In this document: in pieces, positions 1 to 64,000 of the stretch
Layout: every line of letters starts with the position of its first letter
How positions within the stretch are numbered: the stretch's first letter is position 1
Source: Lama guanicoe
Lineage: Eukaryota
Reading direction: 5' to 3'
NCBI GenBank assembly: GCA_013239625.1
Contig: MU053881.1
Location: forward strand, 16,608,373 to 16,672,372
DNA: 64,000 nt
The notes under the pieces: model-generated
Told to the model about the DNA's origin: nothing
The model's database searches: none
Seen by the model: only the letters and a program-made list of their open reading frames with translations
Program-made: the position numbers and the translations under genes

Positions 1-1010
1 CAGTTAACAAATCAGAATCACATTTAGTATCCTTGCGCCTCTATCCTGGACTTGGATGCAGAGCTACCACATTGAACCTCTCACCCGCTGGGTGCCCAGT
101 AACTTGGCCACCCCAGGCGAATGAATGGCTTCAGGCAGGAACCTGGCCTGCAAAACCGACAGATCCCGGAGGTTTATCAAGTGGGGCCCTGACGGCCAAG
201 CAGGCCTGGAGAGGGATCTGGTCCCTAGGGGAATATTCTGACACGTTGGCAGGACTTGTTAGGAGAAGCCCCCTGTCCTCAGGCCAGGCCCCCCATGCTC
301 AACCTCACAGCCTCATCTCCAATTCTAAACACTCTCCTGCGCCCCTGTGGAGCTCTGCCTTGCCGGGACCTGGGCATCCCAGAGCCACCCTCTCAGCAAG
401 AGCCCAGAAAGGCCCAAAGCCTGCCCCTTGGAACCACCCACACCAAAGGGACAGAAGCGGGAGCTGAAAACGAATTTAAACGCCAGGACAGCAGAGTGGG
501 CTTGTCTGGTGAGCTGCCTCCAGACCCTCACGACTAACACGGCTAACACCTTGGGAAACTAATCCCCCTTTTTAATTGCAAATACCACCCCCCACCCTCG
601 CCTTTTTATTGTTGGGAGCTTGCAGTGCATTTTTCTGCTCACCCATGACTTTTTTTTTTAACTCAGTGAGATAGTAAATGTGTTGCCACTCGAAAATGAA
701 TCACTTTGAAACAGGCCTGCATGTGAGATTTTTAAAGATGATGTAAATTTTAGCTGCGGTGGGTGGGGAGGGGAGGGGAGGGGGGGTCATCTGAAGTGGT
801 TTTCTTGTCAGGCCCACAAACCATTAAAGCCCCCCCAGCCCCCCCAGCCCCAGCGGCATTCCAGCTCCTTCCAAAGAGGGATAGGGTTTCCCAGGGAGCC
901 CGTGCCTGGCCCCTCCGTCAGGGACTCTGTTCTGTCCACGGTCAGTAACTTGTATTTCTTTTTTTTCTCCTTTTTTGTTTTTCTTTTTTCCTCTCTCCTA
1001 AACTTTCCAG

Positions 1011-1216
1011 GTAAAAGCACACCCGTAAGCCAGCTTGGTTCTGCAGAATTTCCCGAGGCCCCCGATCCATTCCAGCCACTTGGGGCTGACAGCAGTGACC
1101 CGTTCCAAAATAAAAAGGGGTTTGGGGACCCGTTTAGTGGAAAAGATCCATTTGCTCCTTCCTCTTCAGCTAAACCTTCTAAAGCCTCTTCCTTGGGCTT
1201 TGCAGACTTCACCTCT
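1011..1216 (+). CDS. EPS15L1: EPS15L1 (Eps15R) penultimate coding exon, DPF-repeat AP-2-binding region; read-through of the donor gives the alternative C-terminus ...ADFTSVS* (stop 1223-1225)
   Basis: Long polypyrimidine tract and ttccAG acceptor ending at 1010. Translation [69 protein letters not shown] has four DPF motifs. GTAAGT donor at 1217. Matches the recalled Eps15R C-terminal region, and synteny with KLF2 agrees. Confidence 0.93.
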
Positions 1217-1387
1217 GTAAGTTGAGTTCTCCACCTCCGCGCCATCCCCTACCCTCCCTCCGCTTGCAGCTTCTTCGGGGTTACTTTTCTGTCTCTTTTG
1301 AATAGCAGACCTCCTTCCCGGCTCACATCTCCTCGGTACCTCACGCTATCACCCTTGTTATTTATTCTGTAAGGAAAACAGTTTCTC

Positions 1388-1393
1388 AATAAA
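1388..1393 (+). terminator. Candidate intronic poly(A) signal for the short EPS15L1 isoform
   Basis: AATAAA about 160 nt after the read-through stop, with GU/U-rich sequence downstream. It overlaps a genomic A10 run. A second AATAAA is at 2391-2396. Confidence 0.5.
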
Positions 1394-4300
1394 AAAAAAA
1401 GAGCTCTGGTTTGGATACTCTGTGATAAGGGCGCGTTTTCTTCTGGCAGGGTGGCCCGTATGCCTGTATTTCTGCCCTTCCTGGTAGATTGTGTTATTTC
1501 TGTTGCCCTGAGGCTGCGGTGTTCATTGATTTTGACACCGCAGGGGTGGGGGGGAGCCAAGATGTCAGATGCTTCTGAAGTATGACAACAAGATTGCAGG
1601 AGTTGCATTCGTGTTTTGCTGTCCTCAAAAAAGTCCCTGTGCCAGAGTTCTGATGGTCCCATCCTGGTGCCTTTTGTGCAGCAAGTGTGAATTGAAGGAC
1701 CCAGGCAGCTCACACGGAGGGAGAGCAATTTGACTTTTTAAAACTTTTATCTCAATTACCAGCTACGATGAAAACTGAATTGCAATTTAGAACAAGCGCT
1801 CTGAAGTTCCTTCCTTTTGCCAGAAAAAAAAAGGAAAAAAAAAACCAACTCAGAAAGTCATTAAGCATCGTTAAGTGCCTTTTCAGAAGCTAATCCGGGG
1901 ATTTTGAAAGTCTGGCTTTGTTTCTTGGTGTGAAAAAAAGATTCCAGATTGTAAAACTGTCACATCAGGGTGTTTTCAGTCCCCTCCTCGGTACCCGTGA
2001 GTCTTGTTCTCAGAGAGCATCAGATAGTGTCTTCTCAGAATCAGTTTCAGTCTCTGTTGTGCACCTATGTTTTTTAAAAAAAAAAAAGTTTTCTTCACTT
2101 GATTTTGCAAAAGTACCTTGTTTCCTCATTGGATGTGAGATGTATTGTTTATAGATGCTTCCACTCCTAGAATATCCGTTTTAGAACAAACTCTGCCACA
2201 TCAGTGCCCAGCAAACACCCGCTTCATTTCAGATCCACCCCGTGCACAGCTATCCTGTGGCTGATTGGTATCGCCCAAGACGGTGACACTTTCCTGGCTC
2301 TGGGCAACCTGTAAATATTTTATGACTACAGTTAGCTGGTTTTGTTGACAGCCAGTGCACACTGGATATATACAAATGGCAACATTGTTAAATAAAAGCC
2401 AGATACAAAACCTGCTTTATCTGCAGTTTCTTGAATAGCGCTGCCTTTATTTTTCAGTGGAAAAATATTGAACCCCATGAAAAAAATAGAGCTATTCACG
2501 CCTGATTCAGGTGGGGTAGGGCGGAAGGGTAAGTGGATTTGAACGGCAATTTGAAGAAAAGACTGTTCTCTTTCTGAAATGCACTTTCTGAAACGCACAG
2601 TTCTGTTTCCTGTGCCCCTCCACCCCCTGCCCCTTCCCCCTCCCTCTCCCTCTCCCGATGGCTGGTTTTTGGAAAACATTTTTTTTTAAACCCCAAGGCT
2701 TCAAGCTATCATTTGGCCCAACATATCTGGCCATTCCAGAACAGTTGTTAACTTCAACTTTAAAACACCCCTGGTATTTAATCGCCGTCAATTCCAGGCA
2801 AGGAATTGGATTCTGCCCAGTGTACAGCCTGGCTGTTTTATGTTTAGAATCACTTTTCCCGCTTGGGACGCCCCAGTTTTTCCAGGGGAAAATCACCTGA
2901 TCAGGAGACTTGGCCCACTCTGATAGGATTTGGGAGAGGCAGGACACCTGACTGGTTTGGTTTGTCCCCCTCGGTGATACCATGATTGACTGTCAACTGC
3001 CCTACCTCCGGGGATCAGGATGTCTGTGCATTTTCATGGTGTCTGGGAGCTCCATCCATTGGCTGGTGGTGTCTAGGTTCACTGGACCTCAAAGATCTGT
3101 GCTAATTCGGAAAAGGCCAGAGTTGTTTCCTCTGGTTTGTGTATTTCAGCTTCCCCAGGTAGACGCTGAGAGGTCTCTGCCCAGCAGGCTGGCAGTGTGA
3201 CTCTCAGACTGGATGTTCTAAGAGTGCCACTGGGACACATTGTTACCTGTGCGAAAGCAGCTTGGTCCGTGTTGGAGTTCAGGGAAGCCAGTGTCACATG
3301 TGAACCAAACCCCACCCCCATCCTTGGCGCCCCAGCTCTGCCACCCTGGAACCTTCTGATTTACAAGCCCCGTGTTTCTGTCAATGGGTTACTGTTGTGC
3401 TTGTAGCTGTTCACGGGAAACCTCTCCAGTATTTCTTTTAGAACGAGCCTTTCTGTCTTAAGCGAGTTTGTCTTTTAGGAAGTAGCATTGATAGGTTAGC
3501 AAAAACGCTTTTTTTTTTTTCCGGAAGTGTGCAGTAAGAACAGAGCAAATATCAGATGGGTTAAGTCACGCTTTGCGTCGTCGAGTGAGTTGGATGTGAT
3601 TTCAGCAGCAGAATAAATGAGTTAACAGAAGGTAGCTAGAAGCATCCCATGAGTGACGCGGACGTGCCAGTGGACACCCCGGGGCACGTGTATGCATCCC
3701 CGGTGAGGAAAGGCACTGGTGCTTCACGCGCAGGCCTCTGAACCTCGGTTTCTGCAGGGAGGCTGCTGCAATAAAACCGCTCAGTGACCGTCAGGCCCCG
3801 GCGAGGGAGGCATCTCAGAAGGACAGAGTGCTCGTGCCCTGCTGGGTCTCGGGTCCACGACGTCGCAAGAGCAAAGCAGAAATCAGAGCGTGCCATTCAC
3901 AGAGCAGCTACTGCGCCCACAGGCGTTCCCAAGTCAAAGTATCCCCACCAAGGCCAGGAAGGGTTTTCTGCTGACTCGAAACACAGCAGGAGCCACAGAG
4001 AAGCCCCTTCCTCCAGTCTCTCTCAGTCATCACCGTCCATCCTGCTTCTCATGCACGCAGACCACGTGCCTGATGCAAGTCTCCATCCTGGATCCCAAGC
4101 TGACTTCAGACCAGCCCATTCTGAAGGCATCTGGAACATTCCTGTCAGCACATTTACTTTGAAAACACAAACTCCTTGAGCAAGAGGCTCTGCGGTGATG
4201 TCCTGAGACACTGGGGCTGAGCAGGCACCGTGGTGTGGGTGCAGCCTGCGGTCCCTGGCCCTGGGGCCTCAGCCGATCCCTGACTCCTCCAGGCCCTGGT

Positions 4301-6423
4301 TCTTGGCTTTGGTCTGGACCACCTCGGTCATCCCTCATCGGCACCCACTCACCCTCTCCTCTGGGCTGGGAGGGCGAGGTCTGTCGGCCTAGCGGTCCTC
4401 TCCTGCTGCTGTCAGTGGCACCGTGGAGTATTCCATCTGTATTTGTTGTTTTTTCCTTGTTTTTCTCCTAAAGAGATGTTGGAAAATTCCCTGAAGAGTA
4501 TAGGGACGGGGGATGGAGGTGGGAGGACAGTTGTCTGTGACCAGAGGTGGAGACATTAGGGGTGGGGACCAGTTTTCGGGAGTCCAACCTGGAGACCCTT
4601 CAGACTCCTGAGCGTTTTTTCTGGGCAGTTTCTCTGAGAAACCAGGACTAAGCCTTATTCCTGGGGACAGCTCCTCTTTCTCCATGCTGACCCCCACCTG
4701 CCCGACTCCCGAGGCAGGTGGAAAGAGGCCTCCTGGGCTGTCCTGCCTCCTCTGCCTCCTGGAGGCCTCCAGGTTCCCCTCACCTGGCCCTCCCTGCCCC
4801 AGTCCCTACTCTCTGGCCCTGTCTCACCCCAACACTGGCCATTAGGTCACAAAACACTCAGAAGCTGCCAGTCTGGTAACACAGTTGCCCCACTCGCTTG
4901 CCCAGGGAGCCTCCTTGCTGGGACCCATAAGCCCCTCGAGGTGCGGCCCCTTCCACCTGTGCTTTGTTCTGGCAGCACCAGTTCTGGGCACTGGGCTGCC
5001 CACAGCTGGAACTGCACTGGGGATGGTGCCCAGGCCTCCAGGGCCCGTTGCTGTCCTGTACCCTGACTTTGCAGTGACAGCTGACACCCTCCCCCCAACC
5101 AGGGAGGAGTCCAGAGTCCCGAGGGCCCAGGCTCTGCACGCTCCCCCAGGCCGTGGTGTTGCCAGCTGTCAAAGCCCACCTCCTGGGTTGTCACTCAGAC
5201 CGCGTGTGTGTATGTGAAGACATGGCCATGCATTCCTGTCTCTGTTCCTCCTCGGTGCTCCTGGGAGGTCTGCAAGGGCCTCTGTGAGAGCCTCGCTCAG
5301 ATCAGGATTGTCCGTGGGACTCTGCTTCCGAGGCACCTCTTTACCTTTGGTGTCATCCAGTGGTTCCTGGTGCAGAGTCCATGCACAGAAGAGACGCTGA
5401 TTAAGGGAGGCCAGGAGCCCGAACGGGCTGCAGCTTTGCTCAGGGCTGCCTACCTGGAGACAGAGCCCCATGGCTGGGACGTCTGGGACGTCAAGGACCC
5501 ACCCAGGGAAAGAGCATGTAAGATCTGGCTTTGCTTTTCTTTCCGTGGAGCTCAGGTACCTTGAATGGTGTGAAGTCACCTGTCTTGGGATCAAAACTGT
5601 CTCTTCCCTTGTTTTGAAAAATTATTTTTTAAAAAATTGAAACTTTCGGGAAAGGACCCCAAGAATGGAGAACTCCTGGACTGAACAGCAGCGTAAACGC
5701 TGGGGCTCCTGTAAACCTTCAAGTTCGAAGTGGCTCTCAGTGTCTCCCTGAGCTCTCAGGACCGTAGCTCAGGTGCAGATGCCCCGTTTCAAGACCGTGT
5801 CGTCTCCACCTTTCGCCTCAAGGCCCCTTTATGTGTTTGAAACTCAGAGATGTGCCCGAGGCAGAACTCTCCAGCCAGCCCCAGCACCTCTCACCCAGGC
5901 ATCGAGGCCCGGGCTCTGCGAGTTCGCTGTCCCAGCTCCTCAAGGCTCAGCTCACTGATCTCTGCTCCCCAGCTGCTTCCAGAGATGCCCCAGCTGGCCT
6001 CTCCCTCATACCCCGTGAAGCCTCCTGGACTCGGTCCTAGGGGATCGCCAGAAGTCTCTCAGTATCCCCCAACTGATGCCTGGCTGCCACCTGCTTCTGC
6101 TCCCTGCAGTGGTGGGACAGCAGGTTTCTATGAGGCTGGAGGTGACAGTTAAGGTCAGACTCAGCTCTGCGTCTCCATGCATGTGGCCCCTTCCAGGCTA
6201 GGGTCAGGACTGGGGCATGCTTGTCCCTTCCCAACCCCCAACCAAGACAAGGGCTTCTGGCTTTTTCTGGTTTTCACCTGCACCCTGGGCACCTCCCCCC
6301 ATGAATCCCAGCATCGCAATCCCCTGCTCCCACCCACTGGCGACAGGCCTCTGTGTTCTCCTGGCCCCAGCCAGCAGGCAGCTCCGGGACTGGGTAACCC
6401 AACCTCCGTTTTTTCCTTTGCAG

Positions 6424-6570
6424 TTTGGCAATGAGGAGCAGCAGCTGGCATGGGCCAAGCGGGAGAGCGAGAAGGCAGAACAGGAGCGGCTGGCGCGGCT
6501 GCGGCGGCAGGAACAGGAGGACCTGGAGCTGGCCATTGCGCTCAGCAAGGCCGACATGCCCGCTGCCTAG
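6424..6570 (+). CDS. EPS15L1: EPS15L1 last coding exon with two ubiquitin-interacting motifs
   Basis: ttttttcctttgcAG acceptor at 6423, phase 0, compatible with the 1216 donor. Encodes FGNEEQQLAWAKRESEKAEQERLARLRRQEQEDLELAIALSKADMPAA*, with tandem UIMs typical of the Eps15 family. Confidence 0.95.
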   Translation, partial: FGNEEQQLAWAKRESEKAEQERLARLRRQEQEDLELAIALSKADMPAA

Positions 6571-7095
6571 GCGAGGCCACCGGCCACCATGCACGTGCCC
6601 GCCGGCAGGACGGCCGCAGCGGTGGGCCTGCGACAGGCAAGAACTCGGAGGTCTCTACATATACACACACACTCAGCCTCGGCGGTTCCCGTTTCATGTT
6701 GTGACATGTCACAGCCACTCTTAGGTCAAGGATTCGCTGGTCGGGGGGCCTCGGGCTCTGGGTAGCTCGCCCGGGGCGAGGAAGCACAGCTCACCCTGGT
6801 GGAGGCACCCCTCGGAGAGGCCCGCGGGCCCACCTCTCTGCTGTGACATCCCTGCCCAGTGGCAGCACCCAGCCCTTCCTCCCTGCTGGAACCAGCAGAG
6901 GAAGCACCCGACTCCTTGCCTTTCATCCCCTGCTCACAGCCGGGCCAGTACCGTGCCCAGGGCTCACCCACCTGATGCCTCCCCGACCTCCCTCTGAGAC
7001 AGACACCCTGGTGATGTATGCATTCATTGTATAAAAATTAAGTTTGAATGATTAATATAAAATATTTTAATACAAAACACAAGATTCTTTTTCTT
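6571..7095 (+). other. EPS15L1: EPS15L1 3' UTR (distal isoform); end approximate
   Basis: GC-rich UTR ending in an AT-rich block with variant hexamers TATAAA (7030, 7056) and AATACA (7069), followed by a T-rich tract at about 7086-7100. Confidence 0.55.
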
Positions 7096-8014
7096 TCCTT
7101 CCCATTTAAACGTTTTCCTTGCACTAGCGTTCCCACCCGGTGTCAGAGGTGGGCGGCCTCGGGCACGGAGGTGGAAGCCAGCTCCAGCCCTCCCGTTTAA
7201 ATCCCAAGCGTTTGCGCAAGCTCTCGGGCCATAGAGAAAGTCCATTTTGGAAGTTTTCCGGGTTCGCCCGGTCTCTCAGGATGCAGAGTGCTTCAGAACC
7301 GGCTGGCTGGGACCTCCCTGTGGCTAGAGCAGGCGGCCCTTGTCACGACACTGCAGTTTGAACTCAGACTCCTGCACACGCTTCCCTGGGGCCTCGTCCA
7401 GTCTCTGAGAGGGACAGCAGGGCAGGCCTCACATCACGGGCCTGTCCTCGGAATCGGAATACTGGGACGGCTTTCCCCCAGGACGCAGCTGCAGTCCCCT
7501 GGAACATTCCAGAAGCTTGCACAAAACCGTTGGGACGACCTCAGAAACTGGTGAGGGTACCGCAGATTTGCCCCGTGCTTTGCTCCTCGCTGTCCCCAGG
7601 TAGACGAAACAGCCCAGGCCAAGTCCTCTCTGGGGAAGATGACCAAAACTGGTGAAGCTCAGTGGCCTGAGCCCAGAGAAATGAGTGCAGGAAACTCCAA
7701 CCCCAGAACCACACAGGAAGGGGGCGAGATGCCACTGCAAGGACCGAAGAGGCCCAGAATGTTGCACATCAGAATCGGCCTTTACTGAAAACGGCAGGGC
7801 AGGCACGGGCCCAGCCCCTCTGGTATCTGAGAAGCCCTTCTTTTGAAAAGTTCCTTTTCAGTGTGTGTCCTGGGTCTCTGGGACCCGGTTTTTGCCTCCT
7901 CCTCCGTCCTTCCCCAGCTGGGCCAGGGCTGATAACAAACTTCTACCCCAAATGCTTTATCCCAGCCAGAGAATCATTCTGAGAAGCATTTATTTGCCTG
8001 TTTTTGCATTTTAG

Positions 8015-8550
8015 TGAACTTGATTTTTCAGATTAGTTTTAGCTCTGTGGGAAAATCACAAAGACCATACAAAGAATTCCCATAAACCCCTCACAATTTC
8101 CTGTATTTTTATCTTTTTACCCTAGGCTGGTCTGTTCATTATGATGAAGGAACCCAATATTGAGACATAATTGTTAACTAAAGTCCACGCTTTATTCACA
8201 TCTCAGTTTTTTCCCTAATGTCCTTTTTCTGTCCCAGCATCTCATGCGACCATTGGTTGTCATCTCTCCTTAGGTGCCTCCGGACCAAGACAGTTTCTCA
8301 AACTTCCCTTGGTTTTGACAATCTTGACAGTTGTGAGAACTGGTCAGCTGTCTTGTGTGTTGTCCCCCGTTGGGATCTGTCCCATGTTTTTCTCATCGTT
8401 AGTCTAGGGTGGCGGGTCGGGGGTGGGGGGGCCTCAGGGCTGAAACGTCCTTCACATCGCATCAAGAGTCCATGTCAAAAAAAAAAAAAAAAAGAGTCCA
8501 TGTCAGCAGCACGATTCCTCACCACTGATGTTGACCTTCATCACCCAGGG
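8015..8550 (-). mobile_element. L1MC-like fragment
   Basis: attgagacataattgttaactaaagtccac...cagtttctcaaacttcccttggttttgacaatcttgacag. Confidence 0.6.
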
Positions 8551-10974
8551 AGAGATTTGTTTATTTACTTACTTTGAGAGATTTGTTTTTGGAAGACAGC
8601 TTTTCGGACTCAGGTGTTTAGTTACACGGCCTTGTCTCAGGGTGATACTCCGTGAGATTGAAAGTAAAGCAGAAATTAGGGTTTACAGCAGATTTAGGGG
8701 AATGAGGAGATCCCCCAGGACAGCGAGCCCTTGGTGCCCTCCCTGAGATCCTGGAGGGGATGAGATTCCTTGGTGGCTATGGAGAGGCCTTGCCTTTCTG
8801 TCGGCAGCGGTGACGTGGGTCTAGGACGCAGTGCCTGGTGCGAGGCTTGTGGACTCCCTAACCTCTGACATGCCCCTGATCCTCTCTGGAAGAGCAAGCA
8901 GCTTCCAGACAATGTCCGAAGGCGATCTCTAAGGCTTTCTCTTCCTGCAGTGTAATCAGAATAAATCCGAAAAGCCTGATTCCGCAGGCCCCTACCGTCG
9001 ATACCCTGACCACGTCACCTCTCTCTGAGGTGGTCACAGCTCCCCATTTGAACCTGAGACCCACACTCTATTTTTGGTGAAAACCGCCCCATTTTCAGAA
9101 TGATTCAACACCCATCATTTTGTTCTAATCTCAGAGCAGCCTGGCAGTGAGGAGGGTGGGGTGTTAGCCCATTCTCCTGATGGGAAAACTGAAACTTGGT
9201 GTCTGCAGTCATTTGCCCAGAGCCTCACAGCCAGCCAGTGGCGGTGGCTCAGCGTTTTGCTGATCTTAAAAAAGGTGTGTTTCTTGTTGCCTGCTGCTCC
9301 GCTGCATATCCGTTGCATCTAGAAAAGGTATACAGTAAGAGTCTCTGTGTCTTGGAAATGGAAGACCAGGCATTGCATTAGGAGTTCTCACCCAACGACA
9401 TGGGAGGGGCTTTAGGGAATCCGTGAACCCCTGAATGCACATTCATGTATCTTTCTTGTTCATGTGTCCATTATTTTTTAAAATCCGACCCTTAAGAGTT
9501 TTCCAGTTCCCCCCCACCAGAAAAGGTTACAAGCCAGTTTTAAATCCTGTTTCCTTCTCCCCCAGCCTCATACACACACTCACACACACACATACCTGCT
9601 GTGTAAATAATCAGTCTCAAACCCACCAATCCATCCACACTCCCATGGGTTCTCTCTGCCTCTTCCTTGGCAGAGAACATTCACACCCTTTCCTGAAAAA
9701 CGGAGTATCTAGTTTCAAAAAATTTATCACGAAAATCTCCAAACACAACAGCAGCAAGAAGAGTACCGTAAACCCCCCACACCCATCACTCAAGCGTCAC
9801 TCTCCCCCGGATTTTACCACCTTTGCTTCACACATCCCTTTTTCTTCCTTTTCTTCTCTTTGCAGACATGCTTTAAAGCAATTCAGTGATGATGTCACTT
9901 CATGCTCCCACGGTCAAGTGCACGTGGCTAAGACATGTGGGACCTTCTCACCTAACCACCACGCCATGGTCACACCTAACAAAATTAGGAGTAACACCCT
10001 CCTTCCATCAGTCATGTCTTTCAGATGAGCAGCAACTTTTGATTTTGCAGTGTCATCCATTTACTGCTCTGGTGCTTGGAAGTCTTTGTCCCCTTGGGAG
10101 GTGATGCCCCCTGGCTCCCTCCCGTGACAGCTGATTCCCAGCCCCATCACAGTCCAGCAATCCAGCTCCAGCTGCAGTTGGACCAGAACCCAAGGGTCTG
10201 GGATACCTGGTCTGAGCAGGATTTTGCAAACGGGTGACTGATTATCTGTGACTTGCTCCAAGTAAATGAAGTCACATCTTCAAAGCCAGTTTCATTTAAA
10301 AGGACATTCTAGTCCTGGAACATTTGTGGAAAGCTATTTTTAAAACAGGAAGCACCTGAGAAACAAAGAACCTGCTTCTTGAAATAATGGAGTAAATATT
10401 TCTGCCCCCTTATCAGATCTGGTGTCTTTGAAACATGGTCCTTTTTTGTTTTTTGTTTTTTTCCCAAAATTTTCCCTAGTAAAAGTTACCAGGAGCTATA
10501 CAAATTGTATCACGAGCTCTTGTTGGAAAAACATAAAGGGAAGTGGAAATGTGATCCTTATCGCAAGCGTATTCCAAAGGAATTACGTGATGTGGGCTTG
10601 CGTGGTTGGAGCCTTGTTTACATGTAGCGGGTCTTTAAATATCGCGTTTTGATTTGCTCTCTGGCGGCCGTGCTGTGTGTGCTCTGCTTCGTGACCTTGG
10701 GCCCCCTACCTAACCGCTCTGGGTCTCAGTGTCCTCTTTTGGCTGAGGAGGTTGGACTAGACAACCCCTGAAGATCATTTTAGCTCTGAAATCCTTAAGA
10801 TAGTGTTCCAATCTCTAGAAAGGCACACATTTTAGGATTTTAGGTAACATGAAAGAAGCAAATGGAACAGATGACCTCCTGCTAGCCTCATTTTTATTTA
10901 AAATATTTTGTCCACATTTAGACAGTTTTGTATTAGAATCATCAAATTTACTAAGAGATAACGAACTTACTTAT

Positions 10975-11135
10975 TCCCACCACTGAACAGAAATGATAAT
11001 TCTGTAAGGTGATAGAGGTGCTAATTGCTACAATGCAATCATATTACAACATATACATGTATCAAATTAACCTGTTATACAGCTTAAATTTACCCAATGC
11101 TATATGTCAAACATATTTCAAAAAAACTTTTAAAG
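10975..11135 (+). mobile_element. L1 3' end fragment
   Basis: gtgatagaggtgctaat...atatacatgtatcaaattaac...aaatttacccaatgctatatgtcaa plus A-rich tail. Confidence 0.6.
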
Positions 11136-11229
11136 AAAAATATTTTCCATCATAAAAATTAAAAAAAAAATTCACCCATTTGATAGTTTTTGATAGCCAT
11201 TTGATAGGTAAGGGAGAGATTAATTTAAA

Positions 11230-11360
11230 TGATGATAGTTTGATATGCTGTAATATAGTATAATATAATATCATGTAATACATATAAATAATATAAATCA
11301 ATACTATAACTATATCAACATCTATATATCTCAATAATACAATTATATATGTTATAGACT
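11230..11360. repeat. TA-rich low-complexity tract
   Basis: Direct inspection. Confidence 0.8.
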
Positions 11361-14057
11361 TTAAAAAACTAATATGTAATAAAAAGATAAATAAAAACTT
11401 AATTACCTCCTTCCCCCTCAAAAAAAGAAGAAAAAGTTAGTGTGTAATAAGAAACATTAGTTTAATAAGTGGACAATTCTGTGCCCTTCCAGTGGATTTT
11501 CTATGCTAGCCTTCAGCCAAAAGGAGGAGAGAGAGCCCTTTGCGAGGACTGGCAGCTTAACGACTTTTGAGATAGTGGTCTGCAATGAATATTGTTCCTT
11601 TGTACTAAAGACAAAAGGACAGAGTTTCCACTCCAAGAGCCAAAAAAAGACCCAAGACAAGATGCAGCCATTGTTCAACCGTAAACATACTTTTTAAAGG
11701 ACACAGGGATCCTGGTCTAAGAGAACATCGTGGTAGACCAGAACTCCAATTCCTTTCCGTTTCCAGATCCTGGGATAAGAGCCCTATGGCTTCTCTTCCC
11801 GAGGGAGATCAGAGAAGACAAGGTTATGAAGAGGCCGTGAGTGTGTTGGAAAGGGCGCAGCCCTGCATTCAGAAGAGCTTGGTGTAAATCCAGCTCGCCT
11901 CTCCACAGAGGGGGTGAGCTTGGGGAGCTGGACTCAGCCTTCCTCATCTGTCAAGTGGAGACACTGTCATCTGTCTCTTGGCACTGTTATGAGAATCCAC
12001 AGCAGAGTTCCCAGCTAAAGGTAGTAAAAACAGTAGTACTTGTTGGTCTGTTTCTTTTATTATTATTATTATTATTACTAACTGTGGTTTGAAAGACGTA
12101 CACAATTTGCCATCTCAACCACTTTTAAGTGTGCAGTAGTGCTAAGTATACTCACGTTGTTGTGCAACAGCTCTCTAGAACTTTTTCACCTTGTAAAACT
12201 GAAACTTTGTACCCCTGGAACAACAGCTCCCCGATTCCCCTCCCCCGGCCCGTAGTAGCAGGTTTTGTTATTACAGATTCAGGTGGTTATTATTAAAGCT
12301 ATGGCTGCTGTGATTGTGATGGCTTTGCACTTGGAGAGCGGAGCAGGTATCTCCTAGTTCTGCTCCCCAGGAACATGCCGAGAGGAAACTCTTATCTGTA
12401 TTAAATGAGCTATTACATGAGTCCTTGTTACAGGAGTCTTGTCCTAAAGGAAATTGGTGTTGGGTTGAGGAAGACAGGAGGCCCAGCCCTGCCATTGTGG
12501 TCGTATGATCTCGGGAGAGAAAGGGGCTCAAATGTACTGAGCGCCTTGAACAGACCAAGTCCATTATCAGCCACCTTTCAGGAAAATGGTGGTGGGGTCC
12601 GAAACCAAGATGTTACCTGTATTTTTAATCCAGAGGCTTGGCTAATCCAGGGGACTTTACACTTGAGGGGACCAGAGGCCCTTGTCCTTCTGTGGCCCTG
12701 CAGGACTCTGTCAGGAGCTTGTCGCCACTTTGACAGTAGCTATTTTTGTAGCTGACAATGAGACTTACTGGAAAGGGCTTGGCATCGTGTGTAGAAAGTC
12801 CTGCACTTACGTGTGAGGAATTGGGGTGTGTGAGCCCTGGCCTGTGGGCAGCTCTTTAGGCCCTCGACCGAGACTTCCCACAGAGCAGATCACTTCCGGC
12901 CCAGGTAAAACTCCAGGCATCCTCAGCCTCCTCAGGACACCTGTTGGAAGCCACAGAGCCATCATCCTCTCTCCTGTATCGTGGTCCTCTGACCTTCAAG
13001 TCTTATCCCAGCCGGCCCAGTCGCGTCCCCTGCCTGGTCATCCCAAGAAAGCGGTACCCTACAGGGGGAGAGAATCCTCCCCTTTTCCATTTTCCATTCC
13101 ACTTTCTTGAGTTGTATGCGTTTCTCAGTTGCCAGCCGCTCCCCACTGCCCCGAAGCATTGATGGGGCCAAGGAAGATGGTTCGTTTGACGGAGGAAGAG
13201 ACGGGAAACTGCTTTTCAGCCGGGGGACCCCCTTCAGACATAGAACACCTCCTGCCCTTTGCAGCTCTCTGTCTGTCTCCCAGGCTCGTGTCCCAGCTCC
13301 AAAGAAGACCCCATGGGTGGTATTTTTTGGTATTGTCTTCAGGGCATTTGTCACAATCCCAGCAACTCTTTTTCTCTATTTCTGACTGCCTCTCTCACAC
13401 TCCCGCCAATCCCTCTGAACCCCGATTTTGCACATATCTTGCTGTTGCTGCACCCCAATTCCTGAAGCAGTGCCACGTGTATTCCCTGAACTAAAAATCT
13501 TGTTTGGAAGTGTGGCTGAGCAAACAAGCAGGCACTTGCATCAGTCATGGGCTGGGTCGCCTCCCCACAAAGCAGACTGAAGGTCCCTTGTGCCCTGGCA
13601 TTGTCTTAGGGGATGCAGGGACCCCAGACAGATGGAAAGGTTTGCAAGGAATCTCTAAGGGCTGAAGTCAGGCAGTGAGACTGGGGAAGCTACCCTCGCC
13701 TGGCCTTCACGGAGGGCCTGTGGTGGCCTTTCATGAAACTTGATCTAGAAAATTCCTCCCACTTGTATTGGTTAAATGACAAGAGAGCCCGTTCATGCCA
13801 AATCACCTCCCTCTGATTGCTTGAGAGGCTGGGGTTACTCTGTCCAAGCCCTGGGGCCTGGGCCCTCTTTCCTACTGTTGGTCACTTGTAACTTTCTCCT
13901 GGGAACCTCGGAGAACTGTACAAGGTAGATTTTCACGAACCAGATGCCCTCAAATGCACTTGTGTTTCCAGAAACAGGAGATGCTGCCTGCAGCCAATTC
14001 TACTTTGAATCAGATTTAATTCAACACACTTTTACTGTCACTCACAGTGTTCTAGAG

Positions 14058-14276
14058 CAGGGGACGGCAAACTTTCTCTAAGGGGCCAGATAGTAAATAT
14101 TTTGGCTTTCAGGGCCATACAGTATCTGTTGCAATGACTCAAGCCTGCCATGACAGCCCAAAAGCAGCCACAGACTGGATGTCAGCGATATGTGTGGCTG
14201 TGTACCAATAAAGCTTTATTTACAAAAGCAGTTGAAGGGCTGTATTTAGCCCTCAGGCTATAGTTTGCCACATCAG
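14058..14276. mobile_element. MER58A-like hAT-Charlie DNA transposon
   Basis: Termini caggggacggcaaac...gtttgccacatcag, internal ccaataaagctttattt, and hAT-type 8-bp TSD ttctagag / atctaggg. Confidence 0.78.
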
Positions 14277-14942
14277 ATCTAGGGCCTCAGCTGGGCACAG
14301 GAAAGGCAGTGTTGAGCCAAACAATTATTTTCTCTGTCCTCCCAGAGGTCCAGCTGAATTCATTTTTTCACTAGGGCTGAACAGTTTCTGATTCCTGGGT
14401 AACTTGTTCTCTGTCTTTCTCTGGGGTGCAAGCTGTGTTACTTGGAAGAATAAAGACTATATGCCACAGTGTTTGCAGCATCGTGAAACCAGAGGTCCCC
14501 TCGTTTCCCCGTAGGTTTTAGAATCAATGTAGTGAAAGGAAATTATGTGAAGTAAGAACAGCTCCTTCTGTGACTCTAAAGATGGTGTCAAGGTCATTCC
14601 GTTTCTTCGATCCCTCACCCTCTGTATTTGGGGCCTTCTCTCCCATCTTGGCTCGAGGCTGACAAATACGTAGGTTGAAAATAATTTTTTTAACCATAAA
14701 ATGAGAAATCCATCATTTTCCTGAAAATCACTCATGTAGCCAGTTTTAGACATTGCTAGCACTCTGTATAGTATTACCTAATGAAAGTGGGAAGACTGTT
14801 TGAAATTTCACCCTCCCTGTGTGCCTGTCATTAACAGAATGAGCAAATGTTCTTTCCTATCAGCCTAACAGATGCAAAAGCGCTGTTTGGGAGTCCGAGA
14901 GACTGCAGGCTAGTTCTTTGTTTTACTCCAATTTGCCTACTT

Positions 14943-15975
14943 ATTTATTAAATTGTGGTAAAACTGACATAACTTCAAATTCACCGCCTTAGCCATTTTC
15001 AAGTACACAGTTCAGGGGCATTAAGCGCATTCACACTGTTATGTAGCCATCCTCACCATCCGCCTCCAGAACTCTTTTCATCTTGCAAAGCTGGAACTCC
15101 GTCCCCATTAAACCCTCCCTCCCCATCCCCCTCCCCTGCCCCTGGCAACCACCCCTCTCCTTTCTGGTGGTGATTCCTCTAGGGACTTCATATAAATGGA
15201 ACCATGCGGTATCTGTCCTTTTGTGACCAGCTTGTTTCACTTAACACAATGCCCTCCAGGCTCATCCACGCTGTGGCATGTGTCAGAATTTCCTCCCTTT
15301 TTAAGGCTGGATAATATTCCATCGTGTATATGTGTATACACTGTGCACACTGGATCCATATTGTGTAGATGCATGTATGCCATGTTTTGTTACCCATGCT
15401 TCCCTTGGTGAAATTTATTATACATTTACATTCACGAAAAGAATTTCATTAAAAGTAGCAAAGTTTTACAATTGAAGCCGCTATTCCCAGTTGTTTCTTT
15501 TTAGAAATCGTTCTGTTTCTATTGAGGTGAAATTCACGTAGCATAAAATTAGCCATTGAAAGTGTATGATTCAGTGGCATTTAGTGCTTTCATGATGTTG
15601 TGCAACCATCACCCTTTCTAGTTCCAGAATATTTCCATCACCCCAAAATGAGACTCCATCCCACTTCCCCTCCGCCACCCCCGACAACCACTAATCCACT
15701 TTCTGTCTCTGTGGATTTGCCTGTTCTGGACATTTCATGTATGTGAAATCATACAACACGTGGCATTTCGAGGCTGGCTTCTCTCTCTCAGTGTGATGTT
15801 TCTGAGGTTCATCCACACTGTGAGTGTCAGGGCTTCGTTCCTTTTTATGTCTGAATAATATCCCGTTGCCTGATGGACCGCATTTTATTGGTTTATTTTT
15901 TCGTTCTTGGATGGACACGTGGATTCATTCTACTTTGTGGCTATTATTAATAGTGCTTTAATGAACATCCTAATT
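14943..15975 (-). mobile_element. Two tandem L1MB-like 3' ends (about 14943-15400 and 15515-15975)
   Basis: Each has the pattern attttcaagtacacagttcag...caaccacc...catataaatggaa...aatattcc. Confidence 0.75.
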
Positions 15976-18900
15976 GTTTCTTAAACAAGCAACAACAGCA
16001 ACAACAATAATAAAAATAATTGCCCCAACTTTGCTTCCAGGCAAAAATCCCCTCCCACTCAAAAAGTCACCCCTGAGATGCACACTTACACTTGAGAAAG
16101 GTACAAGGTCACCTGCACTGAGGCTCTCCATGTGCACTTTCATTGGGAACTGAATCTCCCTGTGCAGAAGTCAGCTTCTGACATCGGGACTGTCCCCAAA
16201 CACTGCGGTCCCCCCCACCTCCTAGAGACCAGCAGAATTAAGCAGAACAAGTGGGCTTGCTCCTTTGGAGTTCCACTGTCTCTCTCTTAATAATGACCAC
16301 CATTCCTTCATTGAGCACCTACTGTGTGCCAGGCATAGGGCAAGCCCCATCCATCAGACAGCAGCTGCCAAGATAGCTGCTAATGACCCCTTTTTACAGT
16401 AGAGGAAACGGGGGCCCGGGAGTCACAGGTTGAATGTGGTGAACTCAGAAGCTCAGCTCAGACCTATCTGGTGCCTTTTGTTGCCAGGGCCGCCTCTCCA
16501 AGTCACCAGGAGCCCAGATCCTGGTGGCAGGGCAAAGCTGGGCTCCTGCAGTGAATGGCACAGATGCAGGCAGAAGGTTGGTGGGAACCAGCCGTGCTTG
16601 GTGGAACAGCCGCCAACTTTTGAGATGAGAAACCCTTCCTTCAACAAACCTCTGTGTGACTCAAAATGAGCCGACGAGCCCCCGGCAAGCTGGCCTAAGT
16701 CACCCTGGGCTGCGTGGAGGAAATGAGACATCAGGATGTGTTTGAGGTTTGGGGTTCAACGGAAACACACCGGGAATGTGGAGAATTCTACTCCAAAGAG
16801 CTGGGATTGGCGCCTTTGGGCATATTTGAAAGCCAACTGAAGAATGGGGCTGGCTGGATTCCTAATTCCTGGTTTTCCTCTTCACTGTGAAACATCATAG
16901 AACCCCTGAGGCAGCAGACAGTAGAGGGGTTGGCCTAGGAGCGTGTCTTTTGGTCTTGGGACTGTCCCCAAAGGGCCAACTCTCGGTCAAGGTTGAAATC
17001 AAGGGTGATCGAGGCTGAGAGCAAGCAGGATGCCCTGGAGAAGGCAGGTCGGCTGCCTCTCGAACGGTGTCTGGACTTTGGCGGGGGCAGAACTATTTCC
17101 TGAATGACTGTGACAATTTAGAGCCGCGTGTCTCAAAGTGTAGCAGATCCGGTCCCTGGGGCGCTGCACACAGGTCAGCTTCTGGGTCCTGCCCTAGGCT
17201 TCCCAGATGAGATTCCACCTCCCCCGGAGGACTGAGCGCCCATGGTGTGTGTGTGTGTCAGAGGGAACTCGAGTCTCTGATTTACTTTTCTGACCAAGCC
17301 AGGGGAAGCACTGGCTCACAGAGATCGGGCAGTTGCCCAGGGCCATGGCCAGGAGGCAAGCATCAGAGCTGGGGTGACCTGGGCCTCCAGACTCCAAGTC
17401 CTGTCTGCACTGCACTCTGCATACAACTCCCCATCATCCTGGTCTCTCTTGGAGTTGATCAGAAATCTGGTTATCAGATTGATAACCTTCAGATTGATCA
17501 GAAGGCCTGAATGTGGGGTTTGGTTGCGTATGCTGACCCAGGAACAGAGCCACTCTGCCAGCTCCTGGTACATACCCCTTCTCAACCGGGCCCCCCACTC
17601 CTGTGGCACCCCTTGCTGCTGGCTGCTCAGGCCCCATCTGATGGGGCTGCCAGTACCCAGCTCCTGCCCCAGTGAGGTCAGTCCTGCATGGTGGGCAGCG
17701 GGGGTTTTGCTGGGGGAGTCAGGGCAGCTTCCCAGAGGAGGTGACACTTGAGGTAAGTCTTGAAGGATGGACTTGGATTTCCCGTGGATACACAGGAAGG
17801 GCTTTTGGGCATAAGGAACAGCCTTTGCAAGGATATGGGGTTGGGAAGGCACAAGGGTGAGTTGGAGCGGGAGCAGGGGGAAGTGGAGGAACTCGGAGAT
17901 TGGGATGAAAGGCAGAAGTGCGGGGAAGAGGCTCAGAGGAGGGAGATGGCTATCCGTGAAGGGCCAGGATGCCGAGGAAAGGAGTTTCCAGCATGTTCTA
18001 AACCAGCGAGGGAAGGCCATGTCTGGACAGCTGGGGCAGGCTCCCAGAAACAGACCCCTAGTGGACCTCCTTAGAGCCATGAGGAGCTTCCCTTGGGGGC
18101 TCGAGAGTCACCCACGTGGGTCAGGGCAGGCTCCCACTCTGGAGGCCACGACCCCGTGGGAACAACGGGAAATCCCCAAGGGACCCCTGGAGACCTCACA
18201 GACACCCTCAATCTGCAGGGACGTCCCAGGTGCATTCAAGCCCCGTCTCCCCCCCACCCTTGGGGTCAGGCCCCCGAGCAGATCTCCCGTCTCCAGGATT
18301 TGTTGTTTCCAGCTTGGAGCAGGGCCTTCTGTCCTATTCATACTTAATTTCCACATCTTTCTGAGCTTGCCAAATTTCTCTCCATCTGGGGTTTCTCATT
18401 TCATTCCATTGTGGTAGGAGTGTGTCCTCGATATTGTCTCAAGCCTCCTCAGTTTGTTGAGGCTGGTGGTGGCCCATCCTGGGGAATGTTCCCCATGTAC
18501 TCTGCCGCTGTTCGGTGGAATGTCCTAGATGTGACTGTTCAGTTTAGTTGGTTTGCAGCCTCCTTGTATTTTAAAAAAAGGAGAGGGGAGCAGAAATAAA
18601 AAGGCTTGTCAATAGAATGTCCTGGTCACGTTGCTCTTGGTTAAAATGAGCAGGTCCTGGCAAGCAGGTGGAACTCAGCTGGCCTGCCCTGCTCCCATGG
18701 CTCAGAGGGGACAAGGGACCCTAGAGGCCTGGTTGGCCTGTCCCACTGAGTGGCCTCTGCTGCTTTGGAGCCAGGGCGGGTGGCATCGGCCCAGCTTAGG
18801 GTGGAGGGCCTCCCAGTCTGGTCTCCAGGCCCATGTGTCCCCTCCAGAGAAGGCTGTCCCAGGCCGCCCAGGTCTGGTGGGGCCAGGGCTGGCTGCACAC

Positions 18901-19294
18901 AGAGCACCCTGTAGTCTGAGTGGGTGGGCGGGCGTGCCGGGTGTGAGCGGCACCTCGACCGCAGGCCTGTCCAGCTCCCAGTGATGCTCTGCCTTCCTGC
19001 ACAGCCCGGGCTGCTGCAAAACCTTGATTTCCGGGCGGCCTCGAAGCCGGGCCGCTGGCAAGTCTCCCCTCCCCTCTGTTGGTTGCCCCCATTTCACAGA
19101 GGAGGAAACCGAGGCCCAGAGTGTGACTGGTTCATGCTGACGGTGGTGAGCTGGTGTAGAAGTGAGATCCGAACACTGAGATATTTGCAGATACTTGGCC
19201 TGGATGAGCTGCTCAGAAAAGAAAAATGCTTCTGAGTTTCTGAGAGGCATAAAGTTTTTTTGTTTTTGTTTTTGTTTTTGTTTTTTTAAAGTCC

Positions 19295-19865
19295 AGGGAT
19301 CTGGCCATTCGGCTTCTGTGTAGATCCCCAGAACTGTAATCAGGGTCTCAAAGCCATGTTTGTATTCCTGTGTTCATGGAGGCCTTACCTACCACAGCCA
19401 AAAGTGGAAGCAACCCAACTGCCAATCAGCGGATGAATAGAGAAACAATTGTGGTCCATCAATGTGATGGAATATTACTCAGCCTTAAAAAGGAAGGAAA
19501 TTCTGACGCAGGTGACCACTTGGATGACCCTGGAAGACACGATGCTGAGTGAAATGAGCCAGTTACCAAAGGACAAATACTGTGTGACTCCACTTACGTG
19601 AGATCCCTGAAGTTGTCAGATCCACAGAGACAGAAACTAGCATGCTGGGTGCCAGGGCCTGGGGGAGGGGCATGGGGGGTTAGTGTTTCATGGGGACTGA
19701 CTTTCAGTTTGAGAAGATAAACAAGTTCCGGAGATGGACGGTGGTGATGACCGCACAGCAGTGTGAATGTACTTAATGCCACAGAGCTGTATGCACACTT
19801 CATCATGGTTAGAATGGTTAATTTTATGTTAGGTGTATTTGACTGCAATGAAAAAAGAAAGAAAG
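19295..19865 (+). mobile_element. L1MB-like 3' end
   Basis: gatggaatattactcagccttaaaaaggaagg...gtgtgaatgtacttaatgccac...aattttatgttagg. Confidence 0.8.
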
Positions 19866-21846
19866 GACACAAGAAGTGGAAGGGAAGAGACTAGGGTAAT
19901 GGGGGAGACAGAGGCTAGACAAAGGGCCCAGGCCGGGAGCCGTGTCTTGGCAGGGACCCTGTCCTCATCCTCCCCGGACTGTGTCCCCTCTAGAACCGTG
20001 AGGTTGCCTCCCTTGGTTGGTCCCAGCCTGGGCCTGGCCTCTGGCCCCAGGGAGCCCCCAGGAAGAACCAGCCAGGGACCAGCCCCACCTTCAGGAATCT
20101 GGGGTGAAAAATGCTTACAGAACCAAGAGAAGGGCAGAGAAGGGTGTCAGGGCTCAGAGGGGAGAGGGGGACCTCCAGGCGTGGGTCATGGCAGGGGAAC
20201 CATGTTATAGGGCTGGAGGAACAGGGTACGAAGCTGATGGTCACCCCTGCTTTAATCCTTCTGTGGCTCCCACTGCCCTTCAGTCCTGCAGCCCCGGCTC
20301 ACCGCTGCTTCCTCCCGTGCCTTCCAGCCAGATCCGCCTGCCTTCTTTCTTCTGGAAGCCCCACATGTCGGCATCTCCCCTCACCTCACCCCCTCCCAGG
20401 TGGGTCAATCCATGAGCCCCAACCTTGGAGGAGGATAGGTGGGGATCCTGTGAGGCTGGGAGAATCAGCTGTGCCCTCCCAGAAGGCCCAGGTGCAGTCT
20501 TGGGATTTGGGGAGGAGAGAGGCAGTGGGGAGGCACAGACCCTTCCAGGACAGGATGGTTGCTGGGTCTCAGCCTTGGGGAGTCTGGGTGAGGATCTGGG
20601 AGCAGAACTCTAAGGAATTCTGACATTTCCTGCTGTGTGACCTTGGGCAGGTTCCTCCCCTCTTTGCTTACCTTCCTGGCACATGGAAGATTTCATCTGT
20701 CCCCCACCCCCAGTTCCACATGCTTGGGTAACGTTTGCCCCAACGTGCAGCCTGGCCCGGAGGAGCCCAAACATTTGAAAGAAGTCGCTGAGTATGTGCC
20801 CAGCAGGAGGAGAGCACTGAGTCTTCCAACCCAGGGGGTGAGTGAGGTCAGCTGAAGGGTCAGGACCCTGAAGGACAAGGAGCAGCTGGTCAGCTGCCTG
20901 AACAACAAGTGCAAAGACCCTGAGGCAGCCTAGAGGGCATGTTTGTTTATTCCTAGAGCCACAAATGGCCATAAATGTAACTGTGCCCCACCCTCCCTCT
21001 CTCCCCCCCAAAAAAGAAGAATAATAATTAAAATTGGTGGAGGATAGGGCACTGAGATTTGCCTCGATGCTCTGCCTCCCTCATGAACGGGAGTGAACCT
21101 GGCCTTCTGGGCGTGCACAGCTAAGGGAAAACCCCTACCTTCAAAGTGGGAGTCCCAGCACCAGTGTATGACTCTGGGAAACACCTCTGGGCCTCAGTTT
21201 CCTCTTCTACAGGATGGGGAGATGACGCCTCTGAGAGGCTTTCCCCAGGCACAGCGTGGGAAACAGAGGTGCGGGGAATTGAGATTCCAGCGCCAGCTTC
21301 TTTTACCCTCTGTCTGGTGAGGGCCAGCAAGGCCCCAGCCCCTTGTCTGGTAGCCTCCTGCCCTCCTCTGAAGATCTGGTTTCTGGCTTTGAGACCACAG
21401 AGATTCCCCCAGTATAGCTTGGTTTGGCTGCTACCAGTGGCTATGGGAATAATGCAGAAAATGGCACTTCAGGGGGACAGCAGGTGCAAAGGCCCTGAGG
21501 CAGGACTGAAAGATAGCATGTTTGGTGGACAGTAAGGAGGCCAGTGTGGCTGAATGAGCACATAGGCATGAAGGAGAGGTGCAGGAGTAGGTGGGACCTC
21601 ATAGACCACAATGAAGTCTTTGGATTTATTCTAGAATGATTAGCAACCTGCTAGAGGACACCATTTGATTTTACTGGGTAGACGAAATTGTCCACAATAT
21701 GTGCACCATGCAGAGGTCCAATGCCCTAGTTATTTTCAGAAGGGGAAACTGAGGGTCAGAGAGACCCAGTCACTGTCTACTGCAGAGACATCCTGGTGGA
21801 GAAAAATTTTCATTTCAGGCAGACCCAGGTTCAAAGCTCAGCTCCA

Positions 21847-21978
21847 GGGGGGAGGGTATAGCTCAGTGGTAGAGCACATGCTTAGCATGCATGAGATCCT
21901 GGGTTCAGTCCCCAGTAACTCCATTTTAAAAAATTAATAAAATTTAAAATAAGTAAGTTAAATTATTAAAAAAAAACC
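21847..21978 (+). mobile_element. tRNA-Ala(AGC)-derived SINE (Vic-1-like), inserted in a MIR
   Basis: A box TAGCTCAGTGG, anticodon arm CATGC-TTAGCAT-GCATG, B-box-like GGTTCAGTCC and A-rich tail. Perfect 15-bp TSD caaagctcagctcca at 21832-21846 and 21979-21993. Confidence 0.88.
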
Positions 21979-22134
21979 CAAAGCTCAGCTCCATTATGTG
22001 GACAGTGGCCTTGCCTCCCTAAGCCTCCATTTGCCCACCTGTGAAATGGACACAAATGCCTAGAAAAATATCCATCACAGGATGTGACTCACAGAAATTT
22101 CACTCTCTGCCTCCTGATTATGGAGATTCCCATC

Positions 22135-22728
22135 TTTTTTTTTTAATCATGGTAAGATGTACAAAACATAAAATTTACCATTTTAACCATTTTTAAGTAT
22201 TCAATTTGGTGCTGTTAATTATATTCATACTGTTATGCAACCACATCACGATCTCTTTCCAAAATTTTTTCATCCCTGCAAACAGAACCCCTGTCCCCAT
22301 TAAACCCTAACTCCCCGGTCCTCCTCCCCCAGCCCTTGGCACCCACCTTTCTACTTCCTGTCTTTATGGATTTACCTGCTCGAGGACCTCACATAAGTGG
22401 AACCACACAGTATATGATCTTTTGTGCCTGGCGTCTTTTACTCAGGGTAATGTTTTCGAGGTTCATCCACGTTGTGGCTGTGTCAGTGCTTCATGGCTCT
22501 ATATCAAGTGATGTTCCATTACACAGACGGGACACTGTTTATCCACTCACCTGTTGATGGCTATGCTGTTTCCATCTCCTGGTGGTTGTGGATCCCACTG
22601 CTGTGAGCACCAGTGTACCAGCATCTGTCTGAGTCCTTGCCTTTTAATTCTTTGCGGTCTACACCTAGGAGTGGGATGGCTGAGTCACATGACAACTAGA
22701 TGTTTAGCTTTTTTTTTTGGAGAACTGC
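22135..22728 (-). mobile_element. L1MB-like 3' end
   Basis: aacataaaatttaccattttaaccatttttaagt...cacctaggagtgggatggctgagtcacatg. Confidence 0.75.
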
Positions 22729-23771
22729 TCTTCCCCCAGACCTCATTTTGCTTCTTACTACAACATCTCAGGCAACTCCATTCACCCAGACAGGCTCCCC
22801 CTACGCCCCCCAACACCTGTGTTTCCTGACCCAGTTCCTCCCTACCCCAGATTTTCCTAGAAAATGAGCCTTCCGTGTTATTCAGATGGAAGCCTGGAAG
22901 GGATTCACTGCGGCTTCCAGGAATCCCCAGACTGGGTGCGTGGAAGAAAACAGGTGACTTAATGCATTTTAGCTTGTAGATGTTTCCAGGTGTGGGTAAC
23001 AGCTGTGATGTCAAGATCAGGTCAACCTGGGTTCGAGCCCTGCCTACTACTTACACATGCACCGGGCAAGGGGCCAGCCTTCCCCTCTCTGTGCCCACTT
23101 TCCACATTTGGAAAACGGGGGCGGCTATCCCCTCCCACCAACACACACCCCAGCTTGGTGGGAAGGTTGAAAGAGAATTTGTGTTATGTACCGAGAACGA
23201 AAGCTCCTGCCCCAGCCTGGAGATCAGCTCAAGTTTGCACTGGGTTAGTCATTCAACAAACATTTGTTGATACCGGCTCTGGGTGAGGAGGCGAGGCTGA
23301 GTCACTTCTGACTCACTTCTGCTTACCCAGGACTTAGCTCAAGGCTGAGGCATCACGAGCATCTGCTGAAATGAATGAATCGGGGAAGGAGAGAGCTTGA
23401 GAGAGAAAGAGAGAGAGAGAATGAGACAGAGGTGGAGAAAGGGAAAGGAGAGAGGTTGAGAGAGAGAAAGATTATCTGTCATCTATCCATCAGACGTATC
23501 ACCTGTCTATCCATCCATCCATCCAGCCATCCATCTATTTAGACAGAGACACAGAGAGAGACAGTGGGGGTTGCAAGACTTGAAATCCAGGCACACCAAC
23601 TTCACAGGGGAGACTCAGCACGTAGGCCACACCCCAGTGCTGGGCACTTAATCTCCATCCTGTCATTCCATCCCCGCAGCAGCATCCTCACTCCCCCGAT
23701 GAGGACGCAGACCCGCACAGTGGCCCTGAGGGCTTCCCTGGGGAAGAACGGTTCTGCCCAAGCACTTGTGC

Positions 23772-23972
23772 CCACGGTGGGTGATTCTGTGTCCTCCCCC
23801 TCCAGGGGACGCTTGGAGACCTTTTGATTGTCAACGGCCTCAGGACTGCAGGGCTGGGGGTGCTGCTGGCATCTACTGAGTTGAGACCAGGACTGCTGCT
23901 GAACGTCCTGTAACTCGCAGGACAGTCACCCAATTTAAAGAATGCTCTGGCCTCAAATATCAGAGAAACCCT
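23772..23972 (+). mobile_element. MER20-like hAT transposon
   Basis: tgctgctggcatctac...ccaggactgctgctgaacgtcctg...tcaaatatcagagaaaccct. Confidence 0.65.
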
Positions 23973-24205
23973 ATGTGAATTATTTGGAAAAAACTTTGAT
24001 TTAAGTTCCCAGCTCACACAATACACCAGAATAAAATCCCAGTGGGTTAGATGGTACAAACCAGGCTGTTCCTGCCACATCTGTGAGTACCTCTTCTTTC
24101 CCTCACTCTCGGTTTCTGTATTTCAATGTGCAGCATCTAGGACCTCAGTAGGTCAGATAATTACAGATGCAAAGTGTCTTAGGTGTCCATGGATCCCCCC
24201 CAACC

Positions 24206-24285
24206 CAGTGGTTCTCAATCTGGGGGGTGATCCTGTCCCCAGGGGACACTGGGCAATGTCAGGAGACAGTTTTGTTTGTCACACA
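24206..24285 (+). mobile_element. MER20-like 5' fragment
   Basis: cagtggttctcaatctggggggtgatcctgtccccaggggacactgggcaatgtcaggagacagttttgtttgtcac. Confidence 0.7.
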
Positions 24286-25187
24286 TCAGCTCAGCATGGG
24301 TCCAGGCCACCAGAGCCACCCTGTGCTGGTGATTTGGTGACCCATCTCTAGCCTAGTGCCTTGGAACTTGCCCAGGGTGTGGCCGAGCCTGGGTGCTAGC
24401 TCAGCTTTGCTGATGGGGCAAGGTGCTGAGTCAGGCATGTGCTGGGACTCACCTGACCCTCTGAAGGCTCTCCCTACTCCCACTTCACACCACCACATTA
24501 TGCAGGATGCCTGGGGCTCCCTGACGTGCAGGAAACTCCTGGTAGAAAAACAGCTCCTGTATCTTTTCCCCCATCACTGGAGTCACTCTTGGGAGAGCAT
24601 TTTGGCAATGCTGAAACAGCCCTCTGAAACCATCATCCTTTCCAACCCTGGGGGACAATCTGAAATACAGCCCCATGTGTACATATGTATGCTTAGAGCT
24701 TATTTGCATAAGCAACTTGTGGTACGGCTAAATGGAATATTATGCAGCCATTTAAAAGGGTAAAACATCACAGAGGAAACATGGGAAAATGGTTATAACT
24801 TTGGCTGGAAAAAAAAGAAGATATATGGATAAACAGCCATGTGAAAGCCATTCAAATGCTGACCAGCCATCCCTCCCTCCAGAAAACACTTGATTGGAAC
24901 TGGGTTGCAGAATGCAAGGTTTTTTGTTGTTGTTGGTGGTGGTGGTGGTGGGGTTTTTTTTGATTTGATATTCAACATTTTCTTAAGTGGACACCAGGAA
25001 GAGAAAGTGCTGTGTGTCTGCACAGGGATGGAGACAGGGCCAAGCAGTGAGGTTTTAGTCACACTTTTCTCTGCGTGGCATCCTGCCATCTTGCTTCTTG
25101 GGACGGACCCCCACCCCTCATTCCTTGCTGATAAAAGCGATCAACGCTTATGATCGTTTAGGAATCTGAGCAGGTGTTTAAGCTGTG

Positions 25188-25363
25188 GCAGTAATGACAC
25201 TGGGACAGAATGGTTCTCTGTGGAGGTGGGGGCTGCCCTGTGCCTTCTACGATGTTTCAGCAGCATCCCTGGCTCCTGCCCACTAGATGCCAGCAGCACC
25301 CCTCCCCCAAATTGTGACAACCCAAAGTATCTTGACACTGGGTTGCGCCTGGTTGAGAACCAC
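25188..25363 (-). mobile_element. MER20-like hAT transposon
   Basis: cagcagcatccctggctcctgcccactagatgccagcagcacc...ttgtgacaacc...tggttgagaaccac. Confidence 0.75.
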
Positions 25364-27158
25364 CCATCCAGAAGGTATGTGATGGAAGTTGACGCTGGGG
25401 TTTCAGAAAGGGGCAGAGAAAACAGCGAGGAGTATTTGGGATTAATCAGAGCGAGCCTGCTCTTTGCCAGCCCGCGTCTCTTGCCGAAACATACAGCTGC
25501 GTAGGAGCCTGACACTTTCTACTGTATCAGTTGGCGGCACTCAGGAAACAGAAACTCGACAGCTCCAGTCCCCTTACAACTGGCCTCTCATTGGACTCAC
25601 ACGCCTCAGGGAGGTGTTTTTGAGCAAGAAAAATGGCTTTACCCGTTAGGTTTCAAAATGCAACAAGCAAGACAGGACGACCTTGCAAAAACGTATTTAA
25701 AATCTGTTGGGAGTTTTTTCTTCTACCCTGAGTGCCGCTGAAACCAGCTCTGAGCAGAGAGAGGGTGTTTCCACAGATTGAGGGGGTCAGTGCTCCGCTC
25801 TGGAACAGTTTTTTGGGTTTCTGTTTTTCGCAAAAGCTGCAGAGAGAGGGAACAGAGGCTCACATACATGCATACATGCACACGCACACGCCCTGCATCA
25901 CCAGCGGAAGTGGGCCCGGGCTATTTACTCGAGAAAGATGAATCAGACTGTCATCTCCCATTTCTGCTTTTTGTGGATTACCAAATGCTCTCAGCTGTTT
26001 CCAGGGCTGCCATCGCTGGGGAGGAAGGATGGATGGAGGGAGGGAGGGAGGGAGGAAATCCCAGGCGCTGTTGCAACAGGGCAAGAGTGTTTTAAAACAG
26101 GCGCTGCTTACAAGCTATTTTCACTTTCTGGAAACAACTTGTGCAATTGTTGGTGGCCATGGTTACCACCCAAGGCCCTGAGAAGGGGGAACCTGCCAGG
26201 GAGAGGCATCTCTTCGCCTGAGACATGCGGAGTGCTGTGGGGAGTCTTGCCTTGCACACAAGGAAGTTTCTGGAGTGGCCACTTCCAACCACCTAGGTGG
26301 GGGCTCTGATGTGATTCCTTCACCCAAGGGCACCTGCAGGGGAGGGAGGGTCTTATAATCCTCCAATGCCAGCAACAGGTGGTTTGCTGCAGAAGGCCCT
26401 AGATCCCCTCTAGTGGGGTTCAGGGACCCTCGGGAGGCAGACAGACCAGGCTAGCTAGCACCCAACAGCACCACTCCATGGCTACCTCTCTGGGCCTCAG
26501 TTTCCTCATCTGGAACAGAGGACTCACCATCCATGACCCTTAAACATGGATTTCCTTTTTTTCTAATAGGATGGAAACTCATCTTTAAAAAAAAAAAACT
26601 ACTCAAAGGCAAGACGATTGAAAGGCAAAGCAGGTCAGAAACTCAGCATTTTGCCCCTTCCAAACAACAACAACAACAAAGGTCTGCACACTGCAGAAGT
26701 TTGGCTAAAACCTCAGAAACTTCCAGAAGGAGGTAAGGCTTTTTTCAGTCCGGAGGCGGCCACGTCAGTGGGACCAGCATTTTCTCCAGCTCTGGGGAAA
26801 AGGAGGCAATTTATGGCTCAGGGAACAACCTTAAAATAACTCTCCCTCAGTCCTAAAATGCAGAGTTTAAATTTATAGAAAAACCCACAGGTTCCTGGCA
26901 GCTGGGGGCTGCAGCTGGCAACCCCAGGTGCTGGTGGGGGCAAGACCCACTTTGCCCTGCCTCTGCCAGGCTGCCCTCCATCAAAGCTGTCTCTTCCCCC
27001 CCAGGCCCTCCCAAGTGCCCCAAGCCCCCAGCTTCTAAGCAGTCAGACCAGTGCTGTGATTTTTTTCAAAAGATGTAAAACTTTTTTTTTGAATTAAAAA
27101 ACCAGCAAAATCTTATAAAAATGAACCAGGCACCCAAAATGCCCAACTGTCTGCCCCT

Positions 27159-27197
27159 TATTTACAGTAATACAATATGTCACAGCCCCTATGTACA
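27159..27197 (-). promoter_or_regulatory. Two Pumilio response elements in the KLF2 3' UTR
   Basis: TGTAAATA (27166-27159) and TGTACATA (27197-27190) both match UGUAHAUA. Confidence 0.6.
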
Positions 27198-27304
27198 ATA
27201 TTATAAAAAATGTTGCACAGTACATATTAAGCCTGCATTTTTCACAAGGCATCAAGCCTTGATCCTCTAGTGTAGACCCAGCGGGGGGAAAGACGACACT
27301 TAAT

Positions 27305-27312
27305 TATTGCAC
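27305..27312 (-). promoter_or_regulatory. miR-92a/25/32/363/367 8mer site (GTGCAATA) in the KLF2 3' UTR
   Basis: + strand tattgcac equals GTGCAATA in the mRNA. miR-92a repression of KLF2 is established. Confidence 0.8.
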
Positions 27313-27549
27313 CATTTTGAAAACAAAATTCGTCAAGGAGGATCGTGGTCTTCTCCCACCGGGCCTTCAGTCTCTGATGGGGGCCGGGCGGCGGGGGCGT
27401 CGACGAGGGGGCGCCCTCGGTGGCCACGCTGTGCCCGGCCCGGTCCTCTGGGCCCAATAAATACCAGTCACAGTTTGGAAGGGAGCCGTGCCCGGCGCGT
27501 GGGACCCGCCACGGCCGCGCGCGGGTGGGCGGGAAGGGGGGCGCTTAGG

Positions 27550-27879
<330 letters not shown>

Positions 27880-28232
27880 TTAGGCACGAATCCCCCACCC
27901 CTGGGTCTCCTGATCCCCTAGGGGATCCGAAGCGCGCACTGGTGGCTCCCCAGTGTGTTTTGAGCCACGACGCCAGAGGGGTCCTAAGCGTGCATCTTCT
28001 CCCCAACGGTCTGGGACATAGCATCCCTCTAGGTTTCCTAAACGCACACCCCTACCCAAAGTCCTGAGCCGCGCTCCCAGGAGGGTCCTAAGCACGCGCC
28101 TCCTCCCCGGGCTCCCGAGCCACGCCCCCAGGGGGCTTTCTAAGACCGCGGCCCCTCCGCAACTCTTGGGCTACGCCCCTCTGGGGGCTTCCTGAGCGCG
28201 TCCTTCCGCCGGCGCCCCCCGCCGCCGCCCAC

Positions 28233-28725
28233 CTGTATGCGTGCGCAGGTGCGCCTTGAGGTGCGAGCTCTTGGTGTAGGTCTTGCCGCAGCCGGCGTAG
28301 CTGCAGGTGTGCGTGGCGGTGCGCTTGCGCGGCCAGGAACGGCGGCCGCGCTTGGGCTTGGCTTCCAGCAGCTCCAGCGGAGACGCGGGCGGCGTGAGGA
28401 GACCTCGGGCGGCGGGCGGCGCCAAGCCCAGCGCTGCGGCGGCGGCGGCCGCGTCGTCGAAAAGACCGAAGGCGGCGGGCGCGGGCGGCGGGTAATGGAG
28501 GCCGGTCCCGGGCGCGCCGAAGCCGGGGCCGCCGAAGGGCGGCGGGAAAGGGGCGCGCGGGCCGGGCGCGGGGCGGCGTGCGGGGCCGTCCGGGCTGAGC
28601 GGCGGCGTGTCGGGCGGCGGCGGGGGGCGGCCCCCGGGGCCTCGCATGCACGCGGCTGCTGGGCCTGGGTTTCCCTCGCGCTTGAGGCCCCGCGGCCCGC
28701 GGACCAGGCCTGGCGCGCAGCCGTA

Positions 28726-28759
<34 letters not shown>

Positions 28760-29070
28760 TCCGCCTCAGGGGGCTCGGCCTTCACCAGGCGGCCCGGCGG
28801 CGCCAGCAGGAAGCGGCCGTGCAGCGCGGGTCCCGGCGGCACGTCCAGCTCCGGCCGCAGCAGCTCGGACACCAAGCCGCCCGCGGGGGCGCCGTAGGGC
28901 GGCGGTGCGCTGGGCTCGGGGTAGTAGAACGCAGGCGGCGGGGGCGGCGGCGGCGGCTCCGGGGCGGCCTCAGAGCCCAGGCCGTCCAGCCCCATGGACA
29001 GGATGAAGTCCAGCACGCTGTTGAGGTCGTCGTCGGTGCCGCCTGCCTCGGGCTCTGCGCGCGGCCAGCG
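28233..29070 (-). CDS. KLF2: KLF2 coding exon 2 (activation/repression domains, NLS, zinc finger 1)
   Basis: cccgcAG acceptor; 838 nt, [26 protein letters not shown]...[13 protein letters not shown]...[24 protein letters not shown]; phase-1 donor G/GTGGG. Confidence 0.97.
28726..28758 (-). repeat. KLF2: Coding trinucleotide repeat (GGC)11, polyglycine in KLF2
   Basis: 33 nt of uninterrupted gcc on +, flanked by Asp and Tyr codons. Confidence 0.95.
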
Positions 29071-29255
29071 CTGCGGGTGACAGGGCGACAGGGCGCGGGC
29101 ATGAGCGCGCGGTGGGGCCGGGGATCGTCGCCCGCTGCCTGCGTTCTGCTACCCTGAGCCCGCTGTCCCTAACGTCTGCGTTCTACTACCCCGCAGCCCA
29201 CGTTCTACGACCCTGACCAGCCGCCCCCGCCGCCCGCGGTCCCTGCCGCCCTCAC

Positions 29256-29330
29256 CTCCTGCAGGCCGCGCTCCCGGCACGGGCTGGCGAAAGTGGAGAA
29301 GGACGGCAGGATGGGCTCGCTCAGCGCCAT
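29256..29330 (-). CDS. KLF2: KLF2 coding exon 1 ([25 protein letters not shown])
   Basis: ATG in strong Kozak context CCAGCCATGG, 75 nt, GAG/GTGAG donor. Identical to the recalled KLF2 N-terminus. Confidence 0.97.
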
Positions 29331-29454
29331 GGCTGGGACCCGGGGCCGACGCGGATTCGCGACACCGGTGAGCGGCTGCCCGGAGGCGGGCTGGTCGGGG
29401 CGCGCGCGGGCGGGCGGGGACGATTCTGCGGCCGCGGCCGGGCCCGCCCAAGCC

Positions 29455-29459
29455 TTATA
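29455..29459 (-). promoter_or_regulatory. KLF2: KLF2 TATA box (TATAA); TSS expected near 29430
   Basis: CCTATAAGGC on the - strand, about 125 nt upstream of the ATG, inside otherwise very GC-rich DNA. Confidence 0.8.
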
Positions 29460-29534
29460 GGCGCTGCGCGCGCGGGGGCCGGGCCAAGGCGGCGGCGGCG
29501 GAAACGCGTCCCGGATGGGGACGAGCTCCGGGCG

Positions 29535-29566
29535 CAGCCTAAATTTAGCCGCGGTATATAAGCCGG
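29535..29566 (-). promoter_or_regulatory. KLF2: KLF2 proximal shear-stress/statin response element with palindromic MEF2 site CTAAATTTAG (29539-29548)
   Basis: The - strand reads GGCTTATATACCGCGGCTAAATTTAGGCTG at about -110 to -135, matching the established conserved KLF2 MEF2 element (MEK5/ERK5-MEF2 pathway). Confidence 0.9.
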
Positions 29567-31609
29567 CGGGCGGCGGCGGCCGTGGCCACTGAGGCCGCCA
29601 GGGCTCTGCGCGGCCGGCCCGGCCCCTCTCGAGCCGCCAGGCCGCGTCCCCCAGCCTGGGCCCGCCTCCGCCCGTCTCCCGGGCGACGGCATCAACACGC
29701 GCTCCACAACAGCAGCGTGACGCTCAGGGATCCCCGGGGCGCCCCGTGGGCTCCCGCCTGCGCGAAGTCAGGGAGGACCTGGAGCGGGGGCGGCATCCGG
29801 GACTGTGAGAGGAACGCTGAACCCCAGGGCTTCTGGGGATCCCTGATGGAGGCGGAGATGGGCCCCGCAGCCGAAGCGGGGTCCCCAGAATCCTAGGTGG
29901 ATGGGGAAACTCGGTCCCACGAACTCCGGGGTGGGGTTCCCCGGACTCGTGATGGATGGAGAGACTCGGCTCCATTTTCTGCGGACTCCCCCAAGCCTGA
30001 TCCATTGTTATGCTCACGGCTCTGTCAAAAATCTTGCATGATGAGAAATGTTAAGTCTTTGAGCCACTCTCCCTTCAGGGAGCCTTTCAGAGCAGGGAAA
30101 CTGAAGCTCAGGAGGCAGTGGGAGTGACTTGAGGTCCTGCAGCTGCCCCAGGCCTGGTGCTTTACTGACTGGTGTTAAGTGAAGAGACAACACAGCGATG
30201 ACAATTTAACAACACAGACCCAGCTCCGGGGTGGGGGGGTGGCCACAGAGAACAAGCCAACCCTGTGAGCATCTTAAACACCACGGGGCCTGCCAGCAAG
30301 GGACTGTCACTCTTGTTATTGTGTGATGGCCCTGTGTGGGCACTGGGAACACATTTGCCAACAGGCAGACAAATCCTTCTGCCCTTGGGGCTTTCACTGT
30401 AGTGAGGGGTGGGGAGATGTAAAGTAAGGATATTGGGAAAGGGGCCTTTTGGTAGAATAAAGCAGGGAAGGGTGAGAGGTAGTGAGTGTGTGTGAGAGGG
30501 GAGAGAGAGGATGGTGGAATTTTGAACCTCACCCAGGAGGAGATGTGTGAGTCAAGATGTGGGGAAAGGGGGAGCCAAGTGGGCGTCAGAGGGAGAGCAT
30601 CTCATAGCGTAACCTGGAACCAGCACCCAGCCTTGGTCTCTTGATTCCAGAAGGTGTCCATGGTCAGCCACAATTCCGTGGCCAGTGTTGAGGGGTGTAG
30701 GCAGCTCCTGACCTGGAAACCTTCCCTGGGGCCAGCAGGGTTTTGCCAGTGAGAATAGCTGGATCCCCACAGTGCAGGGGCACTGCAGAGGCAGATGGGC
30801 TTGGCACCACACAGGCACCCAGAGACCCCTTTGGGAGTCTACAGTCCTGGACTCTCCCAGCTGGAAGGACACCACTTCACCGTGAGTCATCCGACTGTGG
30901 ATTTGGCAAACATTTGTTGATAAGCCCTATTTACCAGGTGTGAGGGACCCAGAGGTACTTCATTCAGTCCCAGGCACATTTGCTAGCGGGTGGAGGGGTG
31001 CGGGGCTCCCCTCTGCAGCTTTCCCTGGGCTGCTGGAGACTTCAAGTTCAGCTCCAACGTGCTTCCTGTGGCTGCCACTGTGATGGTTGAGACCTCAAGC
31101 TGTGGGACCTTGAACAAGTGGCTGTGCCTCTCTGGGCTTGCTTCCTCATCCATGAAATGCAGATTATAAGAGTACTTAACCCCAAACGGATATCGTGAGG
31201 GTCACACAGGCTCTTTCTCTTTTGTGGAAGTGCTGCTGACATCCTGTGAGCTCACTCCAGGTGCGGGTGAGATGAGCCTCCTGTGTGCTTCGCTCATTGC
31301 CTTTCTTTGGGCCTCAGTTTCCCCGAATGATAATGAGGGAAGTTGAAGGGAATCAAATTTATTTCCCAAGATGACTCTAAGGCAGTTGTAGACCTCTGCT
31401 CAGATGGTGCCAGGGGCCTCCTGTCAGCCTGGGGCAGCTCCTGCAGCTCTCTCCAGCCCATCTCCGTCCCTTCCTCCTCTCTCTTTCCTTGCAGGTTCTG
31501 AACACACCATTCACATTCTACTCTCCAGGCTTTTGCAGTTCTGTCCTCTCACTTTGCCCTTGTTCAGCTCTGGCTCGTCTCCCCCCACCTCTCCCCGCTT
31601 AATGACTGA

Positions 31610-33010
31610 AATTTTGTTTCTTTAGAGCAGTATTAGGTTTACAGATAAAAATAAGCAGAAGTACAGATTTCCCCTGTATCCCCCATCACGCAGTTTCCCC
31701 TCTTATTAACATCTTGCATTAGCGTGATGCATTTGTTATAACTGATGAGCCAATACTGATACATTCTTCTTAACTGAAGCCCACAGTTTACTTTTGGGTT
31801 CACTCTTTGTGTTGTAGGTTCCGTGGGTTTCAACAAATGCATAGTGATGTGTATCCACTGTTACAGTATCAGACGGAAGAGTTTCACTGCTCAAAAAATC
31901 CACTCCTCCCTCCCTGCTAAGTCCTGATTAGGTTCCACAGTTTTGCCTTTTCCAGAATGTCATATAGCTGGAAACACACAGGATGTAGCTTTATCCAACT
32001 GGCTTCTTTCACTTAGCAGTAGGCATTTAAGATGCCTCCCTGTCTTTTTGTGGCTTGATAGCTCATTTCTTTTTATCAGTGAATAGTATTTCATGGTATA
32101 GATATACCAAAGTTTATCCATTCACCTATTGAAGGACTTCTTGGTTGCTTCCAGTTTGGGGCAACATAGTTGCTCTTGAATCTGTATGGACTGTGGCTGC
32201 TCTGAAGATTCATGTGCAGGTTTTTGCCTGGACATGTTTTCAAATTAATTGGATAAATAAATAACTGGGGCCTCAACTGATGGGCTGTAGGATAAGACTA
32301 TGTTTAGCTCAGTAAGAGACTACCCTACTGTCTTCCAAAGTAGCTGGACCATTTGTATTCCCACCAGCAAGGAAAGAATGAGCATTCCTGTTGCTCCACA
32401 TCCTCATCGGCATTTAATGGTGTTGCTCTTTTATATTTCAGTCATCCTAATAGGCATATGGTGGTATCTCATTGTTTTAGTTTGCAATCCCCTGATGGCA
32501 TCTGACATTGTATCTTTCCACATGCTTATTTGCCATCTGTATGTTTTCTTTGGTAAGGGGTCTGTCAGATCTTTGTTCCCATTTTAAACTGGGTTGTTTG
32601 TTTTCTTATTGGGTTTTGAGACTTCTTTGTACATATTGGACACTAGTCCTTTATCTGGTAGGTGTTTTGCAAAGACTTTTTCTCCCCAGTCTGTGATGTG
32701 TCTTCCTATTCTCTTTATGGTGCCTTTTGCAGAGAAGTCTTTCATTTTAACAAAGCCTAGCTTACCAGGATTTTCTTTCATGGATTGTACTTTGGGTCTT
32801 GTATCTAAAAAGTCAGTGCCAAACCCAAGGTCCTCTCGGTTTTCCCCTGTGTTATCATCTACAAGATGTACAGTTTTGCATTTTATATTTAAACGAGTGA
32901 TCCATTTTGTGTGAATTTTGTTTTTGTTCGGTTAATTTTTTGTTTTGCTTTTTACATGTGGATACCCAGTGGTTCCAGCCCCATTTGTTGCAAAGGCTGT
33001 CCTCAGCTCA
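31610..33010 (-). mobile_element. L1MC-like element (3' UTR plus degraded ORF2 end)
   Basis: tttagagcagtattaggtttacag...ttgtattcccaccagcaa...gttgctccacatcctc...ttttcccctgtgttatc. Confidence 0.8.
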
Positions 33011-33367
33011 TCTTACTGTGCATTTCAGTATAAATGTGGGGTTTCCAGGCTCCCCTCTCCCCGTACCCATACTAGCCCCTCCCCAGGCCCTATAGTTCCT
33101 TCCTCCACTCTTTTTTTTGGTTCTACAGCACTTTTCACCATTGGTCATTATTTGTATCCACCTTTTGCCTTTTTTCTGTCTCCCCAACAAACAGCGTGTG
33201 AATCACAGGGAGGGTGGGAGCCATGTCTATGCTGGATTCATTGTGTTTGTCAAGCCTGTGTCTTGCAGCTCCTCAGAGGGACTTCTGTGGGTGGCTCTCT
33301 GCTCCTGCAGGATGGTTGGCACTGTCTCCTCTTCACTCAGCCTCCTGTGGACCTTCCTTATCACCAT

Positions 33368-33817
33368 GGGTGGTCATAAGTTGAATGTGTCCCCCGAAGA
33401 ACTGTCCAAGTCCTAACTCCTGGTACCCATGAAGGTGACTTTAATTGGAAAGAGGGTCTTTGCCGATGTAATTAGGAGTCTCAAGATGAGATCATCCTGG
33501 GTTAGGATGGGCCCTAAATCCAATGAGGTATCCTGAGAAGAGAAAGGACAGAGAGACACAAACACAGAGAAGGCCACGTGAAGGTGGGGACAGAGATTGG
33601 AGTCATGTAACTACAAGCCAAAGAACACTGAGGATTGCCTGGGGCCACCAAAGACCAGGAGGGAGGCCTGGGATGGATTTTCCTTCAGTGCCTCATCAGA
33701 GGGAACCAACCCTGTTGCCACCTTGATTTCAGACTTCTGGCTCCCAGACCTATAAGAGAACACGCTGTTGTTGTTTTAAGCCACTTTTATTGTGACAGTC
33801 CCAGGAAGCTCACACAT
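33368..33817 (+). mobile_element. MLT1C-like MaLR LTR
   Basis: gttgaatgtgtcccc...gggtctttgccgatgtaatt...atgggccctaaatccaatga...ccttgatttcagacttctgg...ttttaagccac. Confidence 0.75.
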
Positions 33818-36800
33818 CATGGGAACCAGCTGTTCTCCCCCCTGCCTTTTTTCCTCTTCAGTAGGGAGCCCCTCAAAGGCAGGGGCCTCCCTTGATTCAT
33901 CTCCGTGTCCCCCAGGCCCAGCTGTGGACCTGGTGTTGAAACAAACACGATGTGAGGAGGCTGGCCACCCACTGAGGACCTCCTGAGGCAGCATGAGACA
34001 CTTCAGCAGAACGCCCAGTAAACGGAACCAACAGCCAGAGCCACCCACGAGTGGAAAGAACGTGGATTTTAGTTGCTACTTCAGCTGTGTGACCTTGGGC
34101 ATGTCATGTAACCTCTCTGAGCCTCAGTTTCACAGTGAGATATGAGATGGCCTTTGTAGATGCTCAAGAGTACTTACTGCCTGATTATGGACATGAATGG
34201 ATGAGCCAGATAGGAGATCCTGGGCCGAGGGCGAGGCTTGGCACTGAGGGGTTCAGAGTGTGGCCCCTCTCGTCCTACCTCCTGGCTATCCAGGCTGCAC
34301 CCGCCTGTGTGGGTGTGTGTCCCCATGACATCTTAGGTGACGATGCTGTTGGAGAAAGAGTTCTGGACTTGAAGTCAGGTCCCAGGTCTTACAAGCTGGG
34401 TGACTTACTCTTGGCAAAGCCTTGAAGCCTCTGAGCAGCCCATCCCATCAACTGCTAAGTTGGGGAGGAGACACATGCCCAAGGTTTACATGATCAGTAA
34501 GTGAACTGGCAGTGCTGAAGCGTAAGGTGGGTACTGTGTAAATGAGCATCCTTCTCCCTGTCCTGGGTAAGTTCCTAAAGGGTAGGAGTGGCTCTGTGTC
34601 TGTGCCCCGGCTGTCCCCCTGTCACAGTTGGGAACTTTATGCCTCTTGATGGTGATGCCCTTGTTTCATCTCTTTCCCAAGGCCTCCCATCCTCTCCTAA
34701 CAAATGAACATTTAGTCGAAGCCAAGGAGGCAGATCATTTCCCTCTAATCCATCAGTAATGTTTGGAGCACTGTGCTGGCACTGATTCTGAGATTGCATC
34801 CAGGCTCAGTGCTGGAAAAGAGGGCTGTGATTGATTATTGATGTCTGTCCATGATTGATTGGTGATGTCTGTCACTGATGGCAGGTTATAGGAGTAGTAA
34901 GTATGCGTCTTCCCACTTACCATCTCTTGCTAGGCTGTCCTTAAGGGCTGAGGAAATTTGCAAATCAGTTTTTAGTCTGAGCAACAAATAAATGCTGAGC
35001 TCACTCTCCATGTCCTGCTGGACGTGGAGAGGAAGCTAAAAAAGTACATAGCCCTGTTTCTGCTCACAGAGAGCTTACAGATCTCCTTCAGCTGGGTCTT
35101 GGCCATTTCCAATATCCTTTATTCCTTTCTACTTTTATTCTAGAGTCTAGACCGCCTCTCTCTTAACAGTTGTTCCACCCCAAATAGCTATTGTGTGCAC
35201 TTGGCCCAACTCCCAAGAGCAAGCACTCAGGAATTCTACAGAAAACACGTCATTTAAAATACAGCTGAGCCTCCAAGACAAATTGTGAATGCTTTAGAGG
35301 AATGACATGTCTCATGACAGCAGCAACTGGACGATGACTCCCAGCTGGGGCAATTAGGGTGTTTCTGCTTAAGTTTGCACAAGTTTTTTGTTTTTTTTTT
35401 CTTTTCAGTGTGTTGCCAAACTCAACTCTCCATGTTGCAAAGATGTTTGGCAGCCTGGTGTTTCTCGAGGATAGGAAGTGATGCAGGCAGGGATGCCCTG
35501 CGTGTGGGCTTTTTTTTGCAAATCACCACCGTGCCATCGCCATGCCACCACTATGCCACCACCATGCTTGGGGCCAAGGCCCGATGAGAAAGGGCACTTG
35601 CCAGTTAGCCTCCTTGTCTCTGGGGCTTTCTCCTTGCTTATGAACAATTAAGTAGTGAGTGCGTAGGGGAAGGGGAAGGATTCCATGTGATTGATGACTG
35701 ATGGATTCCTATGAGAACCCCTTTTCATCTCCTCACCAGCCAGGCTATGACTGTCTTAGTCTCATTGAGGCAGGGTCAGGAGAGGTGGAGGAAGGAACAT
35801 TTATTCAGCACTTACTGTATGCCAGGCCCTGCAATGAAGAACTGCATGTGTTTTCTCCTTTAATCCTCACAGCAGGTCTGTTCAACATGGTGAGTGATGA
35901 ACAGAACAGGGGGCTCAGCCGGAAGTGCAGGTCAGATCCCAGCCCTAATGGCCTTCTCTTTTTAAACCTTAGTCCCTGTTTCATCAAAGGAGCATGAGAA
36001 TGCCTTGTCACATGCTGATGAATATAAGAGACACCCTTTCTAAAGCACTTTTCCTAGAAGAGACCCTCTGTTCTTGGAAGCTGTTTTTATTTGCCTAAAT
36101 CAAGGGCTGGCACACCCTGGCTTGTAGCTTAAAAAAAAAAGTATATATAAGAAAATGTCAGTAGTAGTATTCCTATATTTCATGTATTCTCCAATGTTGA
36201 TTACATACATGTACACATGTGTGTATAATTTTTATCAAGGTGAAATTTATATAAAATTAACTATTTTAAAGTGAAAGATTTAGAGGCATTTAGGACATTC
36301 ACAATATTGTGCAGCCATCACCTCTGTATAGTTTCAGAACATTTTCATCCCCCAAAAGGAAACCCCGTCCTTCCTCCTTCAGCCCCTGGTGACCACTAGT
36401 CCACCTTCTGACTCTATGGATTTGCTTGTTTTGGACATTTCATATAAAGGGAATCACATACTCTGTGACCACAGCAGCTTTTGTTCAGCTAATAGCTAAG
36501 CATGGGTTTTACGTTTATGAATGGCTGAAAAAAATCAAAAGAAGAACAACATTTTGCAATAGAGGACCATTCTATGAAAATCAAATTTTACTGTCCATAT
36601 ATATGTTTTATTGGTACTCAGCCATGCCCATTTATGGGTGCGTTGAGACTATGCCCAGTAAGAGTATGGCCACAGGCCCGAAGCTTAGAGAAGTTTCACA
36701 GGGAGAAACCAGAAGAGCCCAGACTCCAGAGTCTGAGCTGACTGCCCCCACCCCACCCCCTGCCCAAACCATCGCTGCCTCTCATATGCATGTAACAGAC

Positions 36801-37089
36801 ATTTCTGGAATACTTATTGAGCAGGTGCTGGAGAGAGAGCCATCACCCAGAGTAAGCTGGTCCCTGCCCTTACTTAGCTCCCAGGTGTTAAATCAATAAT
36901 TAGCCATGTAGATATGGGGATGACTCTGAAGACAGCCTTTAGGTCAGTGGTTTGAACATTCAACATCAGGAGTGTCTCAACACCTGGACATGAAGGTACA
37001 GTTTATTAGTGATGACTGACTTGAAAGTGATTTTTTTTTTTGCTTTGATTTTTGTTAGCTATTAGCCATAGCTTCTGGACTAGGGGTTG

Positions 37090-37402
37090 CTTTTTTGTTT
37101 TATTTTATTTTTAAAGATTTAGTTTTATTTAAACATTTGATATTTGATTTTATTTTAAAATGTTTTATTTGCAGAAAATAAAATGTTTTATTTAGATTTA
37201 AGTTTTTCAAATTCCATGTAGATTTAATTTTTTATTTAAAATTTTTGTTTAGATTTAAAAATTTTTAATTTTATTTAGATTTAATTTTTATCTACCATTT
37301 TAAAGTTTTATTTAGATTTAGAATTTTAAAATTTTATTTAGATTTTTTAATTTTTTACATTTCATTTAGATGTTTTTAAAAATTGAAATTTTATTTAGAT
37401 TT
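37090..37402. repeat. AT-rich degenerate minisatellite (TTTTATTTAGATTT units) adjoining an L1M 3' end (about 37403-37760, - strand)
   Basis: About 8 recurrences of (t)ttagattt-like cores at irregular spacing of roughly 25-35 nt. Confidence 0.75.
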
Positions 37403-38669
37403 GCTGTGGAATCATTCGTATAACTAAATGAAATTTACCAAATGGTGCAACCATCACCACCACCCAGTTTTAGAACTTTTCTGTCACCCCAAGAAGATTC
37501 CTCCTGCCCCCTTTTCAGTCCATCCCCACTCCCACCCCCAGCTCCATGGCAACCACTGGTGTGCTTTCTGAGTCTATAGATTTGCCTTTTCTGGGTATTT
37601 CATATAAATGCCATCATACAGTGTGATCCTTTCCATCTGGCTTCTTCCACTCAGCATAATTTGAGGCAGCATGCCTCATTCACTGGTTCCTTTTCATTGC
37701 TGAACAGCATTCCATTTTCTGTATGGACCACAACCTGGTCATCCCTTCACCTGCCGACGGACACAGGCTACCTCGAAGAGCACAGTAATTTGTGTGTTGT
37801 CTGTGTTACTTCCTGGAACCCAGGAACAATCCCACACTCAGAACTTAGAAAAGGCCATAACATCCTTTTCCACCTCGCGTGCCCTGGCCTCCCCTCCCCT
37901 CATTGGCCTGGAACTCCAGCACTGTTGCCTGCAAAGTCACCCCTTTGGGCAACTGGTTAGACCTGCAGGCGTCCCTGACACTCCTTGCCAGGAGGAGAAG
38001 GTGGGCATACTGCCTCTCCAGACCCCCCCGTGTGTTCTGTGCTCATGTGCCCAGCATAACCATACATCTGACCTGATACGGAGAGCAGGGGAGGTCAAGG
38101 GGCTGGGGCAACTGTGACCAAGTTTGAGCCCCACATTGGCACCTGGGGGACCCTCTTCCTTGCACAGTCCCCTGACCTGCCTTCTGATTTCAGGGAAGGT
38201 TTGATCCTTGCCTGTACAGCTAACAAGCCTGCACAGATCCTCCCCTCCCGGGGATCATGGCCTGTGTCACGCAGCTTCCTTTGGTTTCCCGTCATCAGCC
38301 AGAGGAGCTGGCTTCGGCAGTGAGCTCATTTGAATCTCTCTCAGCTCCTTCCATGGTGAATGGCCTTGAGCACGTTGCTTCACTCTCTGACCTGTGATGC
38401 TGTAATCGGGGCAGAAGATAATAATGAGGTTATTATGTCATTATATCCTTATTACATATTACTAGTAATGACAGGAACTCAACAGGTTGGCCAGTGCTCT
38501 GCAAAGGATGAATTGCTTAAGGACCTCGATTAACATCATTGAAGTTGATTTGTAAAGTTCTACATCTTCTGTATGGGGAAGAGGACGAGATATTTCTGGA
38601 TGCCTGGAACAGTTTCTTGGGAAAACAGAGGAACATAGTATTTTTTGGATCCATTTTTTTTTCACTTTC

Positions 38670-39246
38670 AATTCTTTTTTAACTGAGGTGAAATTCACAA
38701 AACAAAAAGTTAATCACTTCAGGTGTACTACTCAGTGGCATTAAGTACATTCACAACATTGTACAAACATACCCTCTGTCTAGTTCTAGAATAGTCCCAT
38801 CACCCCAGAAGGAGATCCTGTCCCCATGAGCACCCCTCCCCAGCCCTAGGCAGCCTTGTAATCTGTTTTCTGTCTCTATGGATTTGCCTGTTCTGGGTAT
38901 TTCATATCAGTGGAATCATTCACCAAGTAGCCTTTTGTGTCTGGCTTCTTTCCCTCAGCATGATGTTTCAAGGTTCAACCACATTGTAGTGCATGTCAGA
39001 GCATCATCCCTTTTTGTGACTGAATAATATTCCATTGTATGGGTGGGCCACATTTTGTTAATCTGTTCATCTGTTGATGGACATTTGGGCTAGTTCCACC
39101 TTTTGGCAATTGTGAGCCATGCTGCTGTGAACATCCGTGTACAAGGATTTGTTTGAGTCCCTGTTTTCAGTTCTCTTGGGTCTGTACCTAGGAGTGGAAT
39201 GGCTGGGCCATATGGTAACTCTGTGTTTAACTTTTTGGGAACCACC
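38670..39246 (-). mobile_element. L1MB-like 3' end
   Basis: tgaggtgaaattcac...ctgtctctatggatttgcctgttctgg...cctaggagtggaatggctggg. Confidence 0.8.
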
Positions 39247-39797
39247 TAATCAGATCCATTTTTAAAAGGATCTTTTGGGCTGGAGACAGTGCTGGTCTTC
39301 TGACCATCCATCCGCTGCCCCCTGCCCCCTGCCCCAGGGATATTTATTCTTCTGATGACATTTATTTGAGCCTTTAAATGCACAATCTCGTTTCCTCCCT
39401 CCAGGCCCCATGATGGCTCTGTCTCTACCACACACTTTCTTCCTCCTCCTGTTCCAGGAACACTGGGCTCCTCCCCTCTCCCACTGGGAGCCAAGCCACG
39501 GGCTGGATGAGTGACATTGCAGCTTTGTTAGGATGGACCTCACCTGGGATGGCAAAGTTGGCCCTCTTTCCAGATCAGGAAACTCAGGCTCACAGCCTCA
39601 GTTTGGGAACCCTTTACCACCACACCAGACCCCTCGCATTCCTGGTCCTTCAACATCTATGCAGTTTGTTCATCACCCAGGGGCAAATGCTATTACATGG
39701 TCCCTGTACTACAGACGCTTTTCTGGTTGAATTTGGGGGAGGGGGTAGGAAAAAATCTTAAAGAGAGCCAGGCCCAGATGGAAAAATATCCACAATT

Positions 39798-40256
39798 TAC
39801 TGGGGTCAGTGGCGCCCCTATCCAAAGATATACCCGCATCCTAACCTCCCATATCTGTGAATGGGAACTTCTTGGAAAAAAGAATCTTTCCAGATGTGGT
39901 GAAGTGAAAGATCTTGAGATGAGTGCATCCCAGAGTTAGGGTGGCCCTGAAGTCCAGTGACAGCTGGCCTTCTAGGAAAAGAGAAGGGGAAACAGAGGAA
40001 GGAAGACTGTATGAAGATGGAGGAAGAGATGGGAGTGATGCAGCCACAAGCCAAGGAACGCTGAGGGTTGCCGGCAGCCACCAGGAGCCAGGAGAGAGGG
40101 GCCTGGGCGATTCCCCCTTGGAGCCTCCAGGAGGAACCCACCTTGCCCACCCCTCGATCTCACACCTCTGACCTCCAGGACTGTCAGACAACAATGTATT
40201 GTGTAAAGCCACCTATTTTGTGGTCCTGTGTCACAGCTGCAGGAAACTCATGCACA
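39798..40256 (+). mobile_element. MLT1C/D-like MaLR LTR
   Basis: gatgcagccacaagccaaggaacgc...ggagcctccaggagga...ctctgacctccaggactgt...aagccacc...gcaggaaactcatgca. Confidence 0.75.
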
Positions 40257-40845
40257 CGGACAGAAGGGGAGAGCTGAGGTCTCTGCAGGCTGGACCAAGG
40301 CTGGACGTGGCAGAGGACTCCCGCTGCACGTTACCTCGGCCCAGCAGGGAGTAAGATGCACCCACCAATGGCCAGGGTGGAGCAAGACAAATGCCATGAG
40401 AGGTGCAATTATTATTGCTCTCATCACCATTATGATTATTGAGTCATTACTGGCCTCCGTGAAATGGGGGACCCATTATCCGCCCCCCACTCCAGCCCAT
40501 TCCTCCATTCCCCACCCCAGTTAATGGAACCCCTCCTTCTGCCTAGGCTAGACTTGCCAGATCAAACAGGATGCCCAGTGAAATCTGAATTTCAGATAGA
40601 TGAGGAGTGATGTTTTTGCCTAAGTACATCCCCATCTAACCGCTCTCCCCTGCCCTTCTTAGCTTAGAGTCATTGTCTTTACAAATAATCTCTTAATTTT
40701 GGAATGACAAATCTAATTGCAGAAAAGCTGTGAAGATTGTATCTTGACTTCTCGTCGTCTTAGCCCAGTTTCCCCGAAAGTGTGCATCTTACAAGACCAC
40801 AGTGTATTTGTCAAAACTGAGAAATTAACGTTGGGGCGATGCTAT

Positions 40846-40957
40846 CTGGGGGGGGGGTAATTATTTTTCTTTGTTTTTTAATGGAGGTACTGGGGATTGA
40901 ACCCAGGACCTCATGCACGCTAAGCATGCACTCTACCACCCAGCTATACCCTCCTGC
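40846..40957 (-). mobile_element. tRNA-derived SINE (Vic-1-like) nested in an L1MC-like fragment
   Basis: Reverse complement of the same tRNA head plus tail ...aattaccccccc. Degenerate TSD ggggcgatgctat / gggacgatgctgt. Confidence 0.85.
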
Positions 40958-41867
40958 GGGACGATGCTGTTGACTGCGCTTCAGACTGTGTTTGATGCCC
41001 CGACATTATCCGTGCACGTCCTCTTTTGGTTCCAGATCCCATACTGCATTTAGTCATCATGCTGCCCAGCCTCCTCTGGTCTGTGACAGTTTCTCAGACT
41101 TTGTTTCATGGCCTTGACAGTCTGGTAGAATGCTGGCTGTGTCTCCCCCCAGGACAACCGAATATCCCCCCAATCTGGATCTGTCTGATGTTTTATTGTG
41201 ATGAGATGGGATTCGGGGAGGGGACCACGGAGGTGGGGGGCCCTCCATGTCACACCATCCCAGGGGTAGCTGATGTCTGCGTGAGTTTCCACTGTGATGT
41301 GAATGCTGTGCTTCATGCGAACCAGAGGGAATTTGGTTCCTGGAAAGCAGAAGACAGAGAAGCAGGCACCAGGCGCGGGTTGCACCCGCTTCACGCTGCC
41401 GGAAGACAGATTTTAATGGGAGAAAACGGTTGCAGAAGGATGTCTCCAACTGCAGAGCTTGGAATCCTGAAACGGTTCTGTTATCTTCTTCCCAGTTTCC
41501 CAGTGTGCACATGTGACAGCTCAATGAGCGATAAGAGAGGCAGACACTTTTGAGAGGTTTGCCTGAAGCATGTTCCTCTAACTTGCAGCCTAAAGAACGT
41601 GGACTGAGCCATTTTAACTCTCAGAGTTGACTGAATCTGCACAGCAGCTCTGGGACGTTATCCAAATTTTCCCAAGGGGAATGGAGGCTCAGAGAGGCTG
41701 AGGTACCTCCTGAAGGTCACACAGCAACTTGGTTCTGATTACACCCACCGGCTCCACTCCCTACTGCAAGAAGCCTCAGTAGTTAAGTGGCATCTACCCT
41801 GGAATATGGCGGGGGTGGTGGAGGGTGGGCAGGCCAGTGTGAGAATTGTGTTACAGGGGCCTGCAAG

Positions 41868-42040
41868 CAGGATTTTCCAACCTCAGCACTGCTGGATTTG
41901 GGAGCTGGACCATTCTGTGCCATGGGGCTGGCCTGTGCACTGTAGGATACTGGGCAGCATCCCTGTCTCCACCCCTCAGATGCCAGTAGCATCCCCCAGT
42001 CATGACAACCAAAATGTCTCCAAATTTTCCCCAGGAGGGC
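41868..42040 (-). mobile_element. MER20-like hAT transposon
   Basis: caacctcagcactgctggatttggg...gcagcatccctg...agatgccagtagcatcc...gacaaccaaaatgtctcc. Confidence 0.72.
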
Positions 42041-42694
42041 AGAGGAGAGACCCACAGGAGGCCAGGCTGTGATTTGCATTTGCAGGAAACTCTGGGGCCC
42101 TGCTAGGCAGTCAGCCCCCTTCCCAGCTCCGGGATGGAAACCTCCCTTCATCACCACCGTCACTGGTGGGCGTGGAAGACGTTGGCCATTTGCAATTTAA
42201 TAAGAAAAGTCTGAGCTCCCCTAAGCCAGGGGAGCCTTGTGCTCAGCGATCTGTACTGTTTACACCAAACGATGACTTACGAGTCGCAGAAGACTCATCA
42301 CATGCCGGTGTACGCAGAGCAAGAAAAACCAGAGGGTCAGTCAGCAATCGTGGCCTGACTCACGTGCCTCCGGGCTGGGAGCACGGCCAAGGTCTGACAC
42401 AACCTGCGATGTCACACCTGTGCCCGCAGCCCAGGGACAGCGCCCTTCTGAGAAAGTACTGGCCAAACCCAAGGCAATCAGGCTCAGTCGTGGGCCTGCT
42501 TGCCATACCCAGGCTGTGAAGGGGTGGTGGACCCCTGGTGGCTTGGCACACTCAGGAGCCCTGGGCTATTTGTAGGAGGCAGGCTGAGTCTACGGTGGAG
42601 GGGGCTGCTGGGCAGAAACCCCTGGAGAAAGGGGGAGGGGAGCGGAATCTCAGATACACACCCTCTGGTTCTGAGTATTCATTTTCGTTTTAAC

Positions 42695-43285
42695 TTTTTA
42701 AAAAAATTGAGGTGAAACTCACATCATATAAAATTAACCGGTCTTAGTCCTGCTATAAAAAACAACCATAAACTGGGTGGCTTAGAAACAGCAGAAATGT
42801 ATTTCTCTAAGTTCTGGAGGTGGCAAGTTCAAGATCAAGGTGCCGGCTGATTTAGTTCACTCAGCACGATGTTTTCAAGGCTCATCCACTTTGGGGCATG
42901 AGTCAGGGCTGTGTTCCTTTTTTTTTTTTTTAATATAGCAGAATAATTTTCCATTGTGCAGATGGACCACATTTTGTGTATCCATTCATCAGCAGATGGA
43001 TATATATTTTTTGGCTATTGTGAATAGTGCTGCTATGAACATGTGTGTGCAAGAATTTGTTTGAACACCTGTTTTTAATTCTTTGGGGTCTATACTTAGG
43101 AGTGGAATTGCTGGGTCATGTGGTAATTCTATGTTTAACCTTTTGAGGAACCGCCAAAGTGTTTTTCTGCGGTGACTACAGCATTTTGTGTTCTCACCAG
43201 CAGGGCACCAGGGTTCCGGTTTCTCCACACTAACACTTGTTATTTTCGTTTTGATTGATTTATTTATTTTTGTCAATCTAGTGGG
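42695..43285 (-). mobile_element. L1MB-like fragment with MLT1 piece (about 42741-42858)
   Basis: ggagtggaattgctgggtcatgtggtaattctatgtttaacc; the ORF remnant KTLWRFLKRLNIELPHDPAIPLLSI resembles the L1 ORF2 C-terminus. Confidence 0.75.
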
Positions 43286-44361
43286 TTGGATTTGCATCCA
43301 TTTTTAAGCATCTGCTGCGTGCAGGCTCAGTCCCAAGCATTGTCAGGGATGGGCATGGGGGTGGTTCCCTGGCCTGGAAGAACTTGCAGGGATGCTTGGA
43401 ACGGGGTGGGAGCCTACATAGCTTCACAAGGCCAGGAGGGGCATCTGGGAAGACTTCCTGGAGGAGGGGATGATGGATAGAAATGGGTTAGGCCAAGGGT
43501 CTCAATTTCCAGCCCTCAGGAGGGCTGCCTGTTTTTTATAAATAAGATTTTACTGGAACACGTTCACACTCATTCCTTTCCATGTTGTCTGTAGCTGCTC
43601 TGCACCACAACAGCAGAATTGAGTCATTTCGAGGGAATGTATGATCCAGAAAGGTGAAAATGTTAACTCTCAGGCCCCTTATAGACAAAGTCTGCCGACT
43701 CTTGGGTCAAACCAAGGAGGAGCAGCATGTACATTGCCCAGACTCAAGAGGAGCTGTCAAGGTCAGGGACTGTGTCCTCGGTTTTTCTACCTGGTTGGGG
43801 TGCCCAGTGTCTGAGGGGGGCGTGAGAGATGAGGCTGGGGAATCGGGAGGACTCTAGGGGTGACTGCCTCCTGCACTGAGCTGGGGAGGTTGACAGTGGG
43901 GCCCCTCACTGGCTCTGATCTCTCCCCTCTTGTCCTGCTCTGGGCCCGGAGGCTGGTCTCTAACGCATCGGTGGCTGCCTGTTGGGTTAGGTCAGTGAGA
44001 GGGCCCTGACGGGGCACTGAGGGCAGGAGGGAAGTGACTTAGGGAATCGGTCCTCTGTGGTCCCCCCTGCCTGGTGTCTGCAGTGGCTTCATCGTCTGCT
44101 AAAGGCCGTAGCCCCCTGCCCCAGCACAGTGCCTGCCCCTCCCTCACTCTTGCGGCTGTTGGGTAGTAACGGCCCCCTTACATGGTGCATCCCAGGTGCT
44201 GGACCAGCCCTGCTGGCTTCCCAAACCCTGTCCTTTTCCCCGATCTCCCTCGTCACCCAGTGTGAGCGTCCAGCTGAGCTGTGTCCTGGGGAATGCAGGG
44301 ACACCCTTGCCCCCACCCCACCGCTAAAGAGTTAGCAGAAGAAAACAACAAAACTTATTTT

Positions 44362-44730
44362 TTATGGGCTGAATGTTTGTGTCCCCCACCCTCAATTCAT
44401 ATGTTGAAATCTTAACCCACAATGTGATGACATTAGGAGGTGGGGCCTTTGGGAGGGGATTAGGTCATGAGGGTGGAGCCCCCATGATGGGATCAGTACC
44501 CTTATTAAAAAGAACCCAGAGGACTCCCTCACCCCTGCCGTGTGAGGACACAGTGACATATCAACGTATATCGTCTGCCGCTGGGAATCAGGCTTACACC
44601 AGAAGCTGACCTTGCTGGCACCTTGATCTCAGACTCCCAGCCTCCAGCACAGTGAGAGGTCAAAATCAGTTGTTGACAAGCCACCCAGTCGCTGGTATTC
44701 TGGTACAGCAGCCTGTGCCGACTAAGTCAG
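44362..44730 (+). mobile_element. MLT1A-like MaLR LTR
   Basis: tatgggctgaatgtttgtgtcccc...ggaggtggggcctttggg...ccttgatctcagactcccagcctccag. Confidence 0.8.
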
Positions 44731-45007
44731 GCTACATTATCTTGCCCTAGCTGGTCCTCCACTCAGGGTCCCACAAAGCTGCGAGCAAGGTGTCAGCCAG
44801 GGCAGGAGTCTCACCTGAGGCCAGGGCTCCTCCTCCAGGCTCCCTGGGTGTTGGCAGAACCCAGTTCCTTGCGGTTGTAGGACGGAGGCCTCGGCTTCTA
44901 GAGGCCGCCCACCCGCCCTCCGCACACCTGGGCAGCAAGTTTCCCCAGGGCCCACAGGACGGCGGCTCTGCTACTTCCAGTCTCTGATGTCTCCACCCTT
45001 AAAAAAA

Positions 45008-45008
45008 T

Positions 45009-45063
<55 letters not shown>

Positions 45064-45068
45064 TATTT
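45008..45068. repeat. (TTTA)n microsatellite
   Basis: Direct inspection. Confidence 0.95.
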
Positions 45069-45455
45069 AGGGGGAAGGACATGGATGAACGCAAAAGGAC
45101 AAATACTGCATGATTCTACTTACTCGAGGTCCCTCGGGTGGTCAGATTCATGGATAGAAGGTAGAATGGTGGGTCCGGGGGCTGGGGCAAGGGGATGGCG
45201 GGGCTGTGGTGTTTAATGGGCACGGAGTTTCAGTTGGGGAAAGTGAACAAGTTCTGGACCTGGATGGTGGGGATGGTTGCACAGCGGTGTGAATGCACTT
45301 AATGCCACTGAACTGTTGTGCACTTACAGAGAGCTAAAATGGTCATTTCTTTTATGGATATTTTACCACAGTTTAAAACAATTATGTTGGGTAAACCCCA
45401 AATTAAATGAACTAGTTGGACTTGAAGAAAAATGTCTTCTCAAAAAGAGGGTCAA

Positions 45456-45591
45456 AGCGAGGAGGGTGTAGCTCAGTGGTAGAGTGCATGTTTAGCATGC
45501 ATGAGGTCCTGGGTTGAATCCCTAGTACCTCCATTAAATAAATAAATAAACCTAACCCCCCCCATAAATAAATAAATAAAATTTAAAAGAA
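45456..45591 (+). mobile_element. tRNA-derived SINE (Vic-1-like)
   Basis: tRNA head and (AATA)n-C-run-(AATA)n tail; 14-bp TSD aaaaagagggtcaa at 45442-45455 and 45592-45605. Confidence 0.88.
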
Positions 45592-48500
45592 AAAAAGAGG
45601 GTCAAGAAGTCAGAGACTGGAAGTCTCAGACTTTCGTGTCAAAAGTTCTCTGTCCCCATGCACAGAGGAGGCCTCTGTTGACTTTTGAGGCCTTTTGGAG
45701 GTGACTAGCTTTTGGCTTTTGTCTTCTTCGGGCCCAAGGGGAGCACTTGGAAGTGTTTTCAGGGGGCTAGCTGGCCACCTGCCAGAACCTTTTACCAAGC
45801 TTATTGATTTGTGGTGACAAAGGGCCACACATCTGAGGACCATGTCCCCGTGACTCACTGTGTCCGGGCACCCAGAGGCTGTGTACTGAAGGTGGTGACC
45901 CCCAGGGGGGCGCTGAGTGCCTGCGGCTCCCAGACACCTTCTCCTGAGTCACCAGAGAAACCAGCAGGCAGTGGGGACTCCGCCAGGTTGGAGGGACGAG
46001 CCTGGGGGTGTTCCACGCAGTGCATCAGCTCCTTCAGGGACAGACCTTCCAAGTTTGGGTCCAGTCTGGGGACCCTGGGCAAGTCACTGAGCCTGTTTCC
46101 ACCCATGCCAAGTGGGGCTTGGCGAAGGGGGTGGGTGGGAGTAGGGTGGATTGTGAGGAGAAGACTGTGCTTTGAAGCACCTGGCGTGGAGGGAATGCTG
46201 GCTCACGGTGGCCACCATCATCATCACAGCTCCCCGGGGGCAGGGAGGTGGTCCCGGTTAGCACAGATTCTTACAGGCCTCTTTCCACTACCATCAGCCC
46301 CTCCACGGCCGGTAAGACCAGGACACGTCTTGTCCTTCCCCTGGGGAATTCCTCCACCTACCCAGAGTTGGAACTATTTGCATTTTCTTCCCAGACAGAG
46401 CAGGGTTCCCTGGGGTCTGGGGGCTGGCGGGACTCTAAGCACCAGCACCAATAGTGGGTGAAAGGTTCAGCTGAAGCCTCCTGCTCCACCCTCCAGCTTG
46501 AGCTGCCTCCTGCGAGGGTGCCCGGATGCTGAACTGGTGGGAGGGGCGGCATCTGAGCCATTGCTGCCCCTCAGTGCATACACTCGGTGCTCAATAAATG
46601 CCTGTCAGATCTTTTCAAATGAAGGTGAAACTTGCATGCAGCTGACTGCGCTAATGCGGAGTGCATGCTGGGTGGATTTTCCTGACGTGACCGTCACCAG
46701 TTCAACACGTGTTGATCTAGTACCGCCAGAGCTCCCTCGGCCAGTGAGGGAAATCGCGCCTCACACTGCTGTCCCCAGAGACGAGTTTTGCCAGCTGTCG
46801 GTTTCTCGGATGGAATTCACTGTGGAATCACCATTAGGCCGTCTTCCGTATCTGGCTCCTTTGCTTAACGCTGTGCCTACTCTGTTCCTCCACATTCTGT
46901 ATGTAGTTGGGATTCCCCCTCCCCCAGCCATTGGTGAATTCTATCCCATTAAATGAATATACTACAGTTCATCGATGACATGTGGGCTCTTTTCTTTTTT
47001 CTTTTCTTTTCTTTTCCTTTCCTTTCCTTTCCTTCCTTTCTTTTCTTTTTTTGCCACTATGAATAACGTGGCTACATTTCCTTTGTGTGGACACATGGGT
47101 CTATTTCTTTAGGGGCAGATACCTAGGAGTGGGATTACCGGGTCATAGCTTTAGTGGATACTGACAATCGGTTTTCCAAAGTGGCCGTACCGATCTATTG
47201 CTTGTGAAAGCAAAACCACCACTCAGAAGGGAGGGACTAGCTCCCTAAGAGCATGGCCCACAGAGTCTGCAAGAAGAAAAATCCTAAACGTGAAACTTGG
47301 ACCAGATTTGAGAGCACCCCCTCGCCGGGGCTGGAGAGGTGGGGCAGGTAGGCAAGTAGTGCTTGGGCTGAATTTTGTGAAATAAGACATCCTCACCATA
47401 TGTGAACTGTGTAACACTCGCCACACCCACTTTACACATGTCTCGGGTCCTGATTTCCGCGATCACCAACCCCGCACCAGGGGAATGGTCTTTAAGAAAA
47501 ATGTTGAAAATGTTGAATGTGGCTTTGGACAGATCTAGCTTTGGGTTCCAGGGCTGCCTGCTTAGCCGGGTGTGACTTTACTGGGGGCAAGTTTGCCTCC
47601 CCTCTCTGTGCCTTGGGCTTCCCTCTCTGTAAAACGGGAAAGGCGCTGGGGGCATGGTGGAAGCCTCAAGGGCACACTGGGAGGATTAGGGAGACACTGA
47701 TCGAAGGTGACTGAAAAAAAATCCTGGCTCGCTGTGGGCGGCCAACAGATGTACCTCGGTCTCAGCTGCCAGTGGCTCATTGGAGGGAGATTCCTTTCTT
47801 TTCCTCGGAAGATGTGTGACAGTTTACGAGAACTCGGCCTGGCCAATTTATTTCAAATATGCACTTGGCCTCCCCGCCCCATCCACATTCCCCTTATCAC
47901 TCCGGTGGAGGAGTCAGGGATTCCTGCCAGAGCATCACTTTCCCTCCTTGGGTCTGCCTGCTGCCAGTGCAGCCCTCCGCCCGCGCTCCCAGCCTCTGCA
48001 GCTGGAGGAGGCCGGCTGGAAGTGTTTCCAGGGGCCAGTTGCATAAACTCTGTGTTACGTAAGTCCTGAGTTGATTTTTGGAAAACTAACCCCCCCACTT
48101 TTTTTTTTTTTCCTCTAGAAGATTTTCCAGTGTCACCCAAACACCTAGCTCCTGGGGGTGTGGTTGTTTACACGTCTCGGTCGGAACAGTGTGTTTGAAG
48201 GCCAGGGAGAACCGTGTGTGAGTGCTTTCGATTGTGGAAAAACAAATGTGATTTTGAGAAATGCAAAAAAAAAAAAAAGAGGAAAAATTAAACGGAAAAC
48301 AACGGCTGACAGAGCTAGAACTTTGAGGTACAACACCGACTGAATGATTTCTGATGATCTGGGGAAGAAGGTTCCAGAATACGCTTCTAGGAGGCTCTTG
48401 GGCTCCTGGCAGGCTGCTGGGTCATGCCCCTCACCCTCCACACCACATCACTCGGGCCACTCCGGACGTGCAGGGGAGGACAGACGGCTGCTTCTTTTCC

Positions 48501-49169
48501 CGGGACTGTGAGCACGCGTCCCCAGGCGCTTAAAAATAGCCACGGTTTATTGCAGACCTGAGTCTAACAATCAGGGTTTTCTTCAGATGTAAAAACTTTT
48601 CCACCAAAAGAGCAGTTTTTTGAAAATATGTGTAGTAAGAGAGAGTTTTCCTTTTTCCTTTTTTTTTCCCCTTCCTAGGAGTAGATGGGAAAGGCTTGGA
48701 TTTAAAGTGGCCAGCCCTGTGTCCTGCTTGAGTGCGTGTGAGTGTGTGTTTGAGGCTTACGACTGGCATAGGGGAGAAGGAAACTAACACTGAAGACCTA
48801 CTATGTGCCAGGCCCTGCCAGGAGCCCCCTGGGTCCTCAGGACTCAGACAGCCATTGATATTTTTACCACTTTGTAGTGAGAGAGGGAAATCCTCAGCTG
48901 AGCCAGGAGTTCCACCGTCTGATCGCAAAGCCTCTGATCCTGACCCAGACTTATTCCCCACCCACCTTGAGCCCTGTGGGGGTCCATAGACCCTCTAAAA
49001 CTGAAGGCAAGCTGCCAACACATTTATCTACAATGAATTGTCTCCAGCTTTCATCACACGGGGCCCAGGACATCAAAAAGGTACAAAACCATGCCCGCCA
49101 GAGAGGCTTTTTAGAGACCCACAGCCTTGAGCTAGAGTCAAGGTGCTTCTCTTTTCCTATCCTCGGGTT

Positions 49170-49360
49170 TTTTTAAGTTTATTTTATATATTTTTATTAT
49201 ACTTCCTTATTTTTGTAATTTTCCCACACATACACTCTTTTTCTGTGGGGAGAGGTAATCTGGTTTATGTACTTTATTATTTTTAGTGGGGGTACTGGGG
49301 ATTGAACCCAGACCTCATGCATGCTAAGCAAGTGCTCTACCACTGAGCTATATCCTCTGT
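49170..49360 (-). mobile_element. tRNA-derived SINE (Vic-1-like)
   Basis: ggtactggggattgaacccagacctcatgcatgctaagcaagtgctctaccactgagctatatcctc, with a T-rich tail to the left. Confidence 0.82.
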
Positions 49361-50564
49361 CACTCTGATCCTCAGTTTTGACATCTGGGAAATGGGTTGT
49401 ATCTCCTGGTAAATGCTAGATACGTGGTTCTGTGCCCCTCCCAACTTTCCACCAGACACTGATGTGTCCACGGGCGAGGAGGATTTTTCCTACTTTCATA
49501 GGTCACATGTATAATGTGACCACCTTGATTTTCATGGGGGAAGCTCAGGGCAGCAATATGACTTCCAGGGGCCTGCTTTTGCCTTGGATTTCTACCTGGC
49601 TGAAAGGACCAACTGTCACAAAAAGACTAGATCATCAGATTTAGCCTATAAAACACGGGGTGCCCAGTTAACTTTGAGATTTGGATGAAAAACACTTTTT
49701 TTTTAAGTATAAATAGGTACCAAGTATTGCATAGAATGGGACACACTTCCTCCATTAAAAAAGAGTTCAAACACTTTAATAGATTTTCGTAGGCCCTGAA
49801 AATTTCATTCCCCCTACCCCGAAATCAGAAAAAATAAGAGCTATTTTTTCTGCTCTAAAATTTTTTTTTAATTCTGATTTTAAAAGAAATCAAGACATTT
49901 CTGTGGACTCCCAAAAGTATCAAGGCTCTGGCCCTCCTGTTGCTGATGCATCAGCCGACCCTGGAGAAGGTGGCCTTCCCTTAATTCCACATGGGGACCA
50001 CCGCTGTTCCCTTACGTGATGCAGCCTGGTATCTCCCAAGCCTCAGGCCTGTGCAGGACCCGGGACCAGGTTCTGGGAAAAATCGAGGCGGAGGAGGGTT
50101 GCCTGTTCAGACCGATCGGCCACTCACAGAGATGCTTCCGGCCCTGACGGGCTCCGTTTGAATACGAGGAAGTGTGAATCAGACCTCAGTGCCCCGGGAG
50201 GCAGGCCCAGTGAGGTGTCTTTTCACGGAGCTACCCTGAATGCTCACCCCTTTGCTCACTGGCCTTCCGGTGGCCTGGGGTTTGGGGACAAATTTAGATT
50301 ATCTGTCATCTGACTGAAATGGACCTTCAAAGAACTCCCAGGGTCTTAACAAATTCTTTGTCGCCAGACCTTTCTCGAGGAACCGGAAGAGAATCAGAGA
50401 CCTCTCGGAGGCTTAGGCCCCAGTGGGGTCTGGCTGAGACGAACCAGGCAGACCAGACATTTGGGGCCTGAAATGCCTGGAGTTGCCTTTGATTTCTGCC
50501 TGGCTGTGGTTTCTGTGATTTTTGTGATTTCTGCCTGGTTGTGAGAAACGAACTTACAAAAGCC

Positions 50565-50705
50565 AGTCACCAAATTGAACAAATAAAATAAATGCAGGAT
50601 ACCCGATTAAACCTGGATTTCAGATAAACAACAATTTTAAAAGTATAACTATATCCCAAATTTTTCATTGCATGGACTATACTAAAAAATTATCCGTTGT
50701 TTATC
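50565..50705. mobile_element. MER53-like palindromic hAT MITE (truncated by L1MB); related fragments at about 40545-40635 and 49628-49750
   Basis: caggatacccgattaaacctggatttcagataaacaac...gttgtttatc, with an internal inverted repeat. Confidence 0.68.
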
Positions 50706-50711
50706 ACCATT

Positions 50712-51172
50712 ATCAGAAGGTAGAAACAACCCAAATGTCCATCAGTGGATGAGTGGATAAACAAAATGTGGTCCATCTACACTGTGGAATATTACTCAGC
50801 CATAAAAAGGAATGAAGCCCTGACTCATGCAACAATGTAGATGAACCTCGAAAACATCATGCCGAGTGAAGGAAGCCCAGACACACAAGGTTATACAACA
50901 TATGATTCCATTTATACAAAATGCCCAGAACGGGCAAATCTACAGAGACAGGAAGCAGATTGGTGGTGGCCAGGGGCTGAGGGAGGGGAACCGGGGAGTC
51001 ACTGCTCATGGGATGAGCTCTCCTTTTGGAGTGATGGCAATGTTTAGGAACTAGATAAGGGTGATGATTTGCACAGCACTGGAAATGTACTAAATGCTGC
51101 TGCATCGCACACTTGAAAATGATTAAAGTGGTAAATTTTATGTTATGTATATTTTACCACGATTTTAAAAAA
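50712..51172 (+). mobile_element. L1MB-like 3' end
   Basis: aaacaacccaaatgtccatcagtggatgagtggataaacaaaatgtgg...ggtaaattttatgttatg. Confidence 0.82.
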
Positions 51173-52850
51173 TATCAGGTGGGGGCTGCCTAGGAGGAAA
51201 CTTGGGCTAACCTCAGGCCCATGGCCAGAGTCCCAGAAGAGTTGCGTGCAAGGAGCAGGGACCCTCTTTGGTTGGATAGCTGTTGTCAGGAGCCATAGGG
51301 GATACAGATGTCAGGTACCACTGAGTCCTGGGGAGCAGGGACCACCAATGTGCCCCCTTTACAGAAATGGAAACTGAGGAAATGGGATGAAATGAGATGC
51401 CCAAGAAACAGCATCTGTAGGCCAAGGGTGCCCCAGTCATCGCTGGGGGAGGGCCCGTGGGGGAGCCGCCCCAGGACATTAGGAAGGGAGGGAGTGTAGG
51501 GCTACGCCTCTGACAGCCCCCAGCCACCCCAGTAGCAGTCTCATGGGCTGTGATACCCCCTCAGGCGGGCCCAGCATGCGAGGGCTGATGACCAGAAAAG
51601 AGCTCGAATCCCAGTAATCAGGAGGTGCGTTGGTGAACATCCCCATACTTGGAGCCAGGTAGCTGGCTCCGTTGGGCTGGGGGAGGGGCTTCACCCCTCC
51701 GAGCCTCAGTTTCCCCCTGAACGTGCTCCACCACCCGGTGGGTGGGCGGAGCATTAGCAGAAGGTGCGTCTGCTTGTGGGCTGGTGCACAGTTGGACCCA
51801 AGCCCTGTAGGTTCTGTTATCCCCCCCACCAGACGCCTCAGCAGGGACCTGAAACCCCTTCCTCGAGGGGACCAGACATTGTCCTATTTGTTTAATTGAG
51901 AAGCTCGAGTCACAGAGAGGACACAGGCTCATTCTGTAATGTTTGAACAGGACAGAACTCAGCCCACCCTGTTGGAAAGTGGGGACAAGGTGGGGGCCAG
52001 GGGAGCACACACAGGGAGCTCTGGAGAGGCGAATTAGGGGCAACTGGCTAATTGATCGATTGGTATTTTCTCCGATTAAAGACAACAAGGCAGTGGAACC
52101 GGTCATCTTGCTCTTGGAAGAGAGTGGTTCCCTGCTCAGGCAGAGATGGGCAGAAAAGCACCACCTCCCATGGAAGAGATGTTGAGAGGGACAGACAGAC
52201 AGGGAAAGAGGGAGATGCAGAGAGAGATGGGGAGAGAAAGAGACAGAGAGAAACAGACGAAGGGGCCCTTGAGACTGGTTGGTGGAGTTTAGCCTTCAGG
52301 CTACTTTGAATTGAAGCCCCCGATGGGATTTGAGTCTTCACTGGACAGATGCGGTTACTGAGGCCGGGAGGGGCGACCTGGCACCACGATTCTCCACCCA
52401 CCGGGCCTGTGGATGCTGCTCCTCGTGGAGCCCCCAGCTGGCCTGCTGCGATCCTCAGCCTCACAGATGCCCACTCCCCCCACCCAAAAGTCCCCTTTAG
52501 CCAGTTAAAAATAGCTGATGGAGGATGACGGTGACTTCTGAAAGGGGCCTCAGAGCCCAGGCGGCCGCGATGTGCAGGCTGCCGCCAGCGACAGCACTAA
52601 TTGTGGCAGCGTTCAGGGTACAAAGGCGCCTTCAGGGGAACCGGCATGTCTGGATCAGATTTTGGAGAGCAAACGTTTCTTTCATTTCCCTGAGCCCCGG
52701 CAGGAATCTGCCCTCATGGCAGAAGAAAACATTCCCTGGAAAGGAACAGGATCTTTGGGGGGCGTAGGGGGTGCGGGGGGAGCCCCAGGGCTCTACTGAA
52801 TGGCGGCACATAGGGGACCCCCCAGCACACCCCATAGCAGCCCACCTCCC

Positions 52851-53235
52851 TTAGAGTAAGTTGGGAAGCCTTCCCTGTTCTCTAGTTTTATGAAAGCGTC
52901 TGTGTAGCACTGGCATTATTTCTTTCCTAAACGTTTGGGGAAATTTACCAGTGACGCCACTGGACCTGGCTTTCTCTGTGGGAAGGTTCTCGACCACCCC
53001 GTCAATTTCCTCCAAAGATACAGGGCTATCCGGGTGATCTATTTCTTCTCCAGTGAGCTTGGGGAATTTGAATCTTTCAAGGAATGTGTCCCTGTCATCT
53101 GAGCCATTGAATTGATTGGAATCAAGTTGTTTATAACATTCTCTTGTGATCCTTTTAGTATGTGTAGGATCTGTTGTAGGGGTCCTCTCTCCCCTTCCCA
53201 ACACTGGTCATTTATGTCTTCTTTTATTTTCCTGA
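52851..53235 (-). mobile_element. Internal L1 ORF2 fragment (region between endonuclease and RT domains)
   Basis: Translation TTDPTHTKRITRECYKQLDSNQF...FLERFKFPKLTGEEI...NLPTEK...GKFPQTFRKEIMPVL parallels L1 ORF2 [23 protein letters not shown]...FLDTYTLPRLNQEEV...SLPTKKSPGPDGFTAEFYQ. Confidence 0.85.
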
Positions 53236-54148
53236 TCGATGTGGCTCAGCCCAGGATGAGAAGCCCCAAACCCTGGTGTTGAGTCTGTCCCAAAATTCAG
53301 GCAGTGATGGGCTTTGTGCTCCTCGATGTTCTGAGGGCAATGACATTGGAAGCCCTTAAGGGAAGGCAACCTTGCCCAGCTCAAAGCACAGAAAGCCTGC
53401 CTGTGTAAGGGAAGACCCTGGCTCAGATCTGTTACTTTTCATCAGGGCTGGGATAGGGTGAGGCAAGTGAGGCATCTGGGTGCAAAATTTGAGAAGGTGC
53501 TCCATCAGCAGGCTTGTGGAAGGCAAGGTTGTCCCTGAGACAACTTGGCCACGTGGTCTTGGGTCACCATGACAACACACAATGCCTGTTCTCCCTTGCT
53601 CCACCTGTGAGATGGATGGATTTTCACCCCAGGGAAGTAAAAGCCCTGGGAAATAATAAGAATTCATAGTAATCACTCAGCCTTCTAGAGTCTCTATTAT
53701 AAGCGTTCAGTGCTTAACAACAACATAGGAGTTTCGTTGGTCCCATTTTACAGATGAGAAGACTGAGATCCAGAGTTGGTGGCAGAGGCAGGATTTGAGC
53801 ACTGGCTGTGGGCTCCCCCACACCGCCAGCCTGGGAGTGCTTTGGTTTCACTGCCGCACGCATCCGAAATCACAGCTCCACCCGAGTTCCTCTCCCCCGA
53901 TAGTGCCTGGGTTTGCATACTCCCCCGGAGAAAAGTGACTTAAAGCAGGAACACCCACGGTGTCCCTGACTCTATCTAAGTTCTGGAAGCGGGGCAGCCT
54001 CGGGGACTCTGAACTTGGCTGGTGTTTTCCCCTGGCCCTGGGACCCAGGGACAGGGGTTTGGCCTGCCTTCGGCCCTGAACCACCTGCTCGGCCCGGCTT
54101 CCAGCCGGCCTGCGCGCTAGTGAGGGAGAGAGGGGACCCTCCGCTGTC

Positions 54149-54175
54149 CTTATATACCAGGGTTATTTTTAACCC
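54149..54175 (+). promoter_or_regulatory. Candidate distal KLF2 enhancer core: CTTATATACC-AGGG-TTATTTTTAA (MEF2)
   Basis: Same 10-mer and same 4-nt spacing to a MEF2 consensus as the KLF2 promoter element, inside a repeat-free, CpG-enriched island (about 53850-54420). Confidence 0.65.
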
Positions 54176-54579
54176 GGCCTTCCAGAACATTACGGAGCTT
54201 CCTCTCTCCGACTCGCAGGAAGCCCTACTTGGCTGTGTTTCCTGCTAACACGCGGCCCCGAGATTGCTGAGAACAACAGGCCCAAGACTGCTCGGCTCCG
54301 GGAAAAAAACCTGGCCCCCTTTCAAAGCCCTGACAAAACCCTTCCAGAGCCCGGCACTCCCGCCAGCCGGAGCACGGCCCCCACGGCGCTGACAAATTGG
54401 CTGAGACCATGCTTAAGGCTCCCAGGCAGGGGTACCCCCGCCCCCATCCGACTCCATCATCCCATCCCAAGGTGGGAAAAAAGTGTGTGCCCTCCCCGAC
54501 CCCCAACTGGATGGACAGATACTGGCATTGGTGGATTTTTTTTTTTTACTGCTTCTGTTTTTTATTTTTATCCATGTAT

Positions 54580-55008
54580 TTTTATGGAGGCAAAATTCAC
54601 ATAACATAAAATTAGTCATTTTTAAAGTGGAAAATTTGGTGGCATCGGGTACATTCACCGTGTTGTGCAACCACCGCTTCTATCTAGTTCCAAAACATTT
54701 TCATTGCTTAAAATAAAACCCCGTCCCCATCGGCAGTCACTCCCCTTCGGCCGTCCCCCAGCCCCCAGCAACCACTTATCTGCTTTCGGCGTCTATGGAT
54801 TTGCTTGTTCTGGACATTTCATATACATGGAATTATTCACTGTGGGGCTTTGGATGTCTGTCTTTTTTCACTCGCTCAGCCTGATGTTTTCAAGGTTTAT
54901 CCACATTGTGGCATGAATCAGGGCTCCATTTCTTTTTCTGGCTGAGTAATATTCCACAGCATGGACACATCATGTTTTGTTTACCCACTGAACTGTGGAT
55001 GGATGGAT
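54580..55008 (-). mobile_element. L1MB-like 3' end
   Basis: aaaattcacataacataaaattagtcattt...ctatggatttgcttgttctggacatttcatat. Confidence 0.8.
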
Positions 55009-55710
55009 TTTACTTCTTAACACACTTTTAAGGCTTGGCTTTGGAAGAAATTATTTTTGTCAATGTCGTGTCCTTTTCTTCTTGGAAATGTGTCCATTTG
55101 CAGCAGAGCAGTTCACCCAGGCTGCCTGTGCTTTGGCTGACAGCGTGGAGGAAAGGTGTGCTGGGATAGAGGCATCTCAGCACTTCCGTTCTGGCTTGAT
55201 CTGTGCTTCCTGTGATCGTCTGTGTTCTTCCCAGTGATGGTTTCTCTCCGGGAGGCAGTGGGGTGCCGTGGCATCCAGGACTTGGGACATCTGGCTTCCT
55301 TCACTTTCCAGCCGTGGGACACTTCCTTCACTTTTCCAGCCCTTTAGTTCTCTTAAAGCCTAAAACCTCTGTGCTCTGACACCAGCCCCCAATATCCAGA
55401 GGAACTTTGTGCCCTTTTGCAGATGGGGAAACTGAGGCATGGAGAGGGCATGTGACTTGCCCAGGGCCTCATGGGTACAAGAAACACAGGCATGGCAGCC
55501 CTAGCCCCAGCTTGGGTGGGCTCCTCTCCTGGTTGAGGGGATCCGCGTGAGCAGCCCCTCCCCCATCCCTCCTAGTCTCCTTTCTTTGGCCACAAGCCCT
55601 CAGAGAAGCCACTGCCTCCTTCCCTGATCTCTCTTGTCATCACCTGCGATCACCCATCCTATTGTTTCCTCCTTTGTGGCTTTGTCTCAGGTGGGATCTT
55701 GTCACCAAGT

Positions 55711-55932
55711 CAGTGTTTCTTATTGGGGGGTATTCTGCACCCCAGGGGATAATTGGCCATGCCCGGGGACACATTTGGTGATCACAGCTGGGGGTGGAGG
55801 GTCCTATTGTCATTGACTGGGTGGAGACCAGGGGTGCTACTCGACACCCTACAGTGCATAGGATGCCCCCCTACAACACAGAGGGTGACAGAGCCCCTAA
55901 TGTGGGTAGTTCTGGGGGTGAGGACCCTGCCT
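55711..55932 (+). mobile_element. MER20-like hAT transposon
   Basis: cagtgtttctt...cccaggggataattggccatg...gggtggagaccagggg...gaggaccctg. Confidence 0.6.
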
Positions 55933-55961
55933 TGATGTGAGAGAGATCCTGTTTCTACGTG

Positions 55962-56109
55962 TCTGTCATCAATCAGTTATCTATCACCTGTCAACTGTCA
56001 ATCAATCATCTACCAATCAGTCCTCAATTATCTACCATCCATCTAATTATCCAGCATCTGTCAGTCATCTGTCTATCATCTATATCTATCTAATATCTGT
56101 CATCTATCA

Positions 56110-56151
<42 letters not shown>

Positions 56152-56184
56152 AGTGTCATCTATCAATTATCTATCTATCTATCT
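55962..56184. repeat. (TCTA/TCAA)n microsatellite region
   Basis: Direct inspection; pure ATCT run at about 56113-56150. Confidence 0.9.
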
Positions 56185-57840
56185 AAGAATGATCCAGCCT
56201 TAAATGTCAGCAGTGCTGAGAAACCCAACCAGAGAAGGCTCAGATGTCTGTAACAGAAGGGACAGGGATCCTTTGTGAGCCCGGTCCTTCTCACCTCCCA
56301 CCACCTGTGATCCTCCTACAGCCCTGTGAGGTGGGATCCTCTAGCCCCAGGTGAGGAAACTGGGGCCCAGGAAGGCTAGGGGCCTTGTGTGAAAAGTGGA
56401 GCTCAGGCTTCATTCTGAGGGCAGTAGGGAGCCATGAGAGGTGTTAGAGCAAGGGAGGGAGTGGCCTCTAGGGCCAGGATGTGGGCCTGACTGAGGCAGG
56501 GAGCCTGTGGGAGAGCTGATAGATTCACAGAGGGAGGGGCAATCCAAGTGGAGTTCAGGATAGCTCTGGGGGAGGGAGAGAAGAACAAGGGGGTCTCGGT
56601 AAAGCCTGCTGCAGGCTGTGATTGCGGAAGGGAGGGGACCAGGGACCGGCTTCATTGGGCTCCTCCAGGTGAAAATGGGGGTAAGGATGGCCATCTTCTA
56701 CAGGCCAGCCATGGCCTCCCCAACTTGTCACTGAATAAACATTCATTAGCTCTCTTTCTAGGGCAGATGCAGTTCAGTGGGGACACGGAGACTTCAGGTG
56801 AGGACCTGGCCTGGGAGGCCCAGTCTGAGGGAGACAGCTGGATATCCGCCTCCCCTAGTCCTGTGGGGTCAGGGCTGGCTGGAGGGAAGGACCCAATCCT
56901 GGGGGCACCCCTAGGGGATCAGGGGCTCTGCCTGGGACTGGGGATCATGGCCAGGCTGCCGGGGAAAGGACAGGTAGGTCCAGGCACACACAGGGGGATG
57001 GGCATTCCAAGCAGAAGGCACACAGCACAGGTGAAGGTCCAGAGGTGAGAATTTGACAAATTTGGGAAAATGAAGGCATTCAGTGTGTCAGAGGAAAATC
57101 TTAGGGAGGTGTGGCTGGATTATAAAAGATCGTAAAGTGAGTTGGAGACGGTGTGATGGGCAGTGGTGGGGGTCAGAGGACGGCAGCCTTGGGTGGGAGC
57201 CTCATCTCAGTGGGAACAATGCGTCCCTGGCTCATGGTGAGCTGAAAAGTTGCATCTAAATTTTGATCCTAAGCAGCTTCCAAGCCTGCAGCTATTTCTT
57301 GTCACCTGATTTTGGGTCTGCTTCCCTGGACACCCAACCCTTTGTAGCTGGCTCCAGCAGCCCAACTGGTTTCCCACTGCCCAGCACAGTTCAGCCCTCC
57401 AGCCTCCGACCTCCCTGGGGCTGAGCCCTGGGTCAGAGCCGTGGGCTTCTGAAGCCACTCAGACTTTGGGCTGCATGAGTCTGGGGTCCCTGGGAAGTCT
57501 CACCTCCACCCAGGCCACACTTGAGGTGCTCTGAGTCTGGGGAGAGAGAGCAGGACATGGACACCCCAGCTAGTGGGGCCAAGACTGGGTCAGTGGGAGG
57601 GATGGTTTAGGGGGAGGAGGGTGCATCCAGCTCCACAATGGAATCTGACATGTGGTATTAAGCTAGGGGGACAGCAGAGAGTCCCCTTGGAAGGGAACAG
57701 CATGTGCAAAGGCCCAGAGAACAGAGGCAGCCCAGGGCCAGCCAGGAGGTGGAGCTGGCCAGGGACCAGCTCACACAGGGCCAGGAAGCCGTGTCTGGGG
57801 TCTGGGAGCCTGGAAGGCAAGGGGGTTCCCTGACAGGGTT

Positions 57841-57916
57841 TAAGCTGGAGAGTGGCCAGTTACCCCCTACCCCCAATCTAAGCTGGAGAGTGGCCAGTTA
57901 CCCCCTACCCTCAATC
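57841..57916. repeat. 38-bp tandem duplication (1 mismatch)
   Basis: taagctggagagtggccagttaccccctaccc(c/t)caatc twice. Confidence 0.95.
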
Positions 57917-58349
57917 TGGGGAAGGTCCAAAGAGGGGATGGCCGAGCTGGAGGGGTCTTGGTGCTTTAGCCTGGTCAGCTCCTGGGCCCCTGAGGAGCTG
58001 CAAGCAAGCATCTTCTGGTTTCTCACTTCCGTGGCCCTCCATCCATGACTGGTCCAGATGTGGAGTATTTTATATCGCGGTGGATGCTAGCAGCAGCGCC
58101 CCCTCTCCCCAATCCATCTCTGCACCCCCCCCCACTCACTCCTTTATTTATTGACTCAGTCATTCCTTCCTTGTCCCTGGGGAGCCTGGCACTCAGCTTG
58201 CTTTGGTCCCCCTGGACCCTGGGCTCACTGTCGCCAGGATACCTGTGTCCACTTCCATGAACAAATCCTCCTTGAGTCTGAATTCTACTGGCCACTCTCT
58301 CTGGGTTTCACACATTGTTATTTCCACTGCCAACCTGTATGGGGTGGCC

Positions 58350-59358
58350 CACGGGTCTGCAAAGTATAGTCCCGGGGGCCACATCCTGCCTGCCACCTGT
58401 GGTTGTAAAACCTGTGAGCTGAGAATTATGGTTTTCTTTTCTTTTTAAAATTATGGTAAAAATATACATAACATGAAATACACAGTTCAGCCATTTTTAA
58501 GTGTACAGTTCATGGCATTAAGTCCGTTCACTTTGTTGTGCAACCGTCACCACCGTCTACCTTCAGAAGTTTGTCATCTTCCCAGACTGAACTCTGTCCC
58601 CATTAAACACTCACTCCCTCTCCCCCTCCCTCAGCCCCTGGCACCCACCATTCTGCTTCCTGTCTCTATGACTCTGACTCCTCTAGGGACCTCATATAAG
58701 TGAGATCATACAGTATTTGTCCTTTTGTGTCTGGCTTATTTCACGTAACATAATGTCCTCAAGGTTCATCCATGTTGTAGCCTGTGTCAGAATTTCCTTC
58801 CTTTTTGTGGCTGAATAATATTGCATTGTATGGATACACCATATTTTGCTTATCCATTCATCCATCAACGGACATTTGGGTTGTTTCCACCCTTGGCTAC
58901 CGTGTGTTTTCTTTTCATAATAGCTTTACTAAGATATAGTTCACATACCATACAATTTCACCCACTTAAAGTACCATTTGATGATTTTTGGTATGTTCAC
59001 AGAGCTGTGCATCCGTCCCCACAGTTGACTTTAGAACATTTTCATCACCCAAAAAGAAACTCGCACCCCTTCCTTGTCACCCCTGATAAAAATGGTGTTT
59101 ACATTTTTTAATAGTTGAAAAAAATACTAAAAGAAGAATAATATTTTGTAAGATGTGAAAGTTCTATGAAACTTACATTTCGGTGTCCATAAATAAAGTT
59201 TTATTGGCACCGAGCCCTGCCCATTGGTGGACTTCTTGTCTGTGGCTGCGCTCAAGTGACACTGGCAGAGTTGAGTGGTTTTGGCAAAGCCTGTGTGGCC
59301 CACAAAGCCGAGCACCCGTACCACGTGCACCTTTGCAGGAAAAGTTTGCTGACCCTGC
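58350..59358. mobile_element. MER58B-like hAT transposon split by L1M insertions (about 58440-59090)
   Basis: Left end ...ctgcaaagtatag..., right part aataaagttttattgg...aaagtttgctgaccctg. Confidence 0.6.
58443..58880 (-). mobile_element. L1MB-like 3' end
   Basis: ccatttttaagtgtacagttc...ctctagggacctcatataagtgagatcatacagtatttgtcc. Confidence 0.82.
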
Positions 59359-59544
59359 AATTTCTCCTCACCTCGCCATCCCCGCAGCAGTCCAGCTGAA
59401 CCGCCTCCATCTTGCCCCGAGGCGCCAATGCCAGCCTCCTGCTTCCTCCCCCGATGAGTCCCCTGCCTGGTGGGGTCAGCAGACACCACTGAGGATGGCG
59501 TGTTCGGATCTCAGCTCGAATGTCCCCCTCATAGCTGCCTCAGT

Positions 59545-59762
59545 TCAGGAGTTCTCAGACGCAGCACCACGGACTTCTGGGGCTGGATCATTCTCTGCGG
59601 TGGGGCTGTCCTGTGCATTAGAGGATGTTGAGTAATATTTCTGGTCTCCACCCACCAGATGCCACTGGTACCCCCCTCTACTTGGTTGGTGACAACTCAA
59701 AATGTCTCCACATAGCCTAATGTCCCTAGGGAGCAAAAATTGCCCCTGGAGGAGAATCACTG
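59545..59762 (-). mobile_element. MER20-like hAT transposon
   Basis: ggggctggatcattctctgcggtggggctgtcctgtgcatt...agatgccactgg...gacaactcaaaatgtctcc...gagaatcactg. Confidence 0.75.
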
Positions 59763-60054
59763 CCCTTAAACCACCTCATTTGCATAAAAGCAAGTGCAGT
59801 ATTTAATTTCAAGATTTTAAAATATTTGACTTTATGAATTAATACTAATATTTTAATATTCAATGTTAGGAATATATGCAGCATATATTTAGCTGTTTCC
59901 CTACTGATAGATGTCCCCACTGCTTCCAGTTTTTCACCCTTATTAGGAATAATACAGTTCACATCCTGTGCATAACACTGAATCAGATTTTAAATCACAA
60001 AGTGACCTAATGAAACTCATCCAGATACATGAGAAACACAGTATTCATCTGCAA

Positions 60055-60222
60055 TAGCTTCTCAGCCAGATCTTTTTTTGCTGTGGGTCTCTGTCCTGTG
60101 CGCTGTGGGGTGTTGAGCAGTATCCCTGATCTCCACCCACCAGATGCCAAGAGCCTCCCCCATCAATATAACCAAAAATATCTCCTGACATTGTCCCATG
60201 TCCCCTGAATGTTAAAATCACT
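60055..60222 (-). mobile_element. MER20-like hAT transposon
   Basis: gagcagtatccctgatctccacccaccagatgcc...aaccaaaaatatctcctgacattg. Confidence 0.65.
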
Positions 60223-61499
60223 GTCCCCTTCTACCTAACTCCACCTGCCCTGGTTTGGTGGGAGGTAGAAGGGGAGTGGAAGACCCTCCTCCTCACACAG
60301 ACAGACCAAGGGTTGGACTTTTCACACCTAGAACCTCTCCCACTCCTGTAAGGTGTGAATTACTCACCCCTTTAGCAGATGGGTAAACTGAGGCCCAGTG
60401 AGGGAAGCCAGTGATCTGTCCTTCTGCTCCCTGCCCCCCCCCAACACCCTGGCTTTCTCTGGGCAGCAGAAATTACAGCCTTCTGAGCCCAAAATAGTAC
60501 CTCTCTCTCTCTCTCCAAGGCAGCTGCTGAACACACTGGCCTGCGGTTCAGCCGCCAAAGCTACAGGGATCAAATAAGAGATTCAGATCCTCTCCCTGGG
60601 AGATCATAAACTTCAAAGAAGGCAAAGAGGTCTTGTCCCTGATGATGGGGGCCTGACTGTATTTGCCTGCTGCCCTGCAGAACCACCACAAGTGTCTGAT
60701 GTGGAGAGTCAAAATGAGCCCCTGATGGAGTGGGGCCAGGGAACCCCCCCCATGCTGTCCTGATGGGTGAGCTCAGAAGAAGGTTCCTACAGATTTTTTG
60801 GTGAGAACCTGGGACCCTGGAATGACATTGGGTACAGCTTGTTTACAGGCATGAATTAGAGGTCACCTTCTCCAGGAAGCCTCCAGGAATGCATTCAGTC
60901 GACCCTCACGTGGTCCCCTTTATGAAACTCCTCAGGATCAGGGAAGGGTCTCAGCCATCCCTGGGCCCCAATGGCTCCTTACCATATGGCCAGATAAGAT
61001 GTCAGGGTGAGGGAGTCCCGAGATGGGCACAGAAGCTCAGGCTGGTAACGCTTTGCGGTTTCATTGCATTTTCAGAAAAAGAAGGCAACTGAATCTCATC
61101 ATTTCCAACTCTGCCTGAACATTCAAGTGCACCCAGGGGAGTTGTAAGACCTATGATTTCACCACCTGAACCCAGTGAGCACAGTTAATGCCATCAGCAG
61201 TGGAACAAGCCAACGTCTGGTGCCCCTGATACGAGGCCCCAAGGAAGACCAGTAGGGCTCCTGTAGATCCTGCCCCGAGACGCACAGCTGAACCTGGTTG
61301 CCAGGAACCACCCAGCAAGCCAGCCTCGTGCTACCAAACAGCCTGTCTGGATGCTTCAAAACTGTCAGCGCCGTGAAGGACATGGAAAGGCCGAGACCAC
61401 TCCTGATAAGGGAGGTAAGAGAGACATGAGAACAAAAGACGGCAGGTGAGTCTGGTCTGGATCCCAAATAAGCAAAGAACAAGTTGTCGTAAAGGATAC

Positions 61500-61853
61500 T
61501 GTCTTAGTCCATTTGTACAGCCATAATGCAACACCACAGACTCGGTGGCTTATAAACACAAAGTTATTTCTCACAGTTCTGGAGGCTAGAAGTCCACGAT
61601 AAAGGTATTAGCTGATTTGGCGACAGGTGAGGGCTTTCTGGTTCATGGGTGCTGCCTTTTTGCTGTGTCCTCACATGGCAGAAAGGGCGAGGGAACCCTC
61701 AGGGGTCTCTTTTAAGAGGGCACTAATCCCATTCATGGGGGCTCCACCCTCATGACCTAATCACCTACCAAAAACCCCATCTCCTGACACCATCACATTA
61801 AGGGTTAGAATTTCAACAAATAAATTTTGAGGGGACACAAACATTCAGATCAT
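61500..61853 (-). mobile_element. MLT1A-like MaLR LTR
   Basis: tgtcttagtccattt...ttatttctcacagttctggaggctagaagtcc...ggggacacaaacattcagat. Confidence 0.8.
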
Positions 61854-62386
61854 TTGCAGATTAGATCATGGGATTTCTCAGTGAAAAATTTGGAGAGTGT
61901 GACATTTGTTCTGGGCTTGTGTTGAGAATCTCCTGGTTCTTAGGAGATGCAGGCAGAAGAATTTAGGAATTGTAGAGCATGAAATCAGCAGCATATTTTC
62001 AAATAGTTCAAAAATAATGTATTATATTGCCATGAACTGAATGTTTGTGTCCCCCTCCTCAAATTAATGTCTTGAAGTCCTAACCTCCATACCTCAGAAT
62101 GTGACTGTGTTTGGTGGTAGGGCCTTTACAAGGTGATTAAGTAAAAATGAGGCCATACAGTGGGCCCTGACCCAGTCTGACAGGTGTTCTTATAAGAAGA
62201 GGAACACAAAGAGACACAGGGTGGGTGTGCATATGGAGAAAAGACCCTGCAAAGAAGAAACAAGAAGGCGGCCGTCTGCAAGCCAAGGAGAGAGGCCTCA
62301 GGAGAAACCAACCTGCCTTCACCTTGATCTTGGACTTCCAGCTTCCAGAACTGGGAGAAAAAAAAAGTCTAAGACACCCAGGCTTA

Positions 62387-62682
62387 GATAAACAACCTCA
62401 AGGTCCTACTGTACAACACAGGGAACTATATTCAATATCTTGTAATAGCCTGTAATGAAAAAGAATACAAGGGGGAGGGCATAGCTCAGTGGTAGAGCAT
62501 ATGCTTAGGTCCTGGGTTGAAACCCCAGTACCTCCACTAACAAAAAGAAAAGAAAAAAGAAAGACCTAAGAAGAATATATATACATATATCTGAATCACT
62601 GTGCTATACACCAGAAATTGACACAACATTGTAAACCAACAATACTTCAGTTAAAAAATTATATATATATAGTAAAAAAAAA
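62387..62682 (+). mobile_element. 5'-truncated younger L1 3' end inserted in an MLT1 LTR
   Basis: gataaacaac...ctactgtacaacacagggaactatattcaatatcttg...tgaatcactgtgctatacaccagaaattgacacaacattgtaaa is a typical laurasiatherian L1 3' UTR. TSD aagacacccaggctta / aagacatccggtctta (13/16). Confidence 0.75.
62471..62570 (+). mobile_element. tRNA-derived SINE with internal deletion, nested in an L1 3' end
   Basis: gggggagggcatagctcagtggtagagcatatgcttaggtcctgggttgaaacccc lacks half of the anticodon arm; A-rich tail; aagaata on both sides. Confidence 0.82.
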
Positions 62683-64000
62683 AAGACATCCGGTCTTAAA
62701 CTGGCTGTTGTAACAGCCCAGACAGACTAATACAATATTTATAAATATATACATTTTTACGTATATATGTCATATATACTATACATACAAATTTTATATC
62801 ATGTGTATCAGTTGCATATATATAACATACACATATGTTGTACATATATAATATGCACATATATTATATACGTATACATTTTATAGAGAGAGAAGGAAAG
62901 AGTGAGAGAAGGGGAACACGGTAAATCGTTAGCGGTTTGTGAATCTGGGTGCAGGGTGTGTGTTATTTTAGTGATTTTTCTATAGGTTTCATATTTTTCA
63001 AAATAAAATGGTGCAAAAGCACAAAACAGAGCCTTGGTTCCCAGCCTCACCAAGCACAATTAAATCAGCTCTTTGGGTGTGAGTCGGGCACCAGGATTTT
63101 TGAAAGTGGCACGAGGCTTCAGAATGGGGGTTGGAAGTGACGTGGGAGCATCCTCAGTTACAGCAGGGGGCAGGGCAGGGGTCCTTCTCCAAGGGCCCCT
63201 GGGGGCGGGGATGCCAGGGGAGGGCATAAGGTGCAGGCGCGGGCCGAGGTCCGAGCTGTCCCTTCTCCGCCCCTCCTCCACCTCCCTAACCTTGGCAAGC
63301 TCATGTCCTGGTCTCTCTGCCTGGACCTCCTGAGAGCAGTGGTCACTCCATTTTGCAAAATTGGAAGGTGACAAACCTGGTGGCCACACACTGGGATGCT
63401 TCGCATGCCGGAGGGTGGAGAAACCCCGTCCCCGTGAGCCGTCACCCCCCACTCCACTCCCCCACACCTGGGCATCCTTCAGTCTGCTTCCTGTCTCTAT
63501 AGATTTGCCCCTTTGGGACATTTCATCGAAACAGAATCACACACTCTGTGGCCCTTCGTGTCTGGCTTTTTTCATCCAGCAGAACATTGTCCAGGTTTAT
63601 CTGTGATGCAGCATATATCAGTGCTTCATTCCTTTTTCTGGCTGGCCAAGTACGTTCTTTTTTTAAAATCAGGGCTTTGCTTATAGAAACACAAAGTGCT
63701 CTATTTGGCAAACATCAAACAATGTTTGGTTTTGTTTTGTTTTGTTTTTATCCCTTCCACAAATAGCTCAAAATGGACTCAGGCTGCCAAACATCACACA
63801 CTCCCCCATGCTTAACCACAGGCCCGTGGGTCTCCCGTTGAAGGGGTCCCAGGCTCGGGCATCCTTGGACGGCTCCCACAGGAATAACACTTTAATTAAA
63901 AAGTCTTCCAATGACAGACTTGAAATGTAAACTCTCAGGCAGCGAAGGTCCGGGCCGTGCCCGACATTCCAGGCCAGGCTCCTTGGAGCCCCGGCAGCCG

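What the first reader, a model, noticed from the sequence alone, without database searches (positions are those of the whole stretch)
28911..29216. KLF2 intron 1 carries three antisense copies of an exon 2 coding segment: a built-in pre-mRNA duplex across the 3' splice site
Seen: the exon 2 mRNA segment CCCGCCGCCTGCGTTCTACTACCCCGAGCCCA (28942-28911; PPAFYYPEP) recurs on the opposite strand three times inside the 185-nt intron 1. Copy 1 (29131-29161) matches 28/31. Copy 2 has a perfect 18-mer (29176-29193), a 1-nt bulge, then 6 more matches (29195-29200). Copy 3 (29201-29216) matches 14/16. The match includes the non-GC core GTTCTACTAC, so it is not just GC bias. Inference: any one copy can pair with exon 2 and loop out the putative branch point (about 29102) and the weak acceptor at 29071/29070. 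The three copies would be mutually exclusive registers. Retaining intron 1 gives an in-frame TAG after 16 codons, inside copy 3. This could be a structure-based splicing or NMD switch on a rapidly induced transcription factor. I do not know of a description of it.
Basis: partly seen in the sequence, partly recalled or inferred. Interest (0 to 1): 0.85.

Follow-up and report, generated by a model that had tools for sequence, protein, structure and literature searches.

The report
Exon-antisense repeats inside KLF2 intron
The first intron of this mammal's KLF2 gene really does carry three backward copies of a short coding stretch from the next exon; relatives of these copies appear in cattle-like and bat sequences and could fold the unspliced RNA onto itself, but nothing yet shows that the cell uses them.

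Summary
KLF2 lies on the minus strand. Its 185-nt intron 1 (29255-29071) holds three tandem, diverged copies antisense to exon 2 codons PPAFYYPEP (28942-28911): 28/31, 18+6 with a bulge, and 14/16. None of 2000 dinucleotide shuffles of the intron reached 28/31. In a 791-nt pre-mRNA ensemble the exon core pairs with copy 2 (0.52) or copy 1 (0.43).

No orthologous DNA could be fetched, so conservation rests on database ORFs that read through intron 1. These show orthologous copies in cattle-like, several bat and other unnamed sequences. The copies are decayed in some lineages.

Intron-1-containing, intron-2-spliced KLF2 forms exist in many mammals, including ones without visible copies. Shuffling the copies in silico did not change splice-signal accessibility. 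Three determinable exon changes were not compensated in copy 1.

Best reading: an old inverted duplication, multiplied in tandem, that gives a real duplex potential. A regulatory role (splicing/NMD switch, or ADAR guide) remains unproven. Interest is moderate.

The parts
29256..29330 (-). KLF2 exon 1 coding part ([25 protein letters not shown]), ending at the intron 1 donor GAG|GTGAGG
   Evidence: the same 25 residues open the named KLF2 proteins fetched
29071..29255 (-). Intron 1, 185 nt, GT..AG, phase 0
29190..29216 (-). Copy 3, the most 5' in the RNA. It is 14/16 antisense to exon 2 over 29216-29201. It overlaps the 5' flank of copy 2 (22-nt spacing) and contains the in-frame TAG.
   Evidence: D1, I2; one search read by eye; duplex -50.7 kcal/mol; core pairing probability 0.00 in the ensemble
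29205..29207 (-). TAG in the exon 1 reading frame, 16 codons into the retained intron
   Evidence: ORF 29205..29723, minus strand
29168..29200 (-). Copy 2: perfect 18-mer 29193-29176, bulged G 29194, then 6 more matches 29200-29195
   Evidence: I4; longest exact 18; duplex -58.1 kcal/mol; core pairing probability 0.52; this is the partner in the 451-nt MFE structure
29131..29161 (-). Copy 1: 28/31 antisense to exon 2. One mismatch is a C opposite the middle A of the first Tyr codon.
   Evidence: (I5), (duplex -62.6 kcal/mol; core pairing probability 0.43)
29071..29106 (-). Candidate branch point (CTCAT, A at 29102), C-rich pyrimidine tract interrupted by G, and acceptor AG 29072-29071
   Evidence: read by eye against the yUnAy consensus (recalled); not scored with a splice-site model
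28911..28942 (-). Exon 2 target segment (exon 2 nt 129-160; codons PPAFYYPEP), the common partner of all three copies
29224..29251 (-). G-quadruplex-type motif (four or more G3+ runs) at intron nt 5-32 on the RNA-sense strand
   Evidence: regex
28233..29070 (-). Exon 2 (838 nt); donor CAG|GTGGGC at 28233/28232

Best explanation
A 30-40-nt piece of KLF2 exon 2 (the codons for [10 protein letters not shown]) was copied in inverted orientation into intron 1 long ago. It was then multiplied in tandem, with spacings of 22 and 37 nt, in the lineage leading to this animal, cattle-like ruminants and bats.

Because intron and exon sit on the same pre-mRNA, any intact copy can form a 24-31-bp imperfect duplex with exon 2. 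In this species copies 1 and 2 compete about equally for it. The copies have since drifted at different rates in different lineages.

I read the arrangement as a slowly decaying structural relic in a short, GC-rich, slowly evolving, retention-prone first intron. It gives a real propensity for double-stranded RNA and at most modulates intron 1 removal. I do not read it as a dedicated switch.

Shown: the repeats, their excess over chance, the thermodynamic duplex, and orthologous copies in other mammals at the translated level. Inferred: the origin by inverted duplication, the timing, and the weak or absent function.
For: Repeat anatomy and statistics.

Duplex and competing registers. In one search the 451-nt fold has MFE -261 kcal/mol and z -3.51, with 0 of 100 shuffles as stable.

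Orthology: ORFs from other animals that read from intron 1 into exon 2, or from exon 1 into intron 1, align to this intron by tblastn.
- Unnamed P0050: 1.5e-15
- Cattle-like P0041: 6.6e-12, and P0052: 1.2e-14
- Phyllostomus-like P0043: 2e-17
- Saccopteryx P0030: 2.5e-11
- Hipposideros P0032: 9e-9
- Rhinolophus P0034: 2e-9
- P0038: 1e-10
- P0064: 4.9e-12

Across the copy cores these peptides carry GCGVVERR (copy 2) and SRTQAAG-like (copy 1) strings. These are the same as the translations of this window's copies.

Two antisense-strand ORFs from the representative library (P0152, P0153) read copy-like strings by eye, such as PTFCYPEP in P0153.

Lineage-specific decay:
- Cattle-like copy 1 reads AQGNGRRVAG and copy 2 reads GVGERR.
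- P0064 copy 1 reads ALCCKT while its copy 2 is intact.
- Phyllostomus-like copy 1 is decayed.

No compensation: two exon changes in P0050 and one in the cattle-like sequences inside the duplex face unchanged copy 1 bases.

Retention without copies:
- Choloepus X1 (P0133, +36 aa in frame)
- Antechinus X1 (P0149, +30 aa)
- Rodent-like P0006

In silico, removing the copies does not change splice-signal pairing.
Against: The copy 2 core is better kept than its surroundings between this window and P0064: NVGCGVVERRR is 11/11 identical against 4/10 in the following spacer and copy 1 (alignment, counted by eye). It is also kept in P0050. That pattern could reflect selection on at least one intact partner.

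Every lineage with enough intron read shows at least one fairly intact copy.

No orthologous DNA was available. Synonymous and third-position covariation, the proper test, could therefore not be done. The parsimony test assumes that identical residues use identical codons.

No RNA data from this species were examined.
Confidence: 0.55

Rival explanations
1. Functional pre-mRNA duplex. Pairing of one intact intron copy with exon 2 loops out the branch point, the 3' splice site and 128 nt of exon 2. This tunes intron 1 retention, or exon 2 skipping. Retention puts a stop 16 codons into the intron and so exposes the transcript to nonsense-mediated decay. The tandem copies give redundancy or alternative registers.
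For: - Strong, near-exclusive predicted pairing: 0.95 of the exon core goes to copy 1 or copy 2, and fold z is -3.51.
- The copy 2 core is conserved beyond its flanks in P0064 and P0050.
- At least one fairly intact copy is seen per lineage.
- Six unnamed Logan ORFs (P0001, P0035, P0036, P0038, P0039, P0006) and six database models (P0030, P0032, P0034, P0133, P0134, P0149) contain intron 1 sequence but have intron 2 spliced out.
- Exon-2-skipped 78-aa-type models exist for 6 UniRef entries.
Against: - Retention forms also occur where no copy is visible: sloth, Antechinus and a rodent-like contig.
- Predicted accessibility of the splice signals is unchanged when the copies are shuffled.
- There was no compensation at 3 of 3 determinable exon changes against copy 1.
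- The copies are decayed in the cattle-like copy 1, and the short human-like intron stretch shows no antisense similarity (P0002).
- Short GC-rich introns are retention-prone anyway (recalled general knowledge).
Confidence: 0.22
2. Editing guide. The intron copies act as editing-site complementary sequences for ADAR on exon 2. Copy 1 places a C opposite the middle A of the first Tyr codon (UAC) of AFYYPEP, a favoured editing geometry. Editing there would recode Tyr to Cys before the intron is removed.
For: - An imperfect exon-intron duplex of 24-31 bp.
- An A-C mismatch at that adenosine in copy 1 (read by eye).
- The plus-strand reading of an intron copy in another animal also gives TFCYPEP (P0153). 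The cattle-like copy 2 has a different mismatch at the same position (GVGERR; inferred from codons).
Against: - None of the KLF2 proteins I fetched and read shows Cys at that Tyr, although contigs drop rare variants.
- Of the 6 papers holding KLF2 with A-to-I and recoding, I read the KLF2 passages of two. Neither reports KLF2 editing.
- The duplex is short and GC-rich.
- The mismatch could be an ordinary transition.
Confidence: 0.05
3. DNA-level element. The roughly 25-bp unit is a protein-binding site, present four times in either orientation within about 300 bp downstream of the start site. It would be conserved as part of the CpG-island promoter-proximal region, and the RNA complementarity would be a by-product.
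For: - Orientation-independent multiplicity.
- The whole intron is fairly conserved at the translated level, including parts outside the copies.
- The location is just downstream of the promoter.
Against: I could name no transcription-factor motif that fits the AT-containing core. No motif library was available here, so this was not tested. The exon copy is explained by coding constraint alone.
Confidence: 0.1

Closest known systems
Pairs of conserved complementary regions in human pre-mRNAs (Kalmykova et al. 2021, PMC8052449; I saw the abstract in a search listing and ran a word search of its held supplements)
   Same: Long-range complementarity within one pre-mRNA, with strong predicted energy and a proposed link to splicing.
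   Different: [quoted passage not shown] Here one arm is coding and the other is a tandem triple. Covariation is not shown.
Intronic editing-site complementary sequences for ADAR (for example GRIA2 Q/R; recalled, not checked here)
   Same: An imperfect inverted repeat between an exon and a flanking intron, with an A-C mismatch at an exonic adenosine.
   Different: There is no editing evidence, and the complementary element lies upstream of the exon in three copies.
Docking-site/selector competing RNA pairings (Drosophila Dscam1 exon 6 cluster; recalled)
   Same: One target sequence and several mutually exclusive complementary partners in tandem.
   Different: No alternative exons are attached to the partners, so there is nothing to select.
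Retention-prone short GC-rich introns coupled to nonsense-mediated decay (recalled general knowledge)
   Same: A 185-nt GC-rich intron, a stop soon after the donor, a downstream exon junction, and retention forms on record in many mammals.
   Different: That class needs no intron-exon duplex, and here retention forms occur with and without visible copies.

Membership tests
Conserved long-range pre-mRNA base pairing (PCCR-like) | Two complementary stretches in one pre-mRNA with strongly favourable duplex energy | tested here: met
   (28/31; -58 to -63 kcal/mol for copies 2 and 1)
Conserved long-range pre-mRNA base pairing (PCCR-like) | Both arms conserved across species | tested here: inconclusive
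   The exon arm is conserved as protein. The intron arm is orthologous in cattle-like, bat and unnamed sequences at the translated level only.
Conserved long-range pre-mRNA base pairing (PCCR-like) | Compensatory substitutions that keep the pairing | tested here: not met
   3 of 3 determinable exon changes were uncompensated in copy 1. This is a crude codon-parsimony estimate without DNA, so it is weak.
ADAR exon / intronic complementary sequence site | Imperfect duplex of about 20 bp or more containing the exonic adenosine | tested here: met
ADAR exon / intronic complementary sequence site | A-to-G difference between RNA and DNA at the site | not testable with these tools
No Cys variant appears among the fetched proteins.
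Docking/selector mutually exclusive splicing | Several selectors competing for one docking site | tested here: met
   (copy 2 0.52, copy 1 0.43)
Docking/selector mutually exclusive splicing | Each selector lies next to an alternative exon whose inclusion it controls | tested here: not met
   All copies lie within one 185-nt intron with no exon between them.
Intron retention coupled to nonsense-mediated decay | Retained-intron transcripts exist | tested here: inconclusive
   They are seen as ORFs from other mammals.
Intron retention coupled to nonsense-mediated decay | Premature stop more than about 50 nt upstream of a later exon junction | tested here: met
   The TAG is at 29207-29205 and the exon 2-3 junction is at 28233/27725.
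Intron retention coupled to nonsense-mediated decay | The retained form rises when decay is blocked | not testable with these tools
   Needs an experiment.

The most novel reading that the evidence does not exclude
The intron copies are kept because at least one must pair with exon 2. The duplex would be a built-in double-stranded RNA handle on the KLF2 pre-mRNA of laurasiatherian mammals. It would set how much transcript is spliced productively and how much is retained and degraded. It could also guide ADAR to recode the first Tyr of AFYYPEP to Cys. The tandem copies would provide redundancy or graded registers.
Probability: 0.2. Interest if true: 0.7.

Novelty: new member of a known kind. 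Interest (0 to 1): 0.4.

Why it matters
KLF2 is a rapidly regulated transcription factor of endothelium and lymphocytes. A structure built into its pre-mRNA that governs productive splicing would add a post-transcriptional control layer. It would also be a clean natural case of an exon-derived intronic guide.

The evidence here limits that hope. The feature seems confined to, or only well kept in, laurasiatherian mammals, and it appears weak or absent in the human-like and rodent-like sequences I could see. Intron 1 retention occurs without it.

It remains a tidy example of how an inverted micro-duplication can create long-lived double-stranded RNA potential across a splice site.

Tried and rejected
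- **Read laying.** No splicing, retention or editing evidence from this species exists in this report.
- **Orthologous DNA.** A degenerate pattern for the conserved exon 2 motif found 0 stretches in metagenome contigs and 0 in genome contigs. fold_alignment, covariance models and pair counting could therefore not be applied.
- **Earlier findings of this scan.** Nothing relevant by place, by sequence or by words.
- **Tandem Repeats Finder.** None of its 14 rows covers the three copies. They are too irregular for it.
- **Rfam on 28000-30000.** 0 matches at E up to 1.
- **Plus-strand ORF across the copies as a protein query.** 22 candidates, none at E up to 0.1.
- **Representative library search with a second plus-strand ORF.** 4 hits. 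I used P0152 and P0153. I fetched P0154 (35% identity) and set it aside as unrelated by eye, and I did not fetch P0155.
- **BLASTP of the perfect-antisense peptides against intron-bearing proteins.**
  - P0064: 3e-5.
  - Tamandua P0134: 0.038.
  - P0050: 0.073 in one frame. In the other frame, the GCGVVERR match (7/8) scored only E 1.0.
  - Cattle-like P0041: 0.10.
  - Saccopteryx P0030: 0.15.
  - Rhinolophus P0034, sloth P0133 and human-like P0002: no relevant alignment.
  - Such short Arg/Gly-rich peptides give little power, so "antisense identity retained" in other species rests mainly on orthology to this window's copies plus reading by eye.
- This was a degenerate back-translation test of anteater, sloth, human-like, marsupial and rodent intron peptides.
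- **Literature.** Five searches found no description of the repeats or of KLF2 editing: KLF2 with intron 1 / intron retention; A-to-I / recoding; intron retention; pre-mRNA / secondary structure; first intron. I saw only listings, plus passages from PMC13027024, PMC12187073, PMC12488490, PMC12084350 and PMC6639539.
- **Chance.** Rejected.
- **Dispersed repeat.** Rejected.

Full report
**What is there.**
The region is the 5' half of a mammalian KLF2 gene on the minus strand. Exon 1 ends its 25-codon coding part at 29256. Intron 1 is 29255-29071 (185 nt, GT..AG). Exon 2 runs 29070-28233, intron 2 is 28232-27726, and exon 3 starts at 27725. The translated exons match named KLF2 proteins of many mammals.

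- The repeat finder reports three direct copies in the intron: 29131-29157, 29168-29194 and 29190-29216, with spacings of 37 and 22 nt.
- It also reports inverted pairs with exon 2: 31 nt at 90%, 34 nt at 82% and 47 nt at 72%.
- Reading the bases confirms 28/31 for copy 1. Copy 2 has a perfect 18-mer, one bulged G and six further matches. Copy 3 matches 14/16.
- The in-frame TAG lies 16 codons into the intron, inside copy 3.
- The best antisense 31-mer between intron and exon 2 is 28. Dinucleotide shuffles gave a mean of 21.3 and a maximum of 26, so 0 of 2000 reached 28. The three best diagonals converge on one exon site.
- The exact 18-mer alone is not exceptional, since the shuffle maximum was also 18.
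- The repeat block matched only itself in the 2.05-Gb assembly. It is therefore not a dispersed repeat.
- Tandem Repeats Finder does not call the copies, and Rfam has nothing here.

**Folding.**
- A 451-nt pre-mRNA piece folds at -261 kcal/mol, against -238 +/- 6.6 for shuffles (z -3.51; 0 of 100 as stable). In that fold exon 2 is paired to copy 2.
- In the ensemble of a 791-nt pre-mRNA, the AT-containing exon core pairs with copy 2 at 0.52 and with copy 1 at 0.43. It pairs with copy 3, the poly-Gly GGC run and the splice signals at about 0.
- Isolated duplex energies are -62.6 (copy 1), -58.1 (copy 2) and -50.7 kcal/mol (copy 3).
- The duplex does not mask splice signals. Shuffling the copy block 40 times changed the predicted pairing as follows:
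  - 5' splice site: 0.96 against 0.91 +/- 0.06
  - Branch point: 0.64 against 0.62 +/- 0.15
  - Pyrimidine tract: 0.70 against 0.74 +/- 0.06
  - 3' splice site: 0.74 against 0.62 +/- 0.10
- Any effect would have to be topological or work through double-strand-binding proteins.

**Other species.**
I could not obtain orthologous DNA. The protein collections, however, hold prokaryote-style ORFs called on mammalian contigs. Some read from intron 1 into exon 2, and others from exon 1 into intron 1.

The intron-derived parts align to this window's intron by tblastn:
- P0050: 1.5e-15
- Cattle-like P0041: 6.6e-12, and P0052: 1.2e-14
- Phyllostomus-like P0043: 2e-17
- Saccopteryx P0030: 2.5e-11
- Hipposideros P0032: 9e-9
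- Rhinolophus P0034: 2e-9
- P0038: 1e-10
- P0064: 4.9e-12
- Human-like P0002: 6e-6, over the last 21 codons only

Species labels for the unnamed ORFs are my reading of their exon 2 sequence against named proteins. They are not a computed assignment.

Depending on frame, an antisense copy translates as GVVERR, as two stops followed by NAG, or as GSRTQ. What each sequence shows:
- P0050 has GCGVVERRQRGRR followed 13 codons later by RSCRTQAAGG. These are copies 2 and 1 at this window's spacing.
- P0064 has an intact [11 protein letters not shown] but a decayed copy 1.
- The cattle-like ORFs have GCGVGERRRQ and a decayed copy 1.
- The rhinolophoid and emballonurid bats keep copy 1-like strings.
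- Two antisense-strand ORFs from the representative library read copy-like strings in two more unnamed sources, by eye.

Direct BLASTP of the perfect-antisense peptide against these proteins is significant only for P0064 (3e-5). It is borderline for the anteater isoform (0.038). It is weak or absent elsewhere, including sloth, Rhinolophus and the human-like ORF. Such short Arg/Gly-rich peptides give little power.

The copies are thus shared by several laurasiatherian lineages and are not a private, recent duplication. Their state in primates, rodents, afrotherians and xenarthrans is open:
- The 36-codon sloth intron shows no copy by eye or by BLASTP.
- The 30-codon Antechinus intron shows none by eye.
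- An 81-codon rodent-like stretch (P0104) shows none in the frame available, by eye.

**Is the pairing maintained?**
Evidence points both ways.
- For constraint: the copy 2 core is identical (11/11 residues) between this window and P0064, while the following spacer and copy 1 are 4/10 (alignment, counted by eye). Each lineage with enough sequence keeps at least one fairly intact copy.
- Against constraint: other copies have clearly decayed. In addition, three exon substitutions inside the duplex face unchanged bases in copy 1. These are Ala to Thr and Pro to Ala in P0050, and Glu to Asp in the cattle-like sequences. That estimate assumes identical residues use identical codons and cannot see synonymous sites.
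- The rest of the intron, especially its 3' third, is also well conserved at the translated level. About 90% identity of a copy to the exon is therefore compatible with slow neutral decay.

**Retention.**
Twelve ORFs or models contain intron 1 sequence but have intron 2 removed.
- Six are unnamed Logan ORFs: P0001, P0035, P0036, P0038, P0039 and rodent-like P0006.
- Six are database models: Saccopteryx X1, Hipposideros X2, a Rhinolophus UniRef entry, Choloepus X1, Tamandua X1 and Antechinus X1.

In the two xenarthrans and the marsupial the intron is a multiple of three without a stop, and it appears as an in-frame insertion. Intron 1 retention, or a start inside intron 1, therefore seems general for KLF2. 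It occurs in animals with and without visible copies. This argues that the copies are not needed for it. For this species itself I have no RNA evidence.

**Verdict.**
The feature is real, non-random and old. I found no description of it in five literature searches, nor under the name KLF2 in the held supplements of the human catalogue of conserved complementary regions.

The best-supported reading is an inverted micro-duplication of exon 2 into intron 1, multiplied in tandem, that confers a strong duplex potential and is decaying unevenly. A regulatory duplex (about 0.2) or an ADAR guide (about 0.05) is not excluded. For the ADAR idea, note the C opposite the first Tyr adenosine in copy 1. A DNA-level element (about 0.1) is also not excluded. 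All of these need orthologous DNA and RNA data that these tools could not give.

Noticed in passing
28726-28758 (minus-strand exon 2): A pure (GCC)11 run on the plus strand encodes a run of 11 glycines in KLF2. The other mammalian KLF2 proteins I fetched have about 3-6 glycines there. The run is 93% complementary over 29 nt to the poly-Pro CCG run at 28934-28962, just upstream of the exon target segment. In the ensemble it did not compete for the exon core.
   Followed up: partly
29224-29251 (minus strand, intron 1 nt 5-32): A G-quadruplex-type motif on the RNA-sense strand, directly after the 5' splice site.
   Followed up: no
29539-29560 and 29453-29459 (minus strand, upstream of exon 1): CTAAATTTAG (a MEF2-type A/T box, label recalled), preceded by TATATACC, and a second TATAAGG box nearer the coding start. 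These are probably the KLF2 core promoter.
   Followed up: no
Proteins P0066, P0068-P0072: Six UniRef entries of 76-78 aa (Macaca nemestrina, M. fascicularis, giant panda, pig, mouse lemur, opossum) join exon 1 directly to exon 3 read in another frame. This is an exon-2-skipped KLF2 model annotated across mammals.
   Followed up: no
Proteins P0133, P0134, P0149: In the sloth, the anteater and Antechinus, NCBI isoform X1 is an in-frame retention of a 108-, 108- and 90-nt intron 1 without a stop. It would insert 36, 36 and 30 residues after residue 25.
   Followed up: partly
29148 (minus strand, copy 1) opposite 28925 (exon 2): One of the three mismatches of copy 1 puts a C opposite the middle adenosine of the first Tyr codon. 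The same position is mismatched in a copy of two other lineages, judging from their translations (P0153 TFCYPEP; cattle-like GVGERR).
   Followed up: partly
Protein P0054: A Chinese hamster KLF2 model of 463 aa carries 111 extra residues between exon 1 and exon 2. These do not match the intron end read by the rodent-like ORF P0006, so it may be a mis-modelled or alternative exon.
   Followed up: no

What the first reader, a model, noticed from the sequence alone, without database searches (positions are those of the whole stretch)
54149..54175. Distal twin of the KLF2 flow-response promoter element about 24.6 kb upstream
Seen: the promoter (- strand, 29562-29539) reads CTTATATACC-GCGG-CTAAATTTAG. 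The distal site (+ strand) reads CTTATATACC-AGGG-TTATTTTTAA. The 10-mer and the 4-nt spacer length are identical, both spacers end in GG, and a MEF2 consensus (YTAWWWWTAR) follows, here inside the palindrome GGGTTA-TTTT-TAACCC. Under uniform composition the 10-mer alone is expected about 0.1 times in this window, and the MEF2 consensus at one fixed offset about 1 in 16,000. Flanks are not otherwise similar, and the site sits in a repeat-free CpG-enriched island. Inference: a fixed-spacing composite motif (MEF2 plus an unidentified TATATA-binding partner or a second MADS half-site) defines a KLF2 shadow enhancer, and possibly a general flow/ERK5-responsive grammar.
Basis: partly seen in the sequence, partly recalled or inferred. 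Interest (0 to 1): 0.8.

Follow-up and report, generated by a model that had tools for sequence, protein, structure and literature searches.

The report
KLF2 enhancer's MEF2-TBP double motif
About 25 kb upstream of the blood-flow gene KLF2 this mammal carries a second copy of the promoter's paired MEF2 site and TATA box, likely the counterpart of a flow-dependent KLF2 enhancer whose MEF2-TBP double motif was already described in a 2026 preprint, so the finding is real but known.

Summary
The 24-nt composite occurs only at the KLF2 promoter (29539-29562) and at 54149-54172, even with 3 mismatches allowed (0.03 expected). Read on the other strand, the 'unidentified' 10-mer is a TATA box; both copies match the TBP-selected site STATATAAGS and are the window's only two matches. 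Fleisinger et al. [quoted passage not shown] They show transgenic activity, flow dependence, motif mutants and flow-increased TBP binding. The distal site is most likely the KLF2-41 ortholog (about 70%; KLF2-66 about 25%). That assignment rests on position and motif content; I obtained no orthologous sequence. One angle absent from the preprint's main text: both TATA halves point away from MEF2 and have an initiator consensus 31 and 33 nt downstream (5 of 46 other TATAAR sites do). They may be real core promoters for an upstream-antisense RNA and an enhancer RNA; untested. This scan's earlier notes held nothing relevant. Verdict: already known.

The parts
54149..54158 (-). Distal TBP half: TATA box on the - strand (GGTATATAAG), pointing away from MEF2 and towards KLF2
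   Evidence: matches STATATAAGS (consensus), one of only 2 matches in the window
54159..54162 (.). 4-nt spacer (equal to a 3-bp spacer if the TBP motif is counted as 12 nt)
   Evidence: the preprint's 3-bp spacer; the register match is my inference
54163..54172 (.). Distal MEF2 consensus site, inside the palindrome 54160-54175
54119..54124 (-). Initiator consensus BBCABW, A+1 at 54121, 33 nt after the T of TATAAG; candidate enhancer-RNA start (inferred, untested)
   Evidence: consensus and spacing range
54199..54304 (.). Three ETS-type sites (54203-, 54217+, 54243-) and RBPJ-like sites (54268+, 54299+) next to the double motif
   Evidence: consensus motifs recalled; matches only, binding untested
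53801..54556 (.). Putative enhancer body: moderately CpG-enriched, no self-repeat; one WGATAR (53977-), one CACCTG (54082), one further RBPJ consensus (54473)
   Evidence: boundaries approximate
29539..29562 (+). Promoter MEF2-TBP double motif (MEF2 29539-29548, TATA half 29553-29562), 112-135 nt upstream of the inferred start; its TATA points away from KLF2
   Evidence: the preprint gives 110-134 bp in human
29585..29590 (+). Initiator consensus, A+1 at 29588, 31 nt after the T of TATAAG; candidate upstream-antisense start 161 nt from the sense start (inferred, untested)
29425..29459 (-). KLF2 sense core promoter: TATAAG at 29459 and initiator consensus with A+1 near 29427 (inferred start)
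27549..29330 (-). KLF2 coding region, three exons
48530..48553 (+). MEF2 consensus followed by a degenerate copy of spacer plus TATA half (9 of 14 identical to the promoter); possibly the weak KLF2-32 element
   Evidence: significance marginal

Best explanation
The site is a MEF2 consensus and a TATA box at the same spacing as in the KLF2 promoter, and is likely the core of a distal flow-dependent KLF2 enhancer orthologous to human KLF2-41 (less likely KLF2-66). Shown here: the sequence, spacing, orientation, uniqueness and neighbouring ETS-type sites. Shown in human and mouse by the preprint, and inferred for this species: MEF2 binds one half and TBP the other, both halves are needed, ETS factors confer endothelial activity, and shear stress raises TBP occupancy. 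Proposed by the preprint but unproven: MEKK3-MEK5-ERK5 signalling modifies MEF2 so that it recruits or stabilises TBP, with TBP acting as a sequence-specific activator rather than as part of a pre-initiation complex. Looping to the KLF2 promoter is inferred.
For: Exact, unique composite. The 10-mer's reverse strand matches the TBP-selected site, and these are the only two matches in the window. The promoter copy sits at 112-135 nt against the preprint's 110-134. The preprint reports the same double motif in two upstream enhancers, conserved with its spacing, with mutation of either half abolishing reliable endothelial activity, dependence on heartbeat, and TBP CUT&RUN signal rising under flow. 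For KLF2-41: only 1 WGATAR and 2 E-boxes in 797 nt, at or below the window background of 1.4 and 6.0 per kb, whereas KLF2-66 has several GATA motifs and 3 conserved E-boxes. RBPJ-like sites are present, as in KLF2-41. Linear scaling puts KLF2-32, whose mouse counterpart is reported to bind MEF2C, at about 48730, next to the MEF2 site at 48530, and KLF2-66 beyond the window. If the site were KLF2-66, a second good double motif should lie between it and the gene; a relaxed scan found no other composite with perfect halves.
Against: No orthologous sequence was obtained, so conservation and orthology were not tested here: no genome is held, two metagenome scans gave 0 hits and 1 unrelated 26%-GC hit, and the DNA runs listed are near-identical holders only. 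The preprint's sequence figures and supplements were not visible, and it is a single preprint. One mouse primer from inside the Klf2-50 (= KLF2-66) deletion has its best window match about 200 nt from the motif, which would favour KLF2-66, but its score (25) lies within the shuffled-primer range of 22-30. No binding or activity data exist for this species.
Confidence: 0.9

Rival explanations
1. Same element, different mechanism: the TATA half is a true oriented core promoter gated by the adjacent MEF2 dimer. It would start an enhancer RNA near 54121 (- strand) and, at the promoter, an upstream-antisense RNA near 29588 (+ strand), and this initiation would be why TBP is needed.
For: Both TATAAG are followed by BBCABW at 31 and 33 nt, within the -33 to -28 range given for TATAAR. 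The sense KLF2 TATA shows the same arrangement, against 5 of 46 other TATAAR sites. At the promoter, MEF2 lies between a forward and a reverse core promoter 161 nt apart, as in the divergent-promoter model. TATA motifs lie preferentially on the strand of the main start in unidirectional distal elements. The preprint concedes that a role in initiation at enhancers is 'harder to rule out', and its main text never uses 'antisense', 'initiator' or 'strand'. Active Pol II was seen at KLF4-148, though read there as looping.
Against: The preprint saw only very weak Pol II, TFIIB and TFIIE at the enhancers despite strong TBP. The initiator is a loose motif (about 10% per 6-nt window), the test was made after seeing the sequence on n = 2, and it needs the second TATA register (the first gives 33 and 35 nt). 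MEF2 sits 6-8 nt upstream of the TATA, where TFIIA and TFIIB contact DNA (recalled), which could block complex assembly. No start-site data were examined.
Confidence: 0.2
2. The element is the ortholog of KLF2-66 (mouse Klf2-50, mm2219) rather than KLF2-41, and the degenerate site at 48530 is what remains of KLF2-41.
For: One WGATAR, a further GATA core and a CACCTG E-box lie within about 260 nt on one side; George et al. name Ebox1 as CACCT. The best match of one Klf2-50 primer falls nearby. The 48530 region also has ETS- and RBPJ-type sites.
Against: Needs the interval to be 0.37 of the human length, against 0.60 for KLF2-41. The 48530 TATA half keeps only 6 of 10 bases, whereas the preprint calls the motifs near-identical and deeply conserved. 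The primer match is within the null range. No Pfam domain of an upstream neighbour gene was seen in 135 frames tested at 54-64 kb, which is weak evidence: three longer minus-strand frames were not tested, and a true exon scored only E = 0.025.
Confidence: 0.25
3. Chance resemblance or a non-functional relic in this species.
For: Raw identity of 18 of 24 is reached by 10 of 300 shuffled 24-mers. CpG enrichment is modest. No functional data for this species.
Against: The pattern expectation is 0.03 at 3 mismatches. Both halves are intact, ETS-type sites are adjacent, and two such enhancers are known upstream of KLF2 and reported conserved.
Confidence: 0.03

Closest known systems
MEF2-TBP double motif of KLF2-41, KLF2-66 and the KLF2 promoter (Fleisinger et al., bioRxiv 10.64898/2026.02.04.703710; whole main text read, figures and supplements not seen)
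   Same: Same gene, upstream distal position, MEF2 site plus TBP site at fixed spacing, same promoter position, neighbouring ETS sites.
   Different: Another mammal, 24.7 kb rather than 41 or 66 kb from the start. Binding and activity are untested here. The TATA orientation and downstream initiator are not discussed in the preprint's main text.
Mouse Klf2-50 enhancer, mm2219 (George et al., bioRxiv 10.1101/2022.09.29.510167; passages read)
   Same: Distal endothelial/endocardial Klf2 enhancer with MEF2 sites; deletion is viable and lowers ventricular Klf2 by about 40%.
   Different: It is the KLF2-66 ortholog, HAND2-dependent with 3 conserved E-boxes; this site is E-box- and GATA-poor.
KLF4-148 enhancer (Maejima et al., PMC4010393, passages read; double motif shown in the 2026 preprint)
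   Same: MEF2 site required for statin induction; its printed site shares AAAAATAACC with the distal site read on the - strand; carries the double motif.
   Different: Paralogous gene.
Drosophila MEF2-TBP TATA box of antimicrobial peptide genes (Clark et al., PMC3807682; passages read)
   Same: Signal-dependent cooperation of MEF2 with TBP.
   Different: One overlapping site that is the gene's own core-promoter TATA box, not two adjacent sites in an enhancer.

Membership tests
KLF MEF2-TBP double motif | MEF2 consensus site | tested here: met
   YTAWWWWTAR at 54163-54172
KLF MEF2-TBP double motif | Adjacent TBP/TATA motif in the same orientation as in the KLF2 promoter | tested here: met
   Identical 10-mer pointing away from MEF2; STATATAAGS match
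KLF MEF2-TBP double motif | Same spacer length as the promoter motif | tested here: met
   Identical spacing; equivalence to the preprint's '3 bp' is inferred from a 12-nt TBP register
KLF MEF2-TBP double motif | Located at a flow-induced KLF gene | tested here: met
   24.7 kb upstream of KLF2
KLF MEF2-TBP double motif | Deep cross-species conservation | tested here: inconclusive
   No ortholog retrieved
KLF MEF2-TBP double motif | MEF2 and TBP occupancy, flow-dependent endothelial activity | not testable with these tools
   Shown only for human and mouse elements in the preprint
KLF2-41 ortholog | ETS and RBPJ-like motifs, no GATA in the core | tested here: inconclusive
   3 ETS-type and 2 RBPJ-like sites within 200 nt; 1 WGATAR about 170 nt away on the other side
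KLF2-66 / Klf2-50 ortholog | Multiple GATA motifs and 3 conserved E-boxes | tested here: inconclusive
   1 WGATAR and 2 E-boxes in 797 nt, not above background; primer match within the null range
SRF CArG box / second MADS site | CC(A/T)6GG, or MEF2 binding to the A/T motif | tested here: not met
   CArG matches only at 36628 and 59938; the preprint's EMSA was negative
TATA-Inr core promoter | TATAAR with T at -33 to -28 from a BBCABW initiator | tested here: met
   33 nt (distal) and 31 nt (promoter, antisense)
TATA-Inr core promoter | Focused transcription start at the initiator | not tested
   No start-site data examined; position of the RNA contigs undetermined

The most novel reading that the evidence does not exclude
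The MEF2-TBP 'flow code' is a MEF2-gated, oriented TATA-initiator core promoter. At KLF2 it fires an upstream-antisense RNA 161 nt from the gene's start and an enhancer RNA from the distal element towards the gene, and this initiation, not TBP acting as a conventional activator, is what makes the element flow-responsive. A degenerate third copy at 48530, with a broken TATA half, would then be a natural weak variant of the same code.
Probability: 0.2. Interest if true: 0.5.

Novelty: already known. Interest (0 to 1): 0.18.

Why it matters
The motif explains how broadly expressed MEF2 selectively drives the atheroprotective KLF2/KLF4 programme under blood flow, but that result is already in a February 2026 preprint. 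This window adds one more mammal with the motif intact, and shows the sequence-only reader recovered a real and recent discovery. The remaining value is a cheap test of a point the preprint left open: whether the TBP half starts transcription, for which this analysis predicts exact start positions and strands.

Tried and rejected
Genome-wide scan for the motif: no genome is held. Metagenome scan with a published mouse Klf2-50 primer: 0 hits. Metagenome scan with the composite pattern: 1 hit, L001, 26% GC, with no meaningful similarity to the window, rejected as chance. Six published mouse primers aligned to the window: none exceeded the range of 15 shuffled primers each, except one flanking Klf2-50 primer that scored 27 against a null maximum of 26 at about 57.2 kb, not followed up. 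Sequencing runs for 53000-54550: 14 of 24 rows hold at least 95% of the words (same or very close species, 8 marked as possible source); 6 RNA runs hold 0.05-0.21 of the words, but where those words lie is undetermined, so they are no evidence for or against an enhancer RNA. Pfam scan for an upstream neighbour gene at 54-64 kb: 0 hits in 37 plus 98 frames, three longer minus-strand frames not tested. CArG / second MADS site: rejected. A cruciform reading of the palindrome was considered and dropped: arms are 6 bp and are the symmetric MEF2 site itself. Relaxed composite scan: 31 other rows, none with both halves perfect, mostly in A/T-rich tracts. Literature search for the 10-mer: 24 papers, none relevant by title. 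Searches for a KLF2 divergent or enhancer RNA: nothing specific in the titles and abstract starts of 15 of 38 and 2 of 2 papers. Search on the promoter palindrome: 0 papers. The journal version of George et al. is not held. Earlier findings of this scan: nothing relevant. No complex prediction was sent, since the tool takes no DNA and the pair is a textbook one.

Full report
1. Observation. The pattern CTTATATACC-N4-YTAWWWWTAR has exactly 2 matches in the window, both perfect, even with 3 mismatches allowed; 0.03 are expected and 0 of 100 shuffles gave two. The 10-mer occurs nowhere else. Flanks share 15 of 40 and 10 of 40 bases. Raw identity of the two 24-mers is 18 of 24, which 10 of 300 shuffled 24-mers also reach somewhere in the window, so the signal lies in the exact 10-mer, the equal spacing and the consensus-preserving changes in the MEF2 half. 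The palindrome at 54160-54175 is real, has 6-bp arms and is the symmetric MEF2 site with its flanks. CpG enrichment is modest (GC 0.62, obs/exp 0.61, 21st of 318 windows). No self-repeat lies between 51175 and 54556 (no repeat library was available). The gene is KLF2.

2. What the 10-mer is. On the opposite strand it reads GGTATATAAG, a TATA box that points away from the MEF2 site in both copies. Both copies match STATATAAGS, the TBP-selected site quoted in Vo ngoc et al. 2017 (PMC5580651, passages), and are the only two matches in 64 kb. It is not a CArG box.

3. Prior art. A search for 'KLF2 enhancer' and one for KLF2, MEF2, TBP, enhancer and TATA both returned Fleisinger et al., bioRxiv 10.64898/2026.02.04.703710. 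I read all 8 parts of the main text; figures and supplements, which hold the sequences, were not visible and bear on the ortholog assignment. The paper reports two conserved enhancers, KLF2-41 and KLF2-66, that drive arterial and microvascular endothelial expression and lose most activity in heartbeat-less embryos. Each, like the promoter, carries a MEF2 site and a TBP site at a fixed 3-bp spacer. Mutating either half removes reliable activity, the A/T motif does not bind MEF2 in EMSA, and TBP binding rises under flow. Only 8 sites genome-wide were bound by both factors with a 2-4 bp spacer, among them KLF4-148 and the KLF6 and KLF7 promoters. The promoter motif lies 110-134 bp upstream of the start; here it lies 112-135 nt from the start inferred from the sense TATA and initiator. 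Counting the TBP motif as 12 nt gives a 3-nt spacer at both sites (the 12-nt length is recalled). The earlier promoter studies (Huddleson 2004, Sohn 2005) I know only through this preprint and George et al. Of 4 papers holding 'KLF2-41', 'KLF2-66' or 'MEF2-TBP', only this preprint concerns KLF2.

4. Which enhancer. I could not obtain an ortholog. KLF2-41 has ETS and RBPJ-like motifs and no GATA; KLF2-66 has several GATA motifs and its mouse form three conserved E-boxes (George et al., passages). The 797 nt around the distal site hold 3 ETS-type, 2 RBPJ-consensus, 1 WGATAR and 2 E-box matches, against window backgrounds of 2.9, 1.9, 1.4 and 6.0 per kb (motifs recalled). None of these counts is enriched, but the three ETS-type sites cluster within 75 nt of the MEF2 site. 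Scaling to 41 kb needs a factor of 0.60 and places KLF2-32 at about 48730, beside a MEF2 site at 48530, and KLF2-66 outside the window; scaling to 66 kb needs 0.37 and predicts a second double motif near 44800, where none is found. Against this, a primer from inside the mouse Klf2-50 deletion has its best window match about 200 nt from the motif, though at a score inside the shuffled range, and another Klf2-50 primer marginally exceeds its null near 57.2 kb. I put KLF2-41 at about 70% and KLF2-66 at about 25%.

5. Mechanism. Best supported: a MEF2 dimer and TBP bind side by side, ETS factors restrict activity to endothelium, and shear signalling through MEK5-ERK5 raises TBP occupancy and so KLF2 transcription. 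Binding, requirement and flow dependence are shown in human and mouse and inferred here; the phosphorylation step is the preprint's proposal. The centres of the two sites are 15 bp apart, about one and a half helical turns, so the two minor-groove binders would sit on roughly opposite faces (my inference from recalled structures). The Drosophila precedent uses one overlapping site at the true TATA box (Clark et al., passages).

6. An open angle. The preprint dismisses a core-promoter role at the promoter by distance from the start and concedes that it is harder to exclude at enhancers; its main text has 0 occurrences of 'antisense', 'initiator' or 'strand'. In this window the promoter's TATA half points away from the gene, and a BBCABW initiator follows 31 nt after the T of TATAAG, 161 nt upstream of the sense start. 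The distal TATA has one at 33 nt. The range given for TATAAR is -33 to -28. Among 46 other TATAAR sites 5 show this, so two of two has a rough chance of about 1 in 85, but the test was made after the fact and depends on the register chosen. The layout at the promoter fits the model of forward and reverse core promoters flanking factor sites, and TATA motifs are strand-biased at unidirectional distal elements (PMC13655173, passages). Against it, a strong TATA can work without an initiator and random sequence often passes as one (PMC13532657, passages), and the preprint saw little Pol II, TFIIB or TFIIE at the enhancers. Six RNA runs hold small shares of the region, but where is undetermined, so they count for nothing. 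My literature check for a KLF2 antisense or enhancer RNA was shallow (listings only), so such a transcript may already be annotated. I give this reading 0.2.

7. A third site. At 48530 a MEF2 consensus is followed by CCAC-GGTTTATTGC, 9 of 14 identical to the promoter's spacer plus TATA half. The per-position chance is 0.001, or 0.006 given the CC that often follows MEF2 sites, over 24 other site-orientations: marginal. It may be the weak KLF2-32 element, whose mouse form scored 1 of 8.

8. Verdict. Observation confirmed, interpretation essentially right, and already described with in vivo evidence. Novelty: already known. Interest 0.18.

Noticed in passing
window 48530-48553 (+): MEF2 consensus followed by a degenerate spacer plus TATA half (9 of 14 identical to the promoter) in a CpG-enriched stretch; candidate KLF2-32 counterpart with a broken TBP half.
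   Followed up: partly
window 52505-52514: Isolated perfect MEF2 consensus 1.6 kb from the double motif, no TATA half, in a mildly CpG-enriched stretch.
   Followed up: no
window 29585-29590 (+) and 54119-54124 (-): Initiator consensus 31 and 33 nt downstream of the TATA half of each double motif; both contain CACT.
   Followed up: partly
window 28726-28758 (-): Pure run of 11 GGC codons (polyglycine) in KLF2 exon 2; length not compared across species.
   Followed up: no
window 6424-6570 (+): Terminal coding exon with a weak ubiquitin-interacting-motif hit (E = 0.025), convergent with KLF2; EPS15L1 by recalled synteny, not confirmed by a call.
   Followed up: partly
window 3400-3800: CpG-enriched non-coding stretch (obs/exp up to 0.87) upstream of that exon, probably intronic; possible regulatory element downstream of KLF2.
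   Followed up: no
window 62470-62550: Short tRNA-like SINE inserted in an L1-type 3' end; resembles camelid SINEs from recall, which would make the species a camelid; not tested.
   Followed up: no
window 37090-37420: A/T-rich low-complexity tract of degenerate TTTAGAT/TTTTATT units that yields spurious MEF2-like matches.
   Followed up: no
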